Origin: Escherichia phage vB_Eco_F27
Strand: one strand, 5' to 3'
Sequence record: OP870146.1
Length of the DNA stretch: 64,000 nt
The notes beneath the pieces are model-generated. The model ran no database searches. It was not told the origin of the DNA and saw nothing but the letters and a program-made list of their open reading frames with translations. A program made the translations under genes and the position numbers. How positions within the stretch are numbered: position 1 is the first letter of the stretch; the number at the start of each line of letters is the position of its first letter. Shown one piece after another: positions 1 through 64,000 of this stretch.

Positions 1-2206
1 CCGCTTCCACGGCCTTCATGAATTTAACGATTTGAGCGACCTGTTCTTTGGAAAGAGTACCACGTCGTCCCATGTAGTCTGACACAATATGATAATTGGT
101 TTCGAATTCAATAACCATTTTATCATCATTATCGTAAGCATTATCTTTAAGCTTATCGAAAATTTTAGCACACAATTCTAACTTCTTATTCAGGTCTCGG
201 TTAGTAGCACCTGAGAATCGATTCCATCCCCAACGATTATTTACTGTTGAAAGTTTTGCAAAGTCTTTACTGATTTCTTTGTTCTTAGAGCTAAAATACT
301 TACTAAGGAAGTTAAGCTCTTCATTACGAGTAATATGATTCAAATAAGGCTGTGCTCTACGACTTGGTGATACATACTCATCATAATCCACTTTATCAAT
401 TAGCGTAATATAGTCATTAATTGATTTTTCGAACAAGCATTCTACTTCACCAAGTTTACGAACTTTCTTAGCAATCTGTGGACGGACTACAGTGAACTCT
501 TTAATACCTGACAAATCAGCAATACGGGTCAAGAAATTGGAGTCATAGTTCAACCAACCTTTATCTGCGTCAAGACATTCAGCATTAGAACGATTACGAA
601 CTATAGCATAACCTTGGATTTCATCAGCTTCACTCGCTGGAATAAAGAGATCTTCTGATACCCAAACATCGTTTTCATTCTTAAAGAACCGATGAGCACT
701 TGGGGATTTAGGACGAGGCCCATTAGAACGAGTCTTGACTTCAATCCATGGCTTAACGATTTGTAAAAGCTCTGAAGTCTTGTACATGTTAATGTTGTCG
801 CCATCAAAGATAACTTTAAGGCGTTCCAGAAGTTTCATTGCATCTTCGTCTGTGGGGTCAACGAATAGTACGCTTTTACCAAAACCGCGTGGAACTTTAC
901 CGGTTAATTTAACCTCGTCTTTAGACATTTCAATTGAATTAAGAGCTCGCATTAATGGAACGCGTCCCTTAACGTCATCAATAACAATTTCAACGTTTTT
1001 AATGTTAATGCCAATCAGACTGTTAATTGAAATAGTTGCCGATGAGCTTCCGCTTTCACGAATACGACGAAGTCGTGGGTCTGAAACGATATCATATACA
1101 ACACCAAGGTTGCACCATTCAGGTCCCATTTTAAAACGTTTGTACAACTCGGAATAAGTTAGTTGTTCTTTAGAGTATTTCAGTGATTCAATATTAGACC
1201 CAGCCTTTTCCATGTATTTACGAGCGGTATAGCCAAGAGAATCAATTTCACGGAACACATGACGTGGGTATTTACAATCAATCCATTTCTTAGAATCTTC
1301 AGCGAACAATTTAGCATCGATTTCTGCAACGCGTTTATGGATATTTGCTACTGTACGTTTATCAAACGACAATGCTTCACGAGACGGGGCCACATCTAGT
1401 TCACCCATAGGGAATTTAATATAAGCTGTAGTGCATCGCGTCATCATCCATGTTTGTTCTTTAATAACACTTCCAATTGGATATACAATACCACCATAAA
1501 CAGCCATGATATTACCACGTTCACCCCATGGAGCTTCCTTGGCCAAATATACATCGTCAAATTCTGGGAAGTATTTAATATCTTTAACACCGCGAACTTC
1601 TGCAATATCACCTAGAGGACGCATAACATATGCAATTTCGGATGCGAACTTTTCAAAATCTTCCGGGTTAACCGGTACAACTACTTCTACACCCGTACGG
1701 TCATCAGGACCCATCTTATCTACGAAGGTTGGCTTAATCTGTGGACCACTGTCATCTTGATAAATTACATAACCACGAACTTCACCATTGTGATAAGACG
1801 TAAGGTTAAACGTATCAGTATATGCTAGCGGAGCTTTAGAACCGAGTCCGAATCCACCAATGAAATCGTTACTCGATGTTTTAGTTGAAGCAAAATATGA
1901 GTTATAAATTCCTGGCTCTTCGTCATTACCTCGAATGGTGAAATCGCTCATACCAGGACCAAAGTCTCGAACTACAAAACGTGGGTCTAAACGACCTGGT
2001 GCCTGAACAATAAACTTATCAGTGCAACCATTAAGAATTTGCCCATCGATACAGTTTGTGATTAATTCACGTACACAAGCCAATTCTTTATTTGTATAAA
2101 GGTCATTAGACAAAATCTTATAAACTTTGCTATTGCCTTGAATAGTGAATGCTGTGCTCTTACCGCCTGAACCAATAATCGTTTCTTTAGCCGTTTCAAT
2201 AATCAT
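1..2206 (-). CDS. rIIA: rIIA protein, partial (C-terminus lies beyond window start)
   Basis: Open reverse-strand frame from ATG at 2204-2206 (MIIETAKETIIGSGGKS...DFGPGM...) to the window edge, >735 codons; not in ORF track because it has no in-window stop; position next to gene 39 as in T4. Confidence 0.8.
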   Translation of the reverse strand, partial: MIIETAKETIIGSGGKSTAFTIQGNSKVYKILSNDLYTNKELACVRELITNCIDGQILNGCTDKFIVQAPGRLDPRFVVRDFGPGMSDFTIRGNDEEPGIYNSYFASTKTSSNDFIGGFGLGSKAPLAYTDTFNLTSYHNGEVRGYVIYQDDSGPQIKPTFVDKMGPDDRTGVEVVVPVNPEDFEKFASEIAYVMRPLGDIAEVRGVKDIKYFPEFDDVYLAKEAPWGERGNIMAVYGGIVYPIGSVIKEQTWMMTRCTTAYIKFPMGELDVAPSREALSFDKRTVANIHKRVAEIDAKLFAEDSKKWIDCKYPRHVFREIDSLGYTARKYMEKAGSNIESLKYSKEQLTYSELYKRFKMGPEWCNLGVVYDIVSDPRLRRIRESGSSSATISINSLIGINIKNVEIVIDDVKGRVPLMRALNSIEMSKDEVKLTGKVPRGFGKSVLFVDPTDEDAMKLLERLKVIFDGDNINMYKTSELLQIVKPWIEVKTRSNGPRPKSPSAHRFFKNENDVWVSEDLFIPASEADEIQGYAIVRNRSNAECLDADKGWLNYDSNFLTRIADLSGIKEFTVVRPQIAKKVRKLGEVECLFEKSINDYITLIDKVDYDEYVSPSRRAQPYLNHITRNEELNFLSKYFSSKNKEISKDFAKLSTVNNRWGWNRFSGATNRDLNKKLELCAKIFDKLKDNAYDNDDKMVIEFETNYHIVSDYMGRRGTLSKEQVAQIVKFMKAVEA

Positions 2207-2218
2207 ATTTTTCTCTCA

Positions 2219-2419
2219 TCACAAATTACGTTTAAAAATTTCTGCTACTTCAAGAAGTTCTTCTTTAGTAGCTGTATCGGTTTGTATTTTATATCGAATT
2301 TCTTTAAAGCGTTCTTTAAAGGACTCTGCTGACTCAATATCAAAAAATCTTTGGATAAGCCGGAATTCCCGGAGCACTGCTTTATCAAAAAGTTCCAAGT
2401 CCACGTTATATGTTCTCAT
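2219..2419 (-). CDS. small hypothetical protein (rIIA.1 position)
   Basis: 66-aa ORF directly upstream of rIIA on same strand. Confidence 0.45.
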   Translation of the reverse strand: MRTYNVDLELFDKAVLREFRLIQRFFDIESAESFKERFKEIRYKIQTDTATKEELLEVAEIFKRNL

Positions 2420-2511
2420 AATATTCTCTTCAGTAGATTCCTAGGGCACTATTACTAAAGACTATATAATCTATCATCTTATGTGTAATAGTGCCTCAGG
2501 CTATTCAGGAT

Positions 2512-3612
2512 TTACGCTGTGAAGATTTTATCCCACATCGCAACAACTGCATCTCGATTATACTTCTTCCATACTGCTTCAGCACGTTTAACTCGAGCTT
2601 CGTATGTGTCAGTAAATTCTAATACAGCTTTTGTGTAAAGCGCAACTACTTCTTTCTTAGGAGTAGAGGAATCAATTTCTACACGCACAGTATCTGGGTC
2701 GTATTCAAATGTCGCATGAGGATAATCCTTAAAAACTAACTGGATTACAGGGACACCTTTAGAGATGGCTTCAATAGAACTATTCTCTACCGTACCTGTG
2801 TCAGGACACGTATTAATAAGTGCTTTAGCTGTTTTAAGACGTTCCATGATTTCACTGTGTGGAGCATCAATAATAACAGGATACTTAGCCGGTGGTGCCC
2901 ATTTGCTTGGACAATAACCAATACCATTTTCGCCTAGTGCTTTAATCGCTTCAAGAGCAACATCAGTACGACGCATTTTAGTGTCATAACGTTGTGCACT
3001 AATAATCAGATCAGTCGCCGGAAGAACTTCAGGTTTCTCATTCAAACAAATAACCGGATAATCTTCGGCTTCAAACAACGGATTTGCTCGCCAATAATCA
3101 TAATCAATTTTGTCAGTCAGACCTGAAGTCATATAACAATATTTGCGTTCAAATTCACGGAAGGCTTTAGTAGGAGCATAACTCTTACCGCCATTCTTAT
3201 GAATTTGAATAGTCTGGTCCCAAATTTGAACAATGCCACGAGATACCGGTTCAAATGGTGTTGCCATAAAATTCTTATGAACTTTAGAGAGACCTGCGTC
3301 TTTAATTGCCTGAACGGTTAGTTTAGTCGGTTCCATAGTAACAACAAAATCGTATTCATGGATGCCGGCTAGTTCAACAATCTTACGAGCCATAGTATAA
3401 CTCATACCTAGACTGAATTTTGTCAGATGACCAACAGGATGATGATTAACCTTCCAATCACCAAACGTGTCATTATCAAAACCGATATAATCAATATCGG
3501 CACCAATAGAAACTAAATATTTCAACACATTTAAATGTACTGCTTCAAGACCACCTTGTACACGGTCAGGATTAAATGGGACTGCACGAGATGGGATAAA
3601 CATAACTTTCAT
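2512..3612 (-). CDS. putative glycosyltransferase, GT-B fold (candidate DNA hmC glycosyl/arabinosyl-transferase)
   Basis: 366 aa; N-terminal MKVMFIPSRAVPFNPDRVQGGLEAVHLN and C-terminal ENSSIEAISKGVPVI resemble GT1/GT-B donor-binding motifs; sits between rIIA and gene 39 where T4 has gene 60 and mobA. Confidence 0.55.
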   Translation of the reverse strand: MKVMFIPSRAVPFNPDRVQGGLEAVHLNVLKYLVSIGADIDYIGFDNDTFGDWKVNHHPVGHLTKFSLGMSYTMARKIVELAGIHEYDFVVTMEPTKLTVQAIKDAGLSKVHKNFMATPFEPVSRGIVQIWDQTIQIHKNGGKSYAPTKAFREFERKYCYMTSGLTDKIDYDYWRANPLFEAEDYPVICLNEKPEVLPATDLIISAQRYDTKMRRTDVALEAIKALGENGIGYCPSKWAPPAKYPVIIDAPHSEIMERLKTAKALINTCPDTGTVENSSIEAISKGVPVIQLVFKDYPHATFEYDPDTVRVEIDSSTPKKEVVALYTKAVLEFTDTYEARVKRAEAVWKKYNRDAVVAMWDKIFTA

Positions 3613-3627
3613 AATTAAGCCTTATTA

Positions 3628-3656
3628 AAATTAAAATGAAGCTCCCGAAGGAGCTT
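3628..3656 (-). terminator. rho-independent terminator (UUCG tetraloop)
   Basis: AAGCUCC-UUCG-GGAGCUU then UCAUUUUAAUUUU on minus transcript; between HNH and glycosyltransferase genes. Confidence 0.55.
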
Positions 3657-4452
3657 AGGACATCCAACACATTTTATAACCTTTGCAGGTTCTGTTAGGA
3701 TTATTTAATGCTTTCAATATATTAGAAGACCCTATATCTAAATACTCCCTTAATTCATAAAGATAGTTAAAATCAATAGTTTCACCTGTTTTTACACTTG
3801 TGATTCTTATAGGCCTTCTTTCATATTTAGATTTATACAACTCTCTAGTCTTAGCTTTAGTTTCTTCCGACCTAGGAGTGTATGGTTTAAATCCTTTTGT
3901 TTTAAATGTTTCCATTCTTGATTTAGTTATTTTATCCTGGTGTTCTTTTGTTTTTACAGGTGCTTTTCGCCCATTCTCCCAAGATAACTTATTGGCCTGT
4001 ATTATTTTATCTATTGCTTCTTGCGTATGAGTTTTACCATAAAATGGATTTAATTCGCCTATACGTTGTGAAGCAATATGTGACATTAATTCTCTTGTTG
4101 CTTTAGTATGTTTTTTACCTTTAAATGGGTTGCCATTTTTAGCAATCCATTCTTTCATAAATCTAGAGTGCTCTTTAGAGAATTCTTGTTTAAGCCAATC
4201 ATAATCTCTAGAATTTCTAGCTCCCATGTAAAAAGCTCTAATAGCCATAAGCATAGAACGGTTCTTATGAATTTTATAAAGCAATAAATGGGCGATAAAA
4301 TGCTCTCTAGGGGTCAATTTAACTAGATTTGATTTAGCATTACTCCCGCCCATAGATTTTGGCAATATATGATGTGTCTCAGTATAATTAGGAATAATGC
4401 TGCGGTTTTTAGCCGCAGCGATAAGTTTATCATAAATTTTACGATAATTCAT
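3655..4452 (-). CDS. HNH homing endonuclease with NUMOD3-type DNA-binding repeats
   Basis: HHILPKSMGGSNAKSNLVKLTPREHFIAH HNH motif; repeated GNPFKGKKHTKATRELMS / NPFYGKTHTQEAIDKI modules; start may be 4467 or 4452. Confidence 0.75.
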   Translation of the reverse strand: MNYRKIYDKLIAAAKNRSIIPNYTETHHILPKSMGGSNAKSNLVKLTPREHFIAHLLLYKIHKNRSMLMAIRAFYMGARNSRDYDWLKQEFSKEHSRFMKEWIAKNGNPFKGKKHTKATRELMSHIASQRIGELNPFYGKTHTQEAIDKIIQANKLSWENGRKAPVKTKEHQDKITKSRMETFKTKGFKPYTPRSEETKAKTRELYKSKYERRPIRITSVKTGETIDFNYLYELREYLDIGSSNILKALNNPNRTCKGYKMCWMS

Positions 4453-6272
4453 TATCCTAGCATCCAATCTTTACGGAGTTCAGGGTCGTTACCCATGAGC
4501 ATTTCAAATAGTTCTTTCCAATTTTCAGGAAGTTTAACTACGTCGTACACAGGGTTTTGAATCATTTCTTTATATTCATCTCGCTGAAGTGAGCCCAATC
4601 CCTTGATGTATCGAATACTATGCTTAGGCAGTGTATCTTTAACTTCTTCATACTCAGCTACAGTATAAAACCATTTTTGAGTTTTGCCAATTTGTGCAAT
4701 AATTACAGGCGTTTTAACAAAGCGAATACGTCCTTGTTCAAACAATTCAGGCCAATTACTAAAGAAAGCAAGCAAAGCCGGATAGATACTTCCAAGACCG
4801 TCATGATCGGCATCGGTCATAATTGCAATATTACGATAGTTCGTATTCTCTGCCTTTTCACCAAGAATAAGACCCGTGATAGCACAGATATCGAAGAGCT
4901 CTTTGTTCTTCATCATATCAGCATATGACATACCCCAGCTATTCATCACCTTACCACGTAATGGGAATCCGCCGTGTAGTTCACGGTCACGAACATCAAT
5001 GAGATAACCAATTGCCGAATCACCTTCTGTTAAGAACAATGTCGTATCTGCATCTTTACCACATTGGTTAGCTTTAATATGCTTATGAACCTTAGCTTTA
5101 GTTGCCTTTTTAGCTGCTTTAGTTTCTGCAGCCTTTTCTGCTGCCAATTTACGAGCTAATGCGGCTTCAACAATAGGCATAATCAAGGCTTCGTTTTTAA
5201 GAAGCGCCTGAGCAATTTTCTTAGCATCTAATTGGATATGATTACGAATATCACCATACGTTGACGTTAAACGTTCTTTAGTCTGAGAATCAAAACGCAT
5301 GTTGCTCATGTCTCTAATAAACATCAACATTGTGAGGCATTCTTTAACACGAGCTTTAGTGACTTCAATACCCTTATATTTCTTTTTAATACCCGGCAAA
5401 AGATGTTCGCAGATATCGTCCATTACACATTCAACATGATGTCCACCATTTTTAGTATGGATGTTATTCACATAAGTTAAATGACGGAAGCCATCTGGTG
5501 ATGTTGTGAATGCTATAGAGACTTTATCATTTTCTTGAATGATGTTATCTTCACCAAATTGTTTAGCAAATCGTTTAAAATTACCATCAACCTTTTTACC
5601 ATTAAATGTGAACTTGATATCAGGATAAACGACTGCCAATGTTTGAAGTCGGTCTAAAGTAATATCTAAATAAATTTGAGATAAATTATGCTCTTCAAAT
5701 GAAGAGAAATCAGGAGTGAAGATTACTTTAGTGCCTTTACCTTTAGATTTCTTAGAAGACCATGATTTGTTTTCCATTCCGTTTGAACAGTTAACAGTGA
5801 TTTCGTTTTCGCCATCTGACGTGATGCCTGTAAACAACGTAGAGAAGATATTAGTTAAACTACTCCCGACGCCGTTCATACCACCAGTCTTGCGTTCAGA
5901 GTCATCACCAAAGTTACCACCAGCCTTTGGAATAGTCCAGGCTGCTACAGGCCCAGGAATTTGTTCACCTGTTTGGTCGGTAACTAAACCTTGAGGAATA
6001 CCACGTCCGTTATCTTCCACCGAAACTTGATTATTTTTAATTTGCACATCAATTTTATTTGCAAACTTAAATGATGTACGAATAGCTTCATCAACCGAGT
6101 TGTCAATAATCTCATCGATTAATTTAACCAGACCAGGAACATATTCAACTTGTTGATATTTACCAAACAAAAAACGCTCATGGGCTTCTTTAGCAGAAGA
6201 ACCAATATACATACCACTACGTTTCTTAATATGTTCTACATCTGACAATACCTTAATTTCATTTTTAATCAT
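4452..6272 (-). CDS. 39: DNA topoisomerase II large subunit (GyrB-like ATPase), unsplit
   Basis: 606 aa, MIKNEIKVLSDVEHIKKRSGMYIGSS..., GHKL ATPase and Toprim motifs; single continuous ORF covering what T4 splits into genes 39 and 60. Confidence 0.9.
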   Translation of the reverse strand: MIKNEIKVLSDVEHIKKRSGMYIGSSAKEAHERFLFGKYQQVEYVPGLVKLIDEIIDNSVDEAIRTSFKFANKIDVQIKNNQVSVEDNGRGIPQGLVTDQTGEQIPGPVAAWTIPKAGGNFGDDSERKTGGMNGVGSSLTNIFSTLFTGITSDGENEITVNCSNGMENKSWSSKKSKGKGTKVIFTPDFSSFEEHNLSQIYLDITLDRLQTLAVVYPDIKFTFNGKKVDGNFKRFAKQFGEDNIIQENDKVSIAFTTSPDGFRHLTYVNNIHTKNGGHHVECVMDDICEHLLPGIKKKYKGIEVTKARVKECLTMLMFIRDMSNMRFDSQTKERLTSTYGDIRNHIQLDAKKIAQALLKNEALIMPIVEAALARKLAAEKAAETKAAKKATKAKVHKHIKANQCGKDADTTLFLTEGDSAIGYLIDVRDRELHGGFPLRGKVMNSWGMSYADMMKNKELFDICAITGLILGEKAENTNYRNIAIMTDADHDGLGSIYPALLAFFSNWPELFEQGRIRFVKTPVIIAQIGKTQKWFYTVAEYEEVKDTLPKHSIRYIKGLGSLQRDEYKEMIQNPVYDVVKLPENWKELFEMLMGNDPELRKDWMLG

Positions 6273-6311
6273 GTTGTCTCCTCGTTATGAAGGTATTCTA
6301 TCATCCGAAAT

Positions 6312-6337
6312 CTAAAGCAAAAAGGGCCGAAGCCCTT
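6312..6337 (-). terminator. rho-independent terminator (UUCG tetraloop)
   Basis: AAGGGC-UUCG-GCCCUU then UUUUGCUUU. Confidence 0.6.
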
Positions 6338-6761
6338 ATTTAAATTTAATTTTCTGAAGTGCATCAATTGCAGCTAAACGCCCTTGTTCACTTTTAACTG
6401 TAATGACCACATCGCCTGATACGATCACCGAACCATCAACAAATTCTATAGAGCCTTTTTTGAAATCGACAGCTGTATCTGGTTCCGGAACTTCTTCAAA
6501 GAATTTAAATTCTGCACCATAAAGCAGAATATCACCTTGCATACTATGAATAGTTCGGCCATAATCGCCTACGGCTTCTACAGCAATAATCGAAACGCCA
6601 TAACCAATCATCTCTTCCACAATAAAATCTTTGGACAATAAAGTAGTATGCAGATTAGTATTAAGACGTTTACCAGTTGTATTAAGAATTCTCAAGAAAT
6701 TATCTTCTTGTCCTTTGATAATACGATATTTCTTACCAACTTCAAAACCTTTAAAAGCCAT
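6336..6761 (-). CDS. hypothetical protein
   Basis: 141-aa ORF, minus-strand operon context. Confidence 0.5.
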   Translation of the reverse strand: MAFKGFEVGKKYRIIKGQEDNFLRILNTTGKRLNTNLHTTLLSKDFIVEEMIGYGVSIIAVEAVGDYGRTIHSMQGDILLYGAEFKFFEEVPEPDTAVDFKKGSIEFVDGSVIVSGDVVITVKSEQGRLAAIDALQKIKFK

Positions 6762-6763
6762 AA

Positions 6764-6943
6764 TTAACCCTTCTTAAGTAAGTCGTAAAAACCACCGTTC
6801 ACATGTTTAGGAGCAGAAACCCGACGAGTAGACAGACGATGACATTCAGGGCAAACATCGTTTTCTCGTTCAGAAATTCTTTTAATTTTTTCATATTCAT
6901 GACCACAATCTTCAGATTGGCATTTATAGTCGTATAACGGCAT
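6764..6943 (-). CDS. small zinc-ribbon protein (FmdB-like CxxC...CxxC)
   Basis: 59-codon ORF missing from track: MPLYDYKCQSEDCGHEYEKIKRISERENDVCPECHRLSTRRV...; fills gap between flanking genes. Confidence 0.5.
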   Translation of the reverse strand: MPLYDYKCQSEDCGHEYEKIKRISERENDVCPECHRLSTRRVSAPKHVNGGFYDLLKKG

Positions 6944-6948
6944 TATTA

Positions 6949-7377
6949 TTATTCCTTAAAATGTGCTTTCAACATTTGATACAAAGACCATGCCTGGTCA
7001 TTATTTTTGATAGTAATCGTCATCACAGGAAATTCAGACAATTCATCAAGTTCACCAGAATCTTGCTCTTCGGACGCTTGATACGGATTTTCAACTTCGT
7101 CAAAGAACTCTGCTTCATTCGTGGAAAGCCAGATAAAGTTTTCATCAAGGATATCACCGCCTGATGCATATCCAACCATGCCAGTAGATGTCACAATTTT
7201 GGTAGGACGTCCAAGATGGTCAACATCTAATACTTTAAATGGTTCCATGCCAAGACGTCGTGCATAAATCCCATTATCAGTGTGGTCTTTAATAAACTCT
7301 TCTTGGGCACGTTTATCTATAAATTGGTACCATGAATTAACGCGGAATTTATTAGCCATTAGTAAGTTTCCTTCCAA
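6949..7377 (-). CDS. hypothetical protein
   Basis: 142-aa ORF; acidic C-terminal half. Confidence 0.5.
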
Positions 7378-7586
7378 TAAGTTGTACCGTTTTCAGTGAT
7401 TTCACGGAAGATACCATAGATAGGCATTTCATCACCGAGTTTTTCGTAAACGTAAACCACTTCTGTGTAGCATAAAAATTCGGTCCAGTTTTTCTGTACA
7501 ACAACTAAATCAGGATTAAACAGAACATCTTCAAACTCATCGATGTTTGAATCAGTAGTTACGTTTTTAATGATTTGACGTTTCAT
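7359..7586 (-). CDS. hypothetical protein
   Basis: ORF with start at MKRQ (7584-7586) preceded by GAGGAG SD and early promoter; upstream 15 codons of listed ORF overlap the promoter. Confidence 0.45.
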
Positions 7587-7610
7587 AATATTCTCCTCTT
7601 GTTTTGATAG

Positions 7611-7644
7611 GTCTATAGTATCATAGACCATAGTTGTTGTACAT
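7611..7644 (-). promoter_or_regulatory. early-type promoter (minus strand)
   Basis: TGTACA-spacer-TACTATAGACC then 5'UTR TATCAAAACAAGAGGAGAA shared with promoter at 55670. Confidence 0.5.
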
Positions 7645-8168
7645 CATTTTAGCAAAATAAAATCAACTTGTTCTGCCAATGAACGTCTAAACATTAATTG
7701 ACAACTTCCGAGGATGAAATCAGGTGCTTCATAGACCGCGATGTAGTATCCTTTAGCTTTCAAGAGTTCAACATCCACCTGGTCATCAAACCATGCATAA
7801 ACCGCGTCAACACTTTCAAATCCAAAATAGAACCCTTGAGCCCAATCTTCGTTCAATTCAAATGTGTGCTCAATTCTATAGTATCTTAAGATATTTTGTT
7901 CAAGGAGTTTGTCTTCATTTACTGTAGGACGATTGGGGACATTATAGTTGTCGCCGTGATGGTAGAAGTTACCTGAGATTATTCCATGTTTATCAAGGAA
8001 CTCCCATGTTTCTTCAGAGTTGTCGGTGCCCGACCAACCGTATGGCGAACGAGGTTCTTTATTCCAAGAGGTTTCCCAAATTCTGACGGCTTTACCGTCT
8101 TCGATAGCAATTCCCGGTAATGATTCACGTTGAGTACAAAAACTACGTTCTACGCGGTAAACTAACAT
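7644..8168 (-). CDS. hypothetical protein
   Basis: 174-aa ORF with own promoter and SD. Confidence 0.5.
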   Translation of the reverse strand: MLVYRVERSFCTQRESLPGIAIEDGKAVRIWETSWNKEPRSPYGWSGTDNSEETWEFLDKHGIISGNFYHHGDNYNVPNRPTVNEDKLLEQNILRYYRIEHTFELNEDWAQGFYFGFESVDAVYAWFDDQVDVELLKAKGYYIAVYEAPDFILGSCQLMFRRSLAEQVDFILLK

Positions 8169-8189
8169 ATTATTCTCCTCTGGTTGATA

Positions 8190-8223
8190 TGGTTATAATA
8201 CAAAAACCAGAGGAGAAGTAAAC
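8190..8223 (-). promoter_or_regulatory. early promoter GTTTAC-N17-TATTAT, spacer complementary to downstream SD
   Basis: Minus strand GTTTAC ttctcctctggtttttg TATTATAACC; spacer CTCCTCTGGTT pairs with 5'UTR AACCAGAGGAG. Confidence 0.6.
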
Positions 8224-8227
8224 AACT

Positions 8228-8647
8228 TTATGCGAAAGCAGCTGGGCTATATTTTTTAATTTGGAATTCAGGAACTACCATGAACTGTCCGGCGAAAACG
8301 ATGTTATAAAGCTTAACACCATCTTCTACCCAACGGTCGCTAATAAATCCGGCGATTTGCTTAGTTTTCCACGGTGTTCCATCAGTTGCCGCAGCAATAG
8401 TGAATTCATGGTCTTTTTCAACAGAAACTGATCTGCATAATCCCCATTTGAACGCTTTTTCTTCTGGTTCAATGAATTGGCTTGAGACATAACCAATGTT
8501 ACCATCAGCGTCACGAACTTTAACTTCGTTACGTCCAAAAACCGGATCACTCACAGAAAGAACTTCAACCAACTTCCCAGCAACTTTAGAGCGAGAAGCA
8601 ACGGATACATATACATAATCACCTGTAGAGAGATTTACAATATTCAT
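8228..8647 (-). CDS. hypothetical protein, tandem paralog family member 1
   Basis: Shares C-terminal motif GFISDRWVEDGVKLYNIVFAGQF with next two ORFs. Confidence 0.55.
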   Translation of the reverse strand: MNIVNLSTGDYVYVSVASRSKVAGKLVEVLSVSDPVFGRNEVKVRDADGNIGYVSSQFIEPEEKAFKWGLCRSVSVEKDHEFTIAAATDGTPWKTKQIAGFISDRWVEDGVKLYNIVFAGQFMVVPEFQIKKYSPAAFA

Positions 8648-8656
8648 AATAATTCC

Positions 8657-9112
8657 TTAAGCTTTACGAGGAGACACGTAGCGAGTGATTTCAGATTCTT
8701 TAACAACTCGGAAGTCACCTAAGAATACGATATTGTATAACTTTTCACCATCTTCAACCCATTGGTCACTAATGAAGCCACACATAGTATCAGTTTTGCT
8801 TGGATAACCGTATTCATCGATGAAGTCAAATTCTTTATCAGTCTGGAATTCAACACCTTTGCAAAGGGCCCATTTGAACTGTGCATTAGGTTCAGTAGAA
8901 GCAAAATGAGCGCTCACATGAGTTTCCAAAAATTTAGGACTTACGTAAGCGTACTGAGTTTCAGTTTTTCCAGAACTAGGAATGATTCTAACTTTAACTT
9001 CTTTAACACGACCAGTACCATTAGTACGAAGTCCTACCACTTCAACTAGACGACCTGCAGCTTTAGAACGAGATGCAGACGATACACGCTTAATTTCACC
9101 AATAGTAATCAT
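8657..9112 (-). CDS. hypothetical protein, tandem paralog family member 2
   Basis: Start taken at MITIGEIKRVSSASRSK (aligns with paralog 1 N-terminus); GFISDQWVEDGEKLYNIVFLGDFRVV motif. Confidence 0.55.
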   Translation of the reverse strand: MITIGEIKRVSSASRSKAAGRLVEVVGLRTNGTGRVKEVKVRIIPSSGKTETQYAYVSPKFLETHVSAHFASTEPNAQFKWALCKGVEFQTDKEFDFIDEYGYPSKTDTMCGFISDQWVEDGEKLYNIVFLGDFRVVKESEITRYVSPRKA

Positions 9113-9140
9113 AATTTCTCTCTCTTTGTTTAAATTGAAT

Positions 9141-9171
9141 TCACTATACTCCATCCATCCTTGGATGTACA
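9141..9171 (-). promoter_or_regulatory. early-type promoter
   Basis: TGTACA-spacer-TATAGT upstream of paralog 2 start. Confidence 0.45.
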
Positions 9172-9174
9172 ACA

Positions 9175-9669
9175 TTAATTAAGGATATTAACCACAGCAC
9201 TACGTGGAACTACACTAAAATCACCTGCATGAACAACGTTCAGAAGTTCAACACCGTCTTCAATCCACTGGTCGGTTACCCATCCACTCACTGGTCCTGC
9301 AAACGGACGTCGAATTGAAACAGCTTTACACAACAAATCAGTAGGCTCAATAGGCTTAATCAGAGTACCGTACATACAAGCGATATCCATATCAATACAG
9401 ATGTCTTTAACGGGTTCTACTTCTTCAATCAACAGTTCAAAGTCGGTGCTTGGAAGGGCGGTAGTAGAAATTGTACCATATGAATTTTTAATTTCTAAGA
9501 ATAACCAAGGGCCTTCAGCTTGTTTGATGAAGTTAACAATAGTGAAACTATTACCTTGAGTGGCACCTAAAATTTCACAAAACTTTTCATAAGCTCGCAC
9601 TGAAGCACCGTACCAGTTGATTTGTTTTTCGTCTTTCAGGATGTAAGTAGCCGTAGTATTGATATTCAT
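9175..9669 (-). CDS. hypothetical protein, tandem paralog family member 3
   Basis: GWVTDQWIEDGVELLNVVHAGDFSVVP motif related to paralogs 1-2. Confidence 0.55.
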   Translation of the reverse strand: MNINTTATYILKDEKQINWYGASVRAYEKFCEILGATQGNSFTIVNFIKQAEGPWLFLEIKNSYGTISTTALPSTDFELLIEEVEPVKDICIDMDIACMYGTLIKPIEPTDLLCKAVSIRRPFAGPVSGWVTDQWIEDGVELLNVVHAGDFSVVPRSAVVNILN

Positions 9670-9700
9670 AATGTTTTTCCTGTTTGGTTAAGATAGAAAG

Positions 9701-9730
9701 ATTATACTCCAACCATCCTTGGTTGTAAAC
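9701..9730 (-). promoter_or_regulatory. early promoter with hairpin in spacer
   Basis: GTTTAC aaccaaggatggttggag TATAAT; about 40-bp cassette nearly identical to 52264-52304. Confidence 0.6.
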
Positions 9731-9735
9731 TGATT

Positions 9736-10413
9736 TTATCGCTGTTTTACACTTAACGGGTCAGGATTCTCAGGGACATCTTCAAGGCCAAGCGCATAAC
9801 GCTGAGCATATTTTAACATCAAAATATCTTTAGCACAATCATGAATACTATCATGGGCAACGAATCCTTTTAGCGTACCCATCGGTAATGGACACATACT
9901 TAATCCTCGTGTCAACGAGTAAGCTTCGATTGCCGTACGAATATCGCGTTGAGCCCAGAATTTAACAGGTTCTAATTTATCAGTATCGATCTCTGGTTCA
10001 AGAACACCTTCATCACGATAGAGGTCACGAATCAAATCGACCAAGATCGGGAAGTCAAAGCTCATACCACGGCACCACATCTGTGATTTCCATTGGTCAA
10101 CTTTATTAGCTCGGCAATAGTCTAAAAAGATTTTAATGCCTTCAAGCGTAGTGACATCGTCTTCAGACGGAGCCAAGTTTTTACGCGCTTCTGCCGACTG
10201 TTCTTTCCACCATTTCATAGTGGATTTAGCGAAAACTCGCTTCCCTTTCTGAGAAGCTAAATTAAATTTAATTCGCTTACCTCGTTGAACAAGTTCTTCA
10301 AATGATTCAACAACTTCAGGGTCGGAATTATATGCAATAACCGCAAGGTCAATAACAGCCGCTTTTGATGTATTGCCGAATGTTTCAAAGTCTATAATAA
10401 CATCAGTGCTCAT
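9736..10413 (-). CDS. dexA: exonuclease A (DnaQ-like 3'-5' exonuclease)
   Basis: MSTDVIIDFETFG...AVIDLAVIAY N-terminus matches recalled T4 DexA; synteny upstream of dda. Confidence 0.8.
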   Translation of the reverse strand: MSTDVIIDFETFGNTSKAAVIDLAVIAYNSDPEVVESFEELVQRGKRIKFNLASQKGKRVFAKSTMKWWKEQSAEARKNLAPSEDDVTTLEGIKIFLDYCRANKVDQWKSQMWCRGMSFDFPILVDLIRDLYRDEGVLEPEIDTDKLEPVKFWAQRDIRTAIEAYSLTRGLSMCPLPMGTLKGFVAHDSIHDCAKDILMLKYAQRYALGLEDVPENPDPLSVKQR

Positions 10414-10422
10414 AATTTTCTC

Positions 10423-11736
10423 TCAAATAAAATGGACGTCAAAACGACCACGAGTCGTGCCGACATACAATAACTGTTTAGCTAATTCTGAATCGGCATA
10501 ATGGATACACGGTGTATAAACAAAGGCCGTGTCAACAGACATACCCTGGGCCTTATGGAAGGTTGATACAGGTAGTGCCTTCACCTTAGTGAACATACGT
10601 TTAGCATCCCAGAACTCGCTCCATGGAGCTTTACCACCTTTATTCCAGAATTTGTATGTTTCTGCGGTCTTAGCCAAAAACAAATTGAATTTATAAAGCT
10701 CTTCTTCAGAAGAAATAACCTTTATATCTTCGCGGATGTATTCTTCATCATCCCCATATGTTTCTACTGTAAGATTCCAGTATCGTATCATATATTCGCC
10801 TGAAACACCGCGTGCTTTAACGAATGTAGACGTTTCTACAGCATCTCGAATACGAACGAATTGCCCGTTATTGAAAAGCATTTCGGTCATATTTTTGCCA
10901 TCTAGTTTATATGTCTTAGTAAATGGCTCTTGTAGAACAATGACTTCGTCTTTAATAAATGGTTTTTCTGTTTCAAGAAGTTTTCGGCGAATAATTGAAT
11001 TTAACTTATCCACCGACTTATTTGTGAATGCCATCATTCGATTTTCGAAAAGGTCTTCAGGAGTTTTAACGACATTAAAATAGTTCATCATATACGATTT
11101 AAGGTCTGTATATCCGTGAACACCGTGTCCATCAACTACTTTATCGTAAATCCATTTGCCATTACGAATATCAGTCGCAACATCAATAATTGGTGCATTG
11201 CTACGTTTAACTTCTGTAAGGTCGCATTGCACGAAGTCTTTGTGAGTGAAGAAAGGACTTAGATACGCAGTTGATTCGCCTGGGTCCACCGGTCGAATCT
11301 GACATCGGTCGCCAATTCCAATTACTGTACACCATTTAGGGATACTAGCTAACATTATTTTAAACAGAGGACGGTCGCACATTGACGCTTCATCAAATAA
11401 CAGTACACGACACAAGGCTAAGTCGGGAACCTTTTTCTGTTCAAACAATACGTTTTCTTCGTATGTAGTTGGGTTGATTTTAAGAATGCTATGAATAGTC
11501 GATGCTTCTTGACCTGCAAGTTTGCTTAGAACCTTTTTAGCAGCATGTGTAGGGGCTGCTAAAATAATACCTGATTCTCCAGAAGAAATAAGGGCTTCAA
11601 CGATGAATCTAGTAAGGGTTGTTTTACCTGTACCAGCAGGTCCATTAATAGTTACGTGATGTTTCTTTTCTTTAATAGCTTTCATAACAACATTGAAGGC
11701 GTTTTTCTGGCCTTCGGTCAAATCATCAAATGTCAT
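10423..11736 (-). CDS. dda: Dda DNA helicase (SF1B)
   Basis: 437 aa, MTFDDLTEGQKNAFNVVMKAIKEKKHHVTINGPAGTGKTT Walker A; near-identical N-terminus to recalled T4 Dda. Confidence 0.92.
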   Translation of the reverse strand: MTFDDLTEGQKNAFNVVMKAIKEKKHHVTINGPAGTGKTTLTRFIVEALISSGESGIILAAPTHAAKKVLSKLAGQEASTIHSILKINPTTYEENVLFEQKKVPDLALCRVLLFDEASMCDRPLFKIMLASIPKWCTVIGIGDRCQIRPVDPGESTAYLSPFFTHKDFVQCDLTEVKRSNAPIIDVATDIRNGKWIYDKVVDGHGVHGYTDLKSYMMNYFNVVKTPEDLFENRMMAFTNKSVDKLNSIIRRKLLETEKPFIKDEVIVLQEPFTKTYKLDGKNMTEMLFNNGQFVRIRDAVETSTFVKARGVSGEYMIRYWNLTVETYGDDEEYIREDIKVISSEEELYKFNLFLAKTAETYKFWNKGGKAPWSEFWDAKRMFTKVKALPVSTFHKAQGMSVDTAFVYTPCIHYADSELAKQLLYVGTTRGRFDVHFI

Positions 11737-12044
11737 CGTAAAGTCCCTGCAATTGGAATACTAACAATACGGCCAGTATCTAGAATTCGTTGATACAATC
11801 TTTGCGTCTCCGCATCTAGTTTAATGTGTTTCATTTCAAGCTTATTAAACCAGAACTTACGCGGAGTTTCGACCATTCTTAGAACTCCCATTTTTAAATC
11901 TGTTTTATACTGTGTTTTCAAAGTATCGAAAACTTTATCTGCAATATCCTTTCTAAAAAATACTGCAGGACGATATTCATCAAGAGGAACAGGGACAGTA
12001 AATCCTTCCATATCTCGATAAACTATTGCATATACATAAACCAT
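11733..12044 (-). CDS. hypothetical protein (dda.1 position)
   Basis: 103-aa ORF overlapping dda start by 4 nt. Confidence 0.5.
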   Translation of the reverse strand: MVYVYAIVYRDMEGFTVPVPLDEYRPAVFFRKDIADKVFDTLKTQYKTDLKMGVLRMVETPRKFWFNKLEMKHIKLDAETQRLYQRILDTGRIVSIPIAGTLR

Positions 12045-12046
12045 AA

Positions 12047-12793
12047 TTAACCTTTAATCAGTTGGAATAATGATGCGCTAAGTGGTAAGCCACGTTTCAA
12101 TTTTAATTTACCAATGAAACCAATCTTTTCAAAACGTTGCAAACCTTGGATAACTTTATCATATGTATCGAAAAGCGATTCAGCGTCAGTTAATTTAGTT
12201 TTAGTTTTCCAGTCAGAGCCTTTAAGAAGAACGTTGAGTTTAGTAAGTTCATGTCCTTCTGCTTGATGTGAGCCATTAATGCGTGCTTTCAAAGCAACAA
12301 TTCTAAGTTTAGATTCGTTAGATAAAGGTTGATTTTTCAACATGTTCGCCATATGCTTAACACGATTTTCACGTTTTGCTCGGATTTTTAAAATAGTATC
12401 ATAAACCTTTTTAATTTGGGCCCATTTCTTCTCGTCGAGATTAAGTTTCTCTACTTTACGGGCAGAAGGATTAGCGATACGTCTTGCAATGGCATCGCGT
12501 TTCTCAATAAGTTCTTCTAATGTTAAATCAGAACGAGCCGTGTTATATTTTTTCTTAACTGGGATAACATTACCTTTAATGTAGCCTATATCATTATTAA
12601 AACGTTCTAAGGATAATTTCTCACCTTCAACAGAGTTATTAAAAGATTCACCTGAGTAAGCGCAGACCTTTTGATCAAGAATGTTTTTAAGGTAATTAAA
12701 GTCTAAGTTAAAATCCTTAGAGCGTCTCTTCGCAGAAGCTCTGGTGTGGTCAAGACGACGATTGATTTTGTTAATTTTATTATTTGATAACAT
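12047..12793 (-). CDS. hypothetical basic protein, Srd-like by position
   Basis: 248 aa, lysine/arginine-rich; located between dda and modA-like genes as srd is in T4; assignment by synteny only. Confidence 0.45.
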   Translation of the reverse strand: MLSNNKINKINRRLDHTRASAKRRSKDFNLDFNYLKNILDQKVCAYSGESFNNSVEGEKLSLERFNNDIGYIKGNVIPVKKKYNTARSDLTLEELIEKRDAIARRIANPSARKVEKLNLDEKKWAQIKKVYDTILKIRAKRENRVKHMANMLKNQPLSNESKLRIVALKARINGSHQAEGHELTKLNVLLKGSDWKTKTKLTDAESLFDTYDKVIQGLQRFEKIGFIGKLKLKRGLPLSASLFQLIKG

Positions 12794-12840
12794 AATATTT
12801 TCCTCTGTCTTACGGACGTTAGGTCATTTAGCTGATAAGC

Positions 12841-12869
12841 TTATAATATCATGCCCTCAGGTAGTGTAC
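12841..12869 (-). promoter_or_regulatory. early-type promoter
   Basis: GTGTAC-N17-TATTATAAGC upstream of Srd-like gene. Confidence 0.5.
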
Positions 12870-12946
12870 ACTCTTTTTTTCGTAAAATGCTTTAATTTTT
12901 TATGTGTTATAATGGTTCTGAGTTCCATCCGGTTATTCCAATTCAG

Positions 12947-13555
12947 TCAGTAACTTACAATAGACAGATTCCAGATTGTATAACGTCCATCCTGAATAAT
13001 AGAATCTACACGCAGTGTAGTCCCTATAGGGAGCATAAATTCACATTCGTCAGATATAAGTCTAGCATTAGACCTTCTTGTCGCTTCAGGGAAAGCTCCA
13101 TTGAACTCACAAGATGGCGCAGCCAGAATCATGTTAAGCATATGTTCACGGAAGTTGAAAGCAAATGGCGCATCTTTGATGCAGAACATATTAAATGTTC
13201 CGTAAAAATTATACGAAGCAAAGTTACGTGCTACACCGAACACTGGGCTGAAGCTCATTACTCTGTCAAATTTAATAATACTACCAATGCCTTTATCATC
13301 GAGTGTGGCCATAGTTTTCTTAGAGATTCCACGATACATTGTCTCAGGAACAGAAGACGTCCAATTTCTACGAACGATTGAACTTAACTCCTGTTGAATA
13401 CAGTCTGGCTTGTTTTCCATACACTGCCAAAGGATGCTTTGTTCATTATCGTTGAATTGACTATCAATTTCGTACTGCAATACATCTTGATATTCGGGGT
13501 TTTGAGCACGACGAACCATTTCTTCAATTTCACACTCGTTATACGGCATAAACAT
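12947..13555 (-). CDS. modA: ADP-ribosyltransferase, ModA-like
   Basis: R-S-E ART signature (MYRG ... SFS ... ECEFMLP); paralog of next gene; synteny. Confidence 0.65.
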   Translation of the reverse strand: MFMPYNECEIEEMVRRAQNPEYQDVLQYEIDSQFNDNEQSILWQCMENKPDCIQQELSSIVRRNWTSSVPETMYRGISKKTMATLDDKGIGSIIKFDRVMSFSPVFGVARNFASYNFYGTFNMFCIKDAPFAFNFREHMLNMILAAPSCEFNGAFPEATRRSNARLISDECEFMLPIGTTLRVDSIIQDGRYTIWNLSIVSY

Positions 13556-13612
13556 TTAGGTTTCTCCTGTGGTTGATAAAGGTATAGTATCATCATCGGA
13601 AGAGTTTGTACA

Positions 13613-14194
13613 CTAAAAATTCAACATTTTCAAATGAATGATTTTGTATAACCGAGATAAAGGGTCATATTCTAAGTCTTCAATTTCTACAATCTCAAAT
13701 CTAGAGATACCTGAGACCATGTACTCTTGTTCAGATTCAATCATATCTAGGACGTCAACACGCTTTTCTTCCATAACATGCTTAGGGTTCTTTCCGGCGA
13801 GTACAATGTTAATCATGTTTTGGTAGTAATCAAAAATGAATGGAGCATTCCTGAGACTAAGAATAGTGTACGTCTGATATTCCCATCTCCCAGAGAATTG
13901 ACGAGCTGTACTGAAATCAGTTGTGAACGATGTTACTCGTCCAGGAGACCAATGGCATCCAACAGAAAGAAGGGAAAGACGTTCTACTTCTTCTGGAGTT
14001 ACACCACGGTAGAGTTCTACTGGTACTGTAGAAGTCATATGCTTACGAACAAGATGGTCTAATTCATAGTGGAAATCTGGGTCTTCCTTAGAATCAGTGC
14101 AAGCCCAGAGAATGTTTTGTTCTTGGCGGGTGAATTTGCTATCAATCAGATTTGTTAGGTATTCACGTTCTTGAAGTTCAGATTGACATGTCAT
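13613..14194 (-). CDS. modB: ADP-ribosyltransferase, ModB-like
   Basis: R-S-E signature (LYRG ... SFT ... ESEQEYMV); paralog of preceding gene. Confidence 0.65.
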   Translation of the reverse strand: MTCQSELQEREYLTNLIDSKFTRQEQNILWACTDSKEDPDFHYELDHLVRKHMTSTVPVELYRGVTPEEVERLSLLSVGCHWSPGRVTSFTTDFSTARQFSGRWEYQTYTILSLRNAPFIFDYYQNMINIVLAGKNPKHVMEEKRVDVLDMIESEQEYMVSGISRFEIVEIEDLEYDPLSRLYKIIHLKMLNF

Positions 14195-14220
14195 GATAGA
14201 CCTCCATTTAAAGATAAGCC

Positions 14221-14250
14221 TATCATAACACGAGAGGAGGGAATGTAAAC
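14221..14250 (-). promoter_or_regulatory. early promoter, spacer complementary to SD
   Basis: GTTTAC attccctcctctcgtgt TATGATAGGC; spacer CCTCCTC vs 5'UTR GGAGG. Confidence 0.55.
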
Positions 14251-14401
14251 TACTTTTTAAGCTTTCCTACTAAAGGTCCATCAGGGACAGGTTGTTCTAA
14301 CATGAATAACGATGCTTTAAAAAGCAATGTCAACCCTTTCACCATTCGATACCATGTCTCAAAGTCTTTTTCCTTGATTTCTAGTAAGAATTTCTCTTTC
14401 A
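14248..14401 (-). CDS. small hypothetical protein
   Basis: 50-codon ORF (MKEKFLLEIKEKDFETWYRM...) not in track; ATGA stop-start overlap with upstream gene. Confidence 0.35.
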
Positions 14402-14587
14402 TTTCCAAGGACTCCATGGTGGAGGGTCATCATAATAAGAGGCGAGGTCTTTCAGGACATCTAATGGTAAACTAAAGCCGTGTCGTTGTATAATACTATC
14501 TAGTTCATCAACAAGTTCACTACGATGCACTTTAGGAGCCTCAACTTCAGGCTCGTCAAACATACTCATAAGGTCCATATTATTCAC
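14399..14587 (-). CDS. hypothetical protein
   Basis: 62-aa acidic ORF. Confidence 0.4.
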   Translation of the reverse strand: MNNMDLMSMFDEPEVEAPKVHRSELVDELDSIIQRHGFSLPLDVLKDLASYYDDPPPWSPWK

Positions 14588-15044
14588 CTAAATAAAAACT
14601 AGGCTGCTCGGAGAATGTTTCTAGCGTTACACCTTTTGTCTTAAAAAATTTCCAAATAGCTCGTTGCAAATGGATTAAATCTGCTAATGATGTAATAAAG
14701 TATTTTTTGGCAAAATACATATGGTCTCGATTTTCAAACAGGTCTAAACGCTTTTCAGGATTCACATAAACAGCATTTTCTGTAGATTCATACCCTAAGT
14801 CCTTTATGCCTTCTTCAAGACTAAACGGAGAATTTTTAGAATGAGTAATAGCTCCAACTCGCTCTACACGAATTTTGTAACCTTTAGGAATCTGCAATTT
14901 GCAGAATTCTTCTACGATATATTGCGGATTATTTAGACTTTTGTTAATGAGAATAGCTATTTCTAGTGGAGTCTTATCTTCTACTGGTATATGTTTAAAT
15001 GACTTGGCTTCAAGCAAATACATTTTAAATAACATAGCATCCAT
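14580..15044 (-). CDS. hypothetical protein
   Basis: 154-aa ORF. Confidence 0.5.
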   Translation of the reverse strand: MDAMLFKMYLLEAKSFKHIPVEDKTPLEIAILINKSLNNPQYIVEEFCKLQIPKGYKIRVERVGAITHSKNSPFSLEEGIKDLGYESTENAVYVNPEKRLDLFENRDHMYFAKKYFITSLADLIHLQRAIWKFFKTKGVTLETFSEQPSFYLGE

Positions 15045-15223
15045 TATAATTTCCTCGATGGTTCACCCATATAAAGTTTTACAATACGTTCGCCTTCATC
15101 TTCGACGAGTTTTTCTTCATGTTTCTGGAATTCTTTAGCCATATTCTCTTCAAGAACATCTAACCAATCTTCTGGTCCGACTCCATCATTCCAGCTTTTA
15201 AACCATTTTACTATTCTGTTCAT
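15044..15223 (-). CDS. small hypothetical protein
   Basis: 59-codon ORF (MNRIVKWFKSWNDGVGPEDWLDVLEENMAKEF...) not in track; TAATG overlap with downstream gene. Confidence 0.4.
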   Translation of the reverse strand: MNRIVKWFKSWNDGVGPEDWLDVLEENMAKEFQKHEEKLVEDEGERIVKLYMGEPSRKL

Positions 15224-15408
15224 TCGCAGCTCCCTGAGTCCGAACTACAATCAGAATAACTTGAACCAGAATCTCCAGACCAGGATGATACGTAAGAATG
15301 ATTATAACTTGAAGAGCTTGAAGCAGACTTAGGACGAATAACTTCTTCCATCATGCCGTCACCAATATATTCCCAACTTTTTTCATGTGTATCAGGAATA
15401 TGCATCAT
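15220..15408 (-). CDS. small protein with Ser/Gly-rich C-terminal tail
   Basis: Start taken at MMHIPDTHEK; C-terminus SASSSSSYNHSYVSSWSGDSGSSYSDCSSDSGSCE. Confidence 0.4.
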   Translation of the reverse strand: MMHIPDTHEKSWEYIGDGMMEEVIRPKSASSSSSYNHSYVSSWSGDSGSSYSDCSSDSGSCE

Positions 15409-15421
15409 ACCTTCGCCTGGT

Positions 15422-15649
15422 TTAACAACAAATAACTTCTTCAGCATCGTAAGCATTAATTGTTCCTCGAACAAAACGAACACCACCATCATCCCAACGG
15501 ATTTCGGCATTAAATTTGACGTCTTCACCATCCATCATGAATGAGTGTACGACTACATCATCGTAATATCCAAGACCGTATTTCAACGAAACTTCTTGAG
15601 CAATCAAAGCACCTAATGTGTTATTAGGTTTAATCCAACGATTTAACAT
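15422..15649 (-). CDS. hypothetical protein
   Basis: 75-aa ORF. Confidence 0.4.
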   Translation of the reverse strand: MLNRWIKPNNTLGALIAQEVSLKYGLGYYDDVVVHSFMMDGEDVKFNAEIRWDDGGVRFVRGTINAYDAEEVICC

Positions 15650-15710
15650 AATGTTCTCCTCTTGAGTAAGTAAGAATATCTTAACATAGTTTTTAGTGGA
15701 TGTAAACTCT

Positions 15711-15740
15711 AGAAACGAAAAAAGGAATCCTTCGGGATTC
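15711..15740 (-). terminator. rho-independent terminator after soc
   Basis: AGGAAUCC-CGAA-GGAUUCCU then UUUUUCGUUU. Confidence 0.65.
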
Positions 15741-15750
15741 CTTAAATTAT

Positions 15751-15987
15751 TTAACCACCTACTTCCGTGGGTGTGAACATTGCTTTGTTCTTAGTACGCC
15801 AATCTGCTGCGTCAGTCACCACAGTAGTGTAAGCAGCTTTTTCGGACGGGAAAGTCTGATAATGAGAATCTGCAATCCGATGTTCGTTTGAATAAATCTC
15901 AAACGGAACAGAAACTTCCATACCTTTAACTTCTTTGCCTTCACCAGCAGGATGCGTAAAGGTTTTGATGTTTACATAACCACCCAT
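15751..15987 (-). CDS. soc: small outer capsid protein Soc
   Basis: GYVNIKTF...HYQTFPSEKAAY matches recalled T4 Soc; followed by terminator. Confidence 0.85.
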   Translation of the reverse strand: MGGYVNIKTFTHPAGEGKEVKGMEVSVPFEIYSNEHRIADSHYQTFPSEKAAYTTVVTDAADWRTKNKAMFTPTEVGG

Positions 15988-16032
15988 AATTAACTCCTTT
16001 GTTGTTTAATTACAGGTGTATTTATAACTTAA

Positions 16033-16554
16033 TTAGTAACCATTATCCTGACGTTCAAAGTTGTGTTGGTTTTTCAAGTAGTAAAGTTTGAAGATTTCTT
16101 CAGCAGAAAGACCCAGACCTTGGAACATGTTCAGAACGAAGTGCAGAATATCAATCATTTCGAATTTAATTTCGAGCTGGTCTTCAGGAGACAGTTCATC
16201 AATACGACGATTACGATATTCAGCATGTTGTGCTTTCCATGGCTTCCATACACTGCTGGCAGCTTTTTCACCGTTGGACATACCACCAAGTGAAGTCAGC
16301 AGTTCACGGAATTCATCATCAATATAATCTTTCTGATTACGCAGCCAATCAACAACATCGCCAGCAGTAGCCAATTCATCAGGATGTTTGTTATGTTCAG
16401 GCTTGTCATTTGCCAGACGAACCTGTAAAGATTTCTGCATATCAAGCATTACCTGCAGTGGGTCTTTATCTTCGTGAATCAGAGCATTAAAATAAGCTTC
16501 TTCTGCTTTATCAACACCAGAAATAAGTTGTGAACATTCGTTAAAGTGCGCCAT
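16033..16554 (-). CDS. 56: dCTP pyrophosphatase (dCTPase/dUTPase, MazG-like)
   Basis: MAHFNECSQLISGVDKA...DPLQVMLDMQ...IDDEFRELLTSLG...EIFKLYYLKN matches recalled T4 gp56. Confidence 0.9.
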   Translation of the reverse strand: MAHFNECSQLISGVDKAEEAYFNALIHEDKDPLQVMLDMQKSLQVRLANDKPEHNKHPDELATAGDVVDWLRNQKDYIDDEFRELLTSLGGMSNGEKAASSVWKPWKAQHAEYRNRRIDELSPEDQLEIKFEMIDILHFVLNMFQGLGLSAEEIFKLYYLKNQHNFERQDNGY

Positions 16555-16642
16555 TATTTTTCCTTTCAATTCAGTATAAGAGAGTTAATTCTAACATTAA
16601 TTTTATAAAGCATAATAAATAATAGGTAACTAAGGAGATATT

Positions 16643-16840
16643 ATGTTTAAACTTCCATTGTTAATCAACGCTATTAAAGGCAATAAAAAGAAAACTGCTA
16701 TCGCCGCAATAGTTGTAGGTGGCATTATTTCATGGAACTTTGGGATTGCACCATTGTTAGTTGCCCATGGTATTATAGTTCCTTCTGTTCCATTGGATAC
16801 TGTAGTTGATTTGGCCTTTGCTATTATAGGGCTTGTTTAA
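16643..16840 (+). CDS. small hydrophobic (membrane) protein, plus strand
   Basis: 65-aa ORF with strong SD (TAAGGAGATATTATG); predicted TM segments; convergent with primase gene. Confidence 0.45.
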   Translation: MFKLPLLINAIKGNKKKTAIAAIVVGGIISWNFGIAPLLVAHGIIVPSVPLDTVVDLAFAIIGLV

Positions 16841-17859
16841 ATCTTCGAATAACGAGATAATCTCATTTTAGCATGCAACCCACTTGAAATATTCTGTTTC
16901 ATATATTCTAAAATTTCTTGTGGTGTTGCATTTTCTTTTATTACCATATCATTCACGTCCTTTGATCTCCATGGAGCTCGATCCCAGAACATGACACGTT
17001 CGCCTGCATCAACTAATCGCTTCATGCGAGCTATAGTATCTGGATGCCTAGGTTCATTATCCATTACCCATACCCGACGTTCTTTAAATGGTACCACATC
17101 TAAATCTATCGAGCCGCCTGTAATAGCGATTGCATTGGGTATGAATAAACTATCAATAGGGCCTTCCATTACCCAGACGTCCCCTTCCTTAACACGTTCA
17201 ACACCATAAATTTTTGTTGCAGACTCAAACGCTTTAATAGTGATATATTTCTGAGGAGCATCTTTACGAAGTGCACGTCCTTGGAATGACTCAGCCTTCC
17301 CATCTTTATTAAAAATAGGAATCACTAAACGTGGTTCGGGGATCTCTTTCTTATACGTACCAGGTTGAATCTTGTTGACCAATTTAGGCCATTCTAACGT
17401 GAACCATAATCTGTTCCATGATTCTTTAGGAATACACCGAGACTTAACATATTTCACAATAGGATGCTCTTCAGGCAACTTGTCCAGACGAGAACAAGAC
17501 GGCAAAGAATTTATAGTCTTTTTCTCTGGCTCCGGCTTAGCTTCAGGAACCTTTTCAATCTTTGGTTCCATTCTAGCTTTTTCTTTACGAACTTCCATTA
17601 GATATTCGCGATAAAGCTCTTCATCATACTCTTTTAAGTATCCGGAAATTGTATTGTGGTATTGACAATTATAGCAATGTACATTACCAGGAGTACCGCC
17701 ATAATACCATCCGCGAGCTTTCATTGCATCTGTCTGAGAGTCGCCACAAACTGGACAACGAAACGTTAATTTAAATGTGCTTGAATTATTGATTTGTCTA
17801 AAACGAGGGAGGTGAGAAAACGCACGATAAGCAAATTCATTATCTATCCATTCAGCCAT
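16837..17859 (-). CDS. 61: DNA primase
   Basis: 340 aa; N-terminal zinc ribbon CPVCGDS...CYNC and Toprim region; size and synteny as T4 gp61. Confidence 0.9.
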   Translation of the reverse strand: MAEWIDNEFAYRAFSHLPRFRQINNSSTFKLTFRCPVCGDSQTDAMKARGWYYGGTPGNVHCYNCQYHNTISGYLKEYDEELYREYLMEVRKEKARMEPKIEKVPEAKPEPEKKTINSLPSCSRLDKLPEEHPIVKYVKSRCIPKESWNRLWFTLEWPKLVNKIQPGTYKKEIPEPRLVIPIFNKDGKAESFQGRALRKDAPQKYITIKAFESATKIYGVERVKEGDVWVMEGPIDSLFIPNAIAITGGSIDLDVVPFKERRVWVMDNEPRHPDTIARMKRLVDAGERVMFWDRAPWRSKDVNDMVIKENATPQEILEYMKQNISSGLHAKMRLSRYSKI

Positions 17860-18378
17860 AGTATTCTCCAGAGGCCTTAAATTAATAAGGCCATCATATC
17901 ACAACTTATTAATATTTACTTTAATTCGCTTTCTTTTCTTGGAAGGAATTTGTTCTGGACCTTTATTTACGACTGCACCTGTAGTTGTTCCTGATGCAAT
18001 AGCTTGAGGACTACCGCCTGAATCACCGGCAACCAGTACCGCCATAATACCATCCGCGAGCTTTCATTGCATCTGTCTGAGAGTCGCCACAAACTGGACA
18101 ACGAAACGTTAATTTAAATGTGCTTGAATTATTGATTTGTCTAAAACGAGGGAGGTGAGAAAACGCACGATAAGCAAATTCATTATCTATCCATTCAGCC
18201 ATAGTATTCTCCAGAGGCCTTAAATTAATAAGGCCATCATATCACAACTTATTAATATTTACTTTAATTCGCTTTCTTTTCTTGGAAGGAATTTGTTCTG
18301 GACCTTTATTTACGACTGCACCTGTAGTTGTTCCTGATGCAATAGCTTGAGGACTACCGCCTGAATCACCGGCAACCA
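17693..18378. repeat. perfect tandem direct duplication, 2 x 343 bp (17693-18035 = 18036-18378)
   Basis: Direct sequence comparison: unit spans the 5' end of gene 61, the intergenic region and the 3' end of the upstream gene. Confidence 0.9.
18023..18202 (-). pseudogene. duplicated 5' fragment of primase gene 61 (59-codon chimeric ORF)
   Basis: Second copy of primase start MAEWIDNEFAYRAF...CPVCGDS...WYYGG runs into duplication junction and stops after TGCR. Confidence 0.6.
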
Positions 18379-18709
18379 TATCCTCAAATAAAGGGAGTTC
18401 TTTAAATATTTCTTTCTGTTGTTCTTCCGTAATGTTATAGCGTGAAGCTACAGCACTCCAGGCAGACATCATTGAGGCCATTCCATTAAGACCTGGAACA
18501 GTGCTCATCATTCGCTTCATTGAACGAACTGAAGCATGAAAAGGTGTATAAGCCGCTTTCTCTTCAGGAGTAGAAGGACGTTTAAGAACACTTCCACGTT
18601 CATCGATGATTTTGGCTTCGTACGCTTTCCATTCTGTAAAAGGTTTTTGCATTAGTCGAATAAACTTATATGCATAAACTGAATCTATTGCAGTGTTAAT
18701 AATACCCAT
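18242..18709 (-). CDS. hypothetical protein
   Basis: Start taken at MGIINTAIDS (AGGAGG SD); C-terminal basic tail KKRKRIKV; 3' end lies in duplicated unit. Confidence 0.5.
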   Translation of the reverse strand: MGIINTAIDSVYAYKFIRLMQKPFTEWKAYEAKIIDERGSVLKRPSTPEEKAAYTPFHASVRSMKRMMSTVPGLNGMASMMSAWSAVASRYNITEEQQKEIFKELPLFEDMVAGDSGGSPQAIASGTTTGAVVNKGPEQIPSKKRKRIKVNINKL

Positions 18710-18728
18710 AGGTACCTCCTGAGTATAT

Positions 18729-18926
18729 TTAATCAATTACAAAGATTGCTTTGTCACCATTTATATCTGTGACTTCATATGTAGTGCCTTCATACTGTGG
18801 AATATTCCAAATTACACCGTCATTAGCTTTTACGCTAATATAGCATTGGTGTTTTGAAACAACTTCATAATCTTCAAAACTTGTAAAAACACTAATTTTA
18901 GAACCAGTGCAAATTGCAGTAGTCAT
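18729..18926 (-). CDS. hypothetical protein
   Basis: 65-aa ORF. Confidence 0.4.
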   Translation of the reverse strand: MTTAICTGSKISVFTSFEDYEVVSKHQCYISVKANDGVIWNIPQYEGTTYEVTDINGDKAIFVID

Positions 18927-18927
18927 T

Positions 18928-19587
18928 TTAACCTCGATTCATAAATGCATTAAATATTTGGTCATCAACAGAAATTTCTAATTTGACTTCAATTGCTTCA
19001 GCCTTTTCTTCAGGTGGTAATTCGTATCCACACACTACAATTTTTTCATCGATATCAAAATATACAGAAGCAATACGATTAATGTTACTTTCAGTTAAGT
19101 CTAAATCAACATCAACATCTTTTTGACCTACACTTAAAGGATAACTAATACGGGTTATTTTATTATCTTTAACAAAGAGTCCACCAACATACTCTGTACT
19201 GCGTTTGAAGTTTACACGTTTCCGAATTGAAAGATATGATACATCTTTACCGTGAGCTCGGCTCATAGGACATAATGAATAGCTAGAATAAGAGATGTCA
19301 AATCCTACACCTTCAATATGAGCCAACGTGTCATGATTAAACCAATTATAATCATATGCCAAATCCATTATATTGTAATATGTGAAAGGCACAGGATTAA
19401 CATCATATGTTGTACCTTTAAAATCTGCCCAGGCAACGATTTCGTTATCTTTAACAATTACAAAAATTACACCAATATGGTATCCGTTATTATTTTCGTT
19501 CGGCGTTATATTATAACATTGTGCATTAGGAAATTTACCATATTTAAATGGTGCGTTTTTGTGCATATAATAAATCATATTATTCAC
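18928..19587 (-). CDS. hypothetical protein
   Basis: 219-aa ORF. Confidence 0.5.
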   Translation of the reverse strand: MNNMIYYMHKNAPFKYGKFPNAQCYNITPNENNNGYHIGVIFVIVKDNEIVAWADFKGTTYDVNPVPFTYYNIMDLAYDYNWFNHDTLAHIEGVGFDISYSSYSLCPMSRAHGKDVSYLSIRKRVNFKRSTEYVGGLFVKDNKITRISYPLSVGQKDVDVDLDLTESNINRIASVYFDIDEKIVVCGYELPPEEKAEAIEVKLEISVDDQIFNAFMNRG

Positions 19588-19873
19588 CTGTGATTTCGGT
19601 TACGATATCTTTGTTATCGAAATTAGGGTCACAATACAAAACATAGTTGTACTGCATGATACCGCCGGACTTAAGTTGTTCAACAACTTTATTAACCATA
19701 TTAGGACGGTCTCGTTTAGTGATGTTCATGATATCAGAGAAGATTTGTTGTTCAACATCTTCTTGATTTGCAGTCATTGACCACTCACAGAGGTCTTTAT
19801 CATAACCTGCCGTAACTGGAGCCGGTGCACATGATACTGCAAGTAAGATTGCTGCCAATGATAACTTTTTCAT
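19580..19873 (-). CDS. sp: spackle periplasmic protein (lysozyme inhibitor / superinfection exclusion)
   Basis: Signal peptide plus AGYDKDLCEWSMTANQ...SGGIMQYNYVLYCD matches recalled T4 Sp. Confidence 0.85.
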   Translation of the reverse strand: MKKLSLAAILLAVSCAPAPVTAGYDKDLCEWSMTANQEDVEQQIFSDIMNITKRDRPNMVNKVVEQLKSGGIMQYNYVLYCDPNFDNKDIVTEITGE

Positions 19874-19902
19874 TTTAACTCCTTAGTTGATTTGATAGGA
19901 CT

Positions 19903-19932
19903 ACTATACTATAGTCCATCTATAATGTAAAC
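19903..19932 (-). promoter_or_regulatory. early promoter (spackle)
   Basis: GTTTAC-spacer-TATAGTAGTCC; -10 flanked by inverted repeat GGACTA/TAGTCC. Confidence 0.55.
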
Positions 19933-19936
19933 AAGT

Positions 19937-20185
19937 TTATTCTTTTTCGCGAATAATAATTACTTGTTGAGGCTGCTGAGCAGATTTCTTTTCGGCAACG
20001 ATAGACCAAATTAAAGTTCCAATCCAACCAATCATCGTCCAGTTAAAGAGTAAAGATACAAAGAAGATTGCTGTTGTGCTTTTTGTGCCACGAATAAGTG
20101 CGATTACCCAAGGCAACATGTAAATGATGATTGAACCGATACCTGCGATTAAAACTGCTACTGAACTAGCTACGAATAATTCCAT
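19937..20185 (-). CDS. small integral membrane protein
   Basis: 82 aa, two hydrophobic helices. Confidence 0.55.
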   Translation of the reverse strand: MELFVASSVAVLIAGIGSIIIYMLPWVIALIRGTKSTTAIFFVSLLFNWTMIGWIGTLIWSIVAEKKSAQQPQQVIIIREKE

Positions 20186-20212
20186 GTTAATTTCCTCTTG
20201 ATTTGTTATGTT

Positions 20213-20243
20213 TATAGTATCTTATTTTAACTTTGGTGTAAAC
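20213..20243 (-). promoter_or_regulatory. early promoter
   Basis: GTTTAC accaaagttaaaataaga TACTATAAAC upstream of membrane protein gene. Confidence 0.5.
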
Positions 20244-20246
20244 CAA

Positions 20247-20615
20247 TTAATTAAATTTGTTTAAACGTTCAATACACTGGACATAGTTATTCGCGATTTG
20301 TTTCTGGGTAGGCTCTTTACCAGTTGTTTCAACATAGCGAATGAATGCGATTTCAGTAGCCTGTAAGCAATGTTCTTTAACGCGTTGTTCTTTTGACAAC
20401 GCTACGGTATCAGAATCACGATAACGTTGAGCATGGGCATCAGCTTGAATCATTCGATTACCTACAGTAACCGGGTCTTCCACTTCAACTTTAGGTTGGT
20501 CGTACTGTTTAACATTCGGATTGTAAATCAATTGGCCGACGTTATTAGGGATAAAGCCATGGGCACCACATCCGGTTAATCCAAATACCATTGCTAAAGC
20601 GATTAATTTTTTCAT
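20247..20615 (-). CDS. putative lipoprotein
   Basis: Lipobox LTGC after signal peptide. Confidence 0.55.
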   Translation of the reverse strand: MKKLIALAMVFGLTGCGAHGFIPNNVGQLIYNPNVKQYDQPKVEVEDPVTVGNRMIQADAHAQRYRDSDTVALSKEQRVKEHCLQATEIAFIRYVETTGKEPTQKQIANNYVQCIERLNKFN

Positions 20616-20675
20616 TTCAATTTCCTCTGTAGTTGATAGAAAGATAGTAACACAGTATGTGGTGCTTGTAAACAG

Positions 20676-20888
20676 CTATTTTAAACTTTTTCGAAATTTG
20701 CGTTTTTCTTGACGAATCTGTCGTTTAGTCGGACGTACAGCAAATTTAACGAAGTCCACTTTGCCGTGTGGAAACTTTTCAGATGCTTCACAGTCCATCA
20801 TTAGTTCCCATCCTTCCAGAATAAGAGCTTTCCATTGTGTAGTTGATGCAAATTCATATGTTGATGGTTTAAACACAGTTGAATACAT
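20676..20888 (-). CDS. small basic hypothetical protein
   Basis: Start at MYSTVFKP; C-terminal VRPTKRQIRQEKRKFRK. Confidence 0.45.
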   Translation of the reverse strand: MYSTVFKPSTYEFASTTQWKALILEGWELMMDCEASEKFPHGKVDFVKFAVRPTKRQIRQEKRKFRKSLK

Positions 20889-20889
20889 A

Positions 20890-21081
20890 TTATCCTCTGA
20901 AATCAGCTTCAAAAACTTTCTCGTCATTAATAAATGCTTTAACTAATGTTTTGTTCACTTCAGCAAGTTGTACCGTAACCCACTCGATTTCTTCGCGATC
21001 ACCTGATAACATCATATCTTTAGTGAACATCTCACCGCTTTTAAACCAACCGATAAAAGTAACTTTAGTTAATTTGCTCAT
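20890..21081 (-). CDS. dmd: Dmd antitoxin (discriminator of mRNA degradation)
   Basis: MSKLTKVTFIGWFKSGEMFTK...AEVNKTLVKAFINDEKVFEADFRG matches recalled T4 Dmd. Confidence 0.85.
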   Translation of the reverse strand: MSKLTKVTFIGWFKSGEMFTKDMMLSGDREEIEWVTVQLAEVNKTLVKAFINDEKVFEADFRG

Positions 21082-21395
21082 ATTTCCTCGCAAAAGGCCC
21101 ATTCAGCGTGATAAACTGTAGCACCTTTAGTATTATTCATTTGAACTACGTCTACCGGAGAAATTACTCGATAGAGACGTGGTTCACCTCCATAAGAGCG
21201 TGCTGCTCGTCCTGCATAAATCTTTGCTAAACCGATATCTTCAGTAAAGAATACACGATCCAAGTTTTTCTTACGTCCAGTTTCAGACAGAACTCCTGTT
21301 TCTTCAGGAGGACAAAGCATGTTTTCGATGTTAGCTGAACTACTTGAACCGTGATAAAAAATCTTAAATTCTGCTTTACAATCGATGGTTTTCAT
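21078..21395 (-). CDS. hypothetical protein with Arr/Tpt1-like ADP-ribosyltransferase motifs
   Basis: FYHGSSS ... RVFFTEDIGLAKIYAGRAA ... GEPRLYRVISP resembles rifampin-ADP-ribosyltransferase (Arr) H-G-S/T, Y-F-T and Y-x-V/I-x-P blocks. Confidence 0.4.
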   Translation of the reverse strand: MKTIDCKAEFKIFYHGSSSSANIENMLCPPEETGVLSETGRKKNLDRVFFTEDIGLAKIYAGRAARSYGGEPRLYRVISPVDVVQMNNTKGATVYHAEWAFCEEI

Positions 21396-21420
21396 TTTGT
21401 TCTCCAGTAGTTGATAGGTC

Positions 21421-21450
21421 TATAATAACACAACTACTGGAGAAGTAAAC
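21421..21450 (-). promoter_or_regulatory. early promoter, spacer complementary to SD
   Basis: GTTTAC ttctccagtagttgtgt TATTATAGACC; spacer CTCCAGTAGTTG is exact complement of 5'UTR CAACTACTGGAG. Confidence 0.65.
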
Positions 21451-21825
21451 TTAAAAACGTAATTTAGATATATCCGCGTTGATTTCGTTTTGGTTTGCGT
21501 CATATGCAATTAAACGAACCGCTTTAGATGGGTCATTCAATGCATAGAAATGATGGAACATTGCTCGAACGATATCACCATTTACGAGTTCTACCTGGAT
21601 AGGAGAACCTTTTTCGAGTTGGAAATGTTCATAAGCTTTGATGGTTCGTAGATAATCAAGTTTTTGATTTCCGGCTCCAACAATTTGTACGATACGTTTG
21701 CCCGTGTTTTCCATACGAGATACAATAGTTTTAGGAGCAAGAATAACGTAGGTTGCCAGCGGAGAAACTACTTCAACAGTTGTGTTTTCGGTGATTGCAG
21801 TAAAAATTGCTTGAGACATATTCAT
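21451..21825 (-). CDS. hypothetical protein
   Basis: 124-aa ORF with own promoter. Confidence 0.5.
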   Translation of the reverse strand: MNMSQAIFTAITENTTVEVVSPLATYVILAPKTIVSRMENTGKRIVQIVGAGNQKLDYLRTIKAYEHFQLEKGSPIQVELVNGDIVRAMFHHFYALNDPSKAVRLIAYDANQNEINADISKLRF

Positions 21826-21854
21826 AATGTTTTCCTCTTGGTTTGTGTAAGTAC

Positions 21855-21884
21855 ATCATATCATGCCTAGAGGAAGATGTAAAC
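21855..21884 (-). promoter_or_regulatory. early promoter, spacer complementary to SD
   Basis: GTTTAC atcttcctctaggcatga TATGAT; spacer TTCCTCT vs 5'UTR AGAGGAA. Confidence 0.55.
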
Positions 21885-21885
21885 C

Positions 21886-21912
21886 ACGAAAGGAGACCGA
21901 AGTCTCCTTTTT
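21886..21912 (-). terminator. terminator-like hairpin after gene 41 (possibly bidirectional)
   Basis: GGAGAC-UUCG-GUCUCC; short U-run on minus transcript, longer T-run on plus side. Confidence 0.45.
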
Positions 21913-21913
21913 A

Positions 21914-23356
21914 TTAAAATTTTAACTCATTGGCTAAGCTATCTAGGTCAGCACGTGTTGCTTTGGCTTTACCTACGCGTTCCGTACGATTCACCTCTGC
22001 CTGACGCATCTGAGCACCTGCGTTTTCATTTACTGTGTTAGGTGTGTTCATGCCTTCTTGCTCAATCTCAACCCATTTCTGATTGCCTTTACGTACACCC
22101 ATCAGGAATTTATTCCACTTATTCTTATCGCCGTATCGTGATTTGATTTGTTTGATAAGTTGTTGTTCAGCTTGTGCAAGTTCTTCGGTTTCAATTACAG
22201 CCAACATGAAATCTGCCGTTGCTGGTAAACCTGCTGATTCTGCGATATCACTCATGTTCATGTCTGAAGCATCCCATGCTGCACGTCCTACTTGAGCTGC
22301 AGTCCATAGAACTGTTTCAGATTCTACTGCTAATGCACGAAGTTCTTCTGCGATAGCTTTAACTAATGTGTAGCTATTTTCAGTGTAAACTCTGATACGA
22401 CAAGACCCACAAATACCTAAGTAATCAACCATGATTACAGATGGCACAAAGTTCTTCTTAAGTTTTAACTCATTAAGCAATGCACGAAATGTATTAGCAT
22501 TAGCTCCACCAGTAGGATACTGTTTAACTACTAAACGTCCTAATGTGGATTTTGAACGCCATTTTTCCATCTTGGCTTTATATTCAGCATAAGATACGTT
22601 ACCATCATCAATATCATCAAGTGATACGTCAAGCATGTTTGCATCTATACGCTTAGCGCAAACTTCTTCAGCCATTTCCATAGAAATATAAAGAACGTTA
22701 TGACCTGTTTGAAGATAATCTGCGGCAAGTGAACAAAGGCCTAAAGATTTACCAACGTTAACACCAGCCATTAAAACATTCAGTGTACCGGTTTCAGCAC
22801 CACCTTTAGTGATTTTATTCAGAATGTTTAATTTGAACGGGACCTTACGTGCTTTGTTCAGATAAGAAAGCCAGCGTGCTTCATAGTCTTCCATCCAGTC
22901 ATGCCCAACATAACTATCAAACGAAATTGAAAGTGCTTGACGCATAATATCAGGAATAGCTCCTACGTCAGGCATTTTCTTGTTACGTTGTTCTGGAGGT
23001 AGTTCAGCATTAGACTGAATCTCAATGATTTTGGATGTAGCATTATACATCGCTTTTTGCTGGACATATTTCTCAGTTTCTTTAACCAACCATTCATGGT
23101 CTTCAGGAGTATCAGCCAATTTTTCAATTAGGTCTGAAGTTCCTTTATATTCGGCTTCAGTTAAAGAACTGTTATCTAAAGCCACCTTTAATGCATTGAT
23201 AGATGGCATTGCATTATATTCGTTAACGTGGCTCTTTATAATTTTAAAGACGTTTTTTGCCGGTCCACGCTCAAAATACTCAGAATCCATATAAGGCCAG
23301 ACCTTAGAAAAATAAGCCTGGTCATATACGAGATGAGACAAAATAATTTCTACCAC
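21914..23356 (-). CDS. 41: replicative DNA helicase (DnaB-like)
   Basis: 480 aa; Walker A GVNVGKSLGL, Walker B VIMVDYLG; synteny. Confidence 0.9.
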   Translation of the reverse strand: MVEIILSHLVYDQAYFSKVWPYMDSEYFERGPAKNVFKIIKSHVNEYNAMPSINALKVALDNSSLTEAEYKGTSDLIEKLADTPEDHEWLVKETEKYVQQKAMYNATSKIIEIQSNAELPPEQRNKKMPDVGAIPDIMRQALSISFDSYVGHDWMEDYEARWLSYLNKARKVPFKLNILNKITKGGAETGTLNVLMAGVNVGKSLGLCSLAADYLQTGHNVLYISMEMAEEVCAKRIDANMLDVSLDDIDDGNVSYAEYKAKMEKWRSKSTLGRLVVKQYPTGGANANTFRALLNELKLKKNFVPSVIMVDYLGICGSCRIRVYTENSYTLVKAIAEELRALAVESETVLWTAAQVGRAAWDASDMNMSDIAESAGLPATADFMLAVIETEELAQAEQQLIKQIKSRYGDKNKWNKFLMGVRKGNQKWVEIEQEGMNTPNTVNENAGAQMRQAEVNRTERVGKAKATRADLDSLANELKF

Positions 23357-23365
23357 GATAACTCC

Positions 23366-23707
23366 TTAAAAGAATTTAAATTTTTTCTTGGTTCGTTCAT
23401 TAAAAGCTTGTTGTACTTGCATTGTAACACATTTTTCAACATGTGGTGCAAGTTCTGCTTTTCTGTCCTGGTCAAGAACTGCAAAGTCCATTACGATTTT
23501 ACCATCAACCCAGTCTAGTTTTGTAATATAGACTATATGATGGGAACCGTCTTCAAGTGTAATCAGAATCTCTTGAATGACATTTTCCATTGCTGAACGG
23601 ATAATTTTAAGAGATTCATTAAACACTCGTTCTTTGCGAATGTCTTCCCCTTCCGAAGAAGGGGATTCATCAACGATTTCTAGATTTAAATCATCGAGAT
23701 TATTCAT
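23366..23707 (-). CDS. hypothetical protein at gene 40 position
   Basis: Located between 41 and uvsX as T4 gene 40; start taken at MNNLDDLNLEIV (alternative start 23728). Confidence 0.5.
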   Translation of the reverse strand: MNNLDDLNLEIVDESPSSEGEDIRKERVFNESLKIIRSAMENVIQEILITLEDGSHHIVYITKLDWVDGKIVMDFAVLDQDRKAELAPHVEKCVTMQVQQAFNERTKKKFKFF

Positions 23708-24872
23708 CGAAATCTTCCATTTCGTCAAGGTCGTTTTCTATATCTGCTGCAGACGGAGCATCAGAAGTTTTAACCGGAACTTTAGTTGTTGCTTTGCAAT
23801 TAATAAGGTCGTTAACAGCGTCATCAACTTCTTTAATAGAAGAGATAGCACCTAGTTTATATTTAGTTTCAATTGCATCTCGGAAAGGTTTGTGTTTAAA
23901 CAAAGGTCCCCAGAATTCTACACAATCAGTAGCTTTAGCACGCCATGATTTTTCTTCACGAATCATTTCACCTGTTTCTTCGTCAAGGAATTCACGAGCA
24001 TACCAACCAGCTTTAGGCTTAACAACAAATCCAATTTCAGTTGCCATTTCTAACAAGCCACTGAATGGATCAATACCGCCATCAAAATTAACCGTGATCG
24101 GGAAAGTAGATTTCTCTTTAACTGTACGAGATTTTTCTGCTTTCAACGTGAAGTCATAACCGGTCAATTCTGTACCTTCTTTAACCTGACGTTTAGAGAT
24201 AAAGAATACAGTGTTAGCAGAGTAAAGAATACCTGTACCACCACCCATAATCTCTTTAGGATATAGTCCGCCGATTTCCATTGCGGTATGGTTAATTGCA
24301 ACACACGGAATATCTTTAATAGTCAGATACGGGGTCACAATACGGAAAAGAGATTTAAGTGCCTTAGCACGAGACATATCACCTACAACTTTCTCGTTCA
24401 ACGCATCTTCGGTTTCTTTCTTAGATGCAGTATTACCGATTGAATCGATAAAGATAATAACTTTATCACCGCGTTCAATCGCGTCAAGCTGATTAGTCAT
24501 ATCAACTTTAAGTTGTTCGACAGATTGAATCGGAGTATGAACTACACGGTCTAAATCAACACCCATTGAACGAAAATAAGATTCCGAAGCACCGAATTCT
24601 GAGTCATAAAACAAACAGATTGCATCTTTATATTTCTTCATATATGCTGCAACCATGGTCAGTCCAAACAACGTTTTAAAGTGTTTAGAAGGAGCAGCAA
24701 AAATAGTCAAGCCTGATTGCAATCCTGCATTCAGAGCACCACCTAGTGCAATATTCAACATCGGAATACGAGTAGGGACTTCATCACGATTATTAAACAG
24801 CTTAGACTTAGTCAAGTCTGCAGTCATTTTAGAAGTAGAAGCTTTAATCAGACGAGATTTTAAATCAGACAT
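23700..24872 (-). CDS. uvsX: UvsX recombinase (RecA-like)
   Basis: 390 aa, MSDLKSRLIKASTSK..., RecA Walker A/B; close to recalled T4 UvsX. Confidence 0.95.
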   Translation of the reverse strand: MSDLKSRLIKASTSKMTADLTKSKLFNNRDEVPTRIPMLNIALGGALNAGLQSGLTIFAAPSKHFKTLFGLTMVAAYMKKYKDAICLFYDSEFGASESYFRSMGVDLDRVVHTPIQSVEQLKVDMTNQLDAIERGDKVIIFIDSIGNTASKKETEDALNEKVVGDMSRAKALKSLFRIVTPYLTIKDIPCVAINHTAMEIGGLYPKEIMGGGTGILYSANTVFFISKRQVKEGTELTGYDFTLKAEKSRTVKEKSTFPITVNFDGGIDPFSGLLEMATEIGFVVKPKAGWYAREFLDEETGEMIREEKSWRAKATDCVEFWGPLFKHKPFRDAIETKYKLGAISSIKEVDDAVNDLINCKATTKVPVKTSDAPSAADIENDLDEMEDFDE

Positions 24873-24925
24873 TGTATTTTTCCATAGGCATCATTATATT
24901 TTACTCATGTTTAAAAGATAAGATG

Positions 24926-24953
24926 ATTATATACTAAGGGTTATACAGCATTT
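24926..24953 (-). promoter_or_regulatory. possible MotA-dependent middle promoter upstream of uvsX
   Basis: Minus strand AAATGCTGTAtaacccttagtaTATAAT: MotA-box-like TGCTGTA 12 nt before -10. Confidence 0.35.
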
Positions 24954-24970
24954 AAAACTTTAAATGGCTC

Positions 24971-25519
24971 TTAACGAGCCCATTTGATAATTTCTGTAAT
25001 CAAATAATTACGTTCGCTTGCATTAAATCCTATAACTTTGTTAGCACCATCATGATTAAGTAATTGATACGTTTGGATTTTGTTATGAATTGCAAACTCT
25101 TCAAAATGTGAAATGACTGTATTAAAACCGAATGAAGACAAAGTAATAAGGTCGTCTTCAAAACTTTCAGTCATTTCGTTACGTGTTAAAATAATTGTGA
25201 ACACATCATGGTTTTGGCAAAGACGAACATAATCCTGCTCATAAACATCAAGAACAGAGTCCGCATCTTGTCGAATACGTCCATAAACCCAGTTACTAAT
25301 ATATCCACGGTCTAACAGATAAATCTTAGTAGGGTCTAAATAATTCAACATCGTTTCGAAACAACCAACTTCGTTTCGAGACTTAACATCGAAACGTCCA
25401 TCAACCGTTCGTTTAGGGAAATCAATCTTTACATATCTTTCACTAATTTCCATTATGTCATTAATGAAAGTTGTTTTACCAGCATTATCCGGGCCATCTA
25501 CTAAAATAATTTTAGCCAT
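24971..25519 (-). CDS. P-loop nucleotide kinase, thymidylate-kinase-like
   Basis: Walker A ILVDGPDNAGKTT; LLDRGYISNWVYG resembles Tmk DRY/S motif; occupies the slot where T4 has beta-gt. Confidence 0.55.
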   Translation of the reverse strand: MAKIILVDGPDNAGKTTFINDIMEISERYVKIDFPKRTVDGRFDVKSRNEVGCFETMLNYLDPTKIYLLDRGYISNWVYGRIRQDADSVLDVYEQDYVRLCQNHDVFTIILTRNEMTESFEDDLITLSSFGFNTVISHFEEFAIHNKIQTYQLLNHDGANKVIGFNASERNYLITEIIKWAR

Positions 25520-25520
25520 T

Positions 25521-26420
25521 TTATTCCTCGATTACAACATCTTCGTATTTAGGTATATTATACGGTGAAGAAATTAAAGCATTAAAGTAGATGAACTCAC
25601 CAAGACCTGGATGGAATACTTCTTCAGGATTTTCGAAATATTGAATCTTCGGACGTCCTTTAAGAATTTGATAGTACTCAGTTTTAGTTGGTTTAAAAAT
25701 TCGAATCAACGCTTCTTCAGGATACTTATTTCTGTCGAAGCTATTATTTGGATCGGTTATATAAAGCGGTTGACCTAATTGAATTGCGCATTCAACCACT
25801 TGTTCAAAACGATAGCATGGGTCACTAATTCGAAATGGATGAAAAATACCATCTAGATGAATAGGAGCCAAATCACCTACAAGACGCTGCATGATGGAAG
25901 GACGTATAACTTTCTGCGTTACGATAATCTTATTACCATCTGCACCAGCGTTAACCAGCACTTCTTTTTGACGTTCATTCAACACAGTAGTTTGAAGTGA
26001 ACGATTAACCGACAACATATCGGTTTTTAAGAATTCGTCAATATAAAAACGTGGTTTATTAGGGTCTGCAGTGATATTGAAATTGAATTCCACATCAAAA
26101 GCGCCGTCATATCCAGTGATATCTGTGATTAGAAAATCACAATCATAATAAGCAATTAATGAATCAACCACAAATTCATTTTCAGACCAGAAATATTTAC
26201 GAGTGTTATACGCGTTATCTTTATACCATAATGGAACAAACTTAAATTCTGGGAAAAGACGTTCACATTCTTTAATATCAGATGCATTACGTGGATATGT
26301 AATCACATCACCCGGATTAGCACGGTGCAAATGAAGTTGGAAGTTGCCATCCTTAAGGATAGCATACTGTCCAGTTTCATAAGACCGCATACTCAAAATA
26401 GGTACGCGGAAAATAGCCAT
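25521..26420 (-). CDS. hypothetical protein (candidate modification enzyme)
   Basis: 299 aa, no recognisable motif; in operon with gene 42 and Tmk-like kinase. Confidence 0.45.
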   Translation of the reverse strand: MAIFRVPILSMRSYETGQYAILKDGNFQLHLHRANPGDVITYPRNASDIKECERLFPEFKFVPLWYKDNAYNTRKYFWSENEFVVDSLIAYYDCDFLITDITGYDGAFDVEFNFNITADPNKPRFYIDEFLKTDMLSVNRSLQTTVLNERQKEVLVNAGADGNKIIVTQKVIRPSIMQRLVGDLAPIHLDGIFHPFRISDPCYRFEQVVECAIQLGQPLYITDPNNSFDRNKYPEEALIRIFKPTKTEYYQILKGRPKIQYFENPEEVFHPGLGEFIYFNALISSPYNIPKYEDVVIEE

Positions 26421-27136
26421 TAGTCAAGGAATCCTTTAACATAATCAAAATCACGTTCAAACACATGGGCACTTACCATGGTATGAGTATAATCACCAAC
26501 TTCTACACCGCATTCGTTAGCGATATAATGAAGTAATTTTCCTTGGAGATAAAAATCCAACTGCATAACAACAGCACAGTTCTGAGAACGCATATGACAA
26601 TGGGTATAAAGCTTACCATCACGAATATAATAAGTCACTGAGTCAGTACATGGATATTCAAGCGTTTCGTCTGAATCAAGCAAAGCCTGATCAGAACTTT
26701 CTAGAATTTGGAACACAACTCTTCGGGAGTTAGGCTTCTCTTTAAGTTCTTTTAGAAGAGCTGGTAATTGGGCCGCAATGCGAGGACCATAGAAAGTGTT
26801 GAAGTTCGCCGGCAAAACATCTGATTTTGGTTTAGAAATAAATTTAGCGACATTAGGATATGCCTTAAACGCTTCTTCTGCGTTGGTACCACCAGAAATC
26901 ATAAACTTCCAGAAGTCTTCGGCATATTCATAAGAGATGCGGTTAATACGTGGGTCGGTCATTTTGAATGATGATGGAGTGTCAACAACTACTGTCATAG
27001 ACCCAATTTCATTACAACGTCCAATACGAGAATCAGTTACGAATTCCGGGTTTTCTAAAATTTCACGATTGACTGCTTTAAATGCGGTTTGAAAATCTGC
27101 GGCTTTGATATATTTCATTGTGTTATGTTTTCCCAT
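26420..27136 (-). CDS. 42: dCMP hydroxymethylase (thymidylate-synthase superfamily)
   Basis: PCTDSVTYYIRDGKLYTHCHMRSQNCAVVM...HTMVSAHVFE matches the TS-fold active-site block (catalytic Cys, MRS, D); 238 aa close to T4 gp42 size. Confidence 0.8.
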   Translation of the reverse strand: MGKHNTMKYIKAADFQTAFKAVNREILENPEFVTDSRIGRCNEIGSMTVVVDTPSSFKMTDPRINRISYEYAEDFWKFMISGGTNAEEAFKAYPNVAKFISKPKSDVLPANFNTFYGPRIAAQLPALLKELKEKPNSRRVVFQILESSDQALLDSDETLEYPCTDSVTYYIRDGKLYTHCHMRSQNCAVVMQLDFYLQGKLLHYIANECGVEVGDYTHTMVSAHVFERDFDYVKGFLD

Positions 27137-27178
27137 GTTTACCTCAATACAATTTATTATATACTCAATTCGTAAAGC

Positions 27179-27418
27179 TTATTTGAATTTCTTGACAATG
27201 TTGATATAACGTAAAGCTTCAGCATCGATACTTCCAAGAACACTATGAAGAAATGCATCAGCGTAGTATTCCAATTGAACAGGTTCTTTAATCACTTTAG
27301 CCGCTTTAGTTTCAAACAGGCCCATCAGGGCCTTTTTAAGAATTTGTTCATTAGTGTTCAGTTTAATAGTCAAAATCTCTTCATTAAGTTGGTGGTTAAA
27401 AGTTTTTCTAGAAATCAT
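27179..27418 (-). CDS. hypothetical protein
   Basis: 79-aa ORF between Cys-rich enzyme and gene 42. Confidence 0.45.
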   Translation of the reverse strand: MISRKTFNHQLNEEILTIKLNTNEQILKKALMGLFETKAAKVIKEPVQLEYYADAFLHSVLGSIDAEALRYINIVKKFK

Positions 27419-28575
27419 TCCGGGTACCTCAAAGCGTCATCAGAGTTAGTTATATCAATAATAGATATAGAGTTTTCTGCTAACCCGTTTTTAGATAATT
27501 GACGTTTATAATATCTTTCACAATATGTACACGTCGTCCCGCAGATTTCATTAGCACAATCGAAATCTGGATGTCTGAACCACCTTTTTTCTAAAAAGCC
27601 ATCTAACAAAGAGGTTTCAATATTTACTGTATGTGAAAACTCGGTCTCATTTTCAAGAGTGAAAATAGTCTCTAAAGGCTTCCACAGTTCTAACAAATTA
27701 CCTTCAAACTTTTCAGAAGCGTATGCTTCAAGAACTTTCAAAATGTAGTCTGTGCTACCTGTACGTCCTGAAACTTTGAATTGAGTGATACCAATATCAT
27801 TATAAAGTTTCAAATCTTGAGGACGAACAAAACGAGTTCTCAACCAGTTAAATGGGTCTGTATCACGAGCTTTAATGCAGTGTTGCATTGGGTATCCGTT
27901 TAAGGATTTAGCATCATCAGCTGTAACATCAGTACTATGGAAAATATAGCAAGAGTCACGATAGCTACAATGTGTTGTATACCCTTTACCAGCATTAGAA
28001 CAGAACTCATTTACAAGAACTTCAAATATTATATTGTTCTTATTGCAAAACTCTGCTGCACGCTTCAGGAAAGAAACTGAACGGTTCTTATGAATTCCAC
28101 AGCAGACCTTTTTGATATTATATTGGTCATGCAAGTATTTGATTTGAGTTACAGCATCGACATGTAGAATTGTTGAAACTTCAATCTCAATGTCTTTATT
28201 GACTTCACGAACAATTTCCATAACAACAGGGTTAGCGATAGTAATACGCCATACGCCTATTGACCAAAGATACTGAACATAATCCTGAATAGCTTTCTTC
28301 TTCCACTCAACTAGTTCTCTTTTTGAACCAGGATTTATCGTGTTGAGTGTATAGTTAAAGCAAATACCTAATTCGTTACAACGTTTAACGTAATCTTCTA
28401 ACATCTTTTTGTCAACGTCAGGAAGCCTAAAATCAGGTCTGGCTGCTACAAAAGCCATTTCTCTTGTAGAGCCGTATACTTCGTTTATCAAGCTATTAGG
28501 ATAAGTTTTATTGAGCTCTACGATTTTATCAAGAAGAGCTAAATCAAAATTCGTTCCGATTTTAAAAGTATTCAT
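27415..28575 (-). CDS. Cys-rich hypothetical enzyme (possible Fe-S/metal cluster protein)
   Basis: 386 aa; FCSNAGKGYTTHCSYRDSC and C-terminal CANEICGTTCTYC (Cx4Cx3Cx2C); faint resemblance to peptidase-U32/TIM-barrel family. Confidence 0.45.
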   Translation of the reverse strand: MNTFKIGTNFDLALLDKIVELNKTYPNSLINEVYGSTREMAFVAARPDFRLPDVDKKMLEDYVKRCNELGICFNYTLNTINPGSKRELVEWKKKAIQDYVQYLWSIGVWRITIANPVVMEIVREVNKDIEIEVSTILHVDAVTQIKYLHDQYNIKKVCCGIHKNRSVSFLKRAAEFCNKNNIIFEVLVNEFCSNAGKGYTTHCSYRDSCYIFHSTDVTADDAKSLNGYPMQHCIKARDTDPFNWLRTRFVRPQDLKLYNDIGITQFKVSGRTGSTDYILKVLEAYASEKFEGNLLELWKPLETIFTLENETEFSHTVNIETSLLDGFLEKRWFRHPDFDCANEICGTTCTYCERYYKRQLSKNGLAENSISIIDITNSDDALRYPE

Positions 28576-28634
28576 TTTTTTTTTGCATCTCGCGTTAATT
28601 GGTGCGATGGTTTTTGCAGGTCTTACTTAAATTA

Positions 28635-29036
28635 TTATAGATTCGGTTTATATGATTTAAATGTTTCGAATTCGCCTTTATTCATAAGAGCTTTGAATTC
28701 GTCAGGACGCATAGCTTTGTCGTCGATAATCCAATCATATACTGGTTTATGTGTTAGCAAATTATGGTACTTCAAGCCAATGTTTGCCAAGTTCTGAATC
28801 AGACTTGGGAGAATGTCAATTGCTATACGACCAGGACCTACTGACTTCATACCGCGAGCAGTGTAAAGCGTTATGGTATGCCCTGCATCATACAGAGCAT
28901 TAATGGCAGACACCATTTCGACGTCTGGTTTGAAGTTCACGTAATCACGATTGTTATTCCACTCTGTTATACAATCATCGACATCAAAACAAAGATTAAG
29001 CATGTTTTCTACACGGTGCATTAGATTCGTTCCCAT
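28635..29036 (-). CDS. small HAD-family phosphatase, KdsC-like
   Basis: Motif I FDVDDCIT (same spacing as KdsC FDVDGVLT), motif II TLYTAR, Lys and terminal DD motifs. Confidence 0.6.
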   Translation of the reverse strand: MGTNLMHRVENMLNLCFDVDDCITEWNNNRDYVNFKPDVEMVSAINALYDAGHTITLYTARGMKSVGPGRIAIDILPSLIQNLANIGLKYHNLLTHKPVYDWIIDDKAMRPDEFKALMNKGEFETFKSYKPNL

Positions 29037-30706
29037 TGATGAGTGATATCGCCACCGATTGGACGATAGGAAACACCAGTTTCTTTATCAGTTAGTACCC
29101 ATTTACCAGGATTTTTTGTAATCAGAGTAGCCGTTACAGGTTCTGCTACGTCATAACTAATAGAGCCGTCTTGAAGTACACGGCCCATATTACGTAATTG
29201 CTTAGTCAGAAGTTCCATACCTTTATAATATGCGGCTACCGCTTTAAGTGGATTATTCTTGAAATAACCACCTAATGCAATCCAGATAATTGCCACTGCC
29301 AAATGATGATACTCGTTAAACGAACTCATCTTTCCATATTTGTAAACTAATGGATTGATGTTAATAGTCACATTACAAGTTGTTTCATCAATAGTAAACT
29401 GTCCCCAGGTCGGATTAGCGTTGAATTCATCATAACCTGAAACAGCATAAAGCACTTTAGCTTCATCATACAATTTTGGCCCGTAAATCTTTGTTTCGCC
29501 AAAATATCCACGAGGGTCGATAAATTTGACTTCGCCGTTATCAGTAATCATAGTATTACTGAAGTTCGGGTCACCATGAATAACAGAGTACTGTCCCTGA
29601 GAACGGTTATGATAACGAATAAGGTGTTCTAAAGCTTGTTTCAGCATTGGCTTCAGACGTCCAATCTTAGTGTAGTTCACATGTGTGATTTTACCAAATG
29701 AATCAATCAATGGTTGAATGCTTTCACAACGATCAATAACTTTCGTATAGAATTCTTTAGTGAAATCACGACGAACAGTTTCAGGACTTACAAAATAAGT
29801 GTCTGTGCTGAATTTCAGTGCATCTAAAATTGCATCAACAATTTGTGGACGAGCAAGACTTGATTTGGATTTAATATATTCAAATGCCGGCTTACCTTTA
29901 ATGCGTTCCATTTCAAAGTTATTTTCATTAACAGAAACTAACTGAGGGACTGAATCTGATTTCACTTTCAAATACCACGAAATCTCATCTTTCTGAAGAG
30001 CTCGGCCCTGTTCGGTTAATGCGAATTTAGTTACAGTTTCTTCACCAATTTCAACTGCATTAAAACTACGATTAAGTTCACGAACTTCATGAGCTTTTTC
30101 AAGTTTAGGCATATCACCTAAATCAATTAGATTCATAAGCTCTGATTTATTGAATGCGCTGGCGTAAAGGAATTCTACGAAATCACGTCCTTTGCAGTAT
30201 TCATGAATTTCCTCATCGGTAGAACCCATATAGAATTCCCAGTCTTTGAACTGATAAATTCCTACAACATTACCACCTGTTGAACCTACGTTAGTGATAT
30301 TTTCACCGTCGAAATTATATCGACATTCGTCACCCTTAACATAGATTGCGTTAACATTCCAAGACCATGAACCAAAATCAGGAATAATATCACACCAGTT
30401 AACAATTACGTTATGGCCGTCTAAATCTTTGTGTAATTTAGCAAGAGCATAAGCAGAACCATACGCTTCATCAACTGTACGAATAGTCACATTGAACCCT
30501 TCTTGCTCACAATAAGCTCGAACAGTTTCAGCAAATTTTGAATGAACTACTACAATAATTTCATCTGCGCCAAGGTCAGAATAAATTGTATACAAATTGC
30601 TCAGAATAGTGTCTTGTTTATAGTTAACAAGCACCTTAGGAATATGATGCGTTATTGGATATAAACGAGTTGCCAATCCAGCACCAAGAATAACAGCTTT
30701 TTTCAT
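29021..30706 (-). CDS. bifunctional sugar-1-phosphate nucleotidyltransferase / APH-type sugar kinase
   Basis: N-terminus ILGAGLATRLYPIT..PKVLV (RmlA/GlmU-type G-x-G-T-R-L); C-terminus HGDPNFSNTMITDNGEVKFIDPRGYFG (APH/choline-kinase Brenner and DFG-like motifs). Confidence 0.7.
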   Translation of the reverse strand: MKKAVILGAGLATRLYPITHHIPKVLVNYKQDTILSNLYTIYSDLGADEIIVVVHSKFAETVRAYCEQEGFNVTIRTVDEAYGSAYALAKLHKDLDGHNVIVNWCDIIPDFGSWSWNVNAIYVKGDECRYNFDGENITNVGSTGGNVVGIYQFKDWEFYMGSTDEEIHEYCKGRDFVEFLYASAFNKSELMNLIDLGDMPKLEKAHEVRELNRSFNAVEIGEETVTKFALTEQGRALQKDEISWYLKVKSDSVPQLVSVNENNFEMERIKGKPAFEYIKSKSSLARPQIVDAILDALKFSTDTYFVSPETVRRDFTKEFYTKVIDRCESIQPLIDSFGKITHVNYTKIGRLKPMLKQALEHLIRYHNRSQGQYSVIHGDPNFSNTMITDNGEVKFIDPRGYFGETKIYGPKLYDEAKVLYAVSGYDEFNANPTWGQFTIDETTCNVTININPLVYKYGKMSSFNEYHHLAVAIIWIALGGYFKNNPLKAVAAYYKGMELLTKQLRNMGRVLQDGSISYDVAEPVTATLITKNPGKWVLTDKETGVSYRPIGGDITHQWERI

Positions 30707-30747
30707 GTTGAAGTCCTCATTGGTAAGTAGGAGTATTGTACACTATT

Positions 30748-30891
30748 CTAGTTAAAGCATTCATACTTTGCTTGTAGTCCAATCATAATCCATCCAATTA
30801 CAAGTGTTGGAATCATTACTGGAGCCGTTAAGCTCCAGTAGATAGTCATGACAAGCATCAATAGTAAAAGTCCTATTGTTATTGCTTTCAT
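30748..30891 (-). CDS. small membrane protein
   Basis: 47-codon ORF not in track (MKAITIGLLLLMLVMTIYWSLTAPVMIPTLVIGWIMIGLQ...); ATGA overlap with SIS gene stop. Confidence 0.4.
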   Translation of the reverse strand: MKAITIGLLLLMLVMTIYWSLTAPVMIPTLVIGWIMIGLQAKYECFN

Positions 30892-31523
30892 TGCTCGCCT
30901 CGTAACATGGCACCTAGTGCACCACCTGGATGGAACTTAAGGAAATCATTAGAGGTAAATCCACGTTCAGACGAAAGGTTGATAGCAAACGTATCGATAA
31001 GCGCTAACAACAATGTAGTGGACATAGTCGGAGCCAGAGAATTCTCATCAACCTCTACTGCGATGCCTGCACAGAAAGAATAATCAAAAAGGGCTTCATT
31101 TTCTTGTGGAATGTCCGGGTTACAATGCAACAGAATCTGTTTGACGTTCGGTCGAATCATTTTAAGATGCTTAGCCACGCCTATCATTTCTTCAGTTTTA
31201 CCAGAACGACTAATATGAATCAACACGTCATTAGGCGCAATAAATCCTGCATCACCGTGAGAATAATGCCCAGTGTTCAAGTACATACTCGGGATACCGA
31301 GTGAAGCAAATGTCTCAGAAGCTTTAGTTGCAATATTAGCATTCTTACCAACACCTGTAATAATTACACGACTTTCATAATTACTCAGTCCCGGGCGTCG
31401 AAGAGTTTCTAGAATAGCATTATAACGAGCAGGGTTTTGACTAATTACTTTGGCCATAGCGGCCAAAGAAGAAGCTTGTTTTATGATTGCGTCAATAGCG
31501 ATAGTAATAGGAGTAGTTTTCAT
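30888..31523 (-). CDS. SIS-domain sugar-phosphate isomerase, arabinose-5-phosphate isomerase (KdsD/GutQ)-like
   Basis: VIITGVGKNANIA ... HGDAGFIAPNDVLIHISRSGKTEE ... APTMSTTLLLALIDTFA ... FHPGGALG match SIS motifs. Confidence 0.75.
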   Translation of the reverse strand: MKTTPITIAIDAIIKQASSLAAMAKVISQNPARYNAILETLRRPGLSNYESRVIITGVGKNANIATKASETFASLGIPSMYLNTGHYSHGDAGFIAPNDVLIHISRSGKTEEMIGVAKHLKMIRPNVKQILLHCNPDIPQENEALFDYSFCAGIAVEVDENSLAPTMSTTLLLALIDTFAINLSSERGFTSNDFLKFHPGGALGAMLRGEQ

Positions 31524-31563
31524 ATTTCTCTCATTTAATTAGTTTACCGTCCATGACATTATA

Positions 31564-34275
31564 TCAAAAATCGAACATATCGAACAGAGATGCTTTCTTC
31601 TCGTAATCGAGTTTCGCTGCTGATGTGAATCCTTCAAGTGGTTTAATAAATGTCTTCTCAAGGAGAACAGTGTAGTCCATCCAATGAAGTACATCGTCTT
31701 TAATTAAATCTGTGATTTCAGTACCAGAAGGCCATGCGATACATTTATCACCGAATGGGTTTCCTTCACGTAAAGGCAGAACATATACTTTTTCACCTTC
31801 TACAACTTGCGGTGCATCGATATTACCTTTGATAGCCCGGTTATACGTCAGAATTCCACGAATATGGAACGGGCATTTGGGACCAGGGAATCCACCTACG
31901 TCATATTTAGCAATGTTATTCGCAGAAGATACCGACGCGATGCTAATATAATTCAATTGACGGAATTCTTTTTCAAACTCTTTAAAATATTCTTGTAATG
32001 ATTCTTCACCTTCTTGAAGCATACGACGAATACATTCTTTAAGAGCTTTCTGTACTGCTTTAGGGGTCGAAGATTTCTGAGTTTCTAGACCCATGATTTT
32101 GAGTTTAGGCTCGGCGTAACGAGTACCTTCCATATCCCACACGTTTAATGCATAACGTTTCTTACCAGTCCAGAATCCACCAATACCTTTAGAACCGAGC
32201 GGAGGACCAGCGATAGCTTCTCGGTCCATGAACATTAAGTGTTGTTTATTGTTCATGTATTCACACATTTCACGGAAACCTCTATCAATAGCAGGTTCCA
32301 TACGTTCACGTGCAAACTTATCTAAGAAGTCTACCCAATGGTTAGTATCGCGGAATTTAGATTCACCGACCTTATCGATAATTTTATCGGCGGATACGTA
32401 AATAGAGTCTGTATCACCATAAAGAACGAAAGCTTCACCTTCTGTACCACAAACTTCATTCAGATATTCATTAACTTTACGTTCAATCCACTGTAAAGCC
32501 ATTTGACCAAATGTTGTGATTGCAGTTGCATTACGCAAATCGTAATAACGGAACCAAACGTTTCCAAGTGCACCATAAAGCGAGTTGATAAGCAATTTAC
32601 GGTTAATTTGTGCAGTCATACCTGCAACTTCAGTACGTTGAGCTCTAAACAACATTTCATTAAGAGATTTAGCAGACAACTTTTTAATCTTTTCTTTAAT
32701 CTCATCACTGAAGTCGAAACGATAATCAACATCTAATGGTTCGTCAACAGAAAGATTAGGATTATGCAATGCCTCTTTAATTATTTCGCCATTACGTTGA
32801 GCTGCAAGCATGTAACCTTTATGTTCTTTACGTTGATTAAAGACCTTAGTGATTTCAGTTGGAACTACACCATCACGGTCTTTATAATACATCATGCCGT
32901 TAGGAGAGCAACTGTACACATCTGAAGGACGTTCAGCGATTGCGTTAATATAATCATGCAGTGGAGCTACTTTAAACGTTCCTGCTATTGTTTCAGGGCT
33001 AATATTCACTTGGCGAATAATACTTGGATACAGAGATGTAAGGTCGAAACTCATTACATATTTGTATCGATTTGGAATAGGTTCCTTAACAAAAGCGCCA
33101 GGATAAGGTTGAACCGGGTGAGAACGACCTTGTGGAATCACCTTGTTCTGCTCTTTAAGGCTATTAAAAATAATAGCATCCCATGTTTTAATTGGACTGA
33201 ACACAGATTGAATCTGAATTTTAGCATAATAACCCATGTCCAAACTCAAGTTGATGAACTGACGCTTAGCATCAATTTGCAATACACGATATACGTCGAT
33301 AATGTTATAAGAAATATATCGTTGGTGATTGCTTTCACGAAGTTTAGAAATAGGACCGTCGTATTTCAGTTTACCAACGTTCAATTCAAATTCTGAAATG
33401 TAATCCAGAGAATACGACGGTTGGTTCGTGAAAGAGAACTTTTTGTAAAGGTCAATGTAATCAAGAACAGAGATACCGAACAATGTAATGATTTCACGAG
33501 AACCATACATGTTTTCGATAACTTTAACACGAGTTTTACGATGTGGTGATAAACGTTTAGCGGTAGATTCGCCAAAAATATTCTTGATTCGGTTATACAC
33601 ATATGGAATATCAAATGACTCAACGTTCCATCCAGTCAAAATGACAGGAGTTTTCTGTTGCCAGAAATTGAGATATTCCATCAATAATTCTTTTTCATTA
33701 TCAAACGGCATATAAACAATTTTGTCGATAATTTCGGATGGAACTTCATCACCACCTTGTTCTTGAAGCTTAGCCGCAATTTCGATAGACCATTCTTCTA
33801 CATTACCATATGGAGAATTCAATAGATCAAATACGTAGAACCTGTCGTCAATTGAGTCATAATGGGTGATAGCATCAATCGGATGTTTTGCTTGTGACGG
33901 CTCAGGGAACCCGTCCGGAGATGTTACTTCGATGTCGAAGTTAGCCACACGAATTTTTGTATGGTCGTATTTGATTTCATAGTTATAAGTGTCAGACAAA
34001 TACGCCAATTTGAAATCGTCCATGCCAAGTGCTTCAAGTCCGATATCTTCCATGCGTTTAATCCATTGTGAGGCATCACGCATATTAGCGAACAACTTAC
34101 GAGTACACGGCTTACCATAGATATCGAAATATTTCGTAGCCTGACTTTCTGGACAATGAGCAAACAGTGATGGTTTATATTCTACTTCACGAGTACGTTC
34201 ACGGCCATTAGAATCGATGTAACGTTCAAAAATTGAATCACCGATCTGTTCAACCGTTAAGTAAAATTCTTTCAT
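31564..34275 (-). CDS. 43: DNA polymerase, family B
   Basis: 903 aa; exo motifs FDIEV, YNIIDV; pol motifs DLTSLYPSII, KILINSLYGALG, YGDTDS; N-terminus as recalled for RB69 gp43. Confidence 0.97.
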   Translation of the reverse strand: MKEFYLTVEQIGDSIFERYIDSNGRERTREVEYKPSLFAHCPESQATKYFDIYGKPCTRKLFANMRDASQWIKRMEDIGLEALGMDDFKLAYLSDTYNYEIKYDHTKIRVANFDIEVTSPDGFPEPSQAKHPIDAITHYDSIDDRFYVFDLLNSPYGNVEEWSIEIAAKLQEQGGDEVPSEIIDKIVYMPFDNEKELLMEYLNFWQQKTPVILTGWNVESFDIPYVYNRIKNIFGESTAKRLSPHRKTRVKVIENMYGSREIITLFGISVLDYIDLYKKFSFTNQPSYSLDYISEFELNVGKLKYDGPISKLRESNHQRYISYNIIDVYRVLQIDAKRQFINLSLDMGYYAKIQIQSVFSPIKTWDAIIFNSLKEQNKVIPQGRSHPVQPYPGAFVKEPIPNRYKYVMSFDLTSLYPSIIRQVNISPETIAGTFKVAPLHDYINAIAERPSDVYSCSPNGMMYYKDRDGVVPTEITKVFNQRKEHKGYMLAAQRNGEIIKEALHNPNLSVDEPLDVDYRFDFSDEIKEKIKKLSAKSLNEMLFRAQRTEVAGMTAQINRKLLINSLYGALGNVWFRYYDLRNATAITTFGQMALQWIERKVNEYLNEVCGTEGEAFVLYGDTDSIYVSADKIIDKVGESKFRDTNHWVDFLDKFARERMEPAIDRGFREMCEYMNNKQHLMFMDREAIAGPPLGSKGIGGFWTGKKRYALNVWDMEGTRYAEPKLKIMGLETQKSSTPKAVQKALKECIRRMLQEGEESLQEYFKEFEKEFRQLNYISIASVSSANNIAKYDVGGFPGPKCPFHIRGILTYNRAIKGNIDAPQVVEGEKVYVLPLREGNPFGDKCIAWPSGTEITDLIKDDVLHWMDYTVLLEKTFIKPLEGFTSAAKLDYEKKASLFDMFDF

Positions 34276-34287
34276 TTAATTTCCTTT

Positions 34288-34303
34288 AGACGAGTTATTG
34301 TCT
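34288..34303 (-). promoter_or_regulatory. hairpin directly 5' of gene 43 SD (possible autogenous translational operator)
   Basis: mRNA AGAC-AAUAACUC-GUCU (4-bp stem, 8-nt loop) followed by AAAGGAAAUUAA-AUG, like the known T4/RB69 gp43 operator arrangement. Confidence 0.4.
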
Positions 34304-34336
34304 TTTGTTTGTTGATGAACTTATTATACTCCAAAT

Positions 34337-34350
34337 GGGACCGAAGTCCC
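34337..34350 (-). terminator. GC-rich UUCG-tetraloop hairpin after regA
   Basis: GGGAC-UUCG-GUCCC; weak U-tract. Confidence 0.4.
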
Positions 34351-34356
34351 ATTGCT

Positions 34357-34725
34357 TTAATTACCAATTGTATATTTTGCTTTCAAAGTCCAGTCATCTT
34401 TCTGTTTAAAAGAGATAACTCGGAAGTTATTAGTCAGGCCAAACAGATCTTCACGAGCAGAGTCTTCAATAACAATCAATCCCCAGTCTTCAAGCAACTG
34501 AGCAATCGAATCACGTCGTTGGTAGTCTTCACCATCGATATCAACTTGACGTCCGTCCATACGCAGCATTTCTTTAAAGTGGACGATATAGTATTTACCT
34601 TGCTTTTGGAGGATATGACAAGACTGGTAAAGGACTTTATCCTTGTTATTAGCGATGCCCATACGGGTCAAAGTCTCTTTGACTTTCAGAAAATCTTCAG
34701 GGTTCTTCAATTTAATTTCAATCAT
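34357..34725 (-). CDS. regA: RegA translational repressor
   Basis: MIEIKLKNPEDFLKVKETLTRMGIANNKDKVLYQSCHILQK...NNFRVISFKQK matches recalled T4 RegA. Confidence 0.92.
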   Translation of the reverse strand: MIEIKLKNPEDFLKVKETLTRMGIANNKDKVLYQSCHILQKQGKYYIVHFKEMLRMDGRQVDIDGEDYQRRDSIAQLLEDWGLIVIEDSAREDLFGLTNNFRVISFKQKDDWTLKAKYTIGN

Positions 34726-34727
34726 TT

Positions 34728-35291
34728 TTACCATTCCAATGCTAATTTTTTAAATTGTTTTTGTTCTTTCACATTTTTTGTAACTTCTTTGAGAAACTCA
34801 TCAGTGACCATGGCCTTCAGTTCTTTAAGGACTATTGGCAACTTGTTATTTTTTTCAAGGAGCCGCTTATACACAGTAGCATCATTCATGTTGATTGTGT
34901 AATGTTTCATCAACAGTTTGATAACTAGTAACTCTGAAGTGTCTTCGACTAGTTTAGCCCATTTAGAGAATCGTCGGCCACGTGGAATTGCCGCCATCAT
35001 ATAGTTGAAGTGCGCTTCATCACTTAATTCAGAACCGACCAAGTTCATCATGTAAACTGCGGGCATACATTCTGGAAACTGGGACAATGAGTTTTCAACC
35101 ATAAATTTTGAGTAGTCAACCTGAGCAATTGACATCGATTTCTTTTCATTAATTGCGTTAATGATTTTAAAGAATTCGTTCTCAGGTTTTTCTTTAAACA
35201 TGTCAGCACATTTTTGAATCGCATCAGCGTCGTTAGACTTCCATGCGATTTGGTGCTCGTTAAGTTGGACGTCATCATCAAATAAGTTCAT
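34728..35291 (-). CDS. 62: clamp loader small subunit
   Basis: 187 aa; [17 protein letters not shown]...; synteny with 44/45. Confidence 0.9.
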
Positions 35292-35292
35292 A

Positions 35293-36255
35293 TTATTTCC
35301 AAGTCAATTCACAAGTCAATTGAAGAAGCATATACATAACATGTAATTCAATATTACTAGCTAGTCCATGAAACTTATTATTTTCACCTGCAATTTCATA
35401 AAGCGAAATAATACTTTTACCTGGTGCGACTTTGTCATAACACTCAGAAACTAATTTATCGATGAACCATGAATAATCAGCGGCATATTTTGGAGCTAAT
35501 GCACGAAGCTGTTTGATATCTTTATTTTTCATTGCTTCTATGACATCATCTACCGTGCCACGATCATTGGTTACAATCGACAAAATACCTGCATCAAGAA
35601 CACCTTTAGACGAGTACTGGTCTAATTGACCAATTGTACGACGAAAGTCCGGGAAGTTCTTTTTAACCAGAGCTGCAACAACTTTCATGTCAGCGATTTC
35701 GATATTTTCGTTCTTACAGATTTCAACCATACGATGAATCATTTTCTTCATCATCGAGATTTTATCTTCTTCGGTTGGACGACCGAATTCGATAACTCGA
35801 CAACGACTACGTAACGGTTCGATAATTCCATCGATGTTGTTGGCAGTAATAATAATAGAACAGTTACTAGAGAATTCTTCCATGAATGTACGAAGGTGTC
35901 GTTGTGATTCAGCAAGGCCACTACGGTCAAATTCATCGATAACGATAACTTTAGGCTTGCCTTCCATTGAGACTGAACGAGCAAATGCAGTTAACGGACC
36001 GCGTACAAAATCAATTTTACAATCAGAACCGTTGACGAACATCATTTCAGCGTTGATATCGTTACATAATGCTTTTGCCACGGTTGTTTTACCGGTACCA
36101 GGAGAAGGAGAGTGTAAAATAATATGAGGAAGTTTTCCTTTAGATACTAAAGACTTGAATGTTTCATGGTCATACGCAGGCAGAATACATTCGTCAATGG
36201 AAGAAGGACGATATTTCTGTTCTAGAATGTGTTCTTTGGAATTGATAGTAATCAT
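35293..36255 (-). CDS. 44: clamp loader large subunit (AAA+)
   Basis: Walker [11 protein letters not shown], Walker [12 protein letters not shown] motif. Confidence 0.95.
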
Positions 36256-36330
36256 GTAATTTTCCTCATTATCATTAAACTGGAGGATTTCTCCTCCATA
36301 ATCGTACTACATTAAACGTAAAGCTTTGAC

Positions 36331-37017
36331 TTAGAAGTCGTGAGTAGAATCGGCTTCCATCGCAATAACATAACTTACTTGAGAGCTTTCAAACTTGGCT
36401 GCAACTTTATCACCAGCTCCCCACAACATTACTTTATAGTTACCTGGCTGGATTTTCATATTAGCCATATTGATTACGAAGTTAAAGTTGTTAGAACCAT
36501 CATAATCGGTAAGAGTCAAAGAATACTTAGGACGAGTTAGTCCGGAATCTTCAACTTTATTATAGCCATTGATAACAATTTTACCATCTTTATTTGTAAT
36601 AGCAATTGTATCAATCTGAAGTCCACGTGAAACTCGAAGCAATTGTTGAAGGTCTTCAGCTTTAATTTCAGTAATCACAGAAGCCACTGGGAATTGAATT
36701 GGCTTATTAGGAAAAACAATGGTGCTCTTGTCGGCAGCAGGCCAATAAACTGTGGAACGTGTATCTGCAATTTTAATATTGCCATCAGTATGCATTGAAA
36801 TTTCGGCATCATCAGACACTAGACTCAAAATGCTTAAGAAGCTATTCAAATCATAAAGTGCTACGTCAAAATCAATTTCATCAGAGATATTTGCTTCCGC
36901 ATAAGTGGTGCCATTAACTGCGCGAGTCATAATAAATTTACCTTGACTCAGCAGAATGCCAGAGTTAATAGAGGCAAAGTTTTTCAGAATAGCGATAGTA
37001 TCTTTAGACAGTTTCAT
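36331..37017 (-). CDS. 45: sliding clamp
   Basis: Start at MKLSKDTIAILKNFASIN; 228 aa; synteny. Confidence 0.9.
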   Translation of the reverse strand: MKLSKDTIAILKNFASINSGILLSQGKFIMTRAVNGTTYAEANISDEIDFDVALYDLNSFLSILSLVSDDAEISMHTDGNIKIADTRSTVYWPAADKSTIVFPNKPIQFPVASVITEIKAEDLQQLLRVSRGLQIDTIAITNKDGKIVINGYNKVEDSGLTRPKYSLTLTDYDGSNNFNFVINMANMKIQPGNYKVMLWGAGDKVAAKFESSQVSYVIAMEADSTHDF

Positions 37018-37059
37018 TTTATTTCCTTTCAAGACAATTCAAAGTTTATAACAAATTTA

Positions 37060-37476
37060 TTACGCAGCAACCATCTGCTTTTTAATAGCTTCAGGCAGTG
37101 ATTCAATATATTCTGGAATTTTAGAAGCAACAATTTCGCCAGCTGCAATTAGTTGTTCGTCGGCATCAACACAGTAAAAATCTTCAAGGCGTTCAGAACC
37201 GTCTTTATCAAGAACGATTTTAGCACCTGCTTCGATAGAATCTTTATAGTGCTTACGCATCAAATGAATCCACATATCAGACACATCGTTATCAATAAAA
37301 CCATAAATCATAAAACGAGTTTCTTGTGGCAAAGATTGGAGTTTTTTAGCACTTGCGTCATCACAATGCAGGACCCATGCTTTACGAACACGATTATGGT
37401 TATGTGGGTTAGCGTCAGTACGGATAGAAGTAACTTTCAGATCAGCAGCAGTGAAACCTTTAGCAGTAGTAAACAT
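37060..37476 (-). CDS. hypothetical protein at rpbA position
   Basis: 138-aa ORF between 45 and 46; synteny only. Confidence 0.45.
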   Translation of the reverse strand: MFTTAKGFTAADLKVTSIRTDANPHNHNRVRKAWVLHCDDASAKKLQSLPQETRFMIYGFIDNDVSDMWIHLMRKHYKDSIEAGAKIVLDKDGSERLEDFYCVDADEQLIAAGEIVASKIPEYIESLPEAIKKQMVAA

Positions 37477-37488
37477 ATTATTTCTCTC

Positions 37489-37689
37489 TTATTCGTAGAA
37501 GTCGGTAACTGTCCATGCGGAATTGCGATTAGACATTATTTTATTATACTCATCTTTAAAAGCAGATTTGAGCATTTGTTCAGTAACAATATGTTCTTCA
37601 CCTGAAAACGTATTGGTCAAAACATATTTTTTAATTTCAGGGACAACGAGAAGATGTTGTCCAGTTGAATACTCCATGTTGTTCTCCAT
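37489..37689 (-). CDS. hypothetical protein
   Basis: 66-aa ORF. Confidence 0.4.
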   Translation of the reverse strand: MENNMEYSTGQHLLVVPEIKKYVLTNTFSGEEHIVTEQMLKSAFKDEYNKIMSNRNSAWTVTDFYE

Positions 37690-37731
37690 TTAATTTGATG
37701 TGGTCATTATAACCACATCGTGTTAAAGCGT

Positions 37732-39420
37732 TTATGAAACAGTCATTACAGTAAATCGTCCAACTTTGCTCATTTGCAAATGTTGTCCATAACGTTGAGG
37801 GTCATGGTCCCTATGAGAAATAATGAACACGTTAGTATTTTGTAAACTTCCAAGAATGGTATCTATAGCCTTAACAGCTTCAGAATCAACTGCCCCATCA
37901 AAAACCTCATCAAGAATCAGAGTGTTGATTTTAACACCAGAGACCTTTTCAGCAATATCTCGCCATGTAAACAACAACGCGATATCAATGCGTGCTTTTT
38001 CACCTTGACTAAATGAAGCATAACTAAAATCTTCACGACCACGTGATTTTATAGATTCATTGAATTCTTCATCAATAGAAAACACGTAATCAGCTTCCAT
38101 AATTTTAAGATAATGGTTAATCTGCTTGTTGAACAGAGGCACATATTTTTTAATGATAGCACCTTTAATACCAGAATCTTTTAACATATCTGTGATAATA
38201 CCACGATGGTATTTTTCAAGAACGGTATCCGATTTTGTTTTAATGATTTTATCAAGTTCTTTTTGAAGCAAAGCTATCTCATCGGCATGGTCGATAAATT
38301 CTGCTGAGGCTTGCTCTATTGCAGCTTTAACTTTCTTAGCTTTATCAATAGTGGCAATCATTGCTTGTTTCTTGGTACGAATATCAGATGCAAGGTCCTG
38401 CTTAGTCTTAACATTAGCTCTATATTCATCAACTAGGACACTCAGATTATCTCTGTGACAGGTAAGTTGCTCGAATGAGTGATTACATTCATGAAGCTTA
38501 TCGGTAATCTTAGAGACAATAGGGTCACCCTGGTGCAATTGTGATGCACAAGTAGGACATGTGCCACCGTCATGATACATCTTAATAACTTTGTTATATG
38601 AGTCAATTTTAGATTTAATCAAGAATGCTTCTTGTCCTATCTTATTGAATGCCTCAGTAGGGTCTTCATCAAGAACGATATTAAGTAGTCGCTCATTAGC
38701 TTCTTCGATTTCTGCTTTTAATGAACGAGCTTCTTTGGCTAGGTCGTCATACATATTCTGTAGACGCGCTACATTATCACCAGATAATTTCTTTTGACGT
38801 TCGATATTCTCATTATAAATCTTAATTTGTTGGATAACACCATCTTTCTTGGCATCGAGAACTTGCCCCTGGGAATTAAGTTCGCGAACTTGAGACTTAT
38901 TGATTTTATCCATTTCAGCGAGTGTGCCGACTTCTAAAAGGTCTTCGACAAGTTTTCTACGAGCAGGGGTGCTAAGAGCCATGAAAGGGGTATACCCTGC
39001 CGTCCCAAGCACAACGATCTGTTTAAAAGACGCGTATGACATTCCGATGCTACGTTCAAATTCTTCTTGGAAGTCACGACTGCTGGCAGATTCATCGAGA
39101 CGAACACCGTCAACGGAGATTTCGAAAATATTGGGCTTTTGGCCGCGTCTAATGAAGTATTTTTTATCATCGAATTCCATCCAAAGCTCAACTAAGAGCT
39201 CTTTCTTGTTCGTGCTATTAATGATTTGTCCTTTCTTAACATCACGAAATGGTTTACCGAAAAGTCCGAAAGTAATGGCTTCTAACATCGTAGATTTACC
39301 ACCGCCATTTTTACCAGTGATTAATGTCTTTTGGACTTTATCTAATTGGATATCAATAGGATTCCCACCTACCGACATGATGTTTTGATAACGAACACGA
39401 TTTAATTTAAATGATTTCAT
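37732..39420 (-). CDS. 46: recombination endonuclease subunit (SbcC/Rad50-like ATPase)
   Basis: 562 aa; Walker A GKNGGGKST, coiled-coil, CPTC zinc hook, signature/Walker B LILDEVFDG. Confidence 0.9.
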   Translation of the reverse strand: MKSFKLNRVRYQNIMSVGGNPIDIQLDKVQKTLITGKNGGGKSTMLEAITFGLFGKPFRDVKKGQIINSTNKKELLVELWMEFDDKKYFIRRGQKPNIFEISVDGVRLDESASSRDFQEEFERSIGMSYASFKQIVVLGTAGYTPFMALSTPARRKLVEDLLEVGTLAEMDKINKSQVRELNSQGQVLDAKKDGVIQQIKIYNENIERQKKLSGDNVARLQNMYDDLAKEARSLKAEIEEANERLLNIVLDEDPTEAFNKIGQEAFLIKSKIDSYNKVIKMYHDGGTCPTCASQLHQGDPIVSKITDKLHECNHSFEQLTCHRDNLSVLVDEYRANVKTKQDLASDIRTKKQAMIATIDKAKKVKAAIEQASAEFIDHADEIALLQKELDKIIKTKSDTVLEKYHRGIITDMLKDSGIKGAIIKKYVPLFNKQINHYLKIMEADYVFSIDEEFNESIKSRGREDFSYASFSQGEKARIDIALLFTWRDIAEKVSGVKINTLILDEVFDGAVDSEAVKAIDTILGSLQNTNVFIISHRDHDPQRYGQHLQMSKVGRFTVMTVS

Positions 39421-39671
39421 ATGTATTCTCTTCGAATGAAGTCCTCTACATATTTTAACATGTCATCTCTATCAGCAAAATATTCATCTAGTTCTGCATA
39501 CATAACAACACCTGGTGCGTACTCACAGGTAACATACATTGTTCCAAAGAAACGAGGAGTTGATTCCTCGTAATTCTCAGTCCATTCAACGATACCAATA
39601 TAGCCGTCACCAATACTAAATTCATGACGATGGATTTCATAATCAGTCTTCGTCATTATACGCATCCTCAA
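39417..39671 (-). CDS. hypothetical protein
   Basis: 84-aa ORF. Confidence 0.4.
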   Translation of the reverse strand: MRMRIMTKTDYEIHRHEFSIGDGYIGIVEWTENYEESTPRFFGTMYVTCEYAPGVVMYAELDEYFADRDDMLKYVEDFIRREYI

Positions 39672-39900
39672 TACACGCTTCAGCCATTTTAATAATAGAG
39701 CCGGGAGTATCGTTGTCCATTATATTAAAGCTAAATTCAATAGCCCAGTCGGTGCAGACATGAACTGCTTTAACTTCATTGCCTTCAACGCGTAATGGCT
39801 CAATCCAATACTTGATGGTGTTCTCGAATCCATCATCATCTTTAACGTCTATTTCAACTTCAAGCCCGAGCCCAGCATTGTTAAATTCATCTAAAGTCAT
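39643..39900 (-). CDS. hypothetical protein
   Basis: 85-aa acidic ORF. Confidence 0.4.
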   Translation of the reverse strand: MTLDEFNNAGLGLEVEIDVKDDDGFENTIKYWIEPLRVEGNEVKAVHVCTDWAIEFSFNIMDNDTPGSIIKMAEACIEDAYNDED

Positions 39901-40916
39901 TGTGTTGCCTCAATATAAAGTTCGTTGGAATATTTGACCAGCGCTTCTCTGTCTTCGTCTGAGATATCTGGAATCGCGTCAATATATTCTTTAATGATAT
40001 CTTGAAGTGATTTAATCTCGATTTCCTGGTCGTCATCAGATTCAACACTGTTATCAACTTTAGAAACCATACGAAGAGAGTGAACTACTTTTTCAAGTTC
40101 AGATTCAAACTTAGTCAACTCTGAATCAATTTCTGATACTATAACACGTACGGCTAGATTAGTATAATCAGAATAATTAATTTTGCCTTTAAACGGATAA
40201 GTGATTCGTCGATGCCATGTTGTTTCATTAGGAATAAATTCCATACGTTCAACATCAGTGTCAAATACCCAGAATCCGCGTGGGTCGTTCTCATCGCCTG
40301 CAGTAAGGGTCCATGGTGTCCCAATATATTTGACGTTAGCAGCTTCAGAGATTGTGTGGAAGTGGCCGGACCAGACTTGTTTATAGGTCTTTAAGAAATC
40401 AGGTTCAAGCCCATGAGACTTCATTCCTTTATAGAAATAAAAGCCATTCAGTTCCCAGTGACCAACACAATACGCAGCAGAAGAAGTCTTGATGTGCTCT
40501 AATATTTCACCTGTATTTTCTTCACACATCCATGGAACGATATCAATCAGACATCCGTCAAAATCTACAGTAGTCGGATGCTCGTAAATAGTAAAGTTTT
40601 CAAATTGAGTTAACAATTCAGAAACAGTGTTAGGTGTTATTGTATTCTTAAACGCCATGTCATGGTTTCCTATCGTGACATGAACGTGAATGCCTGCTTT
40701 AGAAATCATATCAACGATTTCACGATTGAATTCCATTGTACGATGTGTTATTGCTTTACGGACGTCAAACCAATCACCGTACTGAATCCAAGTTTTAATC
40801 CCGTGTTTCTTAGAGTATTCAATTGCTTGATGAATACCATCACGTTGAATATCTTGAACCCATGGGTCGTCTTGTTTGACTCCGATATGGAAGTCGCCTA
40901 AGTGCAAAATTTTCAT
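39897..40916 (-). CDS. 47: recombination endonuclease subunit (SbcD/Mre11-like phosphoesterase)
   Basis: MKILHLGDFHIG ... GNHDM calcineurin-like motifs; 339 aa. Confidence 0.9.
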   Translation of the reverse strand: MKILHLGDFHIGVKQDDPWVQDIQRDGIHQAIEYSKKHGIKTWIQYGDWFDVRKAITHRTMEFNREIVDMISKAGIHVHVTIGNHDMAFKNTITPNTVSELLTQFENFTIYEHPTTVDFDGCLIDIVPWMCEENTGEILEHIKTSSAAYCVGHWELNGFYFYKGMKSHGLEPDFLKTYKQVWSGHFHTISEAANVKYIGTPWTLTAGDENDPRGFWVFDTDVERMEFIPNETTWHRRITYPFKGKINYSDYTNLAVRVIVSEIDSELTKFESELEKVVHSLRMVSKVDNSVESDDDQEIEIKSLQDIIKEYIDAIPDISDEDREALVKYSNELYIEATQ

Positions 40917-40959
40917 ATTATTTCCTCATTAGTTAATTCATTCTATCATCCGTTTATAA

Positions 40960-40988
40960 AGCAAAAAAAGGAACTCCGAAGAGTTCCT
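40960..40988 (-). terminator. rho-independent terminator
   Basis: AGGAACUC-UUCG-GAGUUCCU then UUUUUUUGC. Confidence 0.65.
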
Positions 40989-41159
40989 ATCCACATAGTA
41001 CACCATACAGAGGCTCATTTGAACTTTTAAATCGAATGGGCTTGTACGTAATAGTTCCTTCGGCTTTAGCTTTATCATAAGACTCTTTAAAACGTCTCAT
41101 TCTTTCTGCTTTGCCTTTACGGATTTTATCGAAATTTTCAGAAGTCGGGATGTTCGTCA
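40986..41159 (-). CDS. small hypothetical protein
   Basis: 57-codon ORF not in track (MTNIPTSENFDKIRKGKAERMRRFKESYDKAKAEG...). Confidence 0.35.
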
Positions 41160-41199
41160 TGCATAAGCACCTCTCAGAAAATACCTAAACCGATTTCTC

Positions 41200-41403
41200 T
41201 CATTGTTTCCACCATTTCTTAACTTGAAATGAATCAACCCACACGAGTTGTTTTGGGTCTGCCTTTACAATAGGCGGACAAATTTCTGTAATAGAACCGT
41301 CATGATATTCCTTTTCAGAAATTTTAACACAAAGAGGACCTCCCAATTTAAGGGTGAACCCTGCGTTCAGCTTCAGACGTTTAAACTTTGTTTGAACTAG
41401 CGC
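41200..41403 (-). CDS. hypothetical protein
   Basis: ORF, start uncertain. Confidence 0.35.
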   Translation of the reverse strand, partial: ALVQTKFKRLKLNAGFTLKLGGPLCVKISEKEYHDGSITEICPPIVKADPKQLVWVDSFQVKKWWKQ

Positions 41404-41704
41404 CATTAATGATGTCCTCAATAGCCTGACGAGTAGTAACCCACTGGATTTTAATTAACTTGTCATTATATGGTTGTCGTAGAATATCCCGAGATTTCTT
41501 AATAGCATATTCGTAAGCTTCGAAGTTGTTTTGAATTGCTGCTTCTTGAGCATGTGCATAAAGACGGTTTAGTTCAAAACGATTCTTTTTAAGAATCTTT
41601 TCGGATTTTTTACGTGCTTCAGCTTCATTTTTCTTTTGGATTTCTTGTAGCATTTTAGCTACTGCATCTTCTGCTTCTTTATTTTCAATAATCTCGGTAG
41701 TCAT
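41381..41704 (-). CDS. hypothetical protein
   Basis: 107-aa ORF, lysine/glutamate-rich. Confidence 0.4.
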   Translation of the reverse strand: MTTEIIENKEAEDAVAKMLQEIQKKNEAEARKKSEKILKKNRFELNRLYAHAQEAAIQNNFEAYEYAIKKSRDILRQPYNDKLIKIQWVTTRQAIEDIINGASSNKV

Positions 41705-41705
41705 A

Positions 41706-41921
41706 TTATCTCATTAAATTAAAATAAAAACGTCCGTCCTCTTCAATACAGAACTCGTACTCAACTGGAGTTCCATTTATCGAAAATGACACGTCATGTG
41801 GGTTCAAAGGGTCGATGTCAAAATTAATTTTAAATTCTCGACCCAACAGTTTTACCAAATAAGGGATTGCTTCGTCAAAAGGTTCTTCTAAGTAGTTAGA
41901 GATGTCAATTGTCATCCTCAT
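41706..41921 (-). CDS. hypothetical protein
   Basis: Start taken at MRMTIDIS downstream of gene 55 stop. Confidence 0.4.
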
Positions 41922-42480
41922 ATAAAAAATCCAAACTAGGCGAATCGCTAACAACTTCCTTCTTTTCAGCCCCAGGAGCTTTATAAGCGGATTCTTCATA
42001 ATGCGTCATTTTATCGTAGATGTCTTGAATAAACGTTTCATCTACCAACGCTACCATATCATCGTCATGACTGTCGTAGACATTATGAACGAAGTAACTA
42101 TATTTCTTTGCAACTTCCTTACGTTCTTTTTTGATACGTTGGACAAAAGCATTAAAACAAGCTCGAGTTATGTATGCATGTGGGTTATTGTACTTAGTTT
42201 CGTCGAAATTATGAAGTCCCTTAATAGAGGCTTCAATCCCATCTGCAATCATCTCCTGCTTCCAAGACTGGGTATATCCTGAAAAGTTGAAACGTTTGGA
42301 CAGGCCTTCGGCGATAAGCATAATTGCTAAACCGATGGTATCATTCTGACGAATAATTTTGTTTGGGTCTTTATTATTTAAGAGCTCCTTTTTCCATTCG
42401 ATTATAGCGGCGAGAAGCTCTTTATTATTCACATAGTTATTTTTAGGTTTTTGTTCAGTCATAAGTACCTCTTGGCTCAA
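41905..42480 (-). CDS. 55: late-transcription sigma factor
   Basis: [83 protein letters not shown] nearly identical to recalled T4 gp55. Confidence 0.95.
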
Positions 42481-42617
42481 TTCATAGGTCTATTATATCA
42501 TAATATTTAGAGACCTATCTTAAAGCACGAGATACTATCAAAGATACGTAACTTTTATAAAGTTGTCGACTTAAAATTCACCAAACTTTTCTTCGGTTAT
42601 AGTGATTCGAGATAGTT

Positions 42618-42845
42618 TCATTCTATTTCCTTTGCTGCAAATAAGGCAGCATCCAACGAATCAAATTGGTCAACGAAATCAATATTCAACGCATCGTCAA
42701 CCGTAGCATATAACCACCATTGTTTGAATTCGTATTCTAGAATAAATCCAGGACCTTCAATCTGAGGAAGACCTAGGCTATTTGTACCAACTTCGTAACC
42801 AGCTAGACGCAAGTCATTAATCAAAGTTTCTGTTAATACGCTCAT
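42618..42845 (-). CDS. hypothetical protein
   Basis: 75-aa ORF. Confidence 0.4.
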   Translation of the reverse strand: MSVLTETLINDLRLAGYEVGTNSLGLPQIEGPGFILEYEFKQWWLYATVDDALNIDFVDQFDSLDAALFAAKEIE

Positions 42846-43174
42846 TTTACCGCCTTAACAATTTTCAAGTCAGCGAATTTTTTCTTACGTTGATTTTTCA
42901 TACGACGGATAGTCTTTTCAGAGATTTCATGTTTCTGATAAGCTTTAGATTCAACACCAAATGCAGCAACGTCAAATTCAGAAAGAATATATTGTACTAG
43001 AATTTCGCGAATAGAATTACGTCCAATTTTCTGGTCGTGTTTTTGCATGATTTCATAAAGACGGAATTCCCACGCATCAAGAACTTGAGGAGTAACAATA
43101 TTGCCGGATTCCAGAAGAGCAACAACTTTATCGAAAGCGAAAGAATTAACTACGTTTTTGATTTTAGTAGACAT
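42842..43174 (-). CDS. hypothetical protein
   Basis: Start taken at MSTKIKNVV. Confidence 0.4.
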   Translation of the reverse strand: MSTKIKNVVNSFAFDKVVALLESGNIVTPQVLDAWEFRLYEIMQKHDQKIGRNSIREILVQYILSEFDVAAFGVESKAYQKHEISEKTIRRMKNQRKKKFADLKIVKAVK

Positions 43175-43243
43175 ATTATTTTCCTCGGTTATTTTATTAT
43201 CCAATGAGAGCATTATACTCTGCTCTCAAGAGTTTGTAAATCG

Positions 43244-43444
43244 TTATCCGAACTTTTTAGCGCCTTTCCAGCCTTCGTACATAACTGCGCAAGTCAATAG
43301 CACAGCGTGTTGGCATTCTTTGTATTTGTAAATCCAGAACCAGCGTAAGAAGTCTTCATCCTCAACGCCGTTGAGTTTCATATTGGCAAAGAATTCAGCT
43401 CGTTCTTCGCGAAGTTTTTGAGATAACATAGATTCAGGATTCAT
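43244..43444 (-). CDS. hypothetical protein
   Basis: 66-aa ORF. Confidence 0.4.
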   Translation of the reverse strand: MNPESMLSQKLREERAEFFANMKLNGVEDEDFLRWFWIYKYKECQHAVLLTCAVMYEGWKGAKKFG

Positions 43445-43575
43445 TTTATATTCCAGGCCCCATTTTCATCGATGAACTTAATCCAGTCATTTACAGACCA
43501 TTTAGTTGTATCACCCTTTGGATTAACATTTAAAGTATATAATCCCTGCTTAAAAAGCATTCGTTTGATATTCAT
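43441..43575 (-). CDS. small hypothetical protein
   Basis: Start taken at MNIKRMLFKQ to avoid overlap with upstream gene. Confidence 0.3.
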   Translation of the reverse strand: MNIKRMLFKQGLYTLNVNPKGDTTKWSVNDWIKFIDENGAWNIK

Positions 43576-43582
43576 AATTTCC

Positions 43583-43876
43583 TCAACTGTAACGATAACA
43601 TTCGTTAGCTTTACGTTTGGCTTCAGTATGAGAAGTATTATAATCATACTCTTCTTTACTGTAAACATCTTTTTTCAACTTACGAACTTCTTTGCGGAGT
43701 TGTCGATTCATTTCATTCTTGACTTCAGAATCAACGCCTTTCATACGTTTCCATTTATCTGAGCGGAAAATGTTTTCAACCATGTCTTTGTGGCTAACAC
43801 CGTCAGGAGCTTTACGCTTACCAAAATAGTCGTAATCACGAACTTTCAAATCTTTACGACGATATGTTTTACCCAT
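43583..43876 (-). CDS. hypothetical basic protein
   Basis: Start taken at MGKTYRRKD. Confidence 0.4.
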   Translation of the reverse strand: MGKTYRRKDLKVRDYDYFGKRKAPDGVSHKDMVENIFRSDKWKRMKGVDSEVKNEMNRQLRKEVRKLKKDVYSKEEYDYNTSHTEAKRKANECYRYS

Positions 43877-43883
43877 AAGTACC

Positions 43884-44132
43884 TCAAAGGTTGATTGATA
43901 CAATGCGTTTGATAAAATTCACTTCACTTACTGAAAGGTCTTTAAGACCGATTGATTCTAAACGCTGAGTAAGCGTCAACATCGGGATATAATCCCAATG
44001 AGTTTTATTTGCTTGATAAGTACGAACGCCATTAGCAATTTCAACATACAAATCGGAAATGGTAACGAATACCGGTCGCTCGTCATTAACTTTAAGGGTT
44101 AGAACAACTTTCTTTGAATCTAAACTAATCAT
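43884..44132 (-). CDS. hypothetical protein
   Basis: 82-aa ORF. Confidence 0.4.
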   Translation of the reverse strand: MISLDSKKVVLTLKVNDERPVFVTISDLYVEIANGVRTYQANKTHWDYIPMLTLTQRLESIGLKDLSVSEVNFIKRIVSINL

Positions 44133-44431
44133 GGCTTAATTTCCTTCGCAATTGAACAGAAGATACCACGGTCACAAAGCATTTCACCAATTTCTGGATA
44201 TTTGATTGAACGGTACCAAACATCCAGGCTTGAAACTCTGGTTATCTGTACGGCATTACCATTGACAGAATAGTACTGGTCAACCTTAATTTCTTTATCT
44301 TCAATTGTCATTTTATTTTCCTCTATAGTAGATGGTTTAATCTTAACACATCTATTGAGGATGTAAACTGTTTTATGAAAATATTTTTGATTTGAGAGGG
44401 GCACAAGGAGATAGTGAAGTGAAGATTCCAA
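44129..44431 (-). CDS. hypothetical protein
   Basis: ORF, start uncertain (MESS or MTIEDKEIKV). Confidence 0.4.
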   Translation of the reverse strand: MESSLHYLLVPLSNQKYFHKTVYILNRCVKIKPSTIEENKMTIEDKEIKVDQYYSVNGNAVQITRVSSLDVWYRSIKYPEIGEMLCDRGIFCSIAKEIKP

Positions 44432-44476
44432 TGGATTATATTAGAAATGAGATAAAGAAGACCAGGCGGCACCTGG

Positions 44477-44800
44477 TCAATCTTCTATGATATCAGAGTC
44501 ATATCCTAATGAAATCAAGGACTTTTTAAACTCTGCAATATTCTTTTGTTTCTTATCATTTAAAAATATGACAGGATAACGAATGTTAAGAGATGTGAAT
44601 CCTGCACGTTTAGCAAGAGATACGATTAAAGGACGGTCATATTCAATCTTACCATTATTAGTGAGGACTTTATAAAATGTATAAGGAGCATTGAGCTCCT
44701 TTAAAAGTTTTGTAACAGTATAACATCCTGGACAACGTCCTACTTCTTCAGGGATGCCATAGATTTCAATCTTGTTCTTTAAGTTCGAGTTTTGTTCCAC
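44477..44800 (-). CDS. glutaredoxin/NrdH-like redoxin (start codon uncertain, possibly GTG)
   Basis: KIEIYGIPEEVGRCPGCYTVTKLL ... YPVIFLNDKK thioredoxin-fold CxxC; no in-frame ATG downstream of overlapping upstream ORF; GTG at 44798-44800 preceded by AAGGA. Confidence 0.5.
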   Translation of the reverse strand: MEQNSNLKNKIEIYGIPEEVGRCPGCYTVTKLLKELNAPYTFYKVLTNNGKIEYDRPLIVSLAKRAGFTSLNIRYPVIFLNDKKQKNIAEFKKSLISLGYDSDIIED

Positions 44801-45083
44801 AAGAAATAATTCCTTGGTAAGCCCAATAAGGAGGATTAACAGGATCCTCGCCAGAGTTTTCTTCAGGAAAATAAACCTGGATAACGAAGCCGGATTCATC
44901 AAAGGTAAAATAAACCGTAGGCAGTTCACCTAACAAATCGGCACGAGCGTTGATTTCTTCGAGGTCTTGTTCACGTCCAGCCCAGAAGCTTGGGTTCAGA
45001 CTACATTCATAGAAATAATAGTCATTACCGAACATATCAAAACCATTCCAACTCTCTACTACATACCGCTCAAAACTAATCAT
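44766..45083 (-). CDS. hypothetical protein
   Basis: 105-aa ORF. Confidence 0.45.
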   Translation of the reverse strand: MISFERYVVESWNGFDMFGNDYYFYECSLNPSFWAGREQDLEEINARADLLGELPTVYFTFDESGFVIQVYFPEENSGEDPVNPPYWAYQGIISCGTKLELKEQD

Positions 45084-45085
45084 AA

Positions 45086-45301
45086 TTAAGCCTTTTTATC
45101 AAGAACAGAATTCAGTTTATTAGTAATTTTGTCCAAACGTTCATTGAATTCGCTGGAGGATAAACCCTTTTCTGGAGAAATTAAACTAATCACGAAAAAT
45201 ACGCCAGTAAAAGGAATAAGAAAAATAGCTCCAACTGCCATAAACAAAAAGAACGTTACAGTTGTAAGAAAATCAGCTAAACCTTTACGAAATTTGTACA
45301 T
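45086..45301 (-). CDS. small membrane protein
   Basis: 71 aa with hydrophobic core. Confidence 0.5.
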   Translation of the reverse strand: MYKFRKGLADFLTTVTFFLFMAVGAIFLIPFTGVFFVISLISPEKGLSSSEFNERLDKITNKLNSVLDKKA

Positions 45302-45411
45302 ATTTACCCTTAATTAACTAAGCATTGATAATCATTAAACTATATTGCGAATAAAATTCTGGACCAAAACGAAAAATCATATCATTTATAGTATCCATAA
45401 TGTAATTCAAT

Positions 45412-45882
45412 TTAATCATGTTTCCACACCCCATCGGTATTTGACCAAAGTCGCTGATTATCTGATCCTCGCCACAGCTTTTTAGTCGGAAGATTTTTCT
45501 CATACTTCCCATCAATAATAACATCAACATATTTAAGCATTTCTAGTTGTTTAATATCTTCAAACTTATATCCTGTCCACAACCAAATGCTTTTATTGGG
45601 ATAAAGATTTTTTACTGTTTGAACAATGCAATGAATAACATCTCGGTTATCAGGATAGAGAGGGTCACCTCCGGTTATAGTTAATCCTTCTATATAATCA
45701 TTATTCAAACATTCAATTAATTGTTCTAGTGTTTCACCAGTGAATGGAACACCATTTCTAGCATTCCATGTTGATTTATTATAACACCCTTCGCATTTAT
45801 GCAAACAACCCGTAACGAAAAGAACGACCCTGCATCCAGGGCCATTCACAAAATCGCAAGGATAAAATCTATCATAATTCAT
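45412..45882 (-). CDS. nrdG: anaerobic ribonucleotide reductase activating protein (radical SAM)
   Basis: CLHKCEGC CxxxCxxC motif near N-terminus; 156 aa. Confidence 0.93.
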   Translation of the reverse strand: MNYDRFYPCDFVNGPGCRVVLFVTGCLHKCEGCYNKSTWNARNGVPFTGETLEQLIECLNNDYIEGLTITGGDPLYPDNRDVIHCIVQTVKNLYPNKSIWLWTGYKFEDIKQLEMLKYVDVIIDGKYEKNLPTKKLWRGSDNQRLWSNTDGVWKHD

Positions 45883-47158
45883 TGGTGTTTAACCCTATGC
45901 ATGATTTCTTTATTTTTACCGAGATTAAATCCGCGTTCGTTCGGATTTCCCAAATAACCACATGTTCTTCTTATTGTGTTCATCTTTTTAGGATCAGTTT
46001 CTCCACAAATAGAACAAACAAATCCGTTTTCAGTAGGAGTCATTTCATGGGTACTTCCACATGTAAAACATTTATCTACTGGCATATTAACACCAAAATA
46101 ATCTAAATGTTGTGCAGCATAATCCCATACGGCCTCAAGGCCTTTCAAGTTATTTTTCATATCAGGAAGTTCAACATAAGAAATGTGACCACCTGTCGCA
46201 ATGAAATGATATGGCGCTTCACGAGAAATCTTTTCAAACGGAGTAATATTTTCTTCTACTGAAACATGGAAACTGTTAGTGTACCAACCTTTATCGGTAA
46301 CATCTTTTACGCTTCCATATTTTTCTGTATCAAGTTTACAGAAGCGGTAACAAAGGTTTTCAGCAGGAGTAGAATACAAACTAAAAGCAAATCCAGTTCT
46401 TTCGGACCACTGTTTAAGATGAGCATTCATTTTAGTTAAAATTTCTTGCCCAATATCACGACCGACAAGAATATTCAATTCGTGAATACCAATGTATCCT
46501 AAAGACACTGAACTTCTACCGTTTTTAAATAACTCAATTATGTCGTCATCAGGTTTAAGACGAACCCCGAATGCACCTTCTTGGTAAAGAATAGGAGCAA
46601 CAGTCGCTTTAACACCCTTTAAAGAACTAATTCTACACATCAAGGCTTCAAAACACAGATCCATTCGTTCATTAAACAATTCGATAAATTTCTGTTCATT
46701 GAACTGTGTTCCAATATAAGAATCTAATGCGATACGAGGAAGATTCAGTGTTACAACACCAAGATTATTACGTCCATCAAGAATTTCATTACCGGTTGAA
46801 TCTTTCCACACACTCAAAAAACTGCGGCAACCCATTGGAGAAACAGGAATAGATGAGCCGGTGATAGCTTTATTGTTCTTAGCTGAAATAATATCAGGAT
46901 ACATTCTTTTGCTTGCACATTCTAACGCAAGTTGTTTAATATCATAGTTCGGATCATCTTTATAAAGATTAACACCTTCTTCAACAAACATAACAAGTTT
47001 AGGAAAAATAGGAGTTATTCCATCACGACCAAGGCCTTTAATGCGGTTTTTAAGAATTGCCTTCTGAATCATTCGTTCAGTCCAGTCAGTTCCCGTACCA
47101 AATGTAATTGTTACAAAAGGCGTTTGACCGTTTGAACTGAAAAGTGTATTTACTTCAT
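45879..47158 (-). CDS. nrdD: anaerobic ribonucleoside-triphosphate reductase, exon 2
   Basis: C-terminal glycyl-radical motif RRTCGYLG and Zn site CFTCGS...CSICG; joins exon 1 to give 605 aa. Confidence 0.88.
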
Positions 47159-48202
47159 CATTATATTCAGCATGAGTCGCAAATTCATGCCCGTTTATAT
47201 GAAACAACAAAATTTGGATAGTCCATAGATATGCAACGTTCTTTTATAGTGCTAGGATGAAAATTTAGCGCTTTAGCTGCTTCTATATAAGACGTATACT
47301 TAATACCGTCAACAACCACATATTCAGGAACTTTATGAATAGTAGTCTTAATACTCAAAACAAGAGGATGAGTTTCGACTTCACTTTCAGTGCAATTTAA
47401 ATATTCCGCTGCTTTTTTAAAACTTCTAAAAGTTTTATTTTTAAGCTTTATCGATACTTGTTTTTTACTTTTTCGACTATTGATATTATTTTGCACATGT
47501 TCCTTAGATCTTCCGTTTTTAGCATAATATTCAGCTACAGAAGATTTTATATTGTTTTTATGAGATTCGGATAACACTTTACCCTTATGAGCATCTCTTA
47601 ATTTTTGAATATGTTCTTCAGTATCCGGATGCTTATAAAACTTTTTACCGCCTATGGATTTATTTAAACATTTTTTGCTATAAAAATATTTACGTATGAC
47701 CTCTTCTTCATGTTTTAATGCATCTTTATAACTATCAAATGTTTTTAAAATTATCCATTTAGTAGGTGTATCAGTTTTTAAGCGTTCATTTATATACTTA
47801 GATGACGTTGTGTAAGTTTTCCAGTTTGTGGGCTTGTTTTTAATTGTTCTAAATTTTTTATAACCGATATAAATGTCGCCATTAGAAAACTTAACTAAGT
47901 ATGTAAATGCGTCTTTATCTTTTATTTTAGTACAACGTCTTTTATCCATTTCATTGTTTCACCTCGTATTCATAAGATAATCTTATTTATACAAGATGAC
48001 TGCTGCATGTCGCCATGCAGATTAGACTATATCTTCATCTTTCGATGCCGGTCGTTTCGAATAGCATTAGCTTCTATTCTACACCGCTACATTCATCACG
48101 GTTAGTCGTTAGGCATTTAGTTCAAAAGAACATTTAGCACGGGATTGTCTACTAGAGAGGTTCCCCGTTTAGACCGGTTTTACATGAGCCTGAATTAAAT
48201 TA
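47159..48202 (-). mobile_element. group I self-splicing intron in nrdD carrying a homing-endonuclease ORF
   Basis: nrdD frame interrupted for 1044 nt; exon 1 ends in U, intron ends in G; joining restores ...AFQAYE-YEVNTLFSS...; untranslated structured segment 47950-48202 then HEG ORF. Confidence 0.8.
47185..47949 (-). CDS. GIY-YIG homing endonuclease (I-TevII-like), intron-encoded
   Basis: N-terminal TYLVKFSNGDIYIGY GIY-YIG module; basic C-terminal DNA-binding repeats; lies inside nrdD intron. Confidence 0.75.
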   Translation of the reverse strand: MDKRRCTKIKDKDAFTYLVKFSNGDIYIGYKKFRTIKNKPTNWKTYTTSSKYINERLKTDTPTKWIILKTFDSYKDALKHEEEVIRKYFYSKKCLNKSIGGKKFYKHPDTEEHIQKLRDAHKGKVLSESHKNNIKSSVAEYYAKNGRSKEHVQNNINSRKSKKQVSIKLKNKTFRSFKKAAEYLNCTESEVETHPLVLSIKTTIHKVPEYVVVDGIKYTSYIEAAKALNFHPSTIKERCISMDYPNFVVSYKRA

Positions 48203-48740
48203 ACTCATACGCCTGGAACGCGTCATAGACATCTTTTTCTGTTTTAGATTGAGCATAATTCAACGCATCAGCGATTTGCCATTTTTCTGCATCTTCAACA
48301 TGTTTAGCGTATGTGCGTTTAACATAAGGAGAAAGTACTTTATCGACATTCGCAAATGTAGTTCCGCCATACTGGTGTGAAGCAACTTGTGCAGTAATTT
48401 GTGCCATAATTGCAGTAGCAACGCCAATAGATTTAGGCGTTTCAATTTGAGCATTGCCTAATTTAAATCCATTCTCAAGCATCCCCTTTAAATCGACCAA
48501 ACAGCAATTAGTAAACGGAAGAGCAGGAGAATAATCAATATCATGCATGTGAATGATTCCGCTTTCATGCGCATTCATAATAAAAGACGGGACCATATTT
48601 TTGGCAATGTGCTTAGACACAATACCAGCCATAAGGTCCCGTTGAGTTGGAAAAACACGAGAATCTTTATTAGCATTCTCGTTCAAAAGATCTTTATTAG
48701 TTTTATGAATTAATCCTTCAATTTCTTTTTCAATTTTCAT
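48203..48740 (-). CDS. nrdD: anaerobic ribonucleoside-triphosphate reductase, exon 1
   Basis: MKIEKEIEGLIHKTNKDLLNENANKDSRVFPTQRDL...; in-frame stop 2 codons after splice point. Confidence 0.88.
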
Positions 48741-49210
48741 TTTAAACTCTTTCTAAGCTGCTTTTTGAATGAAGCTATTAATTGTGTTTTAGTATCAGAT
48801 TCATTATATTCAAATCCTCTTTGAAGCATCTCGGCCATCATTTCCTCTTTACCTAGTCTTGAGAACTCTTTAGTTTTGTCTGGAACAAAATTAGGATGGA
48901 TATTATTAGCAGAATAATCTTGTTTCAAATAAGCAAGAAGAGCTTCAAGCCATTCGAGGTAGTCGACATCACGACCTTTAAGACCAGAACGGTTGAACTT
49001 ATGCTTCATTTGTCCTTCTGCTGCGTTGCACAGAGAACAGAGTAATCCACGAACTCTACCGGCTTTTGGCCCGTTTAATTCATGGTCGTGGTCAAGATGG
49101 TTACCTTGAACATCAGGGTCTAATTCACGGTGGCAAATAGGACACTTACCGTTCTGTGCATCATAAAATTTTTGTTTTTCTTCTTTATATTTTGCGCCTG
49201 ATAATAACAT
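48737..49210 (-). CDS. 49: endonuclease VII (Holliday junction resolvase)
   Basis: 157 aa; CPICHREL...HLDHDHELNGPKAGRVRGLLCSLCN near-identical to recalled T4 gp49. Confidence 0.95.
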   Translation of the reverse strand: MLLSGAKYKEEKQKFYDAQNGKCPICHRELDPDVQGNHLDHDHELNGPKAGRVRGLLCSLCNAAEGQMKHKFNRSGLKGRDVDYLEWLEALLAYLKQDYSANNIHPNFVPDKTKEFSRLGKEEMMAEMLQRGFEYNESDTKTQLIASFKKQLRKSLK

Positions 49211-49245
49211 GATAAACCCTTACCTTAAATAGATAAGGGTATTTA

Positions 49246-49671
49246 TTAACTTAAACGTCTTTCTAAATATTCAATGTATTCTGCGGCTGCTTGCATCAGG
49301 TTACCTTCATAGCCGTCGTTATTTTCTTGTCCGGCTAATTTAGCTAATGCATAAGAAATTCGTTCACCTTCGAATTCACCAAGTTTACTACCTAGCACAT
49401 CCGCAATATCAGCCGAATCAATTTCTTCGAGTTCATCTATTGAATGTGATTCCCAGAAGCACCAAAGAGAAGTATCACGGTCATAGATGCAAAGTTTCTC
49501 ACCAGTGTTCAACATCACTTCAATAATGCCATGGTCGCCATAACCATCTTCGGTAGTAGTACCAATTACCTTGATGATTGTATCTTTCTTTAATTCAGGA
49601 AACTTGACTTGTAGTTCTTCATCTTCTTTAACAATCTTGAACCATTTACCGCGAGTTTCAGAAATATTCAT
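49246..49671 (-). CDS. hypothetical protein
   Basis: 141-aa ORF. Confidence 0.45.
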   Translation of the reverse strand: MNISETRGKWFKIVKEDEELQVKFPELKKDTIIKVIGTTTEDGYGDHGIIEVMLNTGEKLCIYDRDTSLWCFWESHSIDELEEIDSADIADVLGSKLGEFEGERISYALAKLAGQENNDGYEGNLMQAAAEYIEYLERRLS

Positions 49672-49672
49672 A

Positions 49673-49870
49673 TCAATATTCTCTATAAAAGTTATGATGA
49701 GAACGTTTAGCTTTGCGAAGCTGACGTTTAGTAGGACGAACTGTAAATGGTTGTCCGGAGAAAAAATTTGGTTCAGTTTTAATCAACACATACCAATCGT
49801 GTTCGCCACTTTTTAATAAACGGTATAACAATTTAACTTGCATAATAATCTCTTCCCATTTCCAAATCAA
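49673..49870 (-). CDS. small basic hypothetical protein
   Basis: C-terminal FTVRPTKRQLRKAKR, paralogous tail to ORF 20676-20888. Confidence 0.4.
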   Translation of the reverse strand: MIWKWEEIIMQVKLLYRLLKSGEHDWYVLIKTEPNFFSGQPFTVRPTKRQLRKAKRSHHNFYREY

Positions 49871-49971
49871 TTATATCGTTTACTGTAGGTTCATTATAAC
49901 ACGTTTCTTCGTCGTTGTAAACTGTTTCGACGTCTGGCTCGACAGTTTCCCATCGAGCCGAATACCATGGT

Positions 49972-50328
49972 TTAGCCCCGGAGTTTATTGAGCTCTTCAT
50001 AATCAATCCAGGATTCTAGCCCTGACGGCAGGTCACATTCAATGTTCCACAGAAGCTCTTCAATGGCTTGCAGGCGATTATATTCTTCAACGGTAATGGT
50101 AACCATTGGTGCAACCGGTTCTGCCTTTTTAACCATCATATCGTTCATCAGGACGTAAAGGTCATCACGAACGTCAGTGTCGTTCCAACCCCATGATTTG
50201 GCTTCGTAAGCTAATGATGAAGTGAGCACATTTAAAACTTCAATAATAGTTGGAGCATCAGGACCAAGTTCATTGGCACAAACTTCGTATACATCTTGGA
50301 AATCTTTAAGATTTAATGAATATGTCAT
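49972..50328 (-). CDS. hypothetical protein
   Basis: 118-aa ORF. Confidence 0.45.
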   Translation of the reverse strand: MTYSLNLKDFQDVYEVCANELGPDAPTIIEVLNVLTSSLAYEAKSWGWNDTDVRDDLYVLMNDMMVKKAEPVAPMVTITVEEYNRLQAIEELLWNIECDLPSGLESWIDYEELNKLRG

Positions 50329-50588
50329 TTAAAATATTCTCGTAGTTGGTCAAAGCCACCGATCGAAGTTCCATCAGGAGCAAACACCTGAGGCATCGTC
50401 AATCCAACATGTGTTTCACGTCCAAGCTTAGCCAGAAGCTCAGCAATTTTTTCTTCATCGAATACACCTTTTTCTGGCATAACATTAATGAATTCGAACG
50501 GCTGTTTCTTAACAGTCAGCAATCGTTTCGCATTATCACAATAAATGCATTTATGAATAGTAGAGTCATACCCGTACACTTTAAACAT
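50325..50588 (-). CDS. nrdC: glutaredoxin (thioredoxin) NrdC
   Basis: MFKVYGYDSTIHKCIYCDNAKRLL...GLTMPQVFAPDG matches recalled T4 NrdC. Confidence 0.9.
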   Translation of the reverse strand: MFKVYGYDSTIHKCIYCDNAKRLLTVKKQPFEFINVMPEKGVFDEEKIAELLAKLGRETHVGLTMPQVFAPDGTSIGGFDQLREYFK

Positions 50589-50994
50589 TATTTTTCCTTT
50601 CATCGATTAAATATGCAATGCCAAATACAATACATGTAATAAAACCTGTGATACAGATAGAGACCAACAACACTGTACCAAAGAACCAAATCAAGTTATC
50701 TTTAGTAGTTTGTTTGATATCCATCTCACGAATTTCTATAGCTATCGTATCACCTTTATTCAGAAGCGTATAAAATGATGGAGATACACGCCTGTCAAAA
50801 ACTCGTCCTTGCTCATCTTTATAGACTGCAATAAATTCTAATTTAGAATATTTTCCTGTAGATTGGCCTGAGATTAATTCCACTACCTCCACAGGAATTA
50901 CTTTAGTTTCCATGTAAGTATTCTGACTGTTCCAAATGAATGGAATAATGGCAAAAACTAAAGCTGCGATAAAACAACGAAGACTATATCTCAT
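50581..50994 (-). CDS. membrane protein
   Basis: N- and C-terminal hydrophobic helices. Confidence 0.5.
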   Translation of the reverse strand: MRYSLRCFIAALVFAIIPFIWNSQNTYMETKVIPVEVVELISGQSTGKYSKLEFIAVYKDEQGRVFDRRVSPSFYTLLNKGDTIAIEIREMDIKQTTKDNLIWFFGTVLLVSICITGFITCIVFGIAYLIDERKNNV

Positions 50995-51299
50995 TATAAT
51001 GTTCTCTCAAATTTGTGGAAGCATTTACGGCATTTCAATTTCAAGTTATCAGTGGTCCAGTTAACCAGTTGGACTTGGATAGTTCCACATTCTGGGCATG
51101 GATGTTTTGCTGCCGATTTGGCAGCATTTTCACGTCGTTCAACCATTTTCATTATTTCGTTCCATGCCGGAGGAACGAACTCTTCTTCACCGTGGATTTT
51201 ATCTCGCTGAACAAATTCAATCTTTGAACTATCGCCAATAAACTTAACCAAGCGGTGATTAGTGTTCATATCAATATCCTCTAAAAGACGTAGTTTCAT
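50994..51299 (-). CDS. zinc-ribbon protein
   Basis: CPEC ... CRKC pair. Confidence 0.5.
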   Translation of the reverse strand: MKLRLLEDIDMNTNHRLVKFIGDSSKIEFVQRDKIHGEEEFVPPAWNEIMKMVERRENAAKSAAKHPCPECGTIQVQLVNWTTDNLKLKCRKCFHKFERTL

Positions 51300-52249
51300 T
51301 ATAATACCTCAATGGCATTTCGTAAACCATCCGCTTTTGCATTCAGAGCTTTTAATGATTTAGTTTGTTCTGCAATTTGGGCTTCGACTTCTTTCAGACG
51401 AGATTTGAGATATTCGCGTTCTTCAGCCATGATATCGACCTTTTCTGCTTTAGGTTCTTTAATAAGCTTAGGTTTATACGTATTAGGGTTCTTCAGCTTA
51501 ATTCGGGTACGAGAACTGAATAACATTGAACCGTTATCTTCGGTTTCGTCGAACATTTCAACAACATCCATAGTCTCTAACAATGTAATAAGTTTATAAG
51601 ACAACGAACGAATAGTTTTGTTGTGCTTATTAATTTCTTCGGCTTTCATGGTACCGAGATTACGTGAGTAATAATAAGGAACCTGGATATCAATTGATAA
51701 TGATGCGTTACCATTACCGGTTGGTTTGAATACTGCAGTAACCCAATCTTTAACATGAACTTTATTTGTACGACCATCACCGCCTGTGAATAATTTACGA
51801 GAATGTTTAAAAAGCATATTCACTTGTTTATTGAATTCACAAGCAAATTTATCAGCAAATTTAGTTTCAGGAATGGTAGTTAACCAATCAGCCAAATGAG
51901 TCTTTTTAACATCGTTAATAATAGTGAATTCAACCAAATCGGTTTTAGACGTCACAGATTTAATAAAACTCGGCTTCATAAAGTTTTTAATGTTATCGCG
52001 AGCTACAGTAGAAGATAATAAACGAGAACGTTTGAACCATTGAAGCAACGTCCCTAACGAATGAGAATACGCATTTTGAGTATCTTTACAGATATGATTT
52101 TCTTGGCCTATGTATGTACCAAAATCGCGAAGAATACCACTTACCACATCTCGGTGTGGAACATCAAATCCTAGTGCACCAGAAGCGCGCTGAGCATGAA
52201 CGTTAGCGATAAGACCTGCAAAATAATCAATGTAATGTGAACGTGTCAT
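51299..52249 (-). CDS. hypothetical protein with C-terminal coiled coil
   Basis: 316-aa ORF with own promoter. Confidence 0.5.
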   Translation of the reverse strand: MTRSHYIDYFAGLIANVHAQRASGALGFDVPHRDVVSGILRDFGTYIGQENHICKDTQNAYSHSLGTLLQWFKRSRLLSSTVARDNIKNFMKPSFIKSVTSKTDLVEFTIINDVKKTHLADWLTTIPETKFADKFACEFNKQVNMLFKHSRKLFTGGDGRTNKVHVKDWVTAVFKPTGNGNASLSIDIQVPYYYSRNLGTMKAEEINKHNKTIRSLSYKLITLLETMDVVEMFDETEDNGSMLFSSRTRIKLKNPNTYKPKLIKEPKAEKVDIMAEEREYLKSRLKEVEAQIAEQTKSLKALNAKADGLRNAIEVL

Positions 52250-52277
52250 AATATTTTCCTCTCGTTAAGATAGAAAG

Positions 52278-52306
52278 ATTATACTCCAACCATCCTTGGT
52301 TGTACA
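52278..52306 (-). promoter_or_regulatory. early promoter with hairpin in spacer (copy of 9701-9730 cassette)
   Basis: TGTACA aaccaaggatggttggag TATAAT; overlaps stop codon of upstream gene. Confidence 0.55.
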
Positions 52307-53302
52307 TCATTCCTTAAGAAGTTTTACTACTTGAATAAGATTAGCTCGTTCTGTTTTATTTTTACCGTTTAAGCCTGCTAATCGTGAGATTTCATCGTCA
52401 GTCTGTTGAATAGTTACATTAAGTTCGTTAATCAAAGCTTCAAAGTATTTGATTTGCTCAGCATGTTTTGATTCAAATTTCTGAACCGGAATAACGTCTT
52501 GATTCAGTTCATCAATAAGGTCTTTAAGAGCATCTTCTTGGTTGATATCATATTCAACTTCTTTTATTTCTTCAACGAGCTCGTCTTTATATCTAACGTC
52601 TTTTAGTCCTGGAGCTGGTCCTAAAATCTCTTCTTTAAGAGTACAAACATATCCAATACGATATCCAGTGCCGTCTCGCTTGATATCAACTTCGTCGATA
52701 AATCCACAATGTTTAAGACCAGAGCCGATTAGGTTAAAATATCCTTGACGTCGTCCTTCAAACGTTACGCGAACTACTAAGACAGTTTTACCTGCAACCT
52801 TTTGAAGCTCACATTTATAAAAGTCAGTTGAACCTGAATAACGTGGATGAGTTTTAAAGTTCATCTGACGATCTAGGCCCATTTGTAAACGTGCTGATAC
52901 GGCCAGAAAACGTGTTTGGTTCTCGTTAAGATGAGCAACAATCTGTTTCAAAGGCATTTTACCATGTTCACGACCGAACAAATCAGTACGTCCTAAATTA
53001 CGCAGGATATTGTTAGAGTTAATCATCGACAGAACGTTAAGTTTATTCAGCGCGCTGAAGATTCCATCAGCCATTGATTTTCCATAACCTTTACACGCTT
53101 TAATAAGTGCTCGCGGCAGATTAGTATAGATTTCAGACGGCATATGAAAATCAAATTTACTAACCAGTAATTGATGAACTTGGATAGAAATTTGTTCATA
53201 ATTAAGTGCTCTGCGATCATTATGGTCTTTAAACCACACTTTAATCTGTGAAGCACATAAACCATTAATTTCATGTTTTACCGCATCAGATGTAATGCTC
53301 AT
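52307..53302 (-). CDS. hypothetical protein with C-terminal coiled coil
   Basis: 331-aa ORF. Confidence 0.5.
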   Translation of the reverse strand: MSITSDAVKHEINGLCASQIKVWFKDHNDRRALNYEQISIQVHQLLVSKFDFHMPSEIYTNLPRALIKACKGYGKSMADGIFSALNKLNVLSMINSNNILRNLGRTDLFGREHGKMPLKQIVAHLNENQTRFLAVSARLQMGLDRQMNFKTHPRYSGSTDFYKCELQKVAGKTVLVVRVTFEGRRQGYFNLIGSGLKHCGFIDEVDIKRDGTGYRIGYVCTLKEEILGPAPGLKDVRYKDELVEEIKEVEYDINQEDALKDLIDELNQDVIPVQKFESKHAEQIKYFEALINELNVTIQQTDDEISRLAGLNGKNKTERANLIQVVKLLKE

Positions 53303-53364
53303 AACTATTTCCTCAGATTGAATTGGAACTCAAAACCATTATAACCCGTCCTTGGGTAAAGCGT

Positions 53365-53889
53365 TTATGCGTGAACCGTCTTTAAACGTTCTTCAAATTT
53401 CCGAAGAAGTGCTTGGCGTTCTGCTCGTTGTTCCATATAAGTTTTAATACGACCTGAAGTGAGGGCGTATTGTTCGTTTACCGATTCCTTCATAAAATCA
53501 GGAATCTCACGACAAGTTTTGATTTCGTCGAACTTGTCAATAACTGCTTGTTGTTCTGCAATCAGATTATTGTAGTATTCGATATCTGATTTAATGTTTT
53601 GGATATCAGACTCAGTAGGCATGTTACGTGCTTTACGTTTTGCCTGATATTCTGCGTTTGTAGCACGACTCCAGTGAAGAGTACGTTTTTTGTTAGTGTT
53701 TTTGTAGACTTCCACAATTCCAACTGAATCGATGATAACAATCCAATTCCAGCGAGATTTGAAAATCTGACCTCCGTCCACGGTAATCTCGTTACCATAA
53801 GCAACATCATTAAAGAACTTGCTTTGTGCTTCAGATTTAAATTTACCGTCGTTATAATTTACCAGGTTGAAAATATCTTTAGCGTTCAT
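53365..53889 (-). CDS. hypothetical protein
   Basis: 174-aa ORF with own promoter. Confidence 0.5.
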   Translation of the reverse strand: MNAKDIFNLVNYNDGKFKSEAQSKFFNDVAYGNEITVDGGQIFKSRWNWIVIIDSVGIVEVYKNTNKKRTLHWSRATNAEYQAKRKARNMPTESDIQNIKSDIEYYNNLIAEQQAVIDKFDEIKTCREIPDFMKESVNEQYALTSGRIKTYMEQRAERQALLRKFEERLKTVHA

Positions 53890-53915
53890 GTTTTACCTCC
53901 AGTAGTTGATAGGTC

Positions 53916-53945
53916 TATAATAACATAACCGTAGACCTTGTAAAC
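53916..53945 (-). promoter_or_regulatory. early promoter
   Basis: GTTTAC aaggtctacggttatgt TATTATAGACC; 5'UTR CAACTACTGGAGG shared with promoter at 21421. Confidence 0.55.
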
Positions 53946-53947
53946 AA

Positions 53948-54235
53948 CTAAAAGAAACTTTTTTCGGTATTTTTTCCACTGAACCAAACAGACTTCGGTA
54001 TTTTCTGTAATTTTTCAGATTTAAGTTTCTCTTCCCGTTCTTTCTTATATACACCCTTGTCGTACTGGAGCATCTCTATGGCATTCTTTTGCAAACGATC
54101 TAAGGTAATTAAGGCTTTAGTTTTTCCTTTCAAGGAAGAGTCCTGGCGAACCTCCTCGCTATATTGCATTGTAGAACTAACCATATGATGAGCATAGAGT
54201 TCGACTGCGGCTTTAATTTTTTGCATAAAATCCAT
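53948..54235 (-). CDS. hypothetical protein
   Basis: 95-aa ORF. Confidence 0.4.
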   Translation of the reverse strand: MDFMQKIKAAVELYAHHMVSSTMQYSEEVRQDSSLKGKTKALITLDRLQKNAIEMLQYDKGVYKKEREEKLKSEKLQKIPKSVWFSGKNTEKSFF

Positions 54236-54373
54236 AACATATCCTCTTTGATTTGTACATCATTATTTTTAAATATTTCTATGCCCTAAGTAGGTTCCTG
54301 GTGTCCTTCTTTGAGGTAAGCCATATGATTATTCATCTTTATGGCTTTTGTTACCTCAGAACTTCCTATAAGC

Positions 54374-55375
54374 TTATTTCAGTAAAGTTACTTCAGAGAT
54401 TTCCTCCCAACCATCTTTATCAGTTGAAATAAAATCTGCTACATAAAGAGCCGTACGTAATGATACATTGCGAAGACGAGATACGTTAGCCTTCATCCAG
54501 GACAATGCTTTATACGTTTCTGCATCCGTCAGACCACGTTTCTGCATCATGTCAGTAGATAATATTACATCTTCAACTCGAACCATAATCTCTTCATTAG
54601 AGTGTACTCCAAGGTCGAGATACACTGAACGAGATACTAAAGCTTGAAGGTGCGGAGCAAGTTTCGAACCGCGTTCTAACTCTTTATCGATATCAACGTT
54701 TGTAATGAAAACGATAGTACCTTCAAACTCAAATTCTTTATCAATACCCTTATCATCGAGATAAGATGACGCAGTGCTCCAACAAACTTTGCGTTTATCT
54801 CCGGTATCTAATGCTGCTTTAAGAAGGTTCAAGATGTCCATATCTGAGAATACATCAACGTCGTCGATTAAGAGAACGCTGTCTGCATCACGGTTGAGCC
54901 AAAGTTGTTCGTAAAGGCCAATACCAGAGATTTTACCATTAATGCTTTTGTATTTGATGAAACCATTATCATTAGCATTATTAAGTGCTTTATCCAGAGA
55001 ATACGTCTTACCAATACCGGCTGCACCTGAAATAATGAGTGAACGAATTTTGCCATCGATAATGCCATTCGTCATCATGTTCATTACTTTAAAGCGTTTG
55101 TTGATACGAGTTTTCATATCTTCAGTGCTTTCAACAACTGCAACTGGTGGTGTCTCAACTCCTTCCATTACGATGTCTGATTTGAAGACCCATACTCCAC
55201 GTTCAGAACCATCAATCATAACGAAAATTTTACCATCACCTAAGTGGGAACATTCAGGATTAAGCTTTGCCGGGAACCATGTCTTTGTGGCAACATAAGA
55301 ACCAGAGATTTCGTTATTACGATAGATACCTTTTTTGATTTGAACGTTGAACATTTTATTCTCCAATTTACTCAT
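54374..55375 (-). CDS. P-loop NTPase (AAA-type)
   Basis: Walker A ISGAAGIGKTYS, Walker B VLLIDDVD. Confidence 0.6.
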   Translation of the reverse strand: MSKLENKMFNVQIKKGIYRNNEISGSYVATKTWFPAKLNPECSHLGDGKIFVMIDGSERGVWVFKSDIVMEGVETPPVAVVESTEDMKTRINKRFKVMNMMTNGIIDGKIRSLIISGAAGIGKTYSLDKALNNANDNGFIKYKSINGKISGIGLYEQLWLNRDADSVLLIDDVDVFSDMDILNLLKAALDTGDKRKVCWSTASSYLDDKGIDKEFEFEGTIVFITNVDIDKELERGSKLAPHLQALVSRSVYLDLGVHSNEEIMVRVEDVILSTDMMQKRGLTDAETYKALSWMKANVSRLRNVSLRTALYVADFISTDKDGWEEISEVTLLK

Positions 55376-55392
55376 TTCGTTTCGATAGGTCT

Positions 55393-55421
55393 ATAATAAC
55401 ATGTTTAAAGCAAAAGTAAAC
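55393..55421 (-). promoter_or_regulatory. early promoter
   Basis: GTTTAC ttttgctttaaacatgt TATTATAGACC. Confidence 0.55.
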
Positions 55422-55423
55422 AA

Positions 55424-55642
55424 TTATTTGCGACGAGATTTTTTGGTAAGAGGTTGAAAGAACACTGCTTTACCTGCTGGGGATAAGGTGACTCGTAATG
55501 CATTACCGATTCCTAAGGATGCTTTAACTAAACCTTTAGCTTTCAGTTCACCAAATGCTTGACGTTGGTCTGCATCACGAGTGTTAACCATAAGACCTTT
55601 ATCACCTGCTTCACGAATCATTTCTAACATTTTGGTTTTCAT
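55424..55642 (-). CDS. hypothetical protein
   Basis: Start at MKTKMLEMIREAGDKG with GAGGAG SD. Confidence 0.45.
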   Translation of the reverse strand: MKTKMLEMIREAGDKGLMVNTRDADQRQAFGELKAKGLVKASLGIGNALRVTLSPAGKAVFFQPLTKKSRRK

Positions 55643-55669
55643 TTTGTTCTCCTCTTGTTTTGATAGGTC

Positions 55670-55699
55670 TATAATAACATATCCTAAAAGCATGTACAC
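55670..55699 (-). promoter_or_regulatory. early-type promoter
   Basis: GTGTAC-N17-TATTATAGACC; 5'UTR identical to that at 7590-7610. Confidence 0.5.
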
Positions 55700-55711
55700 T
55701 ACTTTTTAAAA

Positions 55712-55745
55712 ATATTTTAACCCCCTAAAGGGACCCGAAGGTCCC
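55712..55745 (-). terminator. terminator-like hairpin
   Basis: GGGACC-UUCG-GGUCCC then UUUAGGGGGUUAAAAUAUUUUU. Confidence 0.5.
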
Positions 55746-55750
55746 CACAT

Positions 55751-56032
55751 TTACTTATCGCACTTAGCAACATAATTAGGCATATCACAGAATACGGAGC
55801 GAGTAACTACTCGGCCCTTTGACCATGCTTCAGTTGCTTGTCCGGCCGTGCTATTAATATAGCTTGATTTGATATTCTCAATACCCTGAGAATGTGATGC
55901 ATTTACCGAACCATTAGAAGGCCCAGAAGACTGGTTACCACCAGCTCCTGCACTACCGCTAGCTGCACCTGTGGTAGCGCCAACAGAGAATGCCATCATT
56001 ACTGCGAATAAACCAATTACTAATTTTTTCAT
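55751..56032 (-). CDS. secreted Ser/Gly-rich protein
   Basis: Signal peptide MKKLVIGLFAVMMAFSVGA; followed by terminator. Confidence 0.5.
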   Translation of the reverse strand: MKKLVIGLFAVMMAFSVGATTGAASGSAGAGGNQSSGPSNGSVNASHSQGIENIKSSYINSTAGQATEAWSKGRVVTRSVFCDMPNYVAKCDK

Positions 56033-56063
56033 ATTTACCTCAAGTTAAGGGTTATTTATCTAC

Positions 56064-57053
56064 TTATTTATAGTAAGAATTATGATTTTCGAGATAGACT
56101 TGTTCAAGGAAGTCATCCCAGAAACTCATATCTACTTTTTGTTGCATACCGTTCTTAGTGGCTTGTTCCGATGCTTGTTCAACTTGGTCAACGATATCTT
56201 CTAGGAATTCTTGTACAGTTTTAAACGTATGTTTACCAAGCTTAACATCGAGAATAAATGGAGCATCCTGAAGTGGGTAAACCAGGTCGCCGGTTTTGTA
56301 AATTTCCAATAGTTGAAGTCCACCACGACATGCATGACTCAATGCTTTCCAGTCAATACCTTCGTTGGCTTCTGCCTTACGAGCACGTTCACCATAGTTC
56401 TCTTCCAGTTTAACCAGGATGGCATTGAACTCTTTATTGGTTAACGTGTCTTGGAATTTACGGTCTAACAGATTATAGAATGTTTGCTTACCTGTTTTCT
56501 CGTTTTCGGTTTCAACCCACGAAGCAAATTCACCTACAGGCAGAACATTCTTCATATGTGATAAACGAATTACTGCACCATTATCAAAGTATTGTCCCCA
56601 TTCATTAGAACGTTTAAGGGCTTGACGAAGAACAGCCAGTCGAGAACCCTTGACACCGTATTTAGAAGCTTGCTTACGGACATACCCTAAATAAGATTTC
56701 ATGTTAGTAGTATAGAAACGAGACCTGTTGTCTTGAATATACTTCCACACGTCAGGCAAATCAGATTTAACTACTAGACTTGGTGGAGTGTGAAGCATAT
56801 CTAATGCGACGGTTTCACCATCCGCAGCTAGTTTAAAGAAATATTTGAGACTATACAACTCATGGTCCACGTCGTCTTTTGTGTTCTTAGAAGATGTGTT
56901 ATTCGTGTTCTTGCTCATGTGTTCTTTAACGTTACCGGTCAAGATATCACGAGCATGAGGGACATAAATTTCTTTAAAATCGACGTCAGATTCAGGAGTA
57001 GACGTTCCATAAAGGTGGCTACCAAAGTAGCCTTTCATAATTGTTTTCATCAT
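56064..57053 (-). CDS. putative nucleotidyltransferase (Pol-beta superfamily fold)
   Basis: GSHLYGTSTPESDVDF = [GS]-x9-D-x-D nucleotidyltransferase signature. Confidence 0.5.
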   Translation of the reverse strand: MMKTIMKGYFGSHLYGTSTPESDVDFKEIYVPHARDILTGNVKEHMSKNTNNTSSKNTKDDVDHELYSLKYFFKLAADGETVALDMLHTPPSLVVKSDLPDVWKYIQDNRSRFYTTNMKSYLGYVRKQASKYGVKGSRLAVLRQALKRSNEWGQYFDNGAVIRLSHMKNVLPVGEFASWVETENEKTGKQTFYNLLDRKFQDTLTNKEFNAILVKLEENYGERARKAEANEGIDWKALSHACRGGLQLLEIYKTGDLVYPLQDAPFILDVKLGKHTFKTVQEFLEDIVDQVEQASEQATKNGMQQKVDMSFWDDFLEQVYLENHNSYYK

Positions 57054-57523
57054 TTAGCCTTATATTCAAGAGTAGGACAGACTTTTTCTTTACGAGCTTT
57101 AAGGTATTCGCCTATTAATGATTTCTTACGTTCAATAGGCTCAAGTCCATTTTTAATTCGTTCTTGGTTTTGTGCAATGAGCTCAATTTCTTTATAATAT
57201 TTTCTGTCGTTATATTTGTCTAACAACCAAGACGGACCAATTACCAACCCGGTAGCAATAAAAGCCATGACTGCTACAATTAAAACGCCTACACCAATTG
57301 AGGCTGGAACTAATGTCCATAGACTGCTAAAAACAAAGAATTTAGTTAAAATTTCCTGGCCAATGATTGTGACTGCTGCTAAAATCGCAAATCCAATAAT
57401 TGAAACAGCTAATACCGGGATTAGCGTTTTCCAAAAATAAGCACACAACGTTTTCGGACGATTCCATGTACTATTGAACGCGGCATAAATTTTAAAGTGC
57501 CAAGAGTTTTCATTGATAATCAT
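57050..57523 (-). CDS. integral membrane protein
   Basis: Several hydrophobic helices. Confidence 0.5.
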   Translation of the reverse strand: MIINENSWHFKIYAAFNSTWNRPKTLCAYFWKTLIPVLAVSIIGFAILAAVTIIGQEILTKFFVFSSLWTLVPASIGVGVLIVAVMAFIATGLVIGPSWLLDKYNDRKYYKEIELIAQNQERIKNGLEPIERKKSLIGEYLKARKEKVCPTLEYKAK

Positions 57524-57532
57524 AATAATTCC

Positions 57533-58063
57533 TTATTTCAAAGTTGGGATAATAGAATCGAGATAAGCTTTAAGAGCAACTGCTTCATCTTTGTCTAATG
57601 TAATGATATGTTGACGAAGGTCATCAATTTGGCGAATAACTACGACATCACCGTCTTCATAAGAAGGATTAACGCCTAGGACTGTTGTATAGTCAGGGCG
57701 GTCCTGATTTGTAATAAAAGCATTACGGCATTTAGCCCATTGAAGTTTGGCCTTTTTGGCTGTTTCAGATTCCATTAATTCTTTCACCTTAGTGACGAAT
57801 GTTTTCCAATTATTGATAGAAAGGCATTCATCTTCTGTTTCGATATTAACCCCACTATAAAGACCGTGATAAAAACGAACTTGAAGGTCTTCATCAATGT
57901 TAATTACAGATGCATGGCCGGGCGGATTGAGTTTCAAAATCTTGTCCAGTTCCATAGGAAGAATAGTAACAGCATCATCTTCTTGTGTCAGAACGTAAGC
58001 ATAACCACGTTTTTCGATACATAAATCACCAAACAACTCAGTCGTTTCAATTACAGTTTTCAT
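57533..58063 (-). CDS. hypothetical protein
   Basis: Start taken at MKTVIETTE. Confidence 0.45.
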   Translation of the reverse strand: MKTVIETTELFGDLCIEKRGYAYVLTQEDDAVTILPMELDKILKLNPPGHASVINIDEDLQVRFYHGLYSGVNIETEDECLSINNWKTFVTKVKELMESETAKKAKLQWAKCRNAFITNQDRPDYTTVLGVNPSYEDGDVVVIRQIDDLRQHIITLDKDEAVALKAYLDSIIPTLK

Positions 58064-58312
58064 ATTATTCACCAATTAAAGTTTCAACAAAATTCACTAA
58101 AGCATTCTGGCAAGCATCAACCTGATTTCTATAAAAATTAAATAAGATCCATCAATTTATTAGCTTGTTCACGAGTCATTTTACCATGCTCGCTTCAATA
58201 AGATTCATTACACCATTTACCATGTTATAGGTAAACATCGGATAATTGTATTGTACTACAACATAAGCGATAAGCAAAAGTTTCATTTTGTTCTCCATTT
58301 GTTTTGGTAGGA

Positions 58313-58344
58313 CTACTATAACATAGTCCTACCAAGTTGTAAAC
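58313..58344 (-). promoter_or_regulatory. early promoter, -10 flanked by 9-bp inverted repeat
   Basis: GTTTAC aacttGGTAGGACTatgt TATAGT AGTCCTACC; perfect IR GGTAGGACT/AGTCCTACC. Confidence 0.55.
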
Positions 58345-58577
58345 TACCGATTGTGTTTTAAATGTTGATAAAGCTCTTCAACTTGTTTAGGGTCCAAAAC
58401 AATTAAGTCATTTTCTTGACGAAGATAAATCCATCCCTTATCCCCAGGACCATTTTTACAAAACATCACCACCATATCATCATCTTCAGCGCTTTCAGGT
58501 AAAAGTTCAAGTACACCGTCTTCAGATTTTCCAGTATAATCGTAAAGCATAATATCCTCACATAATCTCGTTAACAT
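58344..58577 (-). CDS. hypothetical protein
   Basis: 77-aa ORF. Confidence 0.4.
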   Translation of the reverse strand: MLTRLCEDIMLYDYTGKSEDGVLELLPESAEDDDMVVMFCKNGPGDKGWIYLRQENDLIVLDPKQVEELYQHLKHNR

Positions 58578-58737
58578 ACATTTGCAATTCGGTGTGGGCG
58601 TCAGCCATCTTTTTCATAGCTCTGTTAATGTCGATGTCTCCATCTTCGCAACCATGAGCATTTTCCCAATCAGATACCGCATTAGCGTACTCTTCAATCA
58701 AAAACATTAACTTAGAAATTTTTTCTTTACGTGACAT
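58558..58737 (-). CDS. hypothetical protein
   Basis: Start at MSRKEKISK after promoter and SD. Confidence 0.4.
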   Translation of the reverse strand: MSRKEKISKLMFLIEEYANAVSDWENAHGCEDGDIDINRAMKKMADAHTELQMYVNEIM

Positions 58738-58764
58738 AACGTTCTCCTCTAGTAAGTAAGGTTT

Positions 58765-58793
58765 ACTATAACACAACCTGAGGAGAAGTAAAC
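58765..58793 (-). promoter_or_regulatory. early promoter, spacer complementary to SD
   Basis: GTTTAC ttctcctcaggttgtgt TATAGT; spacer CTCCTC vs 5'UTR GAGGAG. Confidence 0.55.
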
Positions 58794-58802
58794 TGATAGA
58801 TG

Positions 58803-58832
58803 CCAAAAAGCCCCAACCTTTCGGAAGGGGCT
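58803..58832 (-). terminator. rho-independent terminator after rI
   Basis: AGCCCC...GGGGCU stem then UUUUUGG. Confidence 0.55.
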
Positions 58833-58838
58833 AGTAAA

Positions 58839-59141
58839 TTAGATAGATGTAGGCTCTAATTTTATTTTCATGAACTCGGCAAATTGTCTGGCAGTTTTTA
58901 TGCCTTGTTCATGACATTCAAATGCATCATCACAGGGGCTATTTTTGTAATGCTTTGCCATATACTTATAGAATTTTTCAGAATTCTCGACATTTTGAAT
59001 TTCAAACAAAGTATATACGTTTTTAATCCCTGATTCCATAAAGTTATCAAAATATGGGTCGATATATGCAGTACCAACGATAGGAGTTGTTGCTGCAAAA
59101 AACCCCAGCATCGCCATGACAGCTATCGCTCTTAAGGCCAT
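58839..59141 (-). CDS. rI: lysis inhibition regulator rI
   Basis: DPYFDNFMESGIKNVYTLFE...YKNSPCDDAFEC matches recalled T4 RI; synteny next to tk. Confidence 0.85.
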   Translation of the reverse strand: MALRAIAVMAMLGFFAATTPIVGTAYIDPYFDNFMESGIKNVYTLFEIQNVENSEKFYKYMAKHYKNSPCDDAFECHEQGIKTARQFAEFMKIKLEPTSI

Positions 59142-59153
59142 ATAGGCCTCCTG

Positions 59154-59366
59154 TTAATTTTGGCCAGTATTTATTTTTCGCCTTTGGACGGCCTTAACAT
59201 CTGTGAGGTATTTTTCCAGCTTGCGCTTGCGTGTATAATCAGCTTTAGAACCAGTTTGACGGATATCCTCGTTTAAATGAGAAATAGAATGTCCTAATTC
59301 TCTTCGGATTTCATCCAATTTGGTTACAGTAAGATTACGAAGTTGTCTTTCGTTTAATTGCTGCAT
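59154..59366 (-). CDS. hypothetical protein (rI.1 position)
   Basis: 70-aa basic ORF. Confidence 0.45.
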
Positions 59367-59393
59367 ATATACCTCTTGGTTAGATATTAGTAT

Positions 59394-59975
59394 TTATAAC
59401 AACCCTGTCAAATCGTTCCAATGCTTCCGGCATAATGACACATATCTATCGGTATCACCAATTTCAATTTGACTGCCATCTGTAATTGGAAGTCCGTCTT
59501 CCGTGACTCTAGCTACCATTGTGGCCTTTTTACCGCAATGACAGACACCTTTAAGTTCAACAAGCTTATCGGCAATAGCCATTAATGCTTGAGAACCTTC
59601 AAATAGATTACCTTTAAAATCTGTTCGTAGTCCATATGCCATTACCGGCACATTGTATACGTCAACAATACGACTAAGTTGATACACCTTTTCAGTAGTT
59701 AAGAACTGAGCTTCGTCAACAAATACGCAGTGAATATCCTTTTGTGCTGCAGCCCATTTATAGAATTCAAAGATATCCATGTCTTTTGTAATTATATTGG
59801 CGTCCTGGCGAATACCAATACGAGAGACTATTTCACCTTTTGAATCGCGAGTATCAATAGCCGGTTTAAGAACTAATACACCCATGCCACGTTCTTTATA
59901 GTTATGTGCGGCAGTAAGTAATGAAGCAGACTTACCAGCGTTCATAGCGGCATAGGTAAAAATTAAACTAGCCAT
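59394..59975 (-). CDS. tk: thymidine kinase
   Basis: Walker A AAMNAGKS; Zn ribbon CHCGKKA...CRKH; 193 aa. Confidence 0.93.
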   Translation of the reverse strand: MASLIFTYAAMNAGKSASLLTAAHNYKERGMGVLVLKPAIDTRDSKGEIVSRIGIRQDANIITKDMDIFEFYKWAAAQKDIHCVFVDEAQFLTTEKVYQLSRIVDVYNVPVMAYGLRTDFKGNLFEGSQALMAIADKLVELKGVCHCGKKATMVARVTEDGLPITDGSQIEIGDTDRYVSLCRKHWNDLTGLL

Positions 59976-59984
59976 AAGAGTCCC

Positions 59985-60167
59985 TTATAGTGAATTCACG
60001 TAGTCAATGAGTTCTTGTTCTTTCCTGTCAAATGATTCCAACAATGCTTGATATTCTTCGTCCGTCAAAGGAGCATATTCATCATACGCATTGGTGGCTG
60101 CTTGCTCATCCAATAGGTCATGGATAAGTTCAAACAGTTTAGTTTTCTCTTCTTTAGTCAATTTCAT
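59985..60167 (-). CDS. hypothetical protein
   Basis: 60-aa acidic ORF. Confidence 0.4.
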   Translation of the reverse strand: MKLTKEEKTKLFELIHDLLDEQAATNAYDEYAPLTDEEYQALLESFDRKEQELIDYVNSL

Positions 60168-60391
60168 TTAGGTTCACCTTCTTTAACGAAATCTGGGTAA
60201 GGGTAAAATCCTGAGTAAAACCCTTCACCTTTATGATTGCTACAACCTTTGTTCGAACAGTAACACCAATAATCAAAATCACAAGCCATTTCGTCATTGC
60301 ATAAAGCAAAAACTACAGGCCATTCGCATTTTTCGCATTTAGCACCTGTAAGAATTTTTGTTTGACTCATAGCCATGTCACCTTTAAGCAA
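60164..60391 (-). CDS. Cys-rich small protein
   Basis: CEKCEW ... CYCSNKGCSNH. Confidence 0.4.
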   Translation of the reverse strand: MLKGDMAMSQTKILTGAKCEKCEWPVVFALCNDEMACDFDYWCYCSNKGCSNHKGEGFYSGFYPYPDFVKEGEPK

Positions 60392-60594
60392 TATTCTTCT
60401 ACATGTTGTTTACGGCCTTTCTTATCAATAAAGGTATATTCAACGAATGTTCCGATGTAGTCTTTATCTACATCATGTGGACTATTAATTGGACATTTAG
60501 TACGACAAATGCGTTCCCATTGACGAATAATTACTGCCTTATTCTTTGGATCATATGGATGTGGATAATGTATATTCATAATAACGGTTCCCAA
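60367..60594 (-). CDS. hypothetical protein
   Basis: 75-aa ORF. Confidence 0.4.
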   Translation of the reverse strand: MGTVIMNIHYPHPYDPKNKAVIIRQWERICRTKCPINSPHDVDKDYIGTFVEYTFIDKKGRKQHVEEYCLKVTWL

Positions 60595-61073
60595 TCAACA
60601 ATCACAATTTCTAGTTTAGTGGAATACGTATCTAAAATCTCTTCGATGACATCCCAGTTTCCACCACCAATACCTGCACCAATTCTTGGCATATAAATTA
60701 CAGGCTTTGTTATCTTATTCTTTCCGAATTCATTTAATTCTATTATACAATTCATTAAAGCAGAGTACTCAAAATTAGGTCCCGGCTCAAACTGTGTATA
60801 AAGATTAAAGCAATAAGCTTTATGGGTCTTAAAATATTTTTCATAAACCGAATAAGTCCAGAGTTTAGACTTGTCTCCGAATTCGGTTTGAAGTTTATCG
60901 GCTTCCAGAATTTTTGGATAAGCCTTTGCTAATTGCCCTGCCACACCAGCGCCCATTGTATGAAAACAATTACACCCATGAGCAATATTATTACCTTTAG
61001 AAAACAGGGCGACAATATCGCCCTTGATATAGTTTTTAATCACTTGCTGCAAGTCCTCTATTATAAGAGTCAA
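60576..61073 (-). CDS. macro-domain protein (ADP-ribose binding / ADP-ribosyl hydrolase)
   Basis: HGCNCFHTMGAGVAGQLAKAYP and MPRIGAGIGGGNWDVIEEIL match macro-domain glycine-rich loops. Confidence 0.7.
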   Translation of the reverse strand: MTLIIEDLQQVIKNYIKGDIVALFSKGNNIAHGCNCFHTMGAGVAGQLAKAYPKILEADKLQTEFGDKSKLWTYSVYEKYFKTHKAYCFNLYTQFEPGPNFEYSALMNCIIELNEFGKNKITKPVIYMPRIGAGIGGGNWDVIEEILDTYSTKLEIVIVDWEPLL

Positions 61074-61383
61074 CTAAACGGTCCACCATAGAATTGCATG
61101 CTGCCTTATCTTTAGGTTCCGCCACCGAGCATTCTAATATTTGCCATTTTTTATAGTATCTTTTAATTAAGGTAGACGCCTTGAACCTACTAGACGCCCC
61201 ATCTTTTTCTCCGTCTTTATAAGCGTATAACAATTTTTGTGAAAAATCTACTTTACACTCTTGACTTTTACCACAATAATCAGACGCCGTTCTGTTTGTA
61301 TACTCCGTTACATCAGTATATGTAGTATTAGCAAGAGCGTTAAATGAAACCAAGCCAACTATTAAAGCCAACATTTTGGTCAT
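61036..61383 (-). CDS. secreted hypothetical protein
   Basis: Signal peptide MTKMLALIVGLVSFNALA. Confidence 0.45.
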   Translation of the reverse strand: MTKMLALIVGLVSFNALANTTYTDVTEYTNRTASDYCGKSQECKVDFSQKLLYAYKDGEKDGASSRFKASTLIKRYYKKWQILECSVAEPKDKAACNSMVDRLVDSYNRGLAASD

Positions 61384-61922
61384 TCTTTTATTTCCAGTAG
61401 TTTATTTGATTTAAGGTAATTAGCCTTTTCTAGGACTTCAGAAGCATATTTACTTCCAGCACTTGTCTTCCATCCCGCATTATATGAGGATATAGCTTTT
61501 CTTATATCCCCGTTATGTATATTTAACCAATAAGAAAATTCGATATAAGCCCATCTGGTTGAATTAGACCGCTTAGATAGCATTTTCTTAATTTGGGCAT
61601 CAGTCATATTATAACCAAGCTGGTTAATTCTTGCCCTCATTGTTGGTAGATAATTTTGGAACATTCCATACGCATGGTGACCTTTCTTATCTTTAAGATT
61701 AATACCGGCAGATGATTCCTGCCATAGTATTGCGGCCATTATGTATCCAAGTCCTTTCTTATGCATATTTTCATGCGTTTTAAATTTTCCATCCTTAGAA
61801 AACTGTTCCCCAAACTGATAAGCATAATTCAAGTTATCGAGTTGGACATTACTAAAAGTATGCTCGGAGCTATGTGCTGATAACGAAAGAGCAAATAGAC
61901 CAGCGAGTAGTGCTTTTCTCAT
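61380..61922 (-). CDS. secreted lytic-transglycosylase-like protein
   Basis: Signal peptide; AILWQESSAG ... HAYGMFQ resembles SLT-domain catalytic Glu and GLMQ motifs. Confidence 0.5.
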   Translation of the reverse strand: MRKALLAGLFALSLSAHSSEHTFSNVQLDNLNYAYQFGEQFSKDGKFKTHENMHKKGLGYIMAAILWQESSAGINLKDKKGHHAYGMFQNYLPTMRARINQLGYNMTDAQIKKMLSKRSNSTRWAYIEFSYWLNIHNGDIRKAISSYNAGWKTSAGSKYASEVLEKANYLKSNKLLEIKE

Positions 61923-61930
61923 GTTTACCT

Positions 61931-62389
61931 CTAGATTTTAATCACTGCTTTAGAAGCTTTTCCTGGTAGTCGTTTACTGTTAATAATAGCCATTCTGCAT
62001 TGAAGAGTCTTCATTTTGAATGCTGGATTTTCGCGACAAACTGTAAGTCCTAACCAAAGATTTCCGTCAGTTATTTCTAAACGGCCTGGACGATACTCGA
62101 CACCTTCGACAAAATCTTCATCAACATCTGGACGGGCCGGCATTGATAAAAATTCTGCAACTTCTTTAACATGATTTTTTACTTTATGAAATAATTCAAA
62201 AACGTAATTCTCATCTATTTCTCTCTGGATGGCACGATCTAAGAGATGTTGAGAATACTTGATATGAAAGCCTGGTAGTCCAAGAGACTTTGCAGCATCT
62301 TTTATACTGGCATTTATTTTGCGGAACTCCGTTTCAAAGATTCGACGGAGTTTATTACGGCGGATAAAAACGTCTGAATTGATAGTCAT
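61931..62389 (-). CDS. regB: RegB sequence-specific endoribonuclease
   Basis: MTINSDVFIRRNKLRR...YSQHLLDRAIQREIDENYVFELFHK...CRMAIINSKRLPGKASKAVIK matches recalled T4 RegB. Confidence 0.93.
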   Translation of the reverse strand: MTINSDVFIRRNKLRRIFETEFRKINASIKDAAKSLGLPGFHIKYSQHLLDRAIQREIDENYVFELFHKVKNHVKEVAEFLSMPARPDVDEDFVEGVEYRPGRLEITDGNLWLGLTVCRENPAFKMKTLQCRMAIINSKRLPGKASKAVIKI

Positions 62390-62415
62390 TTTGATTTCTC
62401 CTCTAGTTGACAGGT

Positions 62416-62446
62416 CTATAGTAACACAACTAGAGGAGAAGTAAAC
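62416..62446 (-). promoter_or_regulatory. early promoter of regB, spacer complementary to SD
   Basis: GTTTAC ttctcctctagttgtgt TACTATAGACC; spacer CTCCTCTAGTTG is exact complement of 5'UTR CAACTAGAGGAG. Confidence 0.65.
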
Positions 62447-62449
62447 TGC

Positions 62450-62701
62450 TTATTCTTGGAATGGTGTGAGTTTTCCAGCTATCGAACAAATTTCTACCAT
62501 TGCAGGATAAAACTCTTTCACTTGTTCAAGGCGCTGGACAGCGTACCGCATTTCGCCTTCTTCAAGACAAGCCACCTGGTCATCGAGCAAATATTTGTGG
62601 TAACCAGTACAGGCTTCACTAATGATACGTTGGAATTCTTGCAAACTTTCAATTTTCACTAGTATTTTTCCTCGGGTCGAAATACTGCACGACATGCCCA
62701 C
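62450..62701 (-). CDS. hypothetical protein
   Basis: 83-aa ORF. Confidence 0.4.
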   Translation of the reverse strand: MGMSCSISTRGKILVKIESLQEFQRIISEACTGYHKYLLDDQVACLEEGEMRYAVQRLEQVKEFYPAMVEICSIAGKLTPFQE

Positions 62702-62925
62702 ATGCTGGCTTCTTTTAGATGTTGCTTAGCATACTTAAGAGCCTGTACTGCATCCATATCTTCTTTGGTTTGTTGCTCTGTTTCATTTTCTTTCAAGATA
62801 TATGCTTCTTCAATCAGAGCATCAAACAACAATCCAAGACGGACTTCTGCATCTTTAATAGCGTTCACTTTACCGATTTTATCGTCGGTATGTGGCTTGT
62901 AGCCTTTAATATCTTCAATCGACAT
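62659..62925 (-). CDS. hypothetical protein
   Basis: Start taken at MSIEDIKGYK to avoid overlap with upstream ORF. Confidence 0.4.
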   Translation of the reverse strand: MSIEDIKGYKPHTDDKIGKVNAIKDAEVRLGLLFDALIEEAYILKENETEQQTKEDMDAVQALKYAKQHLKEASMWACRAVFRPEEKY

Positions 62926-63139
62926 AAGGAATTTCCTCATCGGTGGCAAGGTCATATTCGACCAATTGGATAGGCTCATTAATACCATATCCACGTACAG
63001 TGATATCAGTTGCCGGATAGTTTCCAGTAATATCACCCATTCTAAATGCTTCAGTGAATGATTGCTCGCCTGAGCAACTAAACCAGGCGGCAAAACATTT
63101 TAAAACATCTTCAGACCCTTCTATAATCAATTTAGCCAT
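62915..63139 (-). CDS. hypothetical protein
   Basis: 74-aa acidic ORF. Confidence 0.4.
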   Translation of the reverse strand: MAKLIIEGSEDVLKCFAAWFSCSGEQSFTEAFRMGDITGNYPATDITVRGYGINEPIQLVEYDLATDEEIPYVD

Positions 63140-63501
63140 TATAGACTCTCAGTAAAGGTACGAGCGATAACGTCGCGCTGCTGTTCCGGAGTCAGAGAGT
63201 TAAAGCGAACTGCATAACCGGATACACGGATGGTCAGCTGCGGATATTTTTCCGGATGCTTAACTGCATCTTCCAGAGTTTCGCGACGCAGAACGTTAAC
63301 GTTCAGGTGTTGACCACCTTCAATTTTAACTTTAGGTTGATGTTCAATTTCAATTTCACGGGCATGCAAACCGTAGAAAATTTCCGGGTCTACAATAGAG
63401 TCTTCTTTAAAAGTCTTAGAGACGATAATCCGGGCTTGAGTACCGTCTTCAAAATAAATAGTGCCTTTATGTGTACCTTCAAGAATTTGATATGCTTTCA
63501 T
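63139..63501 (-). CDS. autonomous glycyl-radical cofactor (GrcA/YfiD-like)
   Basis: C-terminal [15 protein letters not shown] glycyl-radical signature; 120 aa; a T4 YfiD homolog has been described. Confidence 0.8.
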
Positions 63502-63507
63502 ATAACC

Positions 63508-63816
63508 TCAATTAGAAAATAAATTTATCCAAGATTTTTCTTTAATCAAAAATGGGTCGGAATTAAACGCCATTAAACTTTGAGTGATTAATCCCTTAAA
63601 TGGCCCATCAATAAATTCCATTTTGAAATGTGGAATACTAGTCATCAACCGTGCATTAGGAGCAGTACAAAGAACATGCTGCCCTGCGAACGGACCTTTA
63701 GTTAAACGATATCGTTTAGGTTTAAAATGGTAAATCTCGTAATTTTCTACAAGAGCCCTTTTATTGCATACTGGGCTGTTATAACAATACTCAAAAACTT
63801 CAATAGTGGTCATCAT
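63508..63816 (-). CDS. hypothetical protein
   Basis: 102-aa ORF. Confidence 0.4.
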   Translation of the reverse strand: MMTTIEVFEYCYNSPVCNKRALVENYEIYHFKPKRYRLTKGPFAGQHVLCTAPNARLMTSIPHFKMEFIDGPFKGLITQSLMAFNSDPFLIKEKSWINLFSN

Positions 63817-64000
63817 TGCATTCCAATCACAAAAAATTGAGGACGAGCATTACCGCCGATGCAATATTTGCTTTTGCAGCAGTGCTGTACTGTTTTAATG
63901 TGGACATTGTAAATCTTATCCATATCAGGAGCTTTAATAGGCTCGTCAATTATATACAGAATACGAGAAAGCGTTAATCCACGGAATTTAGAACCTTCAT
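63813..64000 (-). CDS. hypothetical protein, partial (start beyond window end)
   Basis: Open reverse frame from window edge ending ...CCKSKYCIGGNARPQFFVIGMQ; ATGA overlap with next gene. Confidence 0.35.
   Translation of the reverse strand, partial: EGSKFRGLTLSRILYIIDEPIKAPDMDKIYNVHIKTVQHCCKSKYCIGGNARPQFFVIGMQ

Follow-up and report, generated by a model that had tools for sequence, protein, structure and literature searches.

Predicted group I intron of a diverged, apparently mosaic lineage splits nrdD of Escherichia phage vB_Eco_F27

The window analysed here is a 64,000-nt stretch of record OP870146.1, which derives from a T4-like phage (Tequatrovirus), Escherichia phage vB_Eco_F27; the closest complete genomes share 96–97% identity with it over 24 kb. 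In this window, the genes of the nrdD region lie on the minus strand, with gp49 and nrdG as neighbours (Table 1). The nrdD reading frame continues after AYE with Leu and Ile and then meets a TAA stop (48197–48195), two codons after ...AFQAYE. It resumes 1044 nt downstream in a second NrdD ORF that contains EVNTLFSS. Removal of nucleotides 48202–47159 (1044 nt) leaves 538 + 1280 nt, which translate into a 605-aa NrdD with the junction ...AFQAYE-Y-EVNTLFSS, the Tyr codon being split T/AT. U48203 is the final base of exon 1 and G47159 the final base of the intron, while exon 2 opens with AUGAAG. The expected ligated sequence reads ...GCGUAUGAGU/AUGAAGUAAA... (also written GCGUAUGAGU/AUGAAGUAAAUAC; the slash marks the junction), and the boundary is unambiguous because a shift by one base alters the ligated sequence.

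The ligated junction is matched as a single gapless 300-nt stretch of ~95% identity in 615 phage records, and the exons are ~95% identical to those of T4. Further, the spliced protein aligns without gaps over residues 1–605 to the crystallised T4 NrdD (PDB 1H78). Thus, the interruption two codons after ...AFQAYE, the resumption at EVNTLFSS, and the 605-aa product of splicing after U48203 with G47159 as the last intron base, all read from the letters in an earlier note, are borne out by translation, by the intronless records, and by the structure-bearing homolog. The same holds for its untranslated structured part of ~250 nt, as intron nt 1–248 form the untranslated 5′ part that holds the ribozyme core, followed by the 254-aa ORF.

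Table 1. Features of the nrdD locus in the analysed window
Feature	Position	Strand	Remarks
gp49, endonuclease VII	49210-48737	minus	neighbour gene
nrdD N-terminal ORF	48740-48195	minus	ends ...AFQAYELI*
nrdD exon 1	48203..48740	minus	codons 1-179 + first base of Tyr180; ORF, Pfam NRDD match, T4 nrdD alignment
P1 5′ strand AUGAGU	48208-48203	minus	last six exon-1 bases; U48203 at 5′ splice site
Predicted group I intron, IA2-like, 1044 nt	47159..48202	minus	Rfam RF00028; ends in omega-G 47159
Intron nt 1-29			best match T4 nrdD intron, 79%
In-frame UAA in P1 loop	48195..48197	minus	T4 has UAA at same codon
Internal guide sequence GCUCAU (P1 3′ strand)	48184..48189	minus	G48189·U48203 wobble; same in T4 intron
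Ribozyme core	48003..48177	minus	hand-drawn helices, covariation
P3	48177-48172/48053-48048	minus	
71-nt block, intron nt 30-100	48103..48173	minus	P4-P5-P6-P6a, J6/7, P7 5′ strand
P4	48168-48164/48143-48139	minus	
P5	48158-48156/48150-48148	minus	short, 3 bp
P6	48138-48137/48114-48113	minus	
P6a	48131-48128/48123-48120	minus	
P7	48107-48103/48029-48025	minus	
Intron nt 101-165			best match Aeromonas phage terminase intron, 67%
P7.1	48102-48099/48086-48083	minus	ACCG/CGGU
P7.2	48079-48074/48064-48059	minus	GAAUAG/CUAUUC
P8	48047-48044/48039-48036	minus	
P9	48020-48014/48009-48003	minus	
SD-sequestering hairpin	47959..47999	minus	11-bp outer + 6-bp inner stem; hides SD GAGGUG 47965-47960
T4 late-promoter consensus TATAAATA	47984..47991	minus	in SD hairpin 5′ arm + loop
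Canonical endonuclease start codon	47952..47954	minus	5 nt after SD; out of frame here
I-TevII-like GIY-YIG/NUMOD1 homing endonuclease ORF, 254 aa	47185..47949	minus	from second ATG, 10 nt after SD
A4 run, 1-nt deletion	47940..47943	minus	A5 in all 43 database relatives
3′-terminal hairpin GGCAUGA/UCAUGCU (P9.2-like)	47169..47191	minus	fold; overlaps ORF stop UGA 47187-47185
Candidate P10, exon 2 +2 to +5 UGAA	47154..47157	minus	with intron nt 9-12 UUCA, 48194-48191
nrdD exon 2	45879..47158	minus	remainder of Tyr180 to residue 605 + stop; includes glycyl-radical domain
NrdD C-terminal ORF	ends 45879	minus	contains ...EVNTLFSS...
nrdG	45882-45412	minus	neighbour gene

The Rfam model Intron_gpI (RF00028) matches 48234–48003 over model positions 1–253 with 73.1 bits, compared to a gathering score of 50. 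This match, the sole one in the window, is far beyond chance, with E-values of 3e-18 in a local scan and 1.2e-16 over the whole 64 kb. The covariance search proposed as a check in the earlier note depends on its settings: the whole-window scan at gathering settings and default filters returned no match, whereas laxer filters and the local scan recover the intron. Hence, the empty default scan reflects filter loss and not the absence of an intron. Rfam's placement of P1 and P2 was dropped, as its alignment locates P1 within exon 1 and cannot be reconciled with the splice site. We assigned P1 with its U·G pair by hand instead, and the entire P1–P9 structure is hand-drawn. The proposed test of P1 and P10 pairing came out in part: P1 is present with the U·G wobble at the 5′ splice site, while the candidate P10, as read from the sequence, comprises only 4 bp, compared to 3 bp in T4. 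A candidate P9.0 of only 2 bp covaries, pairing AU in J7/9 with AU before omega-G here and AA with UU in T4; neither of these pairings is long enough to decide the matter.

The P2 hairpin is absent from the structure, and two extra helices, P7.1 and P7.2, follow the 5′ strand of P7 and precede the 3′ strand of P3. This arrangement is the hallmark of subgroup IA2, and both helices covary across relatives. Covariation was assessed in an alignment of five phage introns, comprising the nrdD intron of this phage, those of T4 nrdD, phi92-like nrdD, and the Aeromonas phage terminase gene, and an ORF-less td intron. Over these five, 93.6% of the cells of the P1–P9 structure, P3/P7 pseudoknot included, are paired, and 23 of 53 pairs carry compensatory changes with both sides altered. 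None of 500 shuffles reaches these values, and sliding the partners by 1–3 columns lowers pairing to 31–41%. In comparison with the T4 intron, P3, P6a, P7.1, P7.2, and the 3′-terminal hairpin are fully compensated; in T4, the terminal hairpin is formed by GUAGAG/CUCUAC at the corresponding position. The exon base at −2, opposite C48188 in P1, is G in 10/10 intron-containing alleles and A in both intronless alleles examined. The only window-specific substitution, G to A at 48052, turns a G·U pair of P3 into A-U.

Taken together, a group I intron with an I-TevII-like endonuclease ORF very probably splits nrdD at the T4 sunY site, and splicing and mobility would account for the locus as a whole. 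The UAA in the P1 loop would halt ribosomes arriving from exon 1 after they have read two codons of intron sequence. The pre-mRNA is predicted to fold into P1, formed by exon AUGAGU and guide GCUCAU with the U48203·G48189 pair, and into the P3–P9 core with P7.1/P7.2. Free guanosine would then attack after U48203, and the terminal G47159 would next occupy the G-site, so that the exons are ligated into an mRNA for the 605-aa NrdD. This splicing chemistry is established for the group I class; for the present intron, we infer it from the structure.

A competing view of the interruption as such takes it for a relic that does not splice or for the insertion of a free-standing endonuclease. In this case, nrdD would be a pseudogene or would encode two assembling polypeptides, comparable to nrdA of Aeromonas phage Aeh1, which is split by mobE. 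Intronless split RNR genes do exist in phages (PMC3653736), and GenBank relatives of this locus annotate two NrdD fragments without a join, both of which count for it. However, the ribozyme core is complete and carries compensatory changes, the splice-site nucleotides are canonical, and the exon frames fit to the nucleotide. Moreover, exon 2 has neither a start codon nor a ribosome-binding site at the junction, and derivatives that lost the homing endonuclease gene (HEG) have retained exactly the core plus the 3′ tail. We therefore consider a non-splicing insertion the least probable of the explanations weighed here, with hardly any chance of being correct.

The ORF within the intron, whose product is exactly WBF80344.1 of Escherichia phage vB_Eco_F27, shows 56% identity to T4 I-TevII over 252 aa. 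It passes the Pfam cutoffs for SegE_GIY-YIG (PF19835; 26.7 versus 25, marginally) and NUMOD1 (25.3 versus 22.8). With I-TevII, it shares the conserved motifs FTY...IYIGY, ALKHEE, and LNKS, including the Glu and Asn of ALKHEE...LNKS. A comparison of the protein with PDB sequences found no homologue. The GIY-YIG ORF of 254 aa named in the earlier note is thus present; what had been missed is a 1-nt deletion that lies behind its length of 254 rather than the consensus 256 aa. By analogy with I-TevII, the endonuclease would cut intronless nrdD shortly after the start of exon 2, at an expected distance of about 13–15 nt, and repair of the cut would copy the intron and short exon flanks into the intronless gene. 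Both the cleavage position and autoregulation are assumed here from T4 I-TevI and I-TevII, to the latter of which the protein is 56% identical.

Upstream of the ORF, the Shine–Dalgarno (SD) sequence is enclosed in a hairpin with a folding energy of −17.3 kcal/mol (z = −5.7), a stability equalled by 0/200 shuffles. The T4 intron has an equivalent hairpin. The TATAAATA element, which T4 also contains, carries a late-promoter annotation in the relative SA20RB, and control by a late promoter combined with a hairpin over the ribosome-binding site (RBS) has been described (PMC2988022). In this phage, early transcripts would have the endonuclease RBS locked in the hairpin; late transcripts would start inside the hairpin and lack its 5′ arm, and therefore the RBS would be free late in infection. 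The longest stretch identical to T4 is the 19-nt TATGAATACGAGGTGAAAC, which resembles the exon junction. A likeness between the junction and the upstream sequence was noted for T4 by Loizos et al, as summarised in PMC3984707. Here, the junction and the sequence upstream of the ORF agree at 13/17 positions, a score reached by 73/500 shuffles (T4: 10/500). We rejected an operator-like resemblance on these grounds, as it is not significant in this phage and only suggestive in T4.

The start of the endonuclease gene deviates from the rest of its family. The sequence ATGAAATGGATAAAAAGACG is present in all relatives in the database (43/43), whose endonuclease has 256 aa and starts MKWIKRRCTK..., whereas an A5 run is shortened to A4 in this phage. 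Because of this deletion, the canonical ATG is out of frame and the ORF comprises 254 instead of 256 aa. ATG 47954 opens only a 10-codon ORF, MKWIKDVVLK*. An intact reading frame does not begin at the canonical start codon of the family; it is open only from ATG 47949, which yields MDKRRCTK... and is identical to the 256-aa consensus from residue 4 on. The second AUG is spaced 10 nt from the SD and is traversed by ribosomes that initiate at the first AUG, which is more favourably placed.

A single missing base in an A-run that is A4 in 0/43 GenBank relatives might point to a homopolymer error of sequencing or assembly, in which case the phage would encode the normal 256-aa enzyme. In contrast to this expectation, the exact 254-aa product recurs in four further independent assemblies (two Logan SRA, one NCBI assembly, and one ENA metagenome contig), all of which read GGATAAAAGACG. 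Moreover, over 24 kb compared with phage JK45, A4 is the only uncompensated 1-nt indel in a CDS, while the other four isolated 1-nt indels are all intergenic, a pattern that random errors would not give. On the strength of the four assemblies and the JK45 indels, we rejected such an error, which we rate as very improbable, as the cause of the frameshift. The A4 allele is real.

In two of the other assemblies, the A4 intron differs at 1 position in 1044 nt, while the exons differ by 124 and 38 bases. The occurrence of A4 across several backgrounds indicates either that the allele is still mobile or that slippage recurs. With low certainty, the sequence suggests that the endonuclease is still made from AUG 47949 at a reduced level; a −1 slip on A-AAA-G is a speculative further route that would restore the frame. 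From the A4 allele, the enzyme may be produced inefficiently or even not at all. In the latter case, the endonuclease gene of this phage would be dead and the intron an immobile but still splicing element at the first step of decay, with A4 spread by repeated slippage or homologous recombination. This possibility deserves serious consideration, although we hold it to be somewhat less probable than its opposite. It gains from the canonical AUG at optimal SD spacing being out of frame and opening a 10-codon peptide, from a homopolymer run that is prone to slippage, and from the decay visible elsewhere in the lineage, where HEG deletions have left introns of 479 and 345 nt and ORFs are split into 57+189 and 123+130 aa. 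Yet the ORF remains open after the shift and there encodes the consensus protein unchanged, an in-frame AUG follows 5 nt downstream and changes only MKWIK to MD, and the presence of the A4 intron, with 1 difference per 1044 nt, in nrdD backgrounds up to 124 nt apart is explained more easily by continued mobility. Whichever applies, the A4 allele leaves the splicing function of the intron unaffected.

The predicted intron shares its overall architecture with the T4 nrdD (sunY) intron, to which it is colinear from P1 to omega-G (1033 nt in T4, 1044 nt here). Both are inserted at GAGU/AUGAAG within Tyr180 and have the same P1 guide sequence, no P2 hairpin between P1 and P3, P7.1/P7.2, and the entire core upstream of the ORF, with UAA at the same P1-loop codon. 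They also agree in the late promoter, the SD-sequestering hairpin, the 19-nt TATGAATACGAGGTGAAAC, and a 3′-terminal hairpin over the ORF stop, and their endonucleases are homologous over the full length. In contrast, the cores are only ~72% identical (56–91% by segment), with most helices altered by compensatory substitutions. P4–P6 is of the td type here, and the hairpin loop is 9 nt longer. Compared to I-TevII, the endonuclease is 56% identical as protein and ~60% as DNA (by eye), and its canonical start is frameshifted. Thus, the T4 sunY arrangement cited in the earlier note stands with respect to site and layout, with one refinement: the intron belongs to a distinct, diverged, and apparently mosaic lineage of the T4 nrdD element and is not the T4 intron itself.

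The mosaic character resides in the core. An exact-match scan finds its 71-nt block 100% identical to the td intron of phage CJY920, which has no ORF. The block also matches the T4/T6 td intron in two identical pieces, 42 + 17 nt, which flank the position of I-TevI. The segments on either side have their best matches in other introns (Table 1). This pattern fits an exchange of ribozyme domains between td and nrdD introns in either direction. Laboratory precedents for exchange between T4 introns are reportedly those of Hall, Liu and Shub in 1989 and of Bryk and Belfort in 1990.

The T4/T6 td intron, which encodes I-TevI, and the CJY920 td intron belong to the same subgroup as the nrdD intron described here. 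The identity to CJY920 extends over 71 nt from P4 to the 5′ strand of P7 and includes P6a, GUUCUUUUGAAC. T4 td likewise combines a GIY-YIG endonuclease with control by a late promoter and a hairpin. The td introns differ in host gene and in P1/P2, and their P7.1–P8 segment is only 42% identical; in T4 td, the I-TevI ORF is located in the P6a loop and not after P9, and the alignment gives I-TevI an identity of only 24%. The nrdD introns of phi92-like phages (Justusliebigvirus) reside in the same host gene and have a related IA2 core, with nearly identical P7, J8/7, and P9 and a 3′ segment of 94%. However, they are inserted before the Cys codon in ...SMG/CRSF..., lack an endonuclease gene, and carry a long P6a extension. 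A shared insertion site with these introns was rejected, as the phi92-like site differs.

Four states of nrdD are found in the databases. At least 43 GenBank phages carry the diverged lineage at full length, with 97–98% identity over intron plus flanks, and two phage records carry it with large internal HEG deletions that reduce the intron to 479 and 345 nt. DNA of the T4-type endonuclease occurs in 25 records, most of them T4 strains and about half T4 itself, and 615 phage records are intronless. The T4 type also includes the U5 nrdD sequence AY262145 (Sandegren & Sjöberg, 2004). With 43 full-length and two deleted copies, the diverged lineage outnumbers the T4 type among sequenced phages; in the T-even-like phages sequenced, it is the nrdD intron met with more often.

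Among the at least 43 GenBank phages, the lineage introns are ~99.7% identical, while their exons differ by 5–7%; the intron differs at 1–3 of 1044 nt between phages with 38–124 differences over the 1818 nt of the exons. Exon-2 positions +1 to +22 are common to all lineage copies, as are the last 12 bases of exon 1 with the exception of one HEG-deleted derivative, L010. Synonymous markers at −11, −8, −2, +14, and +20 are present in the lineage and missing from intronless alleles; L010 keeps only −2 of the markers −2, −8, and −11. Outside the shared flanks, the exons are mosaic. The G at −2 also completes P1. A near-invariant intron in divergent exons, together with shared flank markers, indicates recent homing with co-conversion, as far as can be read from the sequences.

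Alongside the intact copies, the lineage contains decayed ones. Internal frameshifts occur in phages F1 and 236Ecol005PP, ORFs split into 57+189 or 123+130 aa are present, and large deletions are found in 215Ecol030PP and BYEP01; the core and the 3′-terminal hairpin are retained by both HEG-deleted derivatives. Homing endonucleases pass through a cycle of gain, decay, and loss in the model of Goddard and Burt. The present lineage parallels this cycle in that near-identical introns in divergent genomes occur alongside copies with a start frameshift, an internal frameshift, or a large deletion; the order of events is inferred here and not dated.

These observations can tentatively be joined into one reading, which we put forward as a possibility with somewhat less than an even chance. 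The lineage would have arisen by domain shuffling, either through entry of a td-type P4–P6/P7 block into an nrdD scaffold or through the reverse transfer, which would have created ORF-less td introns. Its 56%-identical I-TevII-like enzyme would compete with that of T4 for the homing site, and the A4 allele may still be mobile via the neighbouring AUG or a −1 slip. If true, a "broken" endonuclease gene would still be spreading.

The element class has been studied thoroughly, the insertion site is known, and dozens of genomes with it have been deposited. Current understanding is unchanged; only the mosaic core and the start-codon frameshift go beyond expectation. The diverged lineage itself seems unstudied, as a search of the accessible literature library found no paper describing it. 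The main value of the analysis lies in annotation. GenBank copies are usually annotated as two NrdD fragments and a homing endonuclease or hypothetical protein; a joined 605-aa CDS with an intron and a homing endonuclease should replace the two "NrdD" fragments and the "hypothetical protein". Beyond this, the lineage and its T4 counterpart offer a natural pair of diverged enzymes for one target site; the lineage also makes successive stages of endonuclease decay visible and seems to have exchanged a ribozyme domain with the td intron.

The core of the nrdD intron contains a block of 71 nt that is 100% identical to the ORF-less td intron of phage CJY920. This block includes the P6a hairpin GUUCUUUUGAAC, which in the CJY920 td intron takes the place of the I-TevI ORF. 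The identity suggests that td and nrdD introns have exchanged a domain, which may have moved in either direction.

Only one intron base is unique to the genome of the window, a G to A change in the 3′ strand of P3, which replaces a G·U wobble by an A-U pair and thus preserves the structure. In P1, the G at exon position −2 pairs with the intron guide sequence. This G (GAG) is found in all ten intron-containing alleles examined, T4 included, and both intronless alleles examined (loci L007 and L008) carry A (GAA).

The default Rfam gathering scan over window 1-64000 missed this 73-bit group I intron, while a local or e-value scan detects it. Negative results of the fast mode are unreliable for introns with large insertions.

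Coordinates of the features discussed (window positions unless a comparison locus is named)
Feature	Location	Strand
Block identical to td intron	48103-48173	-
ORF-less td intron, phage CJY920	L013:1500-1665	
Base unique to the window (P3)	48052	-
Exon position −2	48204	-
phi92-like nrdD introns	L011:399-676; L014:399-644	
Fragmented nrdD, Vibrio phage F97	L015, about 1375-2130	
nrdD/nrdG overlap (ATGA)	45879-45882	
1-base differences to phage JK45	40963; 44337; 44384; 49247	

Related ORF-less IA2 introns also interrupt nrdD in phi92-like Justusliebigvirus phages, whose nrdD halves are annotated as separate proteins in GenBank. In contrast to the window, however, they are inserted before the Cys codon of ...SMG/CRSF.... 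The nrdD of Vibrio phage F97 is likewise fragmented and accompanied by an HNH endonuclease ORF. A core segment at this locus shares 73% identity with the P6-P8 region of the window's intron. Phage F97 thus probably carries a further intron in nrdD, whose endonuclease belongs to a different family.

Downstream, nrdG directly adjoins nrdD. The free-standing endonuclease gene found at this boundary in other phages (mobC in T4, SegH in HY03) is absent from the window. The isolated single-base length differences to phage JK45 are all intergenic, and two of the four (40963 and 44384) lie in homopolymer runs.

Within the intron lineage itself, the GIY-YIG endonuclease gene is mostly deleted in two copies, 215Ecol030PP and BYEP01, leaving introns of 479 and 345 nt that retain the core and the 3′ tail. 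Moreover, frameshifts split the gene into 57 + 189 aa in phage F1 and 123 + 130 aa in phage 236Ecol005PP. Together, the deleted and frameshift-split endonuclease genes form a series of decay states.

Follow-up and report, generated by a model that had tools for sequence, protein, structure and literature searches.

The gene studied here lies at positions 56064..57053 on the minus strand of the window (the whole 64,000-nucleotide stretch that was analysed, from Escherichia phage vB_Eco_F27, sequence record OP870146.1), and it is an ATG-initiated open reading frame of 329 aa for a putative RlaP-family nucleotidyltransferase. The first-pass annotation of the window had placed a 329-aa reading frame at exactly these positions without giving the strand. 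The first ATG of the coding sequence overlaps the TGA stop codon of the upstream gene (ATGA), and a second in-frame ATG at 57050, which is the start used by RefSeq, would give a protein of 328 aa. A putative Shine-Dalgarno-like AAGG (57058..57061, minus strand) was recognized by reading the sequence; it precedes the first ATG by 4 nt and the second by 7 nt, and its spacing is better for the second ATG. A scan for promoters and terminators was uninformative, with 19 and 4 sites against 19.6 and 3.4 in shuffled sequence. The neighbouring genes encode thymidine kinase, the rI antiholin, a y05I/MobD.1-like protein, a NrdC.10-like AAA ATPase and a Tk.4-like macro-domain protein, and the reading frame is therefore placed in the early-strand tk-to-nrdC block. 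By megablast, the DNA of the gene matched 601 phage records and showed 98-99% identity to numerous T4-like phages of Escherichia and Shigella; among the named references, E. coli O157 typing phage 3 of the genus Mosigvirus matched best. A protein identical over 329 aa has already been deposited at NCBI (P0001). Judging from its sequence, the window is part of a T4-like (Mosigvirus) genome.

NrdC.11 of phage T4 (NP_049709, annotated 'nucleotidyltransferase') is 78% identical to the protein over its full length, shares its catalytic and C-terminal motifs without change, and is likewise encoded between tk and nrdC.10 in the early-strand block. The two proteins differ in length (329 aa here and 336 aa in T4, with two indels at residues 150-175), and the gene directly upstream is the homing endonuclease gene mobD in T4 but a 157-aa membrane-protein gene here. 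With 49.1 bits (E=8e-13), the protein exceeded the cutoff of 23 for the Pfam family PF10127 (RlaP, 'RNA repair pathway DNA polymerase beta family'), with the match limited to residues 7-137, corresponding to profile positions 23-144 of 249, and it matched PHROG 388 'nucleotidyltransferase' over its full length (E=3.6e-126). PF10127 is also listed in the precomputed Pfam field for all close homologs in the protein database, and nrdC.11 orthologs were tied to the COG3541 nucleotidyltransferase domain in 2006 (PMC1524935). By these comparisons, the gene is the ortholog of T4 nrdC.11 in Mosigvirus, and its product belongs to the RlaP (PF10127) branch of the Pol-beta nucleotidyltransferases (NTases).

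Homologs of the protein are widespread. With tblastn, a homolog was found in 1,530 of 50,697 phage records, of which 1,450 were matched at a coverage of at least 80%, and the hosts of these phages include Escherichia, Klebsiella, Aeromonas, Acinetobacter and Vibrio. An earlier search of the protein database gave near-identical T4-like sequences only, and conservation was taken from the representative set: an exhaustive search of 1.84 billion representatives yielded 3,236 clusters (50% identity) at E<=1e-3 and 744 at E<=1e-30. The suggestion that the remainder of the protein, beyond its N-terminal signature, has no obvious homolog is contradicted by these full-length matches and by the conserved C-terminal motif described below.

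The hG[GS]...DxD signature of the protein, GSHLYGTSTPESDVDF (residues 11-26; 56976..57023, minus strand), contains G11, S12, D23 and D25. The first-pass annotation had correctly recognized this signature, which is however located near the N-terminus and not at its very start, and which has the spacing G-S-x10-D-x-D. The classical pattern of Pol-beta NTases, reportedly described by Holm and Sander in 1995, is hG[GS]x9-13Dh[DE]h, and the spacing observed here fits it. Considering the scores against PF10127 and PHROG 388 together with the conservation of the residues in relatives, the signature match is not due to chance. A further acidic pair, D61-V62-D63 (56865..56873, minus strand), is found at the start of the predicted strand 62-68; D63, which is paired with the invariant D89 of canonical RlaP in the alignment, is likely the third catalytic carboxylate. 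For D85, in the helix with ALDMLH (56799..56801, minus strand), the conservation is at least 95%, and its counterpart in canonical RlaP is the invariant E111. A separate motif in the C-terminal half, YGxRAxxAxxNxGxDWKAxSHAxR, is also strongly conserved and is represented here by the subfamily signature YGERARKAEANEGIDWKALSHACR (residues 220-243; 56325..56396, minus strand).

Conservation was evaluated with an alignment of 144 full-length representatives of 33-52% identity. G11, S12, D23, D25, D61, D63, D85 and the block of residues 220-243 were at least 90% conserved among these relatives, and all of these residues were found in 80 of 80 phage orthologs and in 59-80 of 80 cellular homologs. 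The lowest value in the cellular homologs was that of S12, which is replaced by Ala in 19 of the 80. Within the C-terminal block, G221, R223, D234, W235, K236, H240 and R243 were each present in 80/80 phage orthologs. Conservation of the catalytic Asp residues in homologs, which had been named in advance as a check on the assignment, was thus found for both D23 and D25. This is the pattern expected of an active enzyme under purifying selection in both of its domains, and the NrdC.11 ortholog appears from these residues to be a catalytically intact member of RlaP.

An AlphaFold2 model built from the homolog alignment (mean pLDDT 94.3, pTM 0.87) has an alpha/beta NTase core at the N-terminus, followed by a C-terminal domain that is mostly helical. 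The predicted Pol-beta NTase core covers approximately residues 1-98 (56760..57053, minus strand), with model strands at residues 3-10, 24-31, 45-49 and 62-68 followed by helices. The otherwise helical C-terminal domain includes a predicted three-stranded beta element at residues 177-201 (56451..56525, minus strand; strands 177-184, 188-195 and 198-201), which is variable in sequence and length and just upstream of which lie the indels that distinguish the protein from T4 NrdC.11, and it ends with long helices at residues 277-300 and 309-328. In a Foldseek search of the PDB, in a set which contained no RlaP crystal structure, the meaningful matches were all Pol-beta NTases: kanamycin NTase (E=2.5e-3), HalB and 3c18. 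When the PDB was searched by sequence, the protein itself and a profile of 145 sequences both gave chance-level matches only. In the viral model library BFVD, many phage 'nucleotidyltransferases' were matched, and models of the canonical RlaP type aligned across about 300 columns (TM 0.59 by target length for PaBG and 0.46 for Eowyn). The recently reported crystal structure of Pseudomonas fluorescens RlaP (PfRlaP) has an N-terminal NTase domain and a C-terminal helical domain whose final helix is packed back onto the NTase domain (10.64898/2025.12.29.696909), and, by analogy with that description, residues 220-243 are probably part of the substrate cleft. The designation of the protein as a Pol-beta-type NTase, which was part of the first-pass annotation together with a proposal to examine the fold by structure prediction, is supported by the sequence, the conservation and the predicted fold alike.

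To place the NrdC.11 type within the family, it is useful to compare it with canonical RlaP, examples of which are the P. fluorescens and P. aeruginosa proteins encoded in rtcB-rlaP-rtcA operons and the phage RlaPs of the phiKZ gp237 type. The two types share the Pfam family PF10127 above the gathering score, the hG[GS] and DxD motifs, the third Asp and the extra acidic residue (D85, corresponding to E111), apparently, to judge from the model, an architecture of an NTase domain plus a helical domain, and occurrence in RNA-repair operons. They differ in that the NrdC.11 type is longer (about 320 aa against about 255-280 aa) and has an insertion between strand 2 and the strand with the third Asp (residues ~40-60), the predicted beta element at 177-201 and the C-terminal motif of its own. 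In the profile-profile comparison (hhalign), the alignment of the two types was restricted to residues 6-94 (E=7.9e-5, probability 61%), and the third Asp and a Glu, both invariant in canonical RlaP, were paired with D63 and D85, respectively; the NTase core was the sole part to align, and the C-terminal halves gave no alignment at the profile level. Since profile homology is limited to the N-terminal ~90 residues, and since the C-terminal domain likely sets the specificity, the substrate specificity of NrdC.11 could differ from that of the RlaPs assayed so far. Canonical RlaP was found in 81 phage records, mostly of phiKZ-like and other jumbo phages and none of them T4-like, indicating that T4-like phages have the NrdC.11 type alone.

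The phage gene shows no linkage to genes for RNA repair. No RNA-repair gene (PNK or RNA-ligase homolog) was found in the 64-kb window. Among 80 viral loci, PNK or RnlA was encoded within 10 kb in only 5-6 cases, mostly several kb off, which by a rough estimate is no more than expected by chance for genomes of 170-230 kb; in the reference Mosigvirus and in T4, RnlA, PNK and RnlB are present 55-85 kb away from the gene. The recurrent neighbours in distant phages appear from their sequences to be NAD-salvage genes (NMN adenylyltransferase-like and NadV-like). Only in the closer T4-like phages does the gene adjoin a membrane-protein gene; neither the distant phages nor any of the 80 cellular loci show this adjacency. 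A PADLOC scan of the NTase and its neighbours gave no match for the NTase at E<=0.1 and a chance-level SspF match for NrdC.10, and no HEPN family was matched in Pfam scans of the neighbours.

For the cellular homologs, one genome per prokaryotic species was scanned, and genes of the NrdC.11 type (33-52% identity, full length) were found in Desulfobacterales, Nitrospirota, Alphaproteobacteria, some archaea and others. At 80 of these loci, the neighbours were collected by clustering recurrent ORFs and by repair-gene probes, and their identities were confirmed by Pfam. Pnkp, the kinase-phosphatase-ligase, was found near 9 of the 80 loci (directly upstream in about 5), Hen1 near 7, RtcB near 9 (in some cases several kb away or on the other strand), Ro60/TROVE near 4, a T4-like PNK near 3 (in one case, locus L158, 4.6 kb away and beside Pnkp), and a T4-like Rnl1 near 1. 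In total, at least one RNA-repair neighbour was present at 18/80 cellular loci, and at 12/48 when only loci with at least 3 kb of flanking sequence on both sides were counted. The enrichment of RNA-repair neighbours is very likely real, because repair genes are rare and usually single-copy. In addition, a canonical full-length PF10127 RlaP (E=1e-81) is encoded directly downstream on the same strand at 22 loci (20 of 70 when only loci with sufficient sequence downstream are counted). The catalytic residues are kept in both members of these tandem pairs, and the occurrence of the two types in tandem shows that they are distinct paralogs and not interchangeable copies. The first-pass annotation had offered nucleotidylation of a host factor, or synthesis or interception of nucleotide signals, as candidate functions. 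These proposals found no support, as no CD-NTase/cGAS, MNT or signalling-NTase match was obtained with Pfam, NCBIfam or PADLOC, and the genomic context of the cellular homologs points to RNA repair rather than to signalling or host-factor roles.

What is known of the chemistry of the family comes from canonical RlaP. The name and the predicted role of RlaP are attributed to Burroughs and Aravind (2016) by the papers which cite them. The distribution of RlaP in jumbo phages mirrors that of RNA ligases, and RlaP was predicted to replace, prior to ligation, nucleotides lost to nucleases such as RloC (Iyer et al. 2021, PMC7824862). RloC excises a nucleotide from tRNA, and its discoverers argued that this lesion should defeat repair by PNK and Rnl1 (PMC2610378, PMC3458546); the proposal that RloC-type nucleases overcome tRNA repair in this way dates from 2008. 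In a preprint of December 2025, the RlaPs of P. fluorescens and P. aeruginosa were reported to add 1-2 NMPs to an RNA 3'-OH, accepting any NTP, or dATP, with a preference for Mn2+; DNA, E. coli proteins and 3'-phosphate ends were not substrates (10.64898/2025.12.29.696909). With a nicked tRNA mimic, the enzymes favoured the broken anticodon-loop end in preference to the acceptor 3' end; in vitro, they also labelled bulk E. coli rRNA and tRNA of full length, and pre-treatment with RlaP partly rescued the aminoacylation of a repaired tRNA missing one nucleotide (10.64898/2025.12.29.696909). [quoted passage not shown] The earlier description of the present protein as an NTase of unknown target therefore holds only for NrdC.11 itself, as it belongs to a named family with two bacterial members that use an RNA 3'-OH.

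On balance we favour the reading that NrdC.11 is a template-independent RNA 3'-terminal nucleotidyltransferase, which would fill in RNA ends between healing by PNK and sealing by RNA ligase. Some host anticodon nucleases cut tRNA and also remove a nucleotide, as in the wobble excision of the RloC type, and PNK (PseT) would heal the ends of the cut tRNA. NrdC.11 would then add one or two NMPs to the free RNA 3'-OH by means of a two-metal centre formed by D23, D25 and D63, so that the nucleotide lost from the tRNA 5' half would be replaced, and the filled tRNA would be sealed by Rnl1 or Rnl2. As a result, the phage would repair tRNAs robbed of a nucleotide by the anticodon nuclease of the host. 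The family assignment, the conservation of an intact set of catalytic residues, the predicted two-domain fold and the repair neighbourhoods in cellular genomes were obtained in the present analysis. The RNA 3'-OH acceptor, the addition of 1-2 nt, the preference for Mn2+ and the partial rescue of aminoacylation were demonstrated for distant bacterial RlaPs only, and by analogy with them we infer that NrdC.11 has the same chemistry, takes tRNA as substrate and cooperates with PNK and Rnl. A viable genome-reduced T4 has lost the fragment from nrdC.11 to mobD.3 (PMC9825161), which indicates that the gene is dispensable on laboratory hosts; this fits a conditional role in counter-defence but proves nothing. 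More tentatively, the NrdC.11 type may be a functionally distinct paralog of RlaP, which in cells would be the partner of the canonical RlaP encoded downstream, for example with other preferences for nucleotides or substrates, or within a heteromer, and which in T4-like phages would be the lone 'fill' enzyme that makes a heal-fill-seal pathway out of the classical heal-and-seal one of PNK and Rnl1.

If NrdC.11 modifies RNA 3' ends, its target could also be other than the broken anticodon loop, and it might restore CCA ends (including those of phage-encoded tRNAs) or add tails to RNA and thereby alter its stability. The assayed RlaPs take any RNA 3'-OH with little specificity for the NTP, as the labelling of rRNA and full-length tRNA illustrates, and the phage gene is unlinked to ligase or PNK genes, both of which would be in keeping with such a role. 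CCA-adding enzymes and poly(A) polymerases (PF01743) are members of the Pol-beta superfamily that add nucleotides to an RNA 3'-OH without a template, but they have other accessory domains, and the CCA enzymes add a defined sequence where the 1-2 nt added by the assayed RlaPs can be of any kind. We consider this role unlikely, as neither Pfam nor NCBIfam yielded PF01743 at E<=1, with no Pfam match to either enzyme family, as the cellular homologs of the subfamily are encoded in ligase-containing repair operons (Pnkp/Hen1, RtcB) and not beside CCA or tRNA-maturation genes, and as the assayed RlaPs favoured the anticodon-loop end over the acceptor 3' end. Some T4 tRNAs rely on the CCA-adding enzyme of the host, which also argues against a phage-encoded equivalent. 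The structural matches raise two other readings. The top Foldseek match in the PDB was kanamycin nucleotidyltransferase ANT(4') (PDB 1kny), which has a small molecule as acceptor and shares the order of an NTase domain followed by a helical domain, and a weak match to MntA (NF047752), confined to the GS..DxD motif, stayed at 12.9 bits (E=0.077) below the cutoff of 60. On this basis the protein might nucleotidylate a protein or a small molecule, like the MNT antitoxins that AMPylate HEPN toxins or like the aminoglycoside NTases. However, the similarity to ANT(4') is of a low level (TM 0.32-0.39, 9% identity), the TM values of 0.3-0.4 are those of generic NTase-fold matches with no family-level sequence match, and the MNT/HEPN complex appeared far down the list. 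Together with the RNA-repair genes found as neighbours, the lack of a toxin partner among the recurrent-neighbour clusters and repair-gene probes, and the finding that the two assayed RlaPs did not accept E. coli proteins, these results make such an activity quite improbable. The MNT antitoxin assignment proper was rejected, the NF047752 score being below the cutoff, the protein having two domains in 329 aa, and no HEPN neighbour being found in the Pfam scans.

The other structural match of interest is HalB, the NTase of the Hailong defence system (PDB 9dbh, 9dbj), a protein of 217 aa which primes itself on a tyrosine, makes a long oligo-dA product and is paired with the HalA channel. A HalB-like polymerase in the phage could synthesize short oligonucleotides de novo, possibly primed by protein, as signals or as decoys that keep a defence gated by oligo-dA (Hailong) off. 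The case for it consists of the similarity in fold, but at 16% identity this extends no further than the NTase core and some helices, a link at the level of sequence was not obtained even with the 145-sequence profile against the PDB, PADLOC gave no match, no conserved equivalent of a HalA-type partner was found at the loci of the NrdC.11 type, and the assayed RlaPs add only 1-2 nt and require an RNA primer. We regard this reading as very improbable. The pairing of the NTase gene with the membrane-protein gene as a Hailong-like unit was likewise rejected as inherited synteny, because it is restricted to close T4-like phages and is lacking in T4, which has mobD in that place, and in the cellular homologs. 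A CD-NTase or cGAS/DncV-like enzyme was also considered and rejected, with no Pfam match at E<=1, no PADLOC match at E<=0.1 and none among the top structural matches.

Repair of tRNA by T4 PNK and Rnl1 is the textbook case of a phage undoing RNA damage caused by its host. If the heal-fill-seal pathway exists, the phage could also reverse the action of nucleotide-excising anticodon nucleases like RloC, which were thought to be repair-proof. If NrdC.11, which is present in about 1,500 sequenced T4-like genomes, restores the nucleotide, a long-standing gap in this arms race would be closed, and a function would be provided for one of the many conserved T4 genes of unknown role. The fill-in hypothesis has already been held by Burroughs and Aravind (2016, as cited by others), Iyer et al. 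(2021) and Carruthers et al. (2025). The gene and its family are likewise already known, and the window, which holds no new kind of element, provides supporting context for the NrdC.11 subfamily. The tandem pairs of the NrdC.11 type and canonical RlaP in bacterial repair operons are a useful lead. Note that in many GenBank records the gene is mislabelled 'thioredoxin', a name apparently inherited from the nrdC prefix.

Among the 80 cellular-genome loci with NrdC.11-type genes (L084-L163), a canonical full-length RlaP gene (PF10127) was located directly downstream of the NrdC.11-type nucleotidyltransferase (NTase) gene in 22 loci, all from bacterial genomes, on the same strand and with gaps of 5-283 nt (for example, L092:440-2186, L160:5472-9799, L137, L116 and L110). 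When the rate was counted on the loci with at least 1 kb of downstream sequence, the tandem pair was present in 20 of 70. Both paralogs of the pairs retain the catalytic residues, and several of the pairs are enclosed in Hen1-Pnkp or RtcB/Ro60 operons. The tandem pairing and the intact catalytic residues, together with the repair-operon setting, suggest that the NrdC.11-type and canonical RlaP proteins are two non-redundant paralogs acting jointly.

Other cellular neighbourhoods contained different partners. In four alphaproteobacterial loci (L112:8974-9507, L131, L135 and L157), the gene directly adjoining the NrdC.11-type gene was not that of canonical RlaP but that of a small HD_4 (RelA/SpoT-type HD) phosphohydrolase. 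The clearest example of adjacent heal, fill and seal genes is a compact cassette on a 4-kb contig of a Bathyarchaeota MAG (L088:62-3803), in which the genes for the NrdC.11-type NTase, a 130-aa ORF, a T4-like PNK, a 143-aa ORF and a T4-like Rnl1 are arranged in this order on the same strand. The PNK and the Rnl1 show 37% and 27% identity with PseT and RnlA, respectively, and the contig may be of viral origin.

In the window, the stop codon of a gene for a predicted membrane protein of 157 aa (57050-57523, minus strand; PHROG 944) overlaps the start of the NTase gene, whereas in T4 this slot is occupied by the homing endonuclease gene mobD. In 41 of the 80 viral loci, all from closer T4-like phages, a homolog of the membrane protein is encoded upstream of the NTase gene at a distance of 0-1.8 kb. 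Just downstream of the NTase gene is a gene for a Gly/Ser/Ala-rich protein of 93 aa (55751-56032, minus strand; PHROG 2243), which has a weak YbgS-like Pfam match and an N-terminus resembling a signal peptide; among the 80 viral loci, a homolog was detected in only one, and the gene therefore seems to be an accessory one of variable occurrence. The ortholog of NrdC.10 (333 aa; 54374-55375, minus strand), which has weak P-loop AAA/STAND-like matches and a weak C-terminal HTH_37 match, is encoded downstream of the NTase gene in 35 of the 80 viral loci. A macro-domain protein (60576-61073, minus strand; PF01661; PHROG 335 'phosphatase') was taken as the Tk.4 ortholog on the basis of gene position. 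Since macro domains process ADP-ribose derivatives, including the products of RNA 2'-phosphate removal, its gene may be one more accessory gene related to RNA or ADP-ribose within the early block that holds the NTase gene.

In a T4 record of 159,752 bp (OL964745.1), nrdC.11 is reduced to its last 39 codons; this remnant points to a deletion, and the loss is consistent with dispensability of the gene. In RB49 (NC_005066.1), the nrdC.11 match is split into two pieces covering only 67% of the protein.

The NTase gene (56064-57053) and its orthologs are labelled 'thioredoxin' in many GenBank phage records, and UniRef cluster names share this label. The thioredoxin is NrdC itself, not NrdC.11, and the label is therefore apparently a mistake inherited from the gene name nrdC.11.

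Follow-up and report, generated by a model that had tools for sequence, protein, structure and literature searches.

The toxin DarT2 attaches ADP-ribose to thymidine in single-stranded DNA, which blocks replication. In earlier work, phage T4 withstood DarTG2 even when adfA and adfN were both missing, which predicted a further anti-DarTG2 factor, and the T4 gene tk.4 fills this gap. Transposon sequencing of T4 on a DarTG2 host gave tk.4 as the sole significant hit, and a clean tk.4 knockout rendered the phage sensitive to DarTG2; the gene was renamed adfM, for anti-DarT factor macrodomain (bioRxiv 10.1101/2025.11.20.689424, November 2025). The authors of this preprint, which has not been peer reviewed, noted the structural similarity of Tk.4 to the DarG macrodomain, and the enzymatic removal of ADP-ribose by Tk.4 is only inferred there (bioRxiv 10.1101/2025.11.20.689424). 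In the literature searched, this preprint was the one paper to join tk.4 to DarT, and Tk.4 was nowhere the subject of a biochemical assay; its function has been tested in T4 only, and by genetics only.

Proteins with demonstrated activity on thymidine-linked ADP-ribose are known from other sources. SCO6735 of Streptomyces coelicolor acts on DNA as a hydrolase of thymidine-linked ADP-ribose and shields cells from DarT; activity is abolished by Q85A, nearly abolished by N27S and impaired by G128E, and Q85 occupies the position of K84 in TARG1 and K80 in DarG (PMC9411070). In SCO6735 the lysines that position the DNA are K34 and K89. Human TARG1/OARD1 also hydrolyses thymidine-linked ADP-ribose. 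Among phages, gp104 of PhiKZ, likewise named AdfM, can in vitro strip an oligonucleotide of the ADP-ribose added by DarT2, and it counteracts DarT2 in cells (2026, Cell Reports); the N23A mutant of this protein is impaired. A further phage macrodomain acts on a different substrate. The RES-domain NADase aRES yields ADPR-1''-phosphate, and phage NARP1 operons include a Poa1p-like macrodomain, Adpp; Vibrio phage Gary encodes an Adpp that was shown in vitro to dephosphorylate ADPR-1''-P, lets NARP1 beat aRES and restores NAD+ rebuilding (bioRxiv 10.64898/2026.01.28.702374, January 2026).

The locus described here lies in a 64-kb stretch of DNA that was analysed as a whole (the window). By megablast of the 3.2 kb surrounding the gene, the window belongs to a T4-like coliphage, with an identity of about 99% to AV111, mogra and other phages. 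Since mogra is classified in Mosigvirus, the genus of RB69, the window phage is, by its sequence, a Mosigvirus-type (RB69-like) T4-like coliphage. The gene order is tk, tk.1, tk.2, tk.3, macro, vs, vs.1, regB, the arrangement of T4, where the gene in the place of the macro gene is tk.4. The initial annotation had assigned the gene to the tk-regB segment, which agrees with the positions of tk (PF00265, 59394..59975) and regB (PF10715, 61931..62389). Between tk and the macro gene are three small DUF genes, homologues of tk.1, tk.2 and tk.3, while beyond vs there is a vs.1-like gene, followed by regB. The macro gene would be expressed from this leftward tk-regB block. A promoter scan of 59300-63600 gave 12 sigma-70-like sites, against 13.8 in shuffled sequence, and hence no excess. 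Near-identical genes in GenBank already carry the label 'macro domain protein' or 'phosphatase', and both PHROG 335 and RefSeq name the family 'phosphatase'.

The maximal open reading frame in the ORF listing of the window runs from 61073 to 60576 on the minus strand and encodes 165 amino acids from a TTG codon. This frame, on which the initial annotation was based, does exist, with both of the motifs quoted there, but its likely product is ten residues shorter. The TTG falls within vs. Relatives such as phage mogra annotate a 155-aa product from the GTG equivalent to 61043, and T4 Tk.4, as well as every homologue below about 90% identity, begins to align only at residue 11 of the 165-aa frame. 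Together with the placement of a GAGGA Shine-Dalgarno sequence, which has an identical match at the equivalent place in T4, these observations set the likely true start at GTG 61043, and the preceding codons are probably not translated (Table 1). The overlap with the end of vs suggests translational coupling. As the start of the macro gene overlaps the vs stop and its own stop overlaps the start of the tk.3 homologue, it is probably translated within a coupled string of small genes. The detail of the upstream junction differs between the two phages: in T4 there is an ATGA overlap between vs and tk.4, whereas the window phage has a GTG start and a longer overlap.

Table 1. Positions of the macrodomain gene and its features in the window
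Feature	Position	Strand	Remarks
Macrodomain CDS, most likely extent	60576..61043	minus	155 aa, GTG start, TGA stop; orthologue of T4 tk.4/adfM
Ten additional codons of the maximal TTG-start ORF	61044..61073	minus	within the 3' end of vs
Shine-Dalgarno sequence GAGGA	61054..61058	minus	10 nt upstream of the GTG
Overlap of vs end and macro GTG start	61036..61043	minus	vs TAA stop at 61038-61036; 8-nt overlap
GC-rich hairpin followed by a U-tract	61006..61024	minus	8 pairs, 3-nt loop; codons 7-13 of the macro gene; from a terminator-like scan
ADP-ribose-binding loop 1, H22-G36 (HGCNCFHTMGAGVAG)	60936..60980	minus	family-invariant H22 and N25; aligned with TARG1 AHCISEDCRMGAG
Motif N80-L-Y-T-Q84	60792..60806	minus	Q84 at the catalytic Lys position of TARG1 (K84) and DarG (K80)
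Phosphate-binding loop 2, P119-W130 (PRIGAGIGGGNW)	60654..60689	minus	includes RIGAGIGGGNW; G126 at the position of TARG1 catalytic D125
ATGA overlap of macro stop codon and ATG of the tk.3 homologue (DUF7202)	60576..60579	minus	macro TGA stop shares ATGA with the downstream ATG

That the product is a macrodomain, as the initial annotation had proposed, is supported far beyond chance. It matches the Pfam Macro family PF01661 at profile positions 2-117 of 118 with 24.8 bits, above the gathering cut-off of 22 bits, and PHROG 335 with E=5e-64. A family profile built from 46 sequences matches solved macrodomains with E-values from 4.5e-17 to 4e-11. The AF2 model built on the alignment of these 46 homologues has a pLDDT of 95.9 and a pTM of 0.91, in comparison with a pLDDT of 37 for an unusable AlphaFold model from the single sequence, and it has the three-layer alpha/beta/alpha macro fold. 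Its best Foldseek match is human TARG1/OARD1 (4J5R, E 8.9e-10). Profile alignment and the predicted structure thus confirm a 155-residue single-domain macrodomain of the ALC1/TARG1-like class. Both glycine-rich loops match the ADP-ribose-binding loops of TARG1 (AHCISEDCRMGAGIA and PRIGCGLDRLQW) in the profile alignment, and they also align to their counterparts in BT1257, Poa1p and SCO6735; in the mechanism considered here they would hold ADP-ribose. Whether judged by sequence or by fold, Poa1p and BT1257 are at least as near to the protein as DarG is, which counts against the removal of ADP-ribose from DNA.

Within this class, the closest relative with a known phenotype is Tk.4 of T4. An ungapped alignment of the two proteins spans all 155 residues, with 84% identity and with all motif residues identical, and the genes are alike in their place between vs and tk.3, in the Shine-Dalgarno sequence and in the 5' hairpin. 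They differ in genus (Mosigvirus for the window phage, Tequatrovirus for T4) and by 25 substitutions, for example G127 of the window protein, which is K in T4. On this comparison, the window gene is the Mosigvirus orthologue of T4 tk.4. The relevance to DarTG that the initial annotation had put forward gains from this assignment, in that the T4 orthologue is the single gene whose loss sensitises T4 to DarTG2. In the anti-DarT factors AdfA and AdfB, however, single substitutions turn activity on or off, and 84% identity is therefore no guarantee of equal specificity.

The active-site residues place the protein more precisely. Across 46 phage and metagenomic homologues, H22, G23, N25, G33, A35, D49, N80, Y82, T83, Q84, P119, I121, G122, G124 and W130 are invariant. 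In bacterial homologues, D49, N80, Y82 and Q84 are invariant in 79 of 79; the conservation of HGCNC and PxIGAG in the same set, including G122 and G124, is not independent evidence, since both motifs served as search patterns in the bacterial scan. In the profile alignment, Q84 is aligned with TARG1 K84 and G126 with TARG1 D125, so that the Lys/Asp dyad of TARG1 and the catalytic Lys of DarG are replaced by Gln84 and Gly126. The initial annotation had taken a loss of conserved catalytic residues on alignment as an argument against its proposal, and these residues are indeed absent, but the same Gln replaces the Lys in SCO6735, which is an active enzyme. The missing Lys and Asp do not, therefore, indicate an inactive protein. 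N25, H22 and G124 of the window protein correspond to N27, H24 and G128 of SCO6735, whereas the equivalence of Q84 to SCO6735 Gln85 is transitive, by way of TARG1, as the direct alignment to 5E3B covered the C-terminal loop only. With this bridge for the Gln, the protein carries the set of residues that marks the SCO6735-type Gln branch (Q84 with N25, H22 and G124).

SCO6735 (PDB 5E3B) resembles the window protein in other respects as well. Both are stand-alone proteins of about 150-160 aa with Gln at the catalytic-Lys position and with the His-x-x-Asn and Gly-x-Gly residues, and neither is encoded next to a DarT gene, although SCO6735 has been shown to protect against DarT. The profile match has an E-value of 7.9e-14 over nearly the full length, ninth among the matches listed; identity is low, and a search with the single sequence gave only E=8e-5. 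TARG1 (4J5R) is matched by the profile at E 1.3e-14 over the full length, but differs in the catalytic dyad, K84/D125 there being Q84/G126 here. By analogy, the T-even Tk.4/AdfM branch most likely works in the manner of SCO6735, with Gln in place of the Lys of DarG. Gln84, held by Asn25, would position the distal ribose for attack by water, unlike in the Lys-dependent DarG and TARG1.

There are several differences from DarG itself (T. aquaticus 5M31/5M3E, M. tuberculosis 5M3I). DarG has the catalytic Lys in FPTK, where the window protein reads LYTQ, and it also has a C-terminal DarT-binding domain and a DarT operon, of which the window protein and its gene have neither. The NCBIfam model for DarG, NF048014, gave 26.1 bits at positions 4-146 of 338, against a cut-off of 250, and the PADLOC DarG match was limited to positions 4-145 of 329. 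There is no DarT gene beside the macro gene, the neighbours of which are vs and tk.3. The lack of the DarG catalytic Lys in the window protein is an observation that counts against removal of ADP-ribose from DNA, while PhiKZ gp104, as a stand-alone phage macrodomain, is a precedent that counts for it. gp104 retains the DarG-type Lys (FPTK), where the window protein has Gln. The two proteins are only about 18% identical, and are therefore not orthologues in spite of the shared name AdfM. They are nevertheless related, with an hhalign probability of 95.6%, and N25 of the window protein aligns with N23 of PhiKZ AdfM. In the same alignment the PhiKZ Lys was put two residues off Q84, in a low-confidence stretch, and the catalytic strand was not judged from it. 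By sequence, the T-even and PhiKZ AdfM proteins are separate branches of one macrodomain class.

Homologues of the window protein are widespread. By tblastn, relatives are present in 2,793 of the 50,697 phage records searched; most of these are large myoviruses infecting enterobacteria, Klebsiella, Salmonella, Pseudomonas, Vibrio, Acinetobacter and Aeromonas, and relatives are also found in unrelated phage groups (Demerecviridae, Schitoviridae and Pakpunavirus). A scan of species-representative genomes yielded 235 bacterial loci with homologues. The bacterial genes are stand-alone, encode about 150 aa and sit among lineage-specific housekeeping neighbours, with no recurring partner and no DarT. 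An origin of the phage gene as a truncated DarG from a bacterial DarTG operon was considered and rejected on this ground, the bacterial homologues standing alone with neither a recurring neighbour nor DarT.

Taken with the T4 genetics, the orthology and the likeness to SCO6735 make it probable that the protein strips ADP-ribose from phage DNA and so gives resistance to DarTG2. In such a scheme, host DarT2 would use NAD+ to ADP-ribosylate thymidines in single-stranded DNA of the phage and so stop replication; the macro protein would cleave the bond between ribose C1'' and thymine, freeing ADP-ribose and restoring the DNA, and this repair would yield a DarTG2-resistant phage. The present analysis establishes the fold and the active-site residues, as well as orthology and synteny with T4 tk.4, while the genetic requirement was established by others in T4.

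By its sequence, the window protein also belongs to the family of the ADPR-1''-phosphate phosphatase Adpp. In this comparison the Gary protein was represented by its syntenic counterpart from BBMuffin, which belongs to the genus of Gary. The BBMuffin protein has 158 aa and shares 37% identity with the window protein (E 3e-22); its gene sits between Prs-like and NAMPT-like genes. It keeps the motifs H..N, D49, N-x-Y-x-Q and P-x-IGxG..GG-W, but at the position of T83 in the tk.4 clade it has G. Two further homologues, in Acinetobacter phage Aci02-2 (35% identity) and Pseudomonas phage C11 (28%), adjoin NARP1-type genes. The only phage member of this sequence family that has been tested biochemically is an ADPR-1''-phosphate phosphatase, an observation that weighs against the removal of ADP-ribose from DNA. 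A comparison of isoelectric points between DarT-countering and NARP1-linked members was uninformative.

The relationship to Adpp bears directly on the alternative that the protein is mainly, or additionally, a phosphatase of the Poa1p/Adpp type, converting ADP-ribose-1''-phosphate, from RES-domain NADases (aRES) or from RNA 2'-phosphotransferase reactions, into ADP-ribose. The family label in PHROG 335 and RefSeq agrees with such an activity, as do the presence of yeast Poa1p (6LFQ) among the nearest solved structures, the activity of Gary Adpp in vitro, the shared motifs of the BBMuffin counterpart and the homologues beside NARP1-type genes in Aci02-2 and C11. In addition, the group displaced is in either reaction one on C1'' of the distal ribose, so that one active site could do both. 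The genomic setting points the other way, the Gary adpp gene being placed between a Prs-like (Adps) and a NAMPT-like (Namat) gene, and the window gene in a T4-type tk-vs context with no NARP1 operon. No Prs-like or NAMPT-like gene was detected within the 64-kb window (best tblastn E-value 0.84), and the ADP-ribose produced would thus not feed NAD+ rebuilding by the phage here. Moreover, a crude NJ tree places the NARP1-linked members outside the Straboviridae tk.4 clade, and DarTG2 sensitivity is the sole reported phenotype of T4 tk.4. On balance we regard a phosphatase role as unlikely, though plausible as a second activity. Protection could also come about by binding, the protein acting as a stoichiometric inhibitor that occludes DarT2 or sequesters ADP-ribosylated DNA or ADP-ribose. 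Inhibition of DarT in vitro survives the inactivating mutations Q85A in SCO6735, K80A in DarG and K84A in TARG1, and is strongest with SCO6735 (PMC9411070), and the anti-DarT factors AdfA and AdfB act through toxin binding; as SCO6735 inhibits DarT without catalysis too, protection need not be enzymatic. Against this stands the strict conservation, in more than 120 phage and bacterial homologues, of the residues required for catalysis in SCO6735 and PhiKZ AdfM, which favours an enzyme over a binder of one fast-evolving toxin, and the bacterial homologues stand alone amid housekeeping genes, with no DarT partner to bind. Protection by binding is accordingly judged to be quite improbable.

Two other alternatives had been raised in the initial annotation. 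In one of them the protein would erase or tune the ADP-ribosylation or RNAylation of host proteins by the phage's own Alt/ModA/ModB-type enzymes. T4 ADP-ribosyltransferases modify arginine, and macrodomains of this class are not known to act on the arginine linkage; their known substrates carry ADP-ribose linked through an ester, thymidine or a 1''-phosphate. Genes of the required kind were correctly anticipated, as the window has two Mod-like ORFs (12947..13555 and 13613..14194) that are 30-37% identical to T4 ModA/ModB, and Iyer et al. note the frequent co-occurrence of ADP-ribose-processing domains and ADP-ribosyltransferases in T4-like phages. The Mod-like genes are, however, about 47 kb from the macro gene, with no genetic linkage, the phenotype of T4 tk.4 gives no pointer to Mod enzymes, and homologues are common in bacteria and unrelated phage families, all of which renders this reading very improbable. 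The general proposal of a reversal of ADP-ribosylation thus holds as far as the sensitisation of T4 to DarTG2 upon loss of the orthologue is concerned, but nothing ties the protein to the phage's own ModA/ModB. The other suggestion is a breakdown of immune signals derived from ADP-ribose, for example the gcADPR or His-ADPR of Thoeris. It draws on the general capacity of macrodomains to bind ADP-ribose derivatives, and no further support for it was found. The known anti-Thoeris proteins in the cited literature are sponges or active-site blockers without relation to the present family, and the T4 screen flagged tk.4 for DarTG2 only, such that a role of this kind appears exceedingly improbable. 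The papers on CmdTAC, on reversal of RNA ADP-ribosylation and on Thoeris II contained nothing on this macrodomain family.

The removal of ADP-ribose from DNA, which we favour, could be reconciled with the Adpp relationship. Together, the Gln-type site and the link to Adpp suggest a hypothesis of dual activity. In this hypothesis, which we put forward tentatively and hold to be rather doubtful as a whole, Tk.4/AdfM would be a derived clade of a large Gln-type, stand-alone, Poa1p/Adpp-like family and not a captured DarG, with an active site that may detach thymine-DNA as well as phosphate from C1'' of ADP-ribose. Were this true, one small early gene could blunt both DarTG2 and the RES-type NADases that make ADPR-1''-P. 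Since the window protein shares the sequence family of Adpp and has the Gln-type site, the two recently named counter-defence activities, AdfM and Adpp, may be variations on a single enzyme family.

The gene itself is already annotated and largely explained, the T4 orthologue having recently been given this role; what the present analysis adds beyond annotation is the Gln-type active site and the sequence family shared with Adpp. For annotation, genes of this kind would be better labelled as tk.4/adfM orthologues (anti-DarTG2 macrodomain) than as 'phosphatase' or 'hypothetical protein', with the start at 61043 in the window phage. The gene represents another layer in the set of anti-DarT factors (AdfA, AdfN, AdfM) of T4-like phages, and it bears on host-range prediction for therapeutic coliphages where strains carry DarTG.

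A final observation concerns the hairpin inside the 5' end of the gene. An outer stem that would sequester the Shine-Dalgarno sequence was predicted by folding in the window, but was not reproduced in T4, and we rejected it as a conserved feature. The hairpin itself is kept in T4, CrRp10 and RB49. As part of the joint reading in which the gene serves against two defences, this conserved hairpin, located just 3' of the start codon, may gate expression of the macro gene.

A macrodomain protein of the same family as the macro gene product accompanies a NARP1-type pair, that is a Prs-like and a NAMPT-like gene, in three unrelated phages infecting Acinetobacter, Vibrio and Pseudomonas. An RNA ligase gene lies within ~1-3 kb in all three of these genomes. 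This neighbourhood echoes Poa1p, the protein that the NARP1 macrodomain resembles, which has been tied to RNA repair and splicing chemistry. Among bacteria (loci L004-L083), the homologues of the macro protein are stand-alone proteins of ~150 aa with 35-44% identity, surrounded by housekeeping genes and frequent in Rhodobacterales, Verrucomicrobiota, Desulfobacterales, Hyphomicrobiaceae and Bacteroidota. They have the HGCNC, NxYTQ and PxIGAG motifs in common with the macro protein, HGCNC and PxIGAG being the patterns with which the scan was made.

Features of the window, and loci in other phages where a family member stands beside NARP1-type genes
Feature	Location	Strand	Detail
Mod-like ADP-ribosyltransferase paralogue, 202 aa	window 12947-13555	-	tblastn
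Mod-like ADP-ribosyltransferase paralogue, 193 aa	window 13613-14194	-	tblastn
GC-rich hairpin	window 61006-61024, flanks 60985-61060	-	stem AGGGCGAT, loop ATT, stem GTCGCCCT
vs.1-like ORF, 180 aa	window 61380-61922	-	
NARP1-type pair + macrodomain	Acinetobacter phage Aci02-2 (L085)		
NARP1-type pair + macrodomain	Vibrio phage BBMuffin (L086)		
NARP1-type pair + macrodomain	Pseudomonas phage C11 (L087)		

Codons 7-13 of the macro gene, ~20 nt past its start, hold a GC-rich hairpin with GUUUUCU 3' of it. The stem bases are identical in the window, T4 and Citrobacter phage CrRp10, and in the much more distant RB49 the stem is kept, with one G.T pair replaced by A-T. In the window fold the Shine-Dalgarno is also paired with the U-tract (z=-2.7), a pairing absent from the T4 fold. 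Possible roles of the hairpin are those of an attenuator, a terminator or an element acting in translation.

Elsewhere in the window, two Mod-like paralogues stand side by side, with 30-37% identity to T4 ModA/ModB by tblastn; neither had a Pfam match at E<0.01. The N-terminus of the vs.1-like ORF resembles a signal peptide, and the SLT lytic transglycosylase domain scored 19.4 bits against this ORF, below the cut-off of 21.3. Some relatives carry the SLT transglycosylase label for it.

Two non-orthologous phage macrodomains with ~18% identity, T4 Tk.4 (bioRxiv 10.1101/2025.11.20.689424) of the Gln type and PhiKZ gp104 of the Lys type, were each named AdfM, independently of one another. This double use risks confused annotation later. 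Labels are also inconsistent in near-identical public records, such as that of phage mogra (MN850579.1) and the RefSeq records of relatives: the macro gene appears variously as 'phosphatase', 'hypothetical protein' or 'macro domain protein', the tk.3 homologue as 'ABC transporter ATP-binding protein', and several unrelated small ORFs near regB as 'endoribonuclease RegB'.
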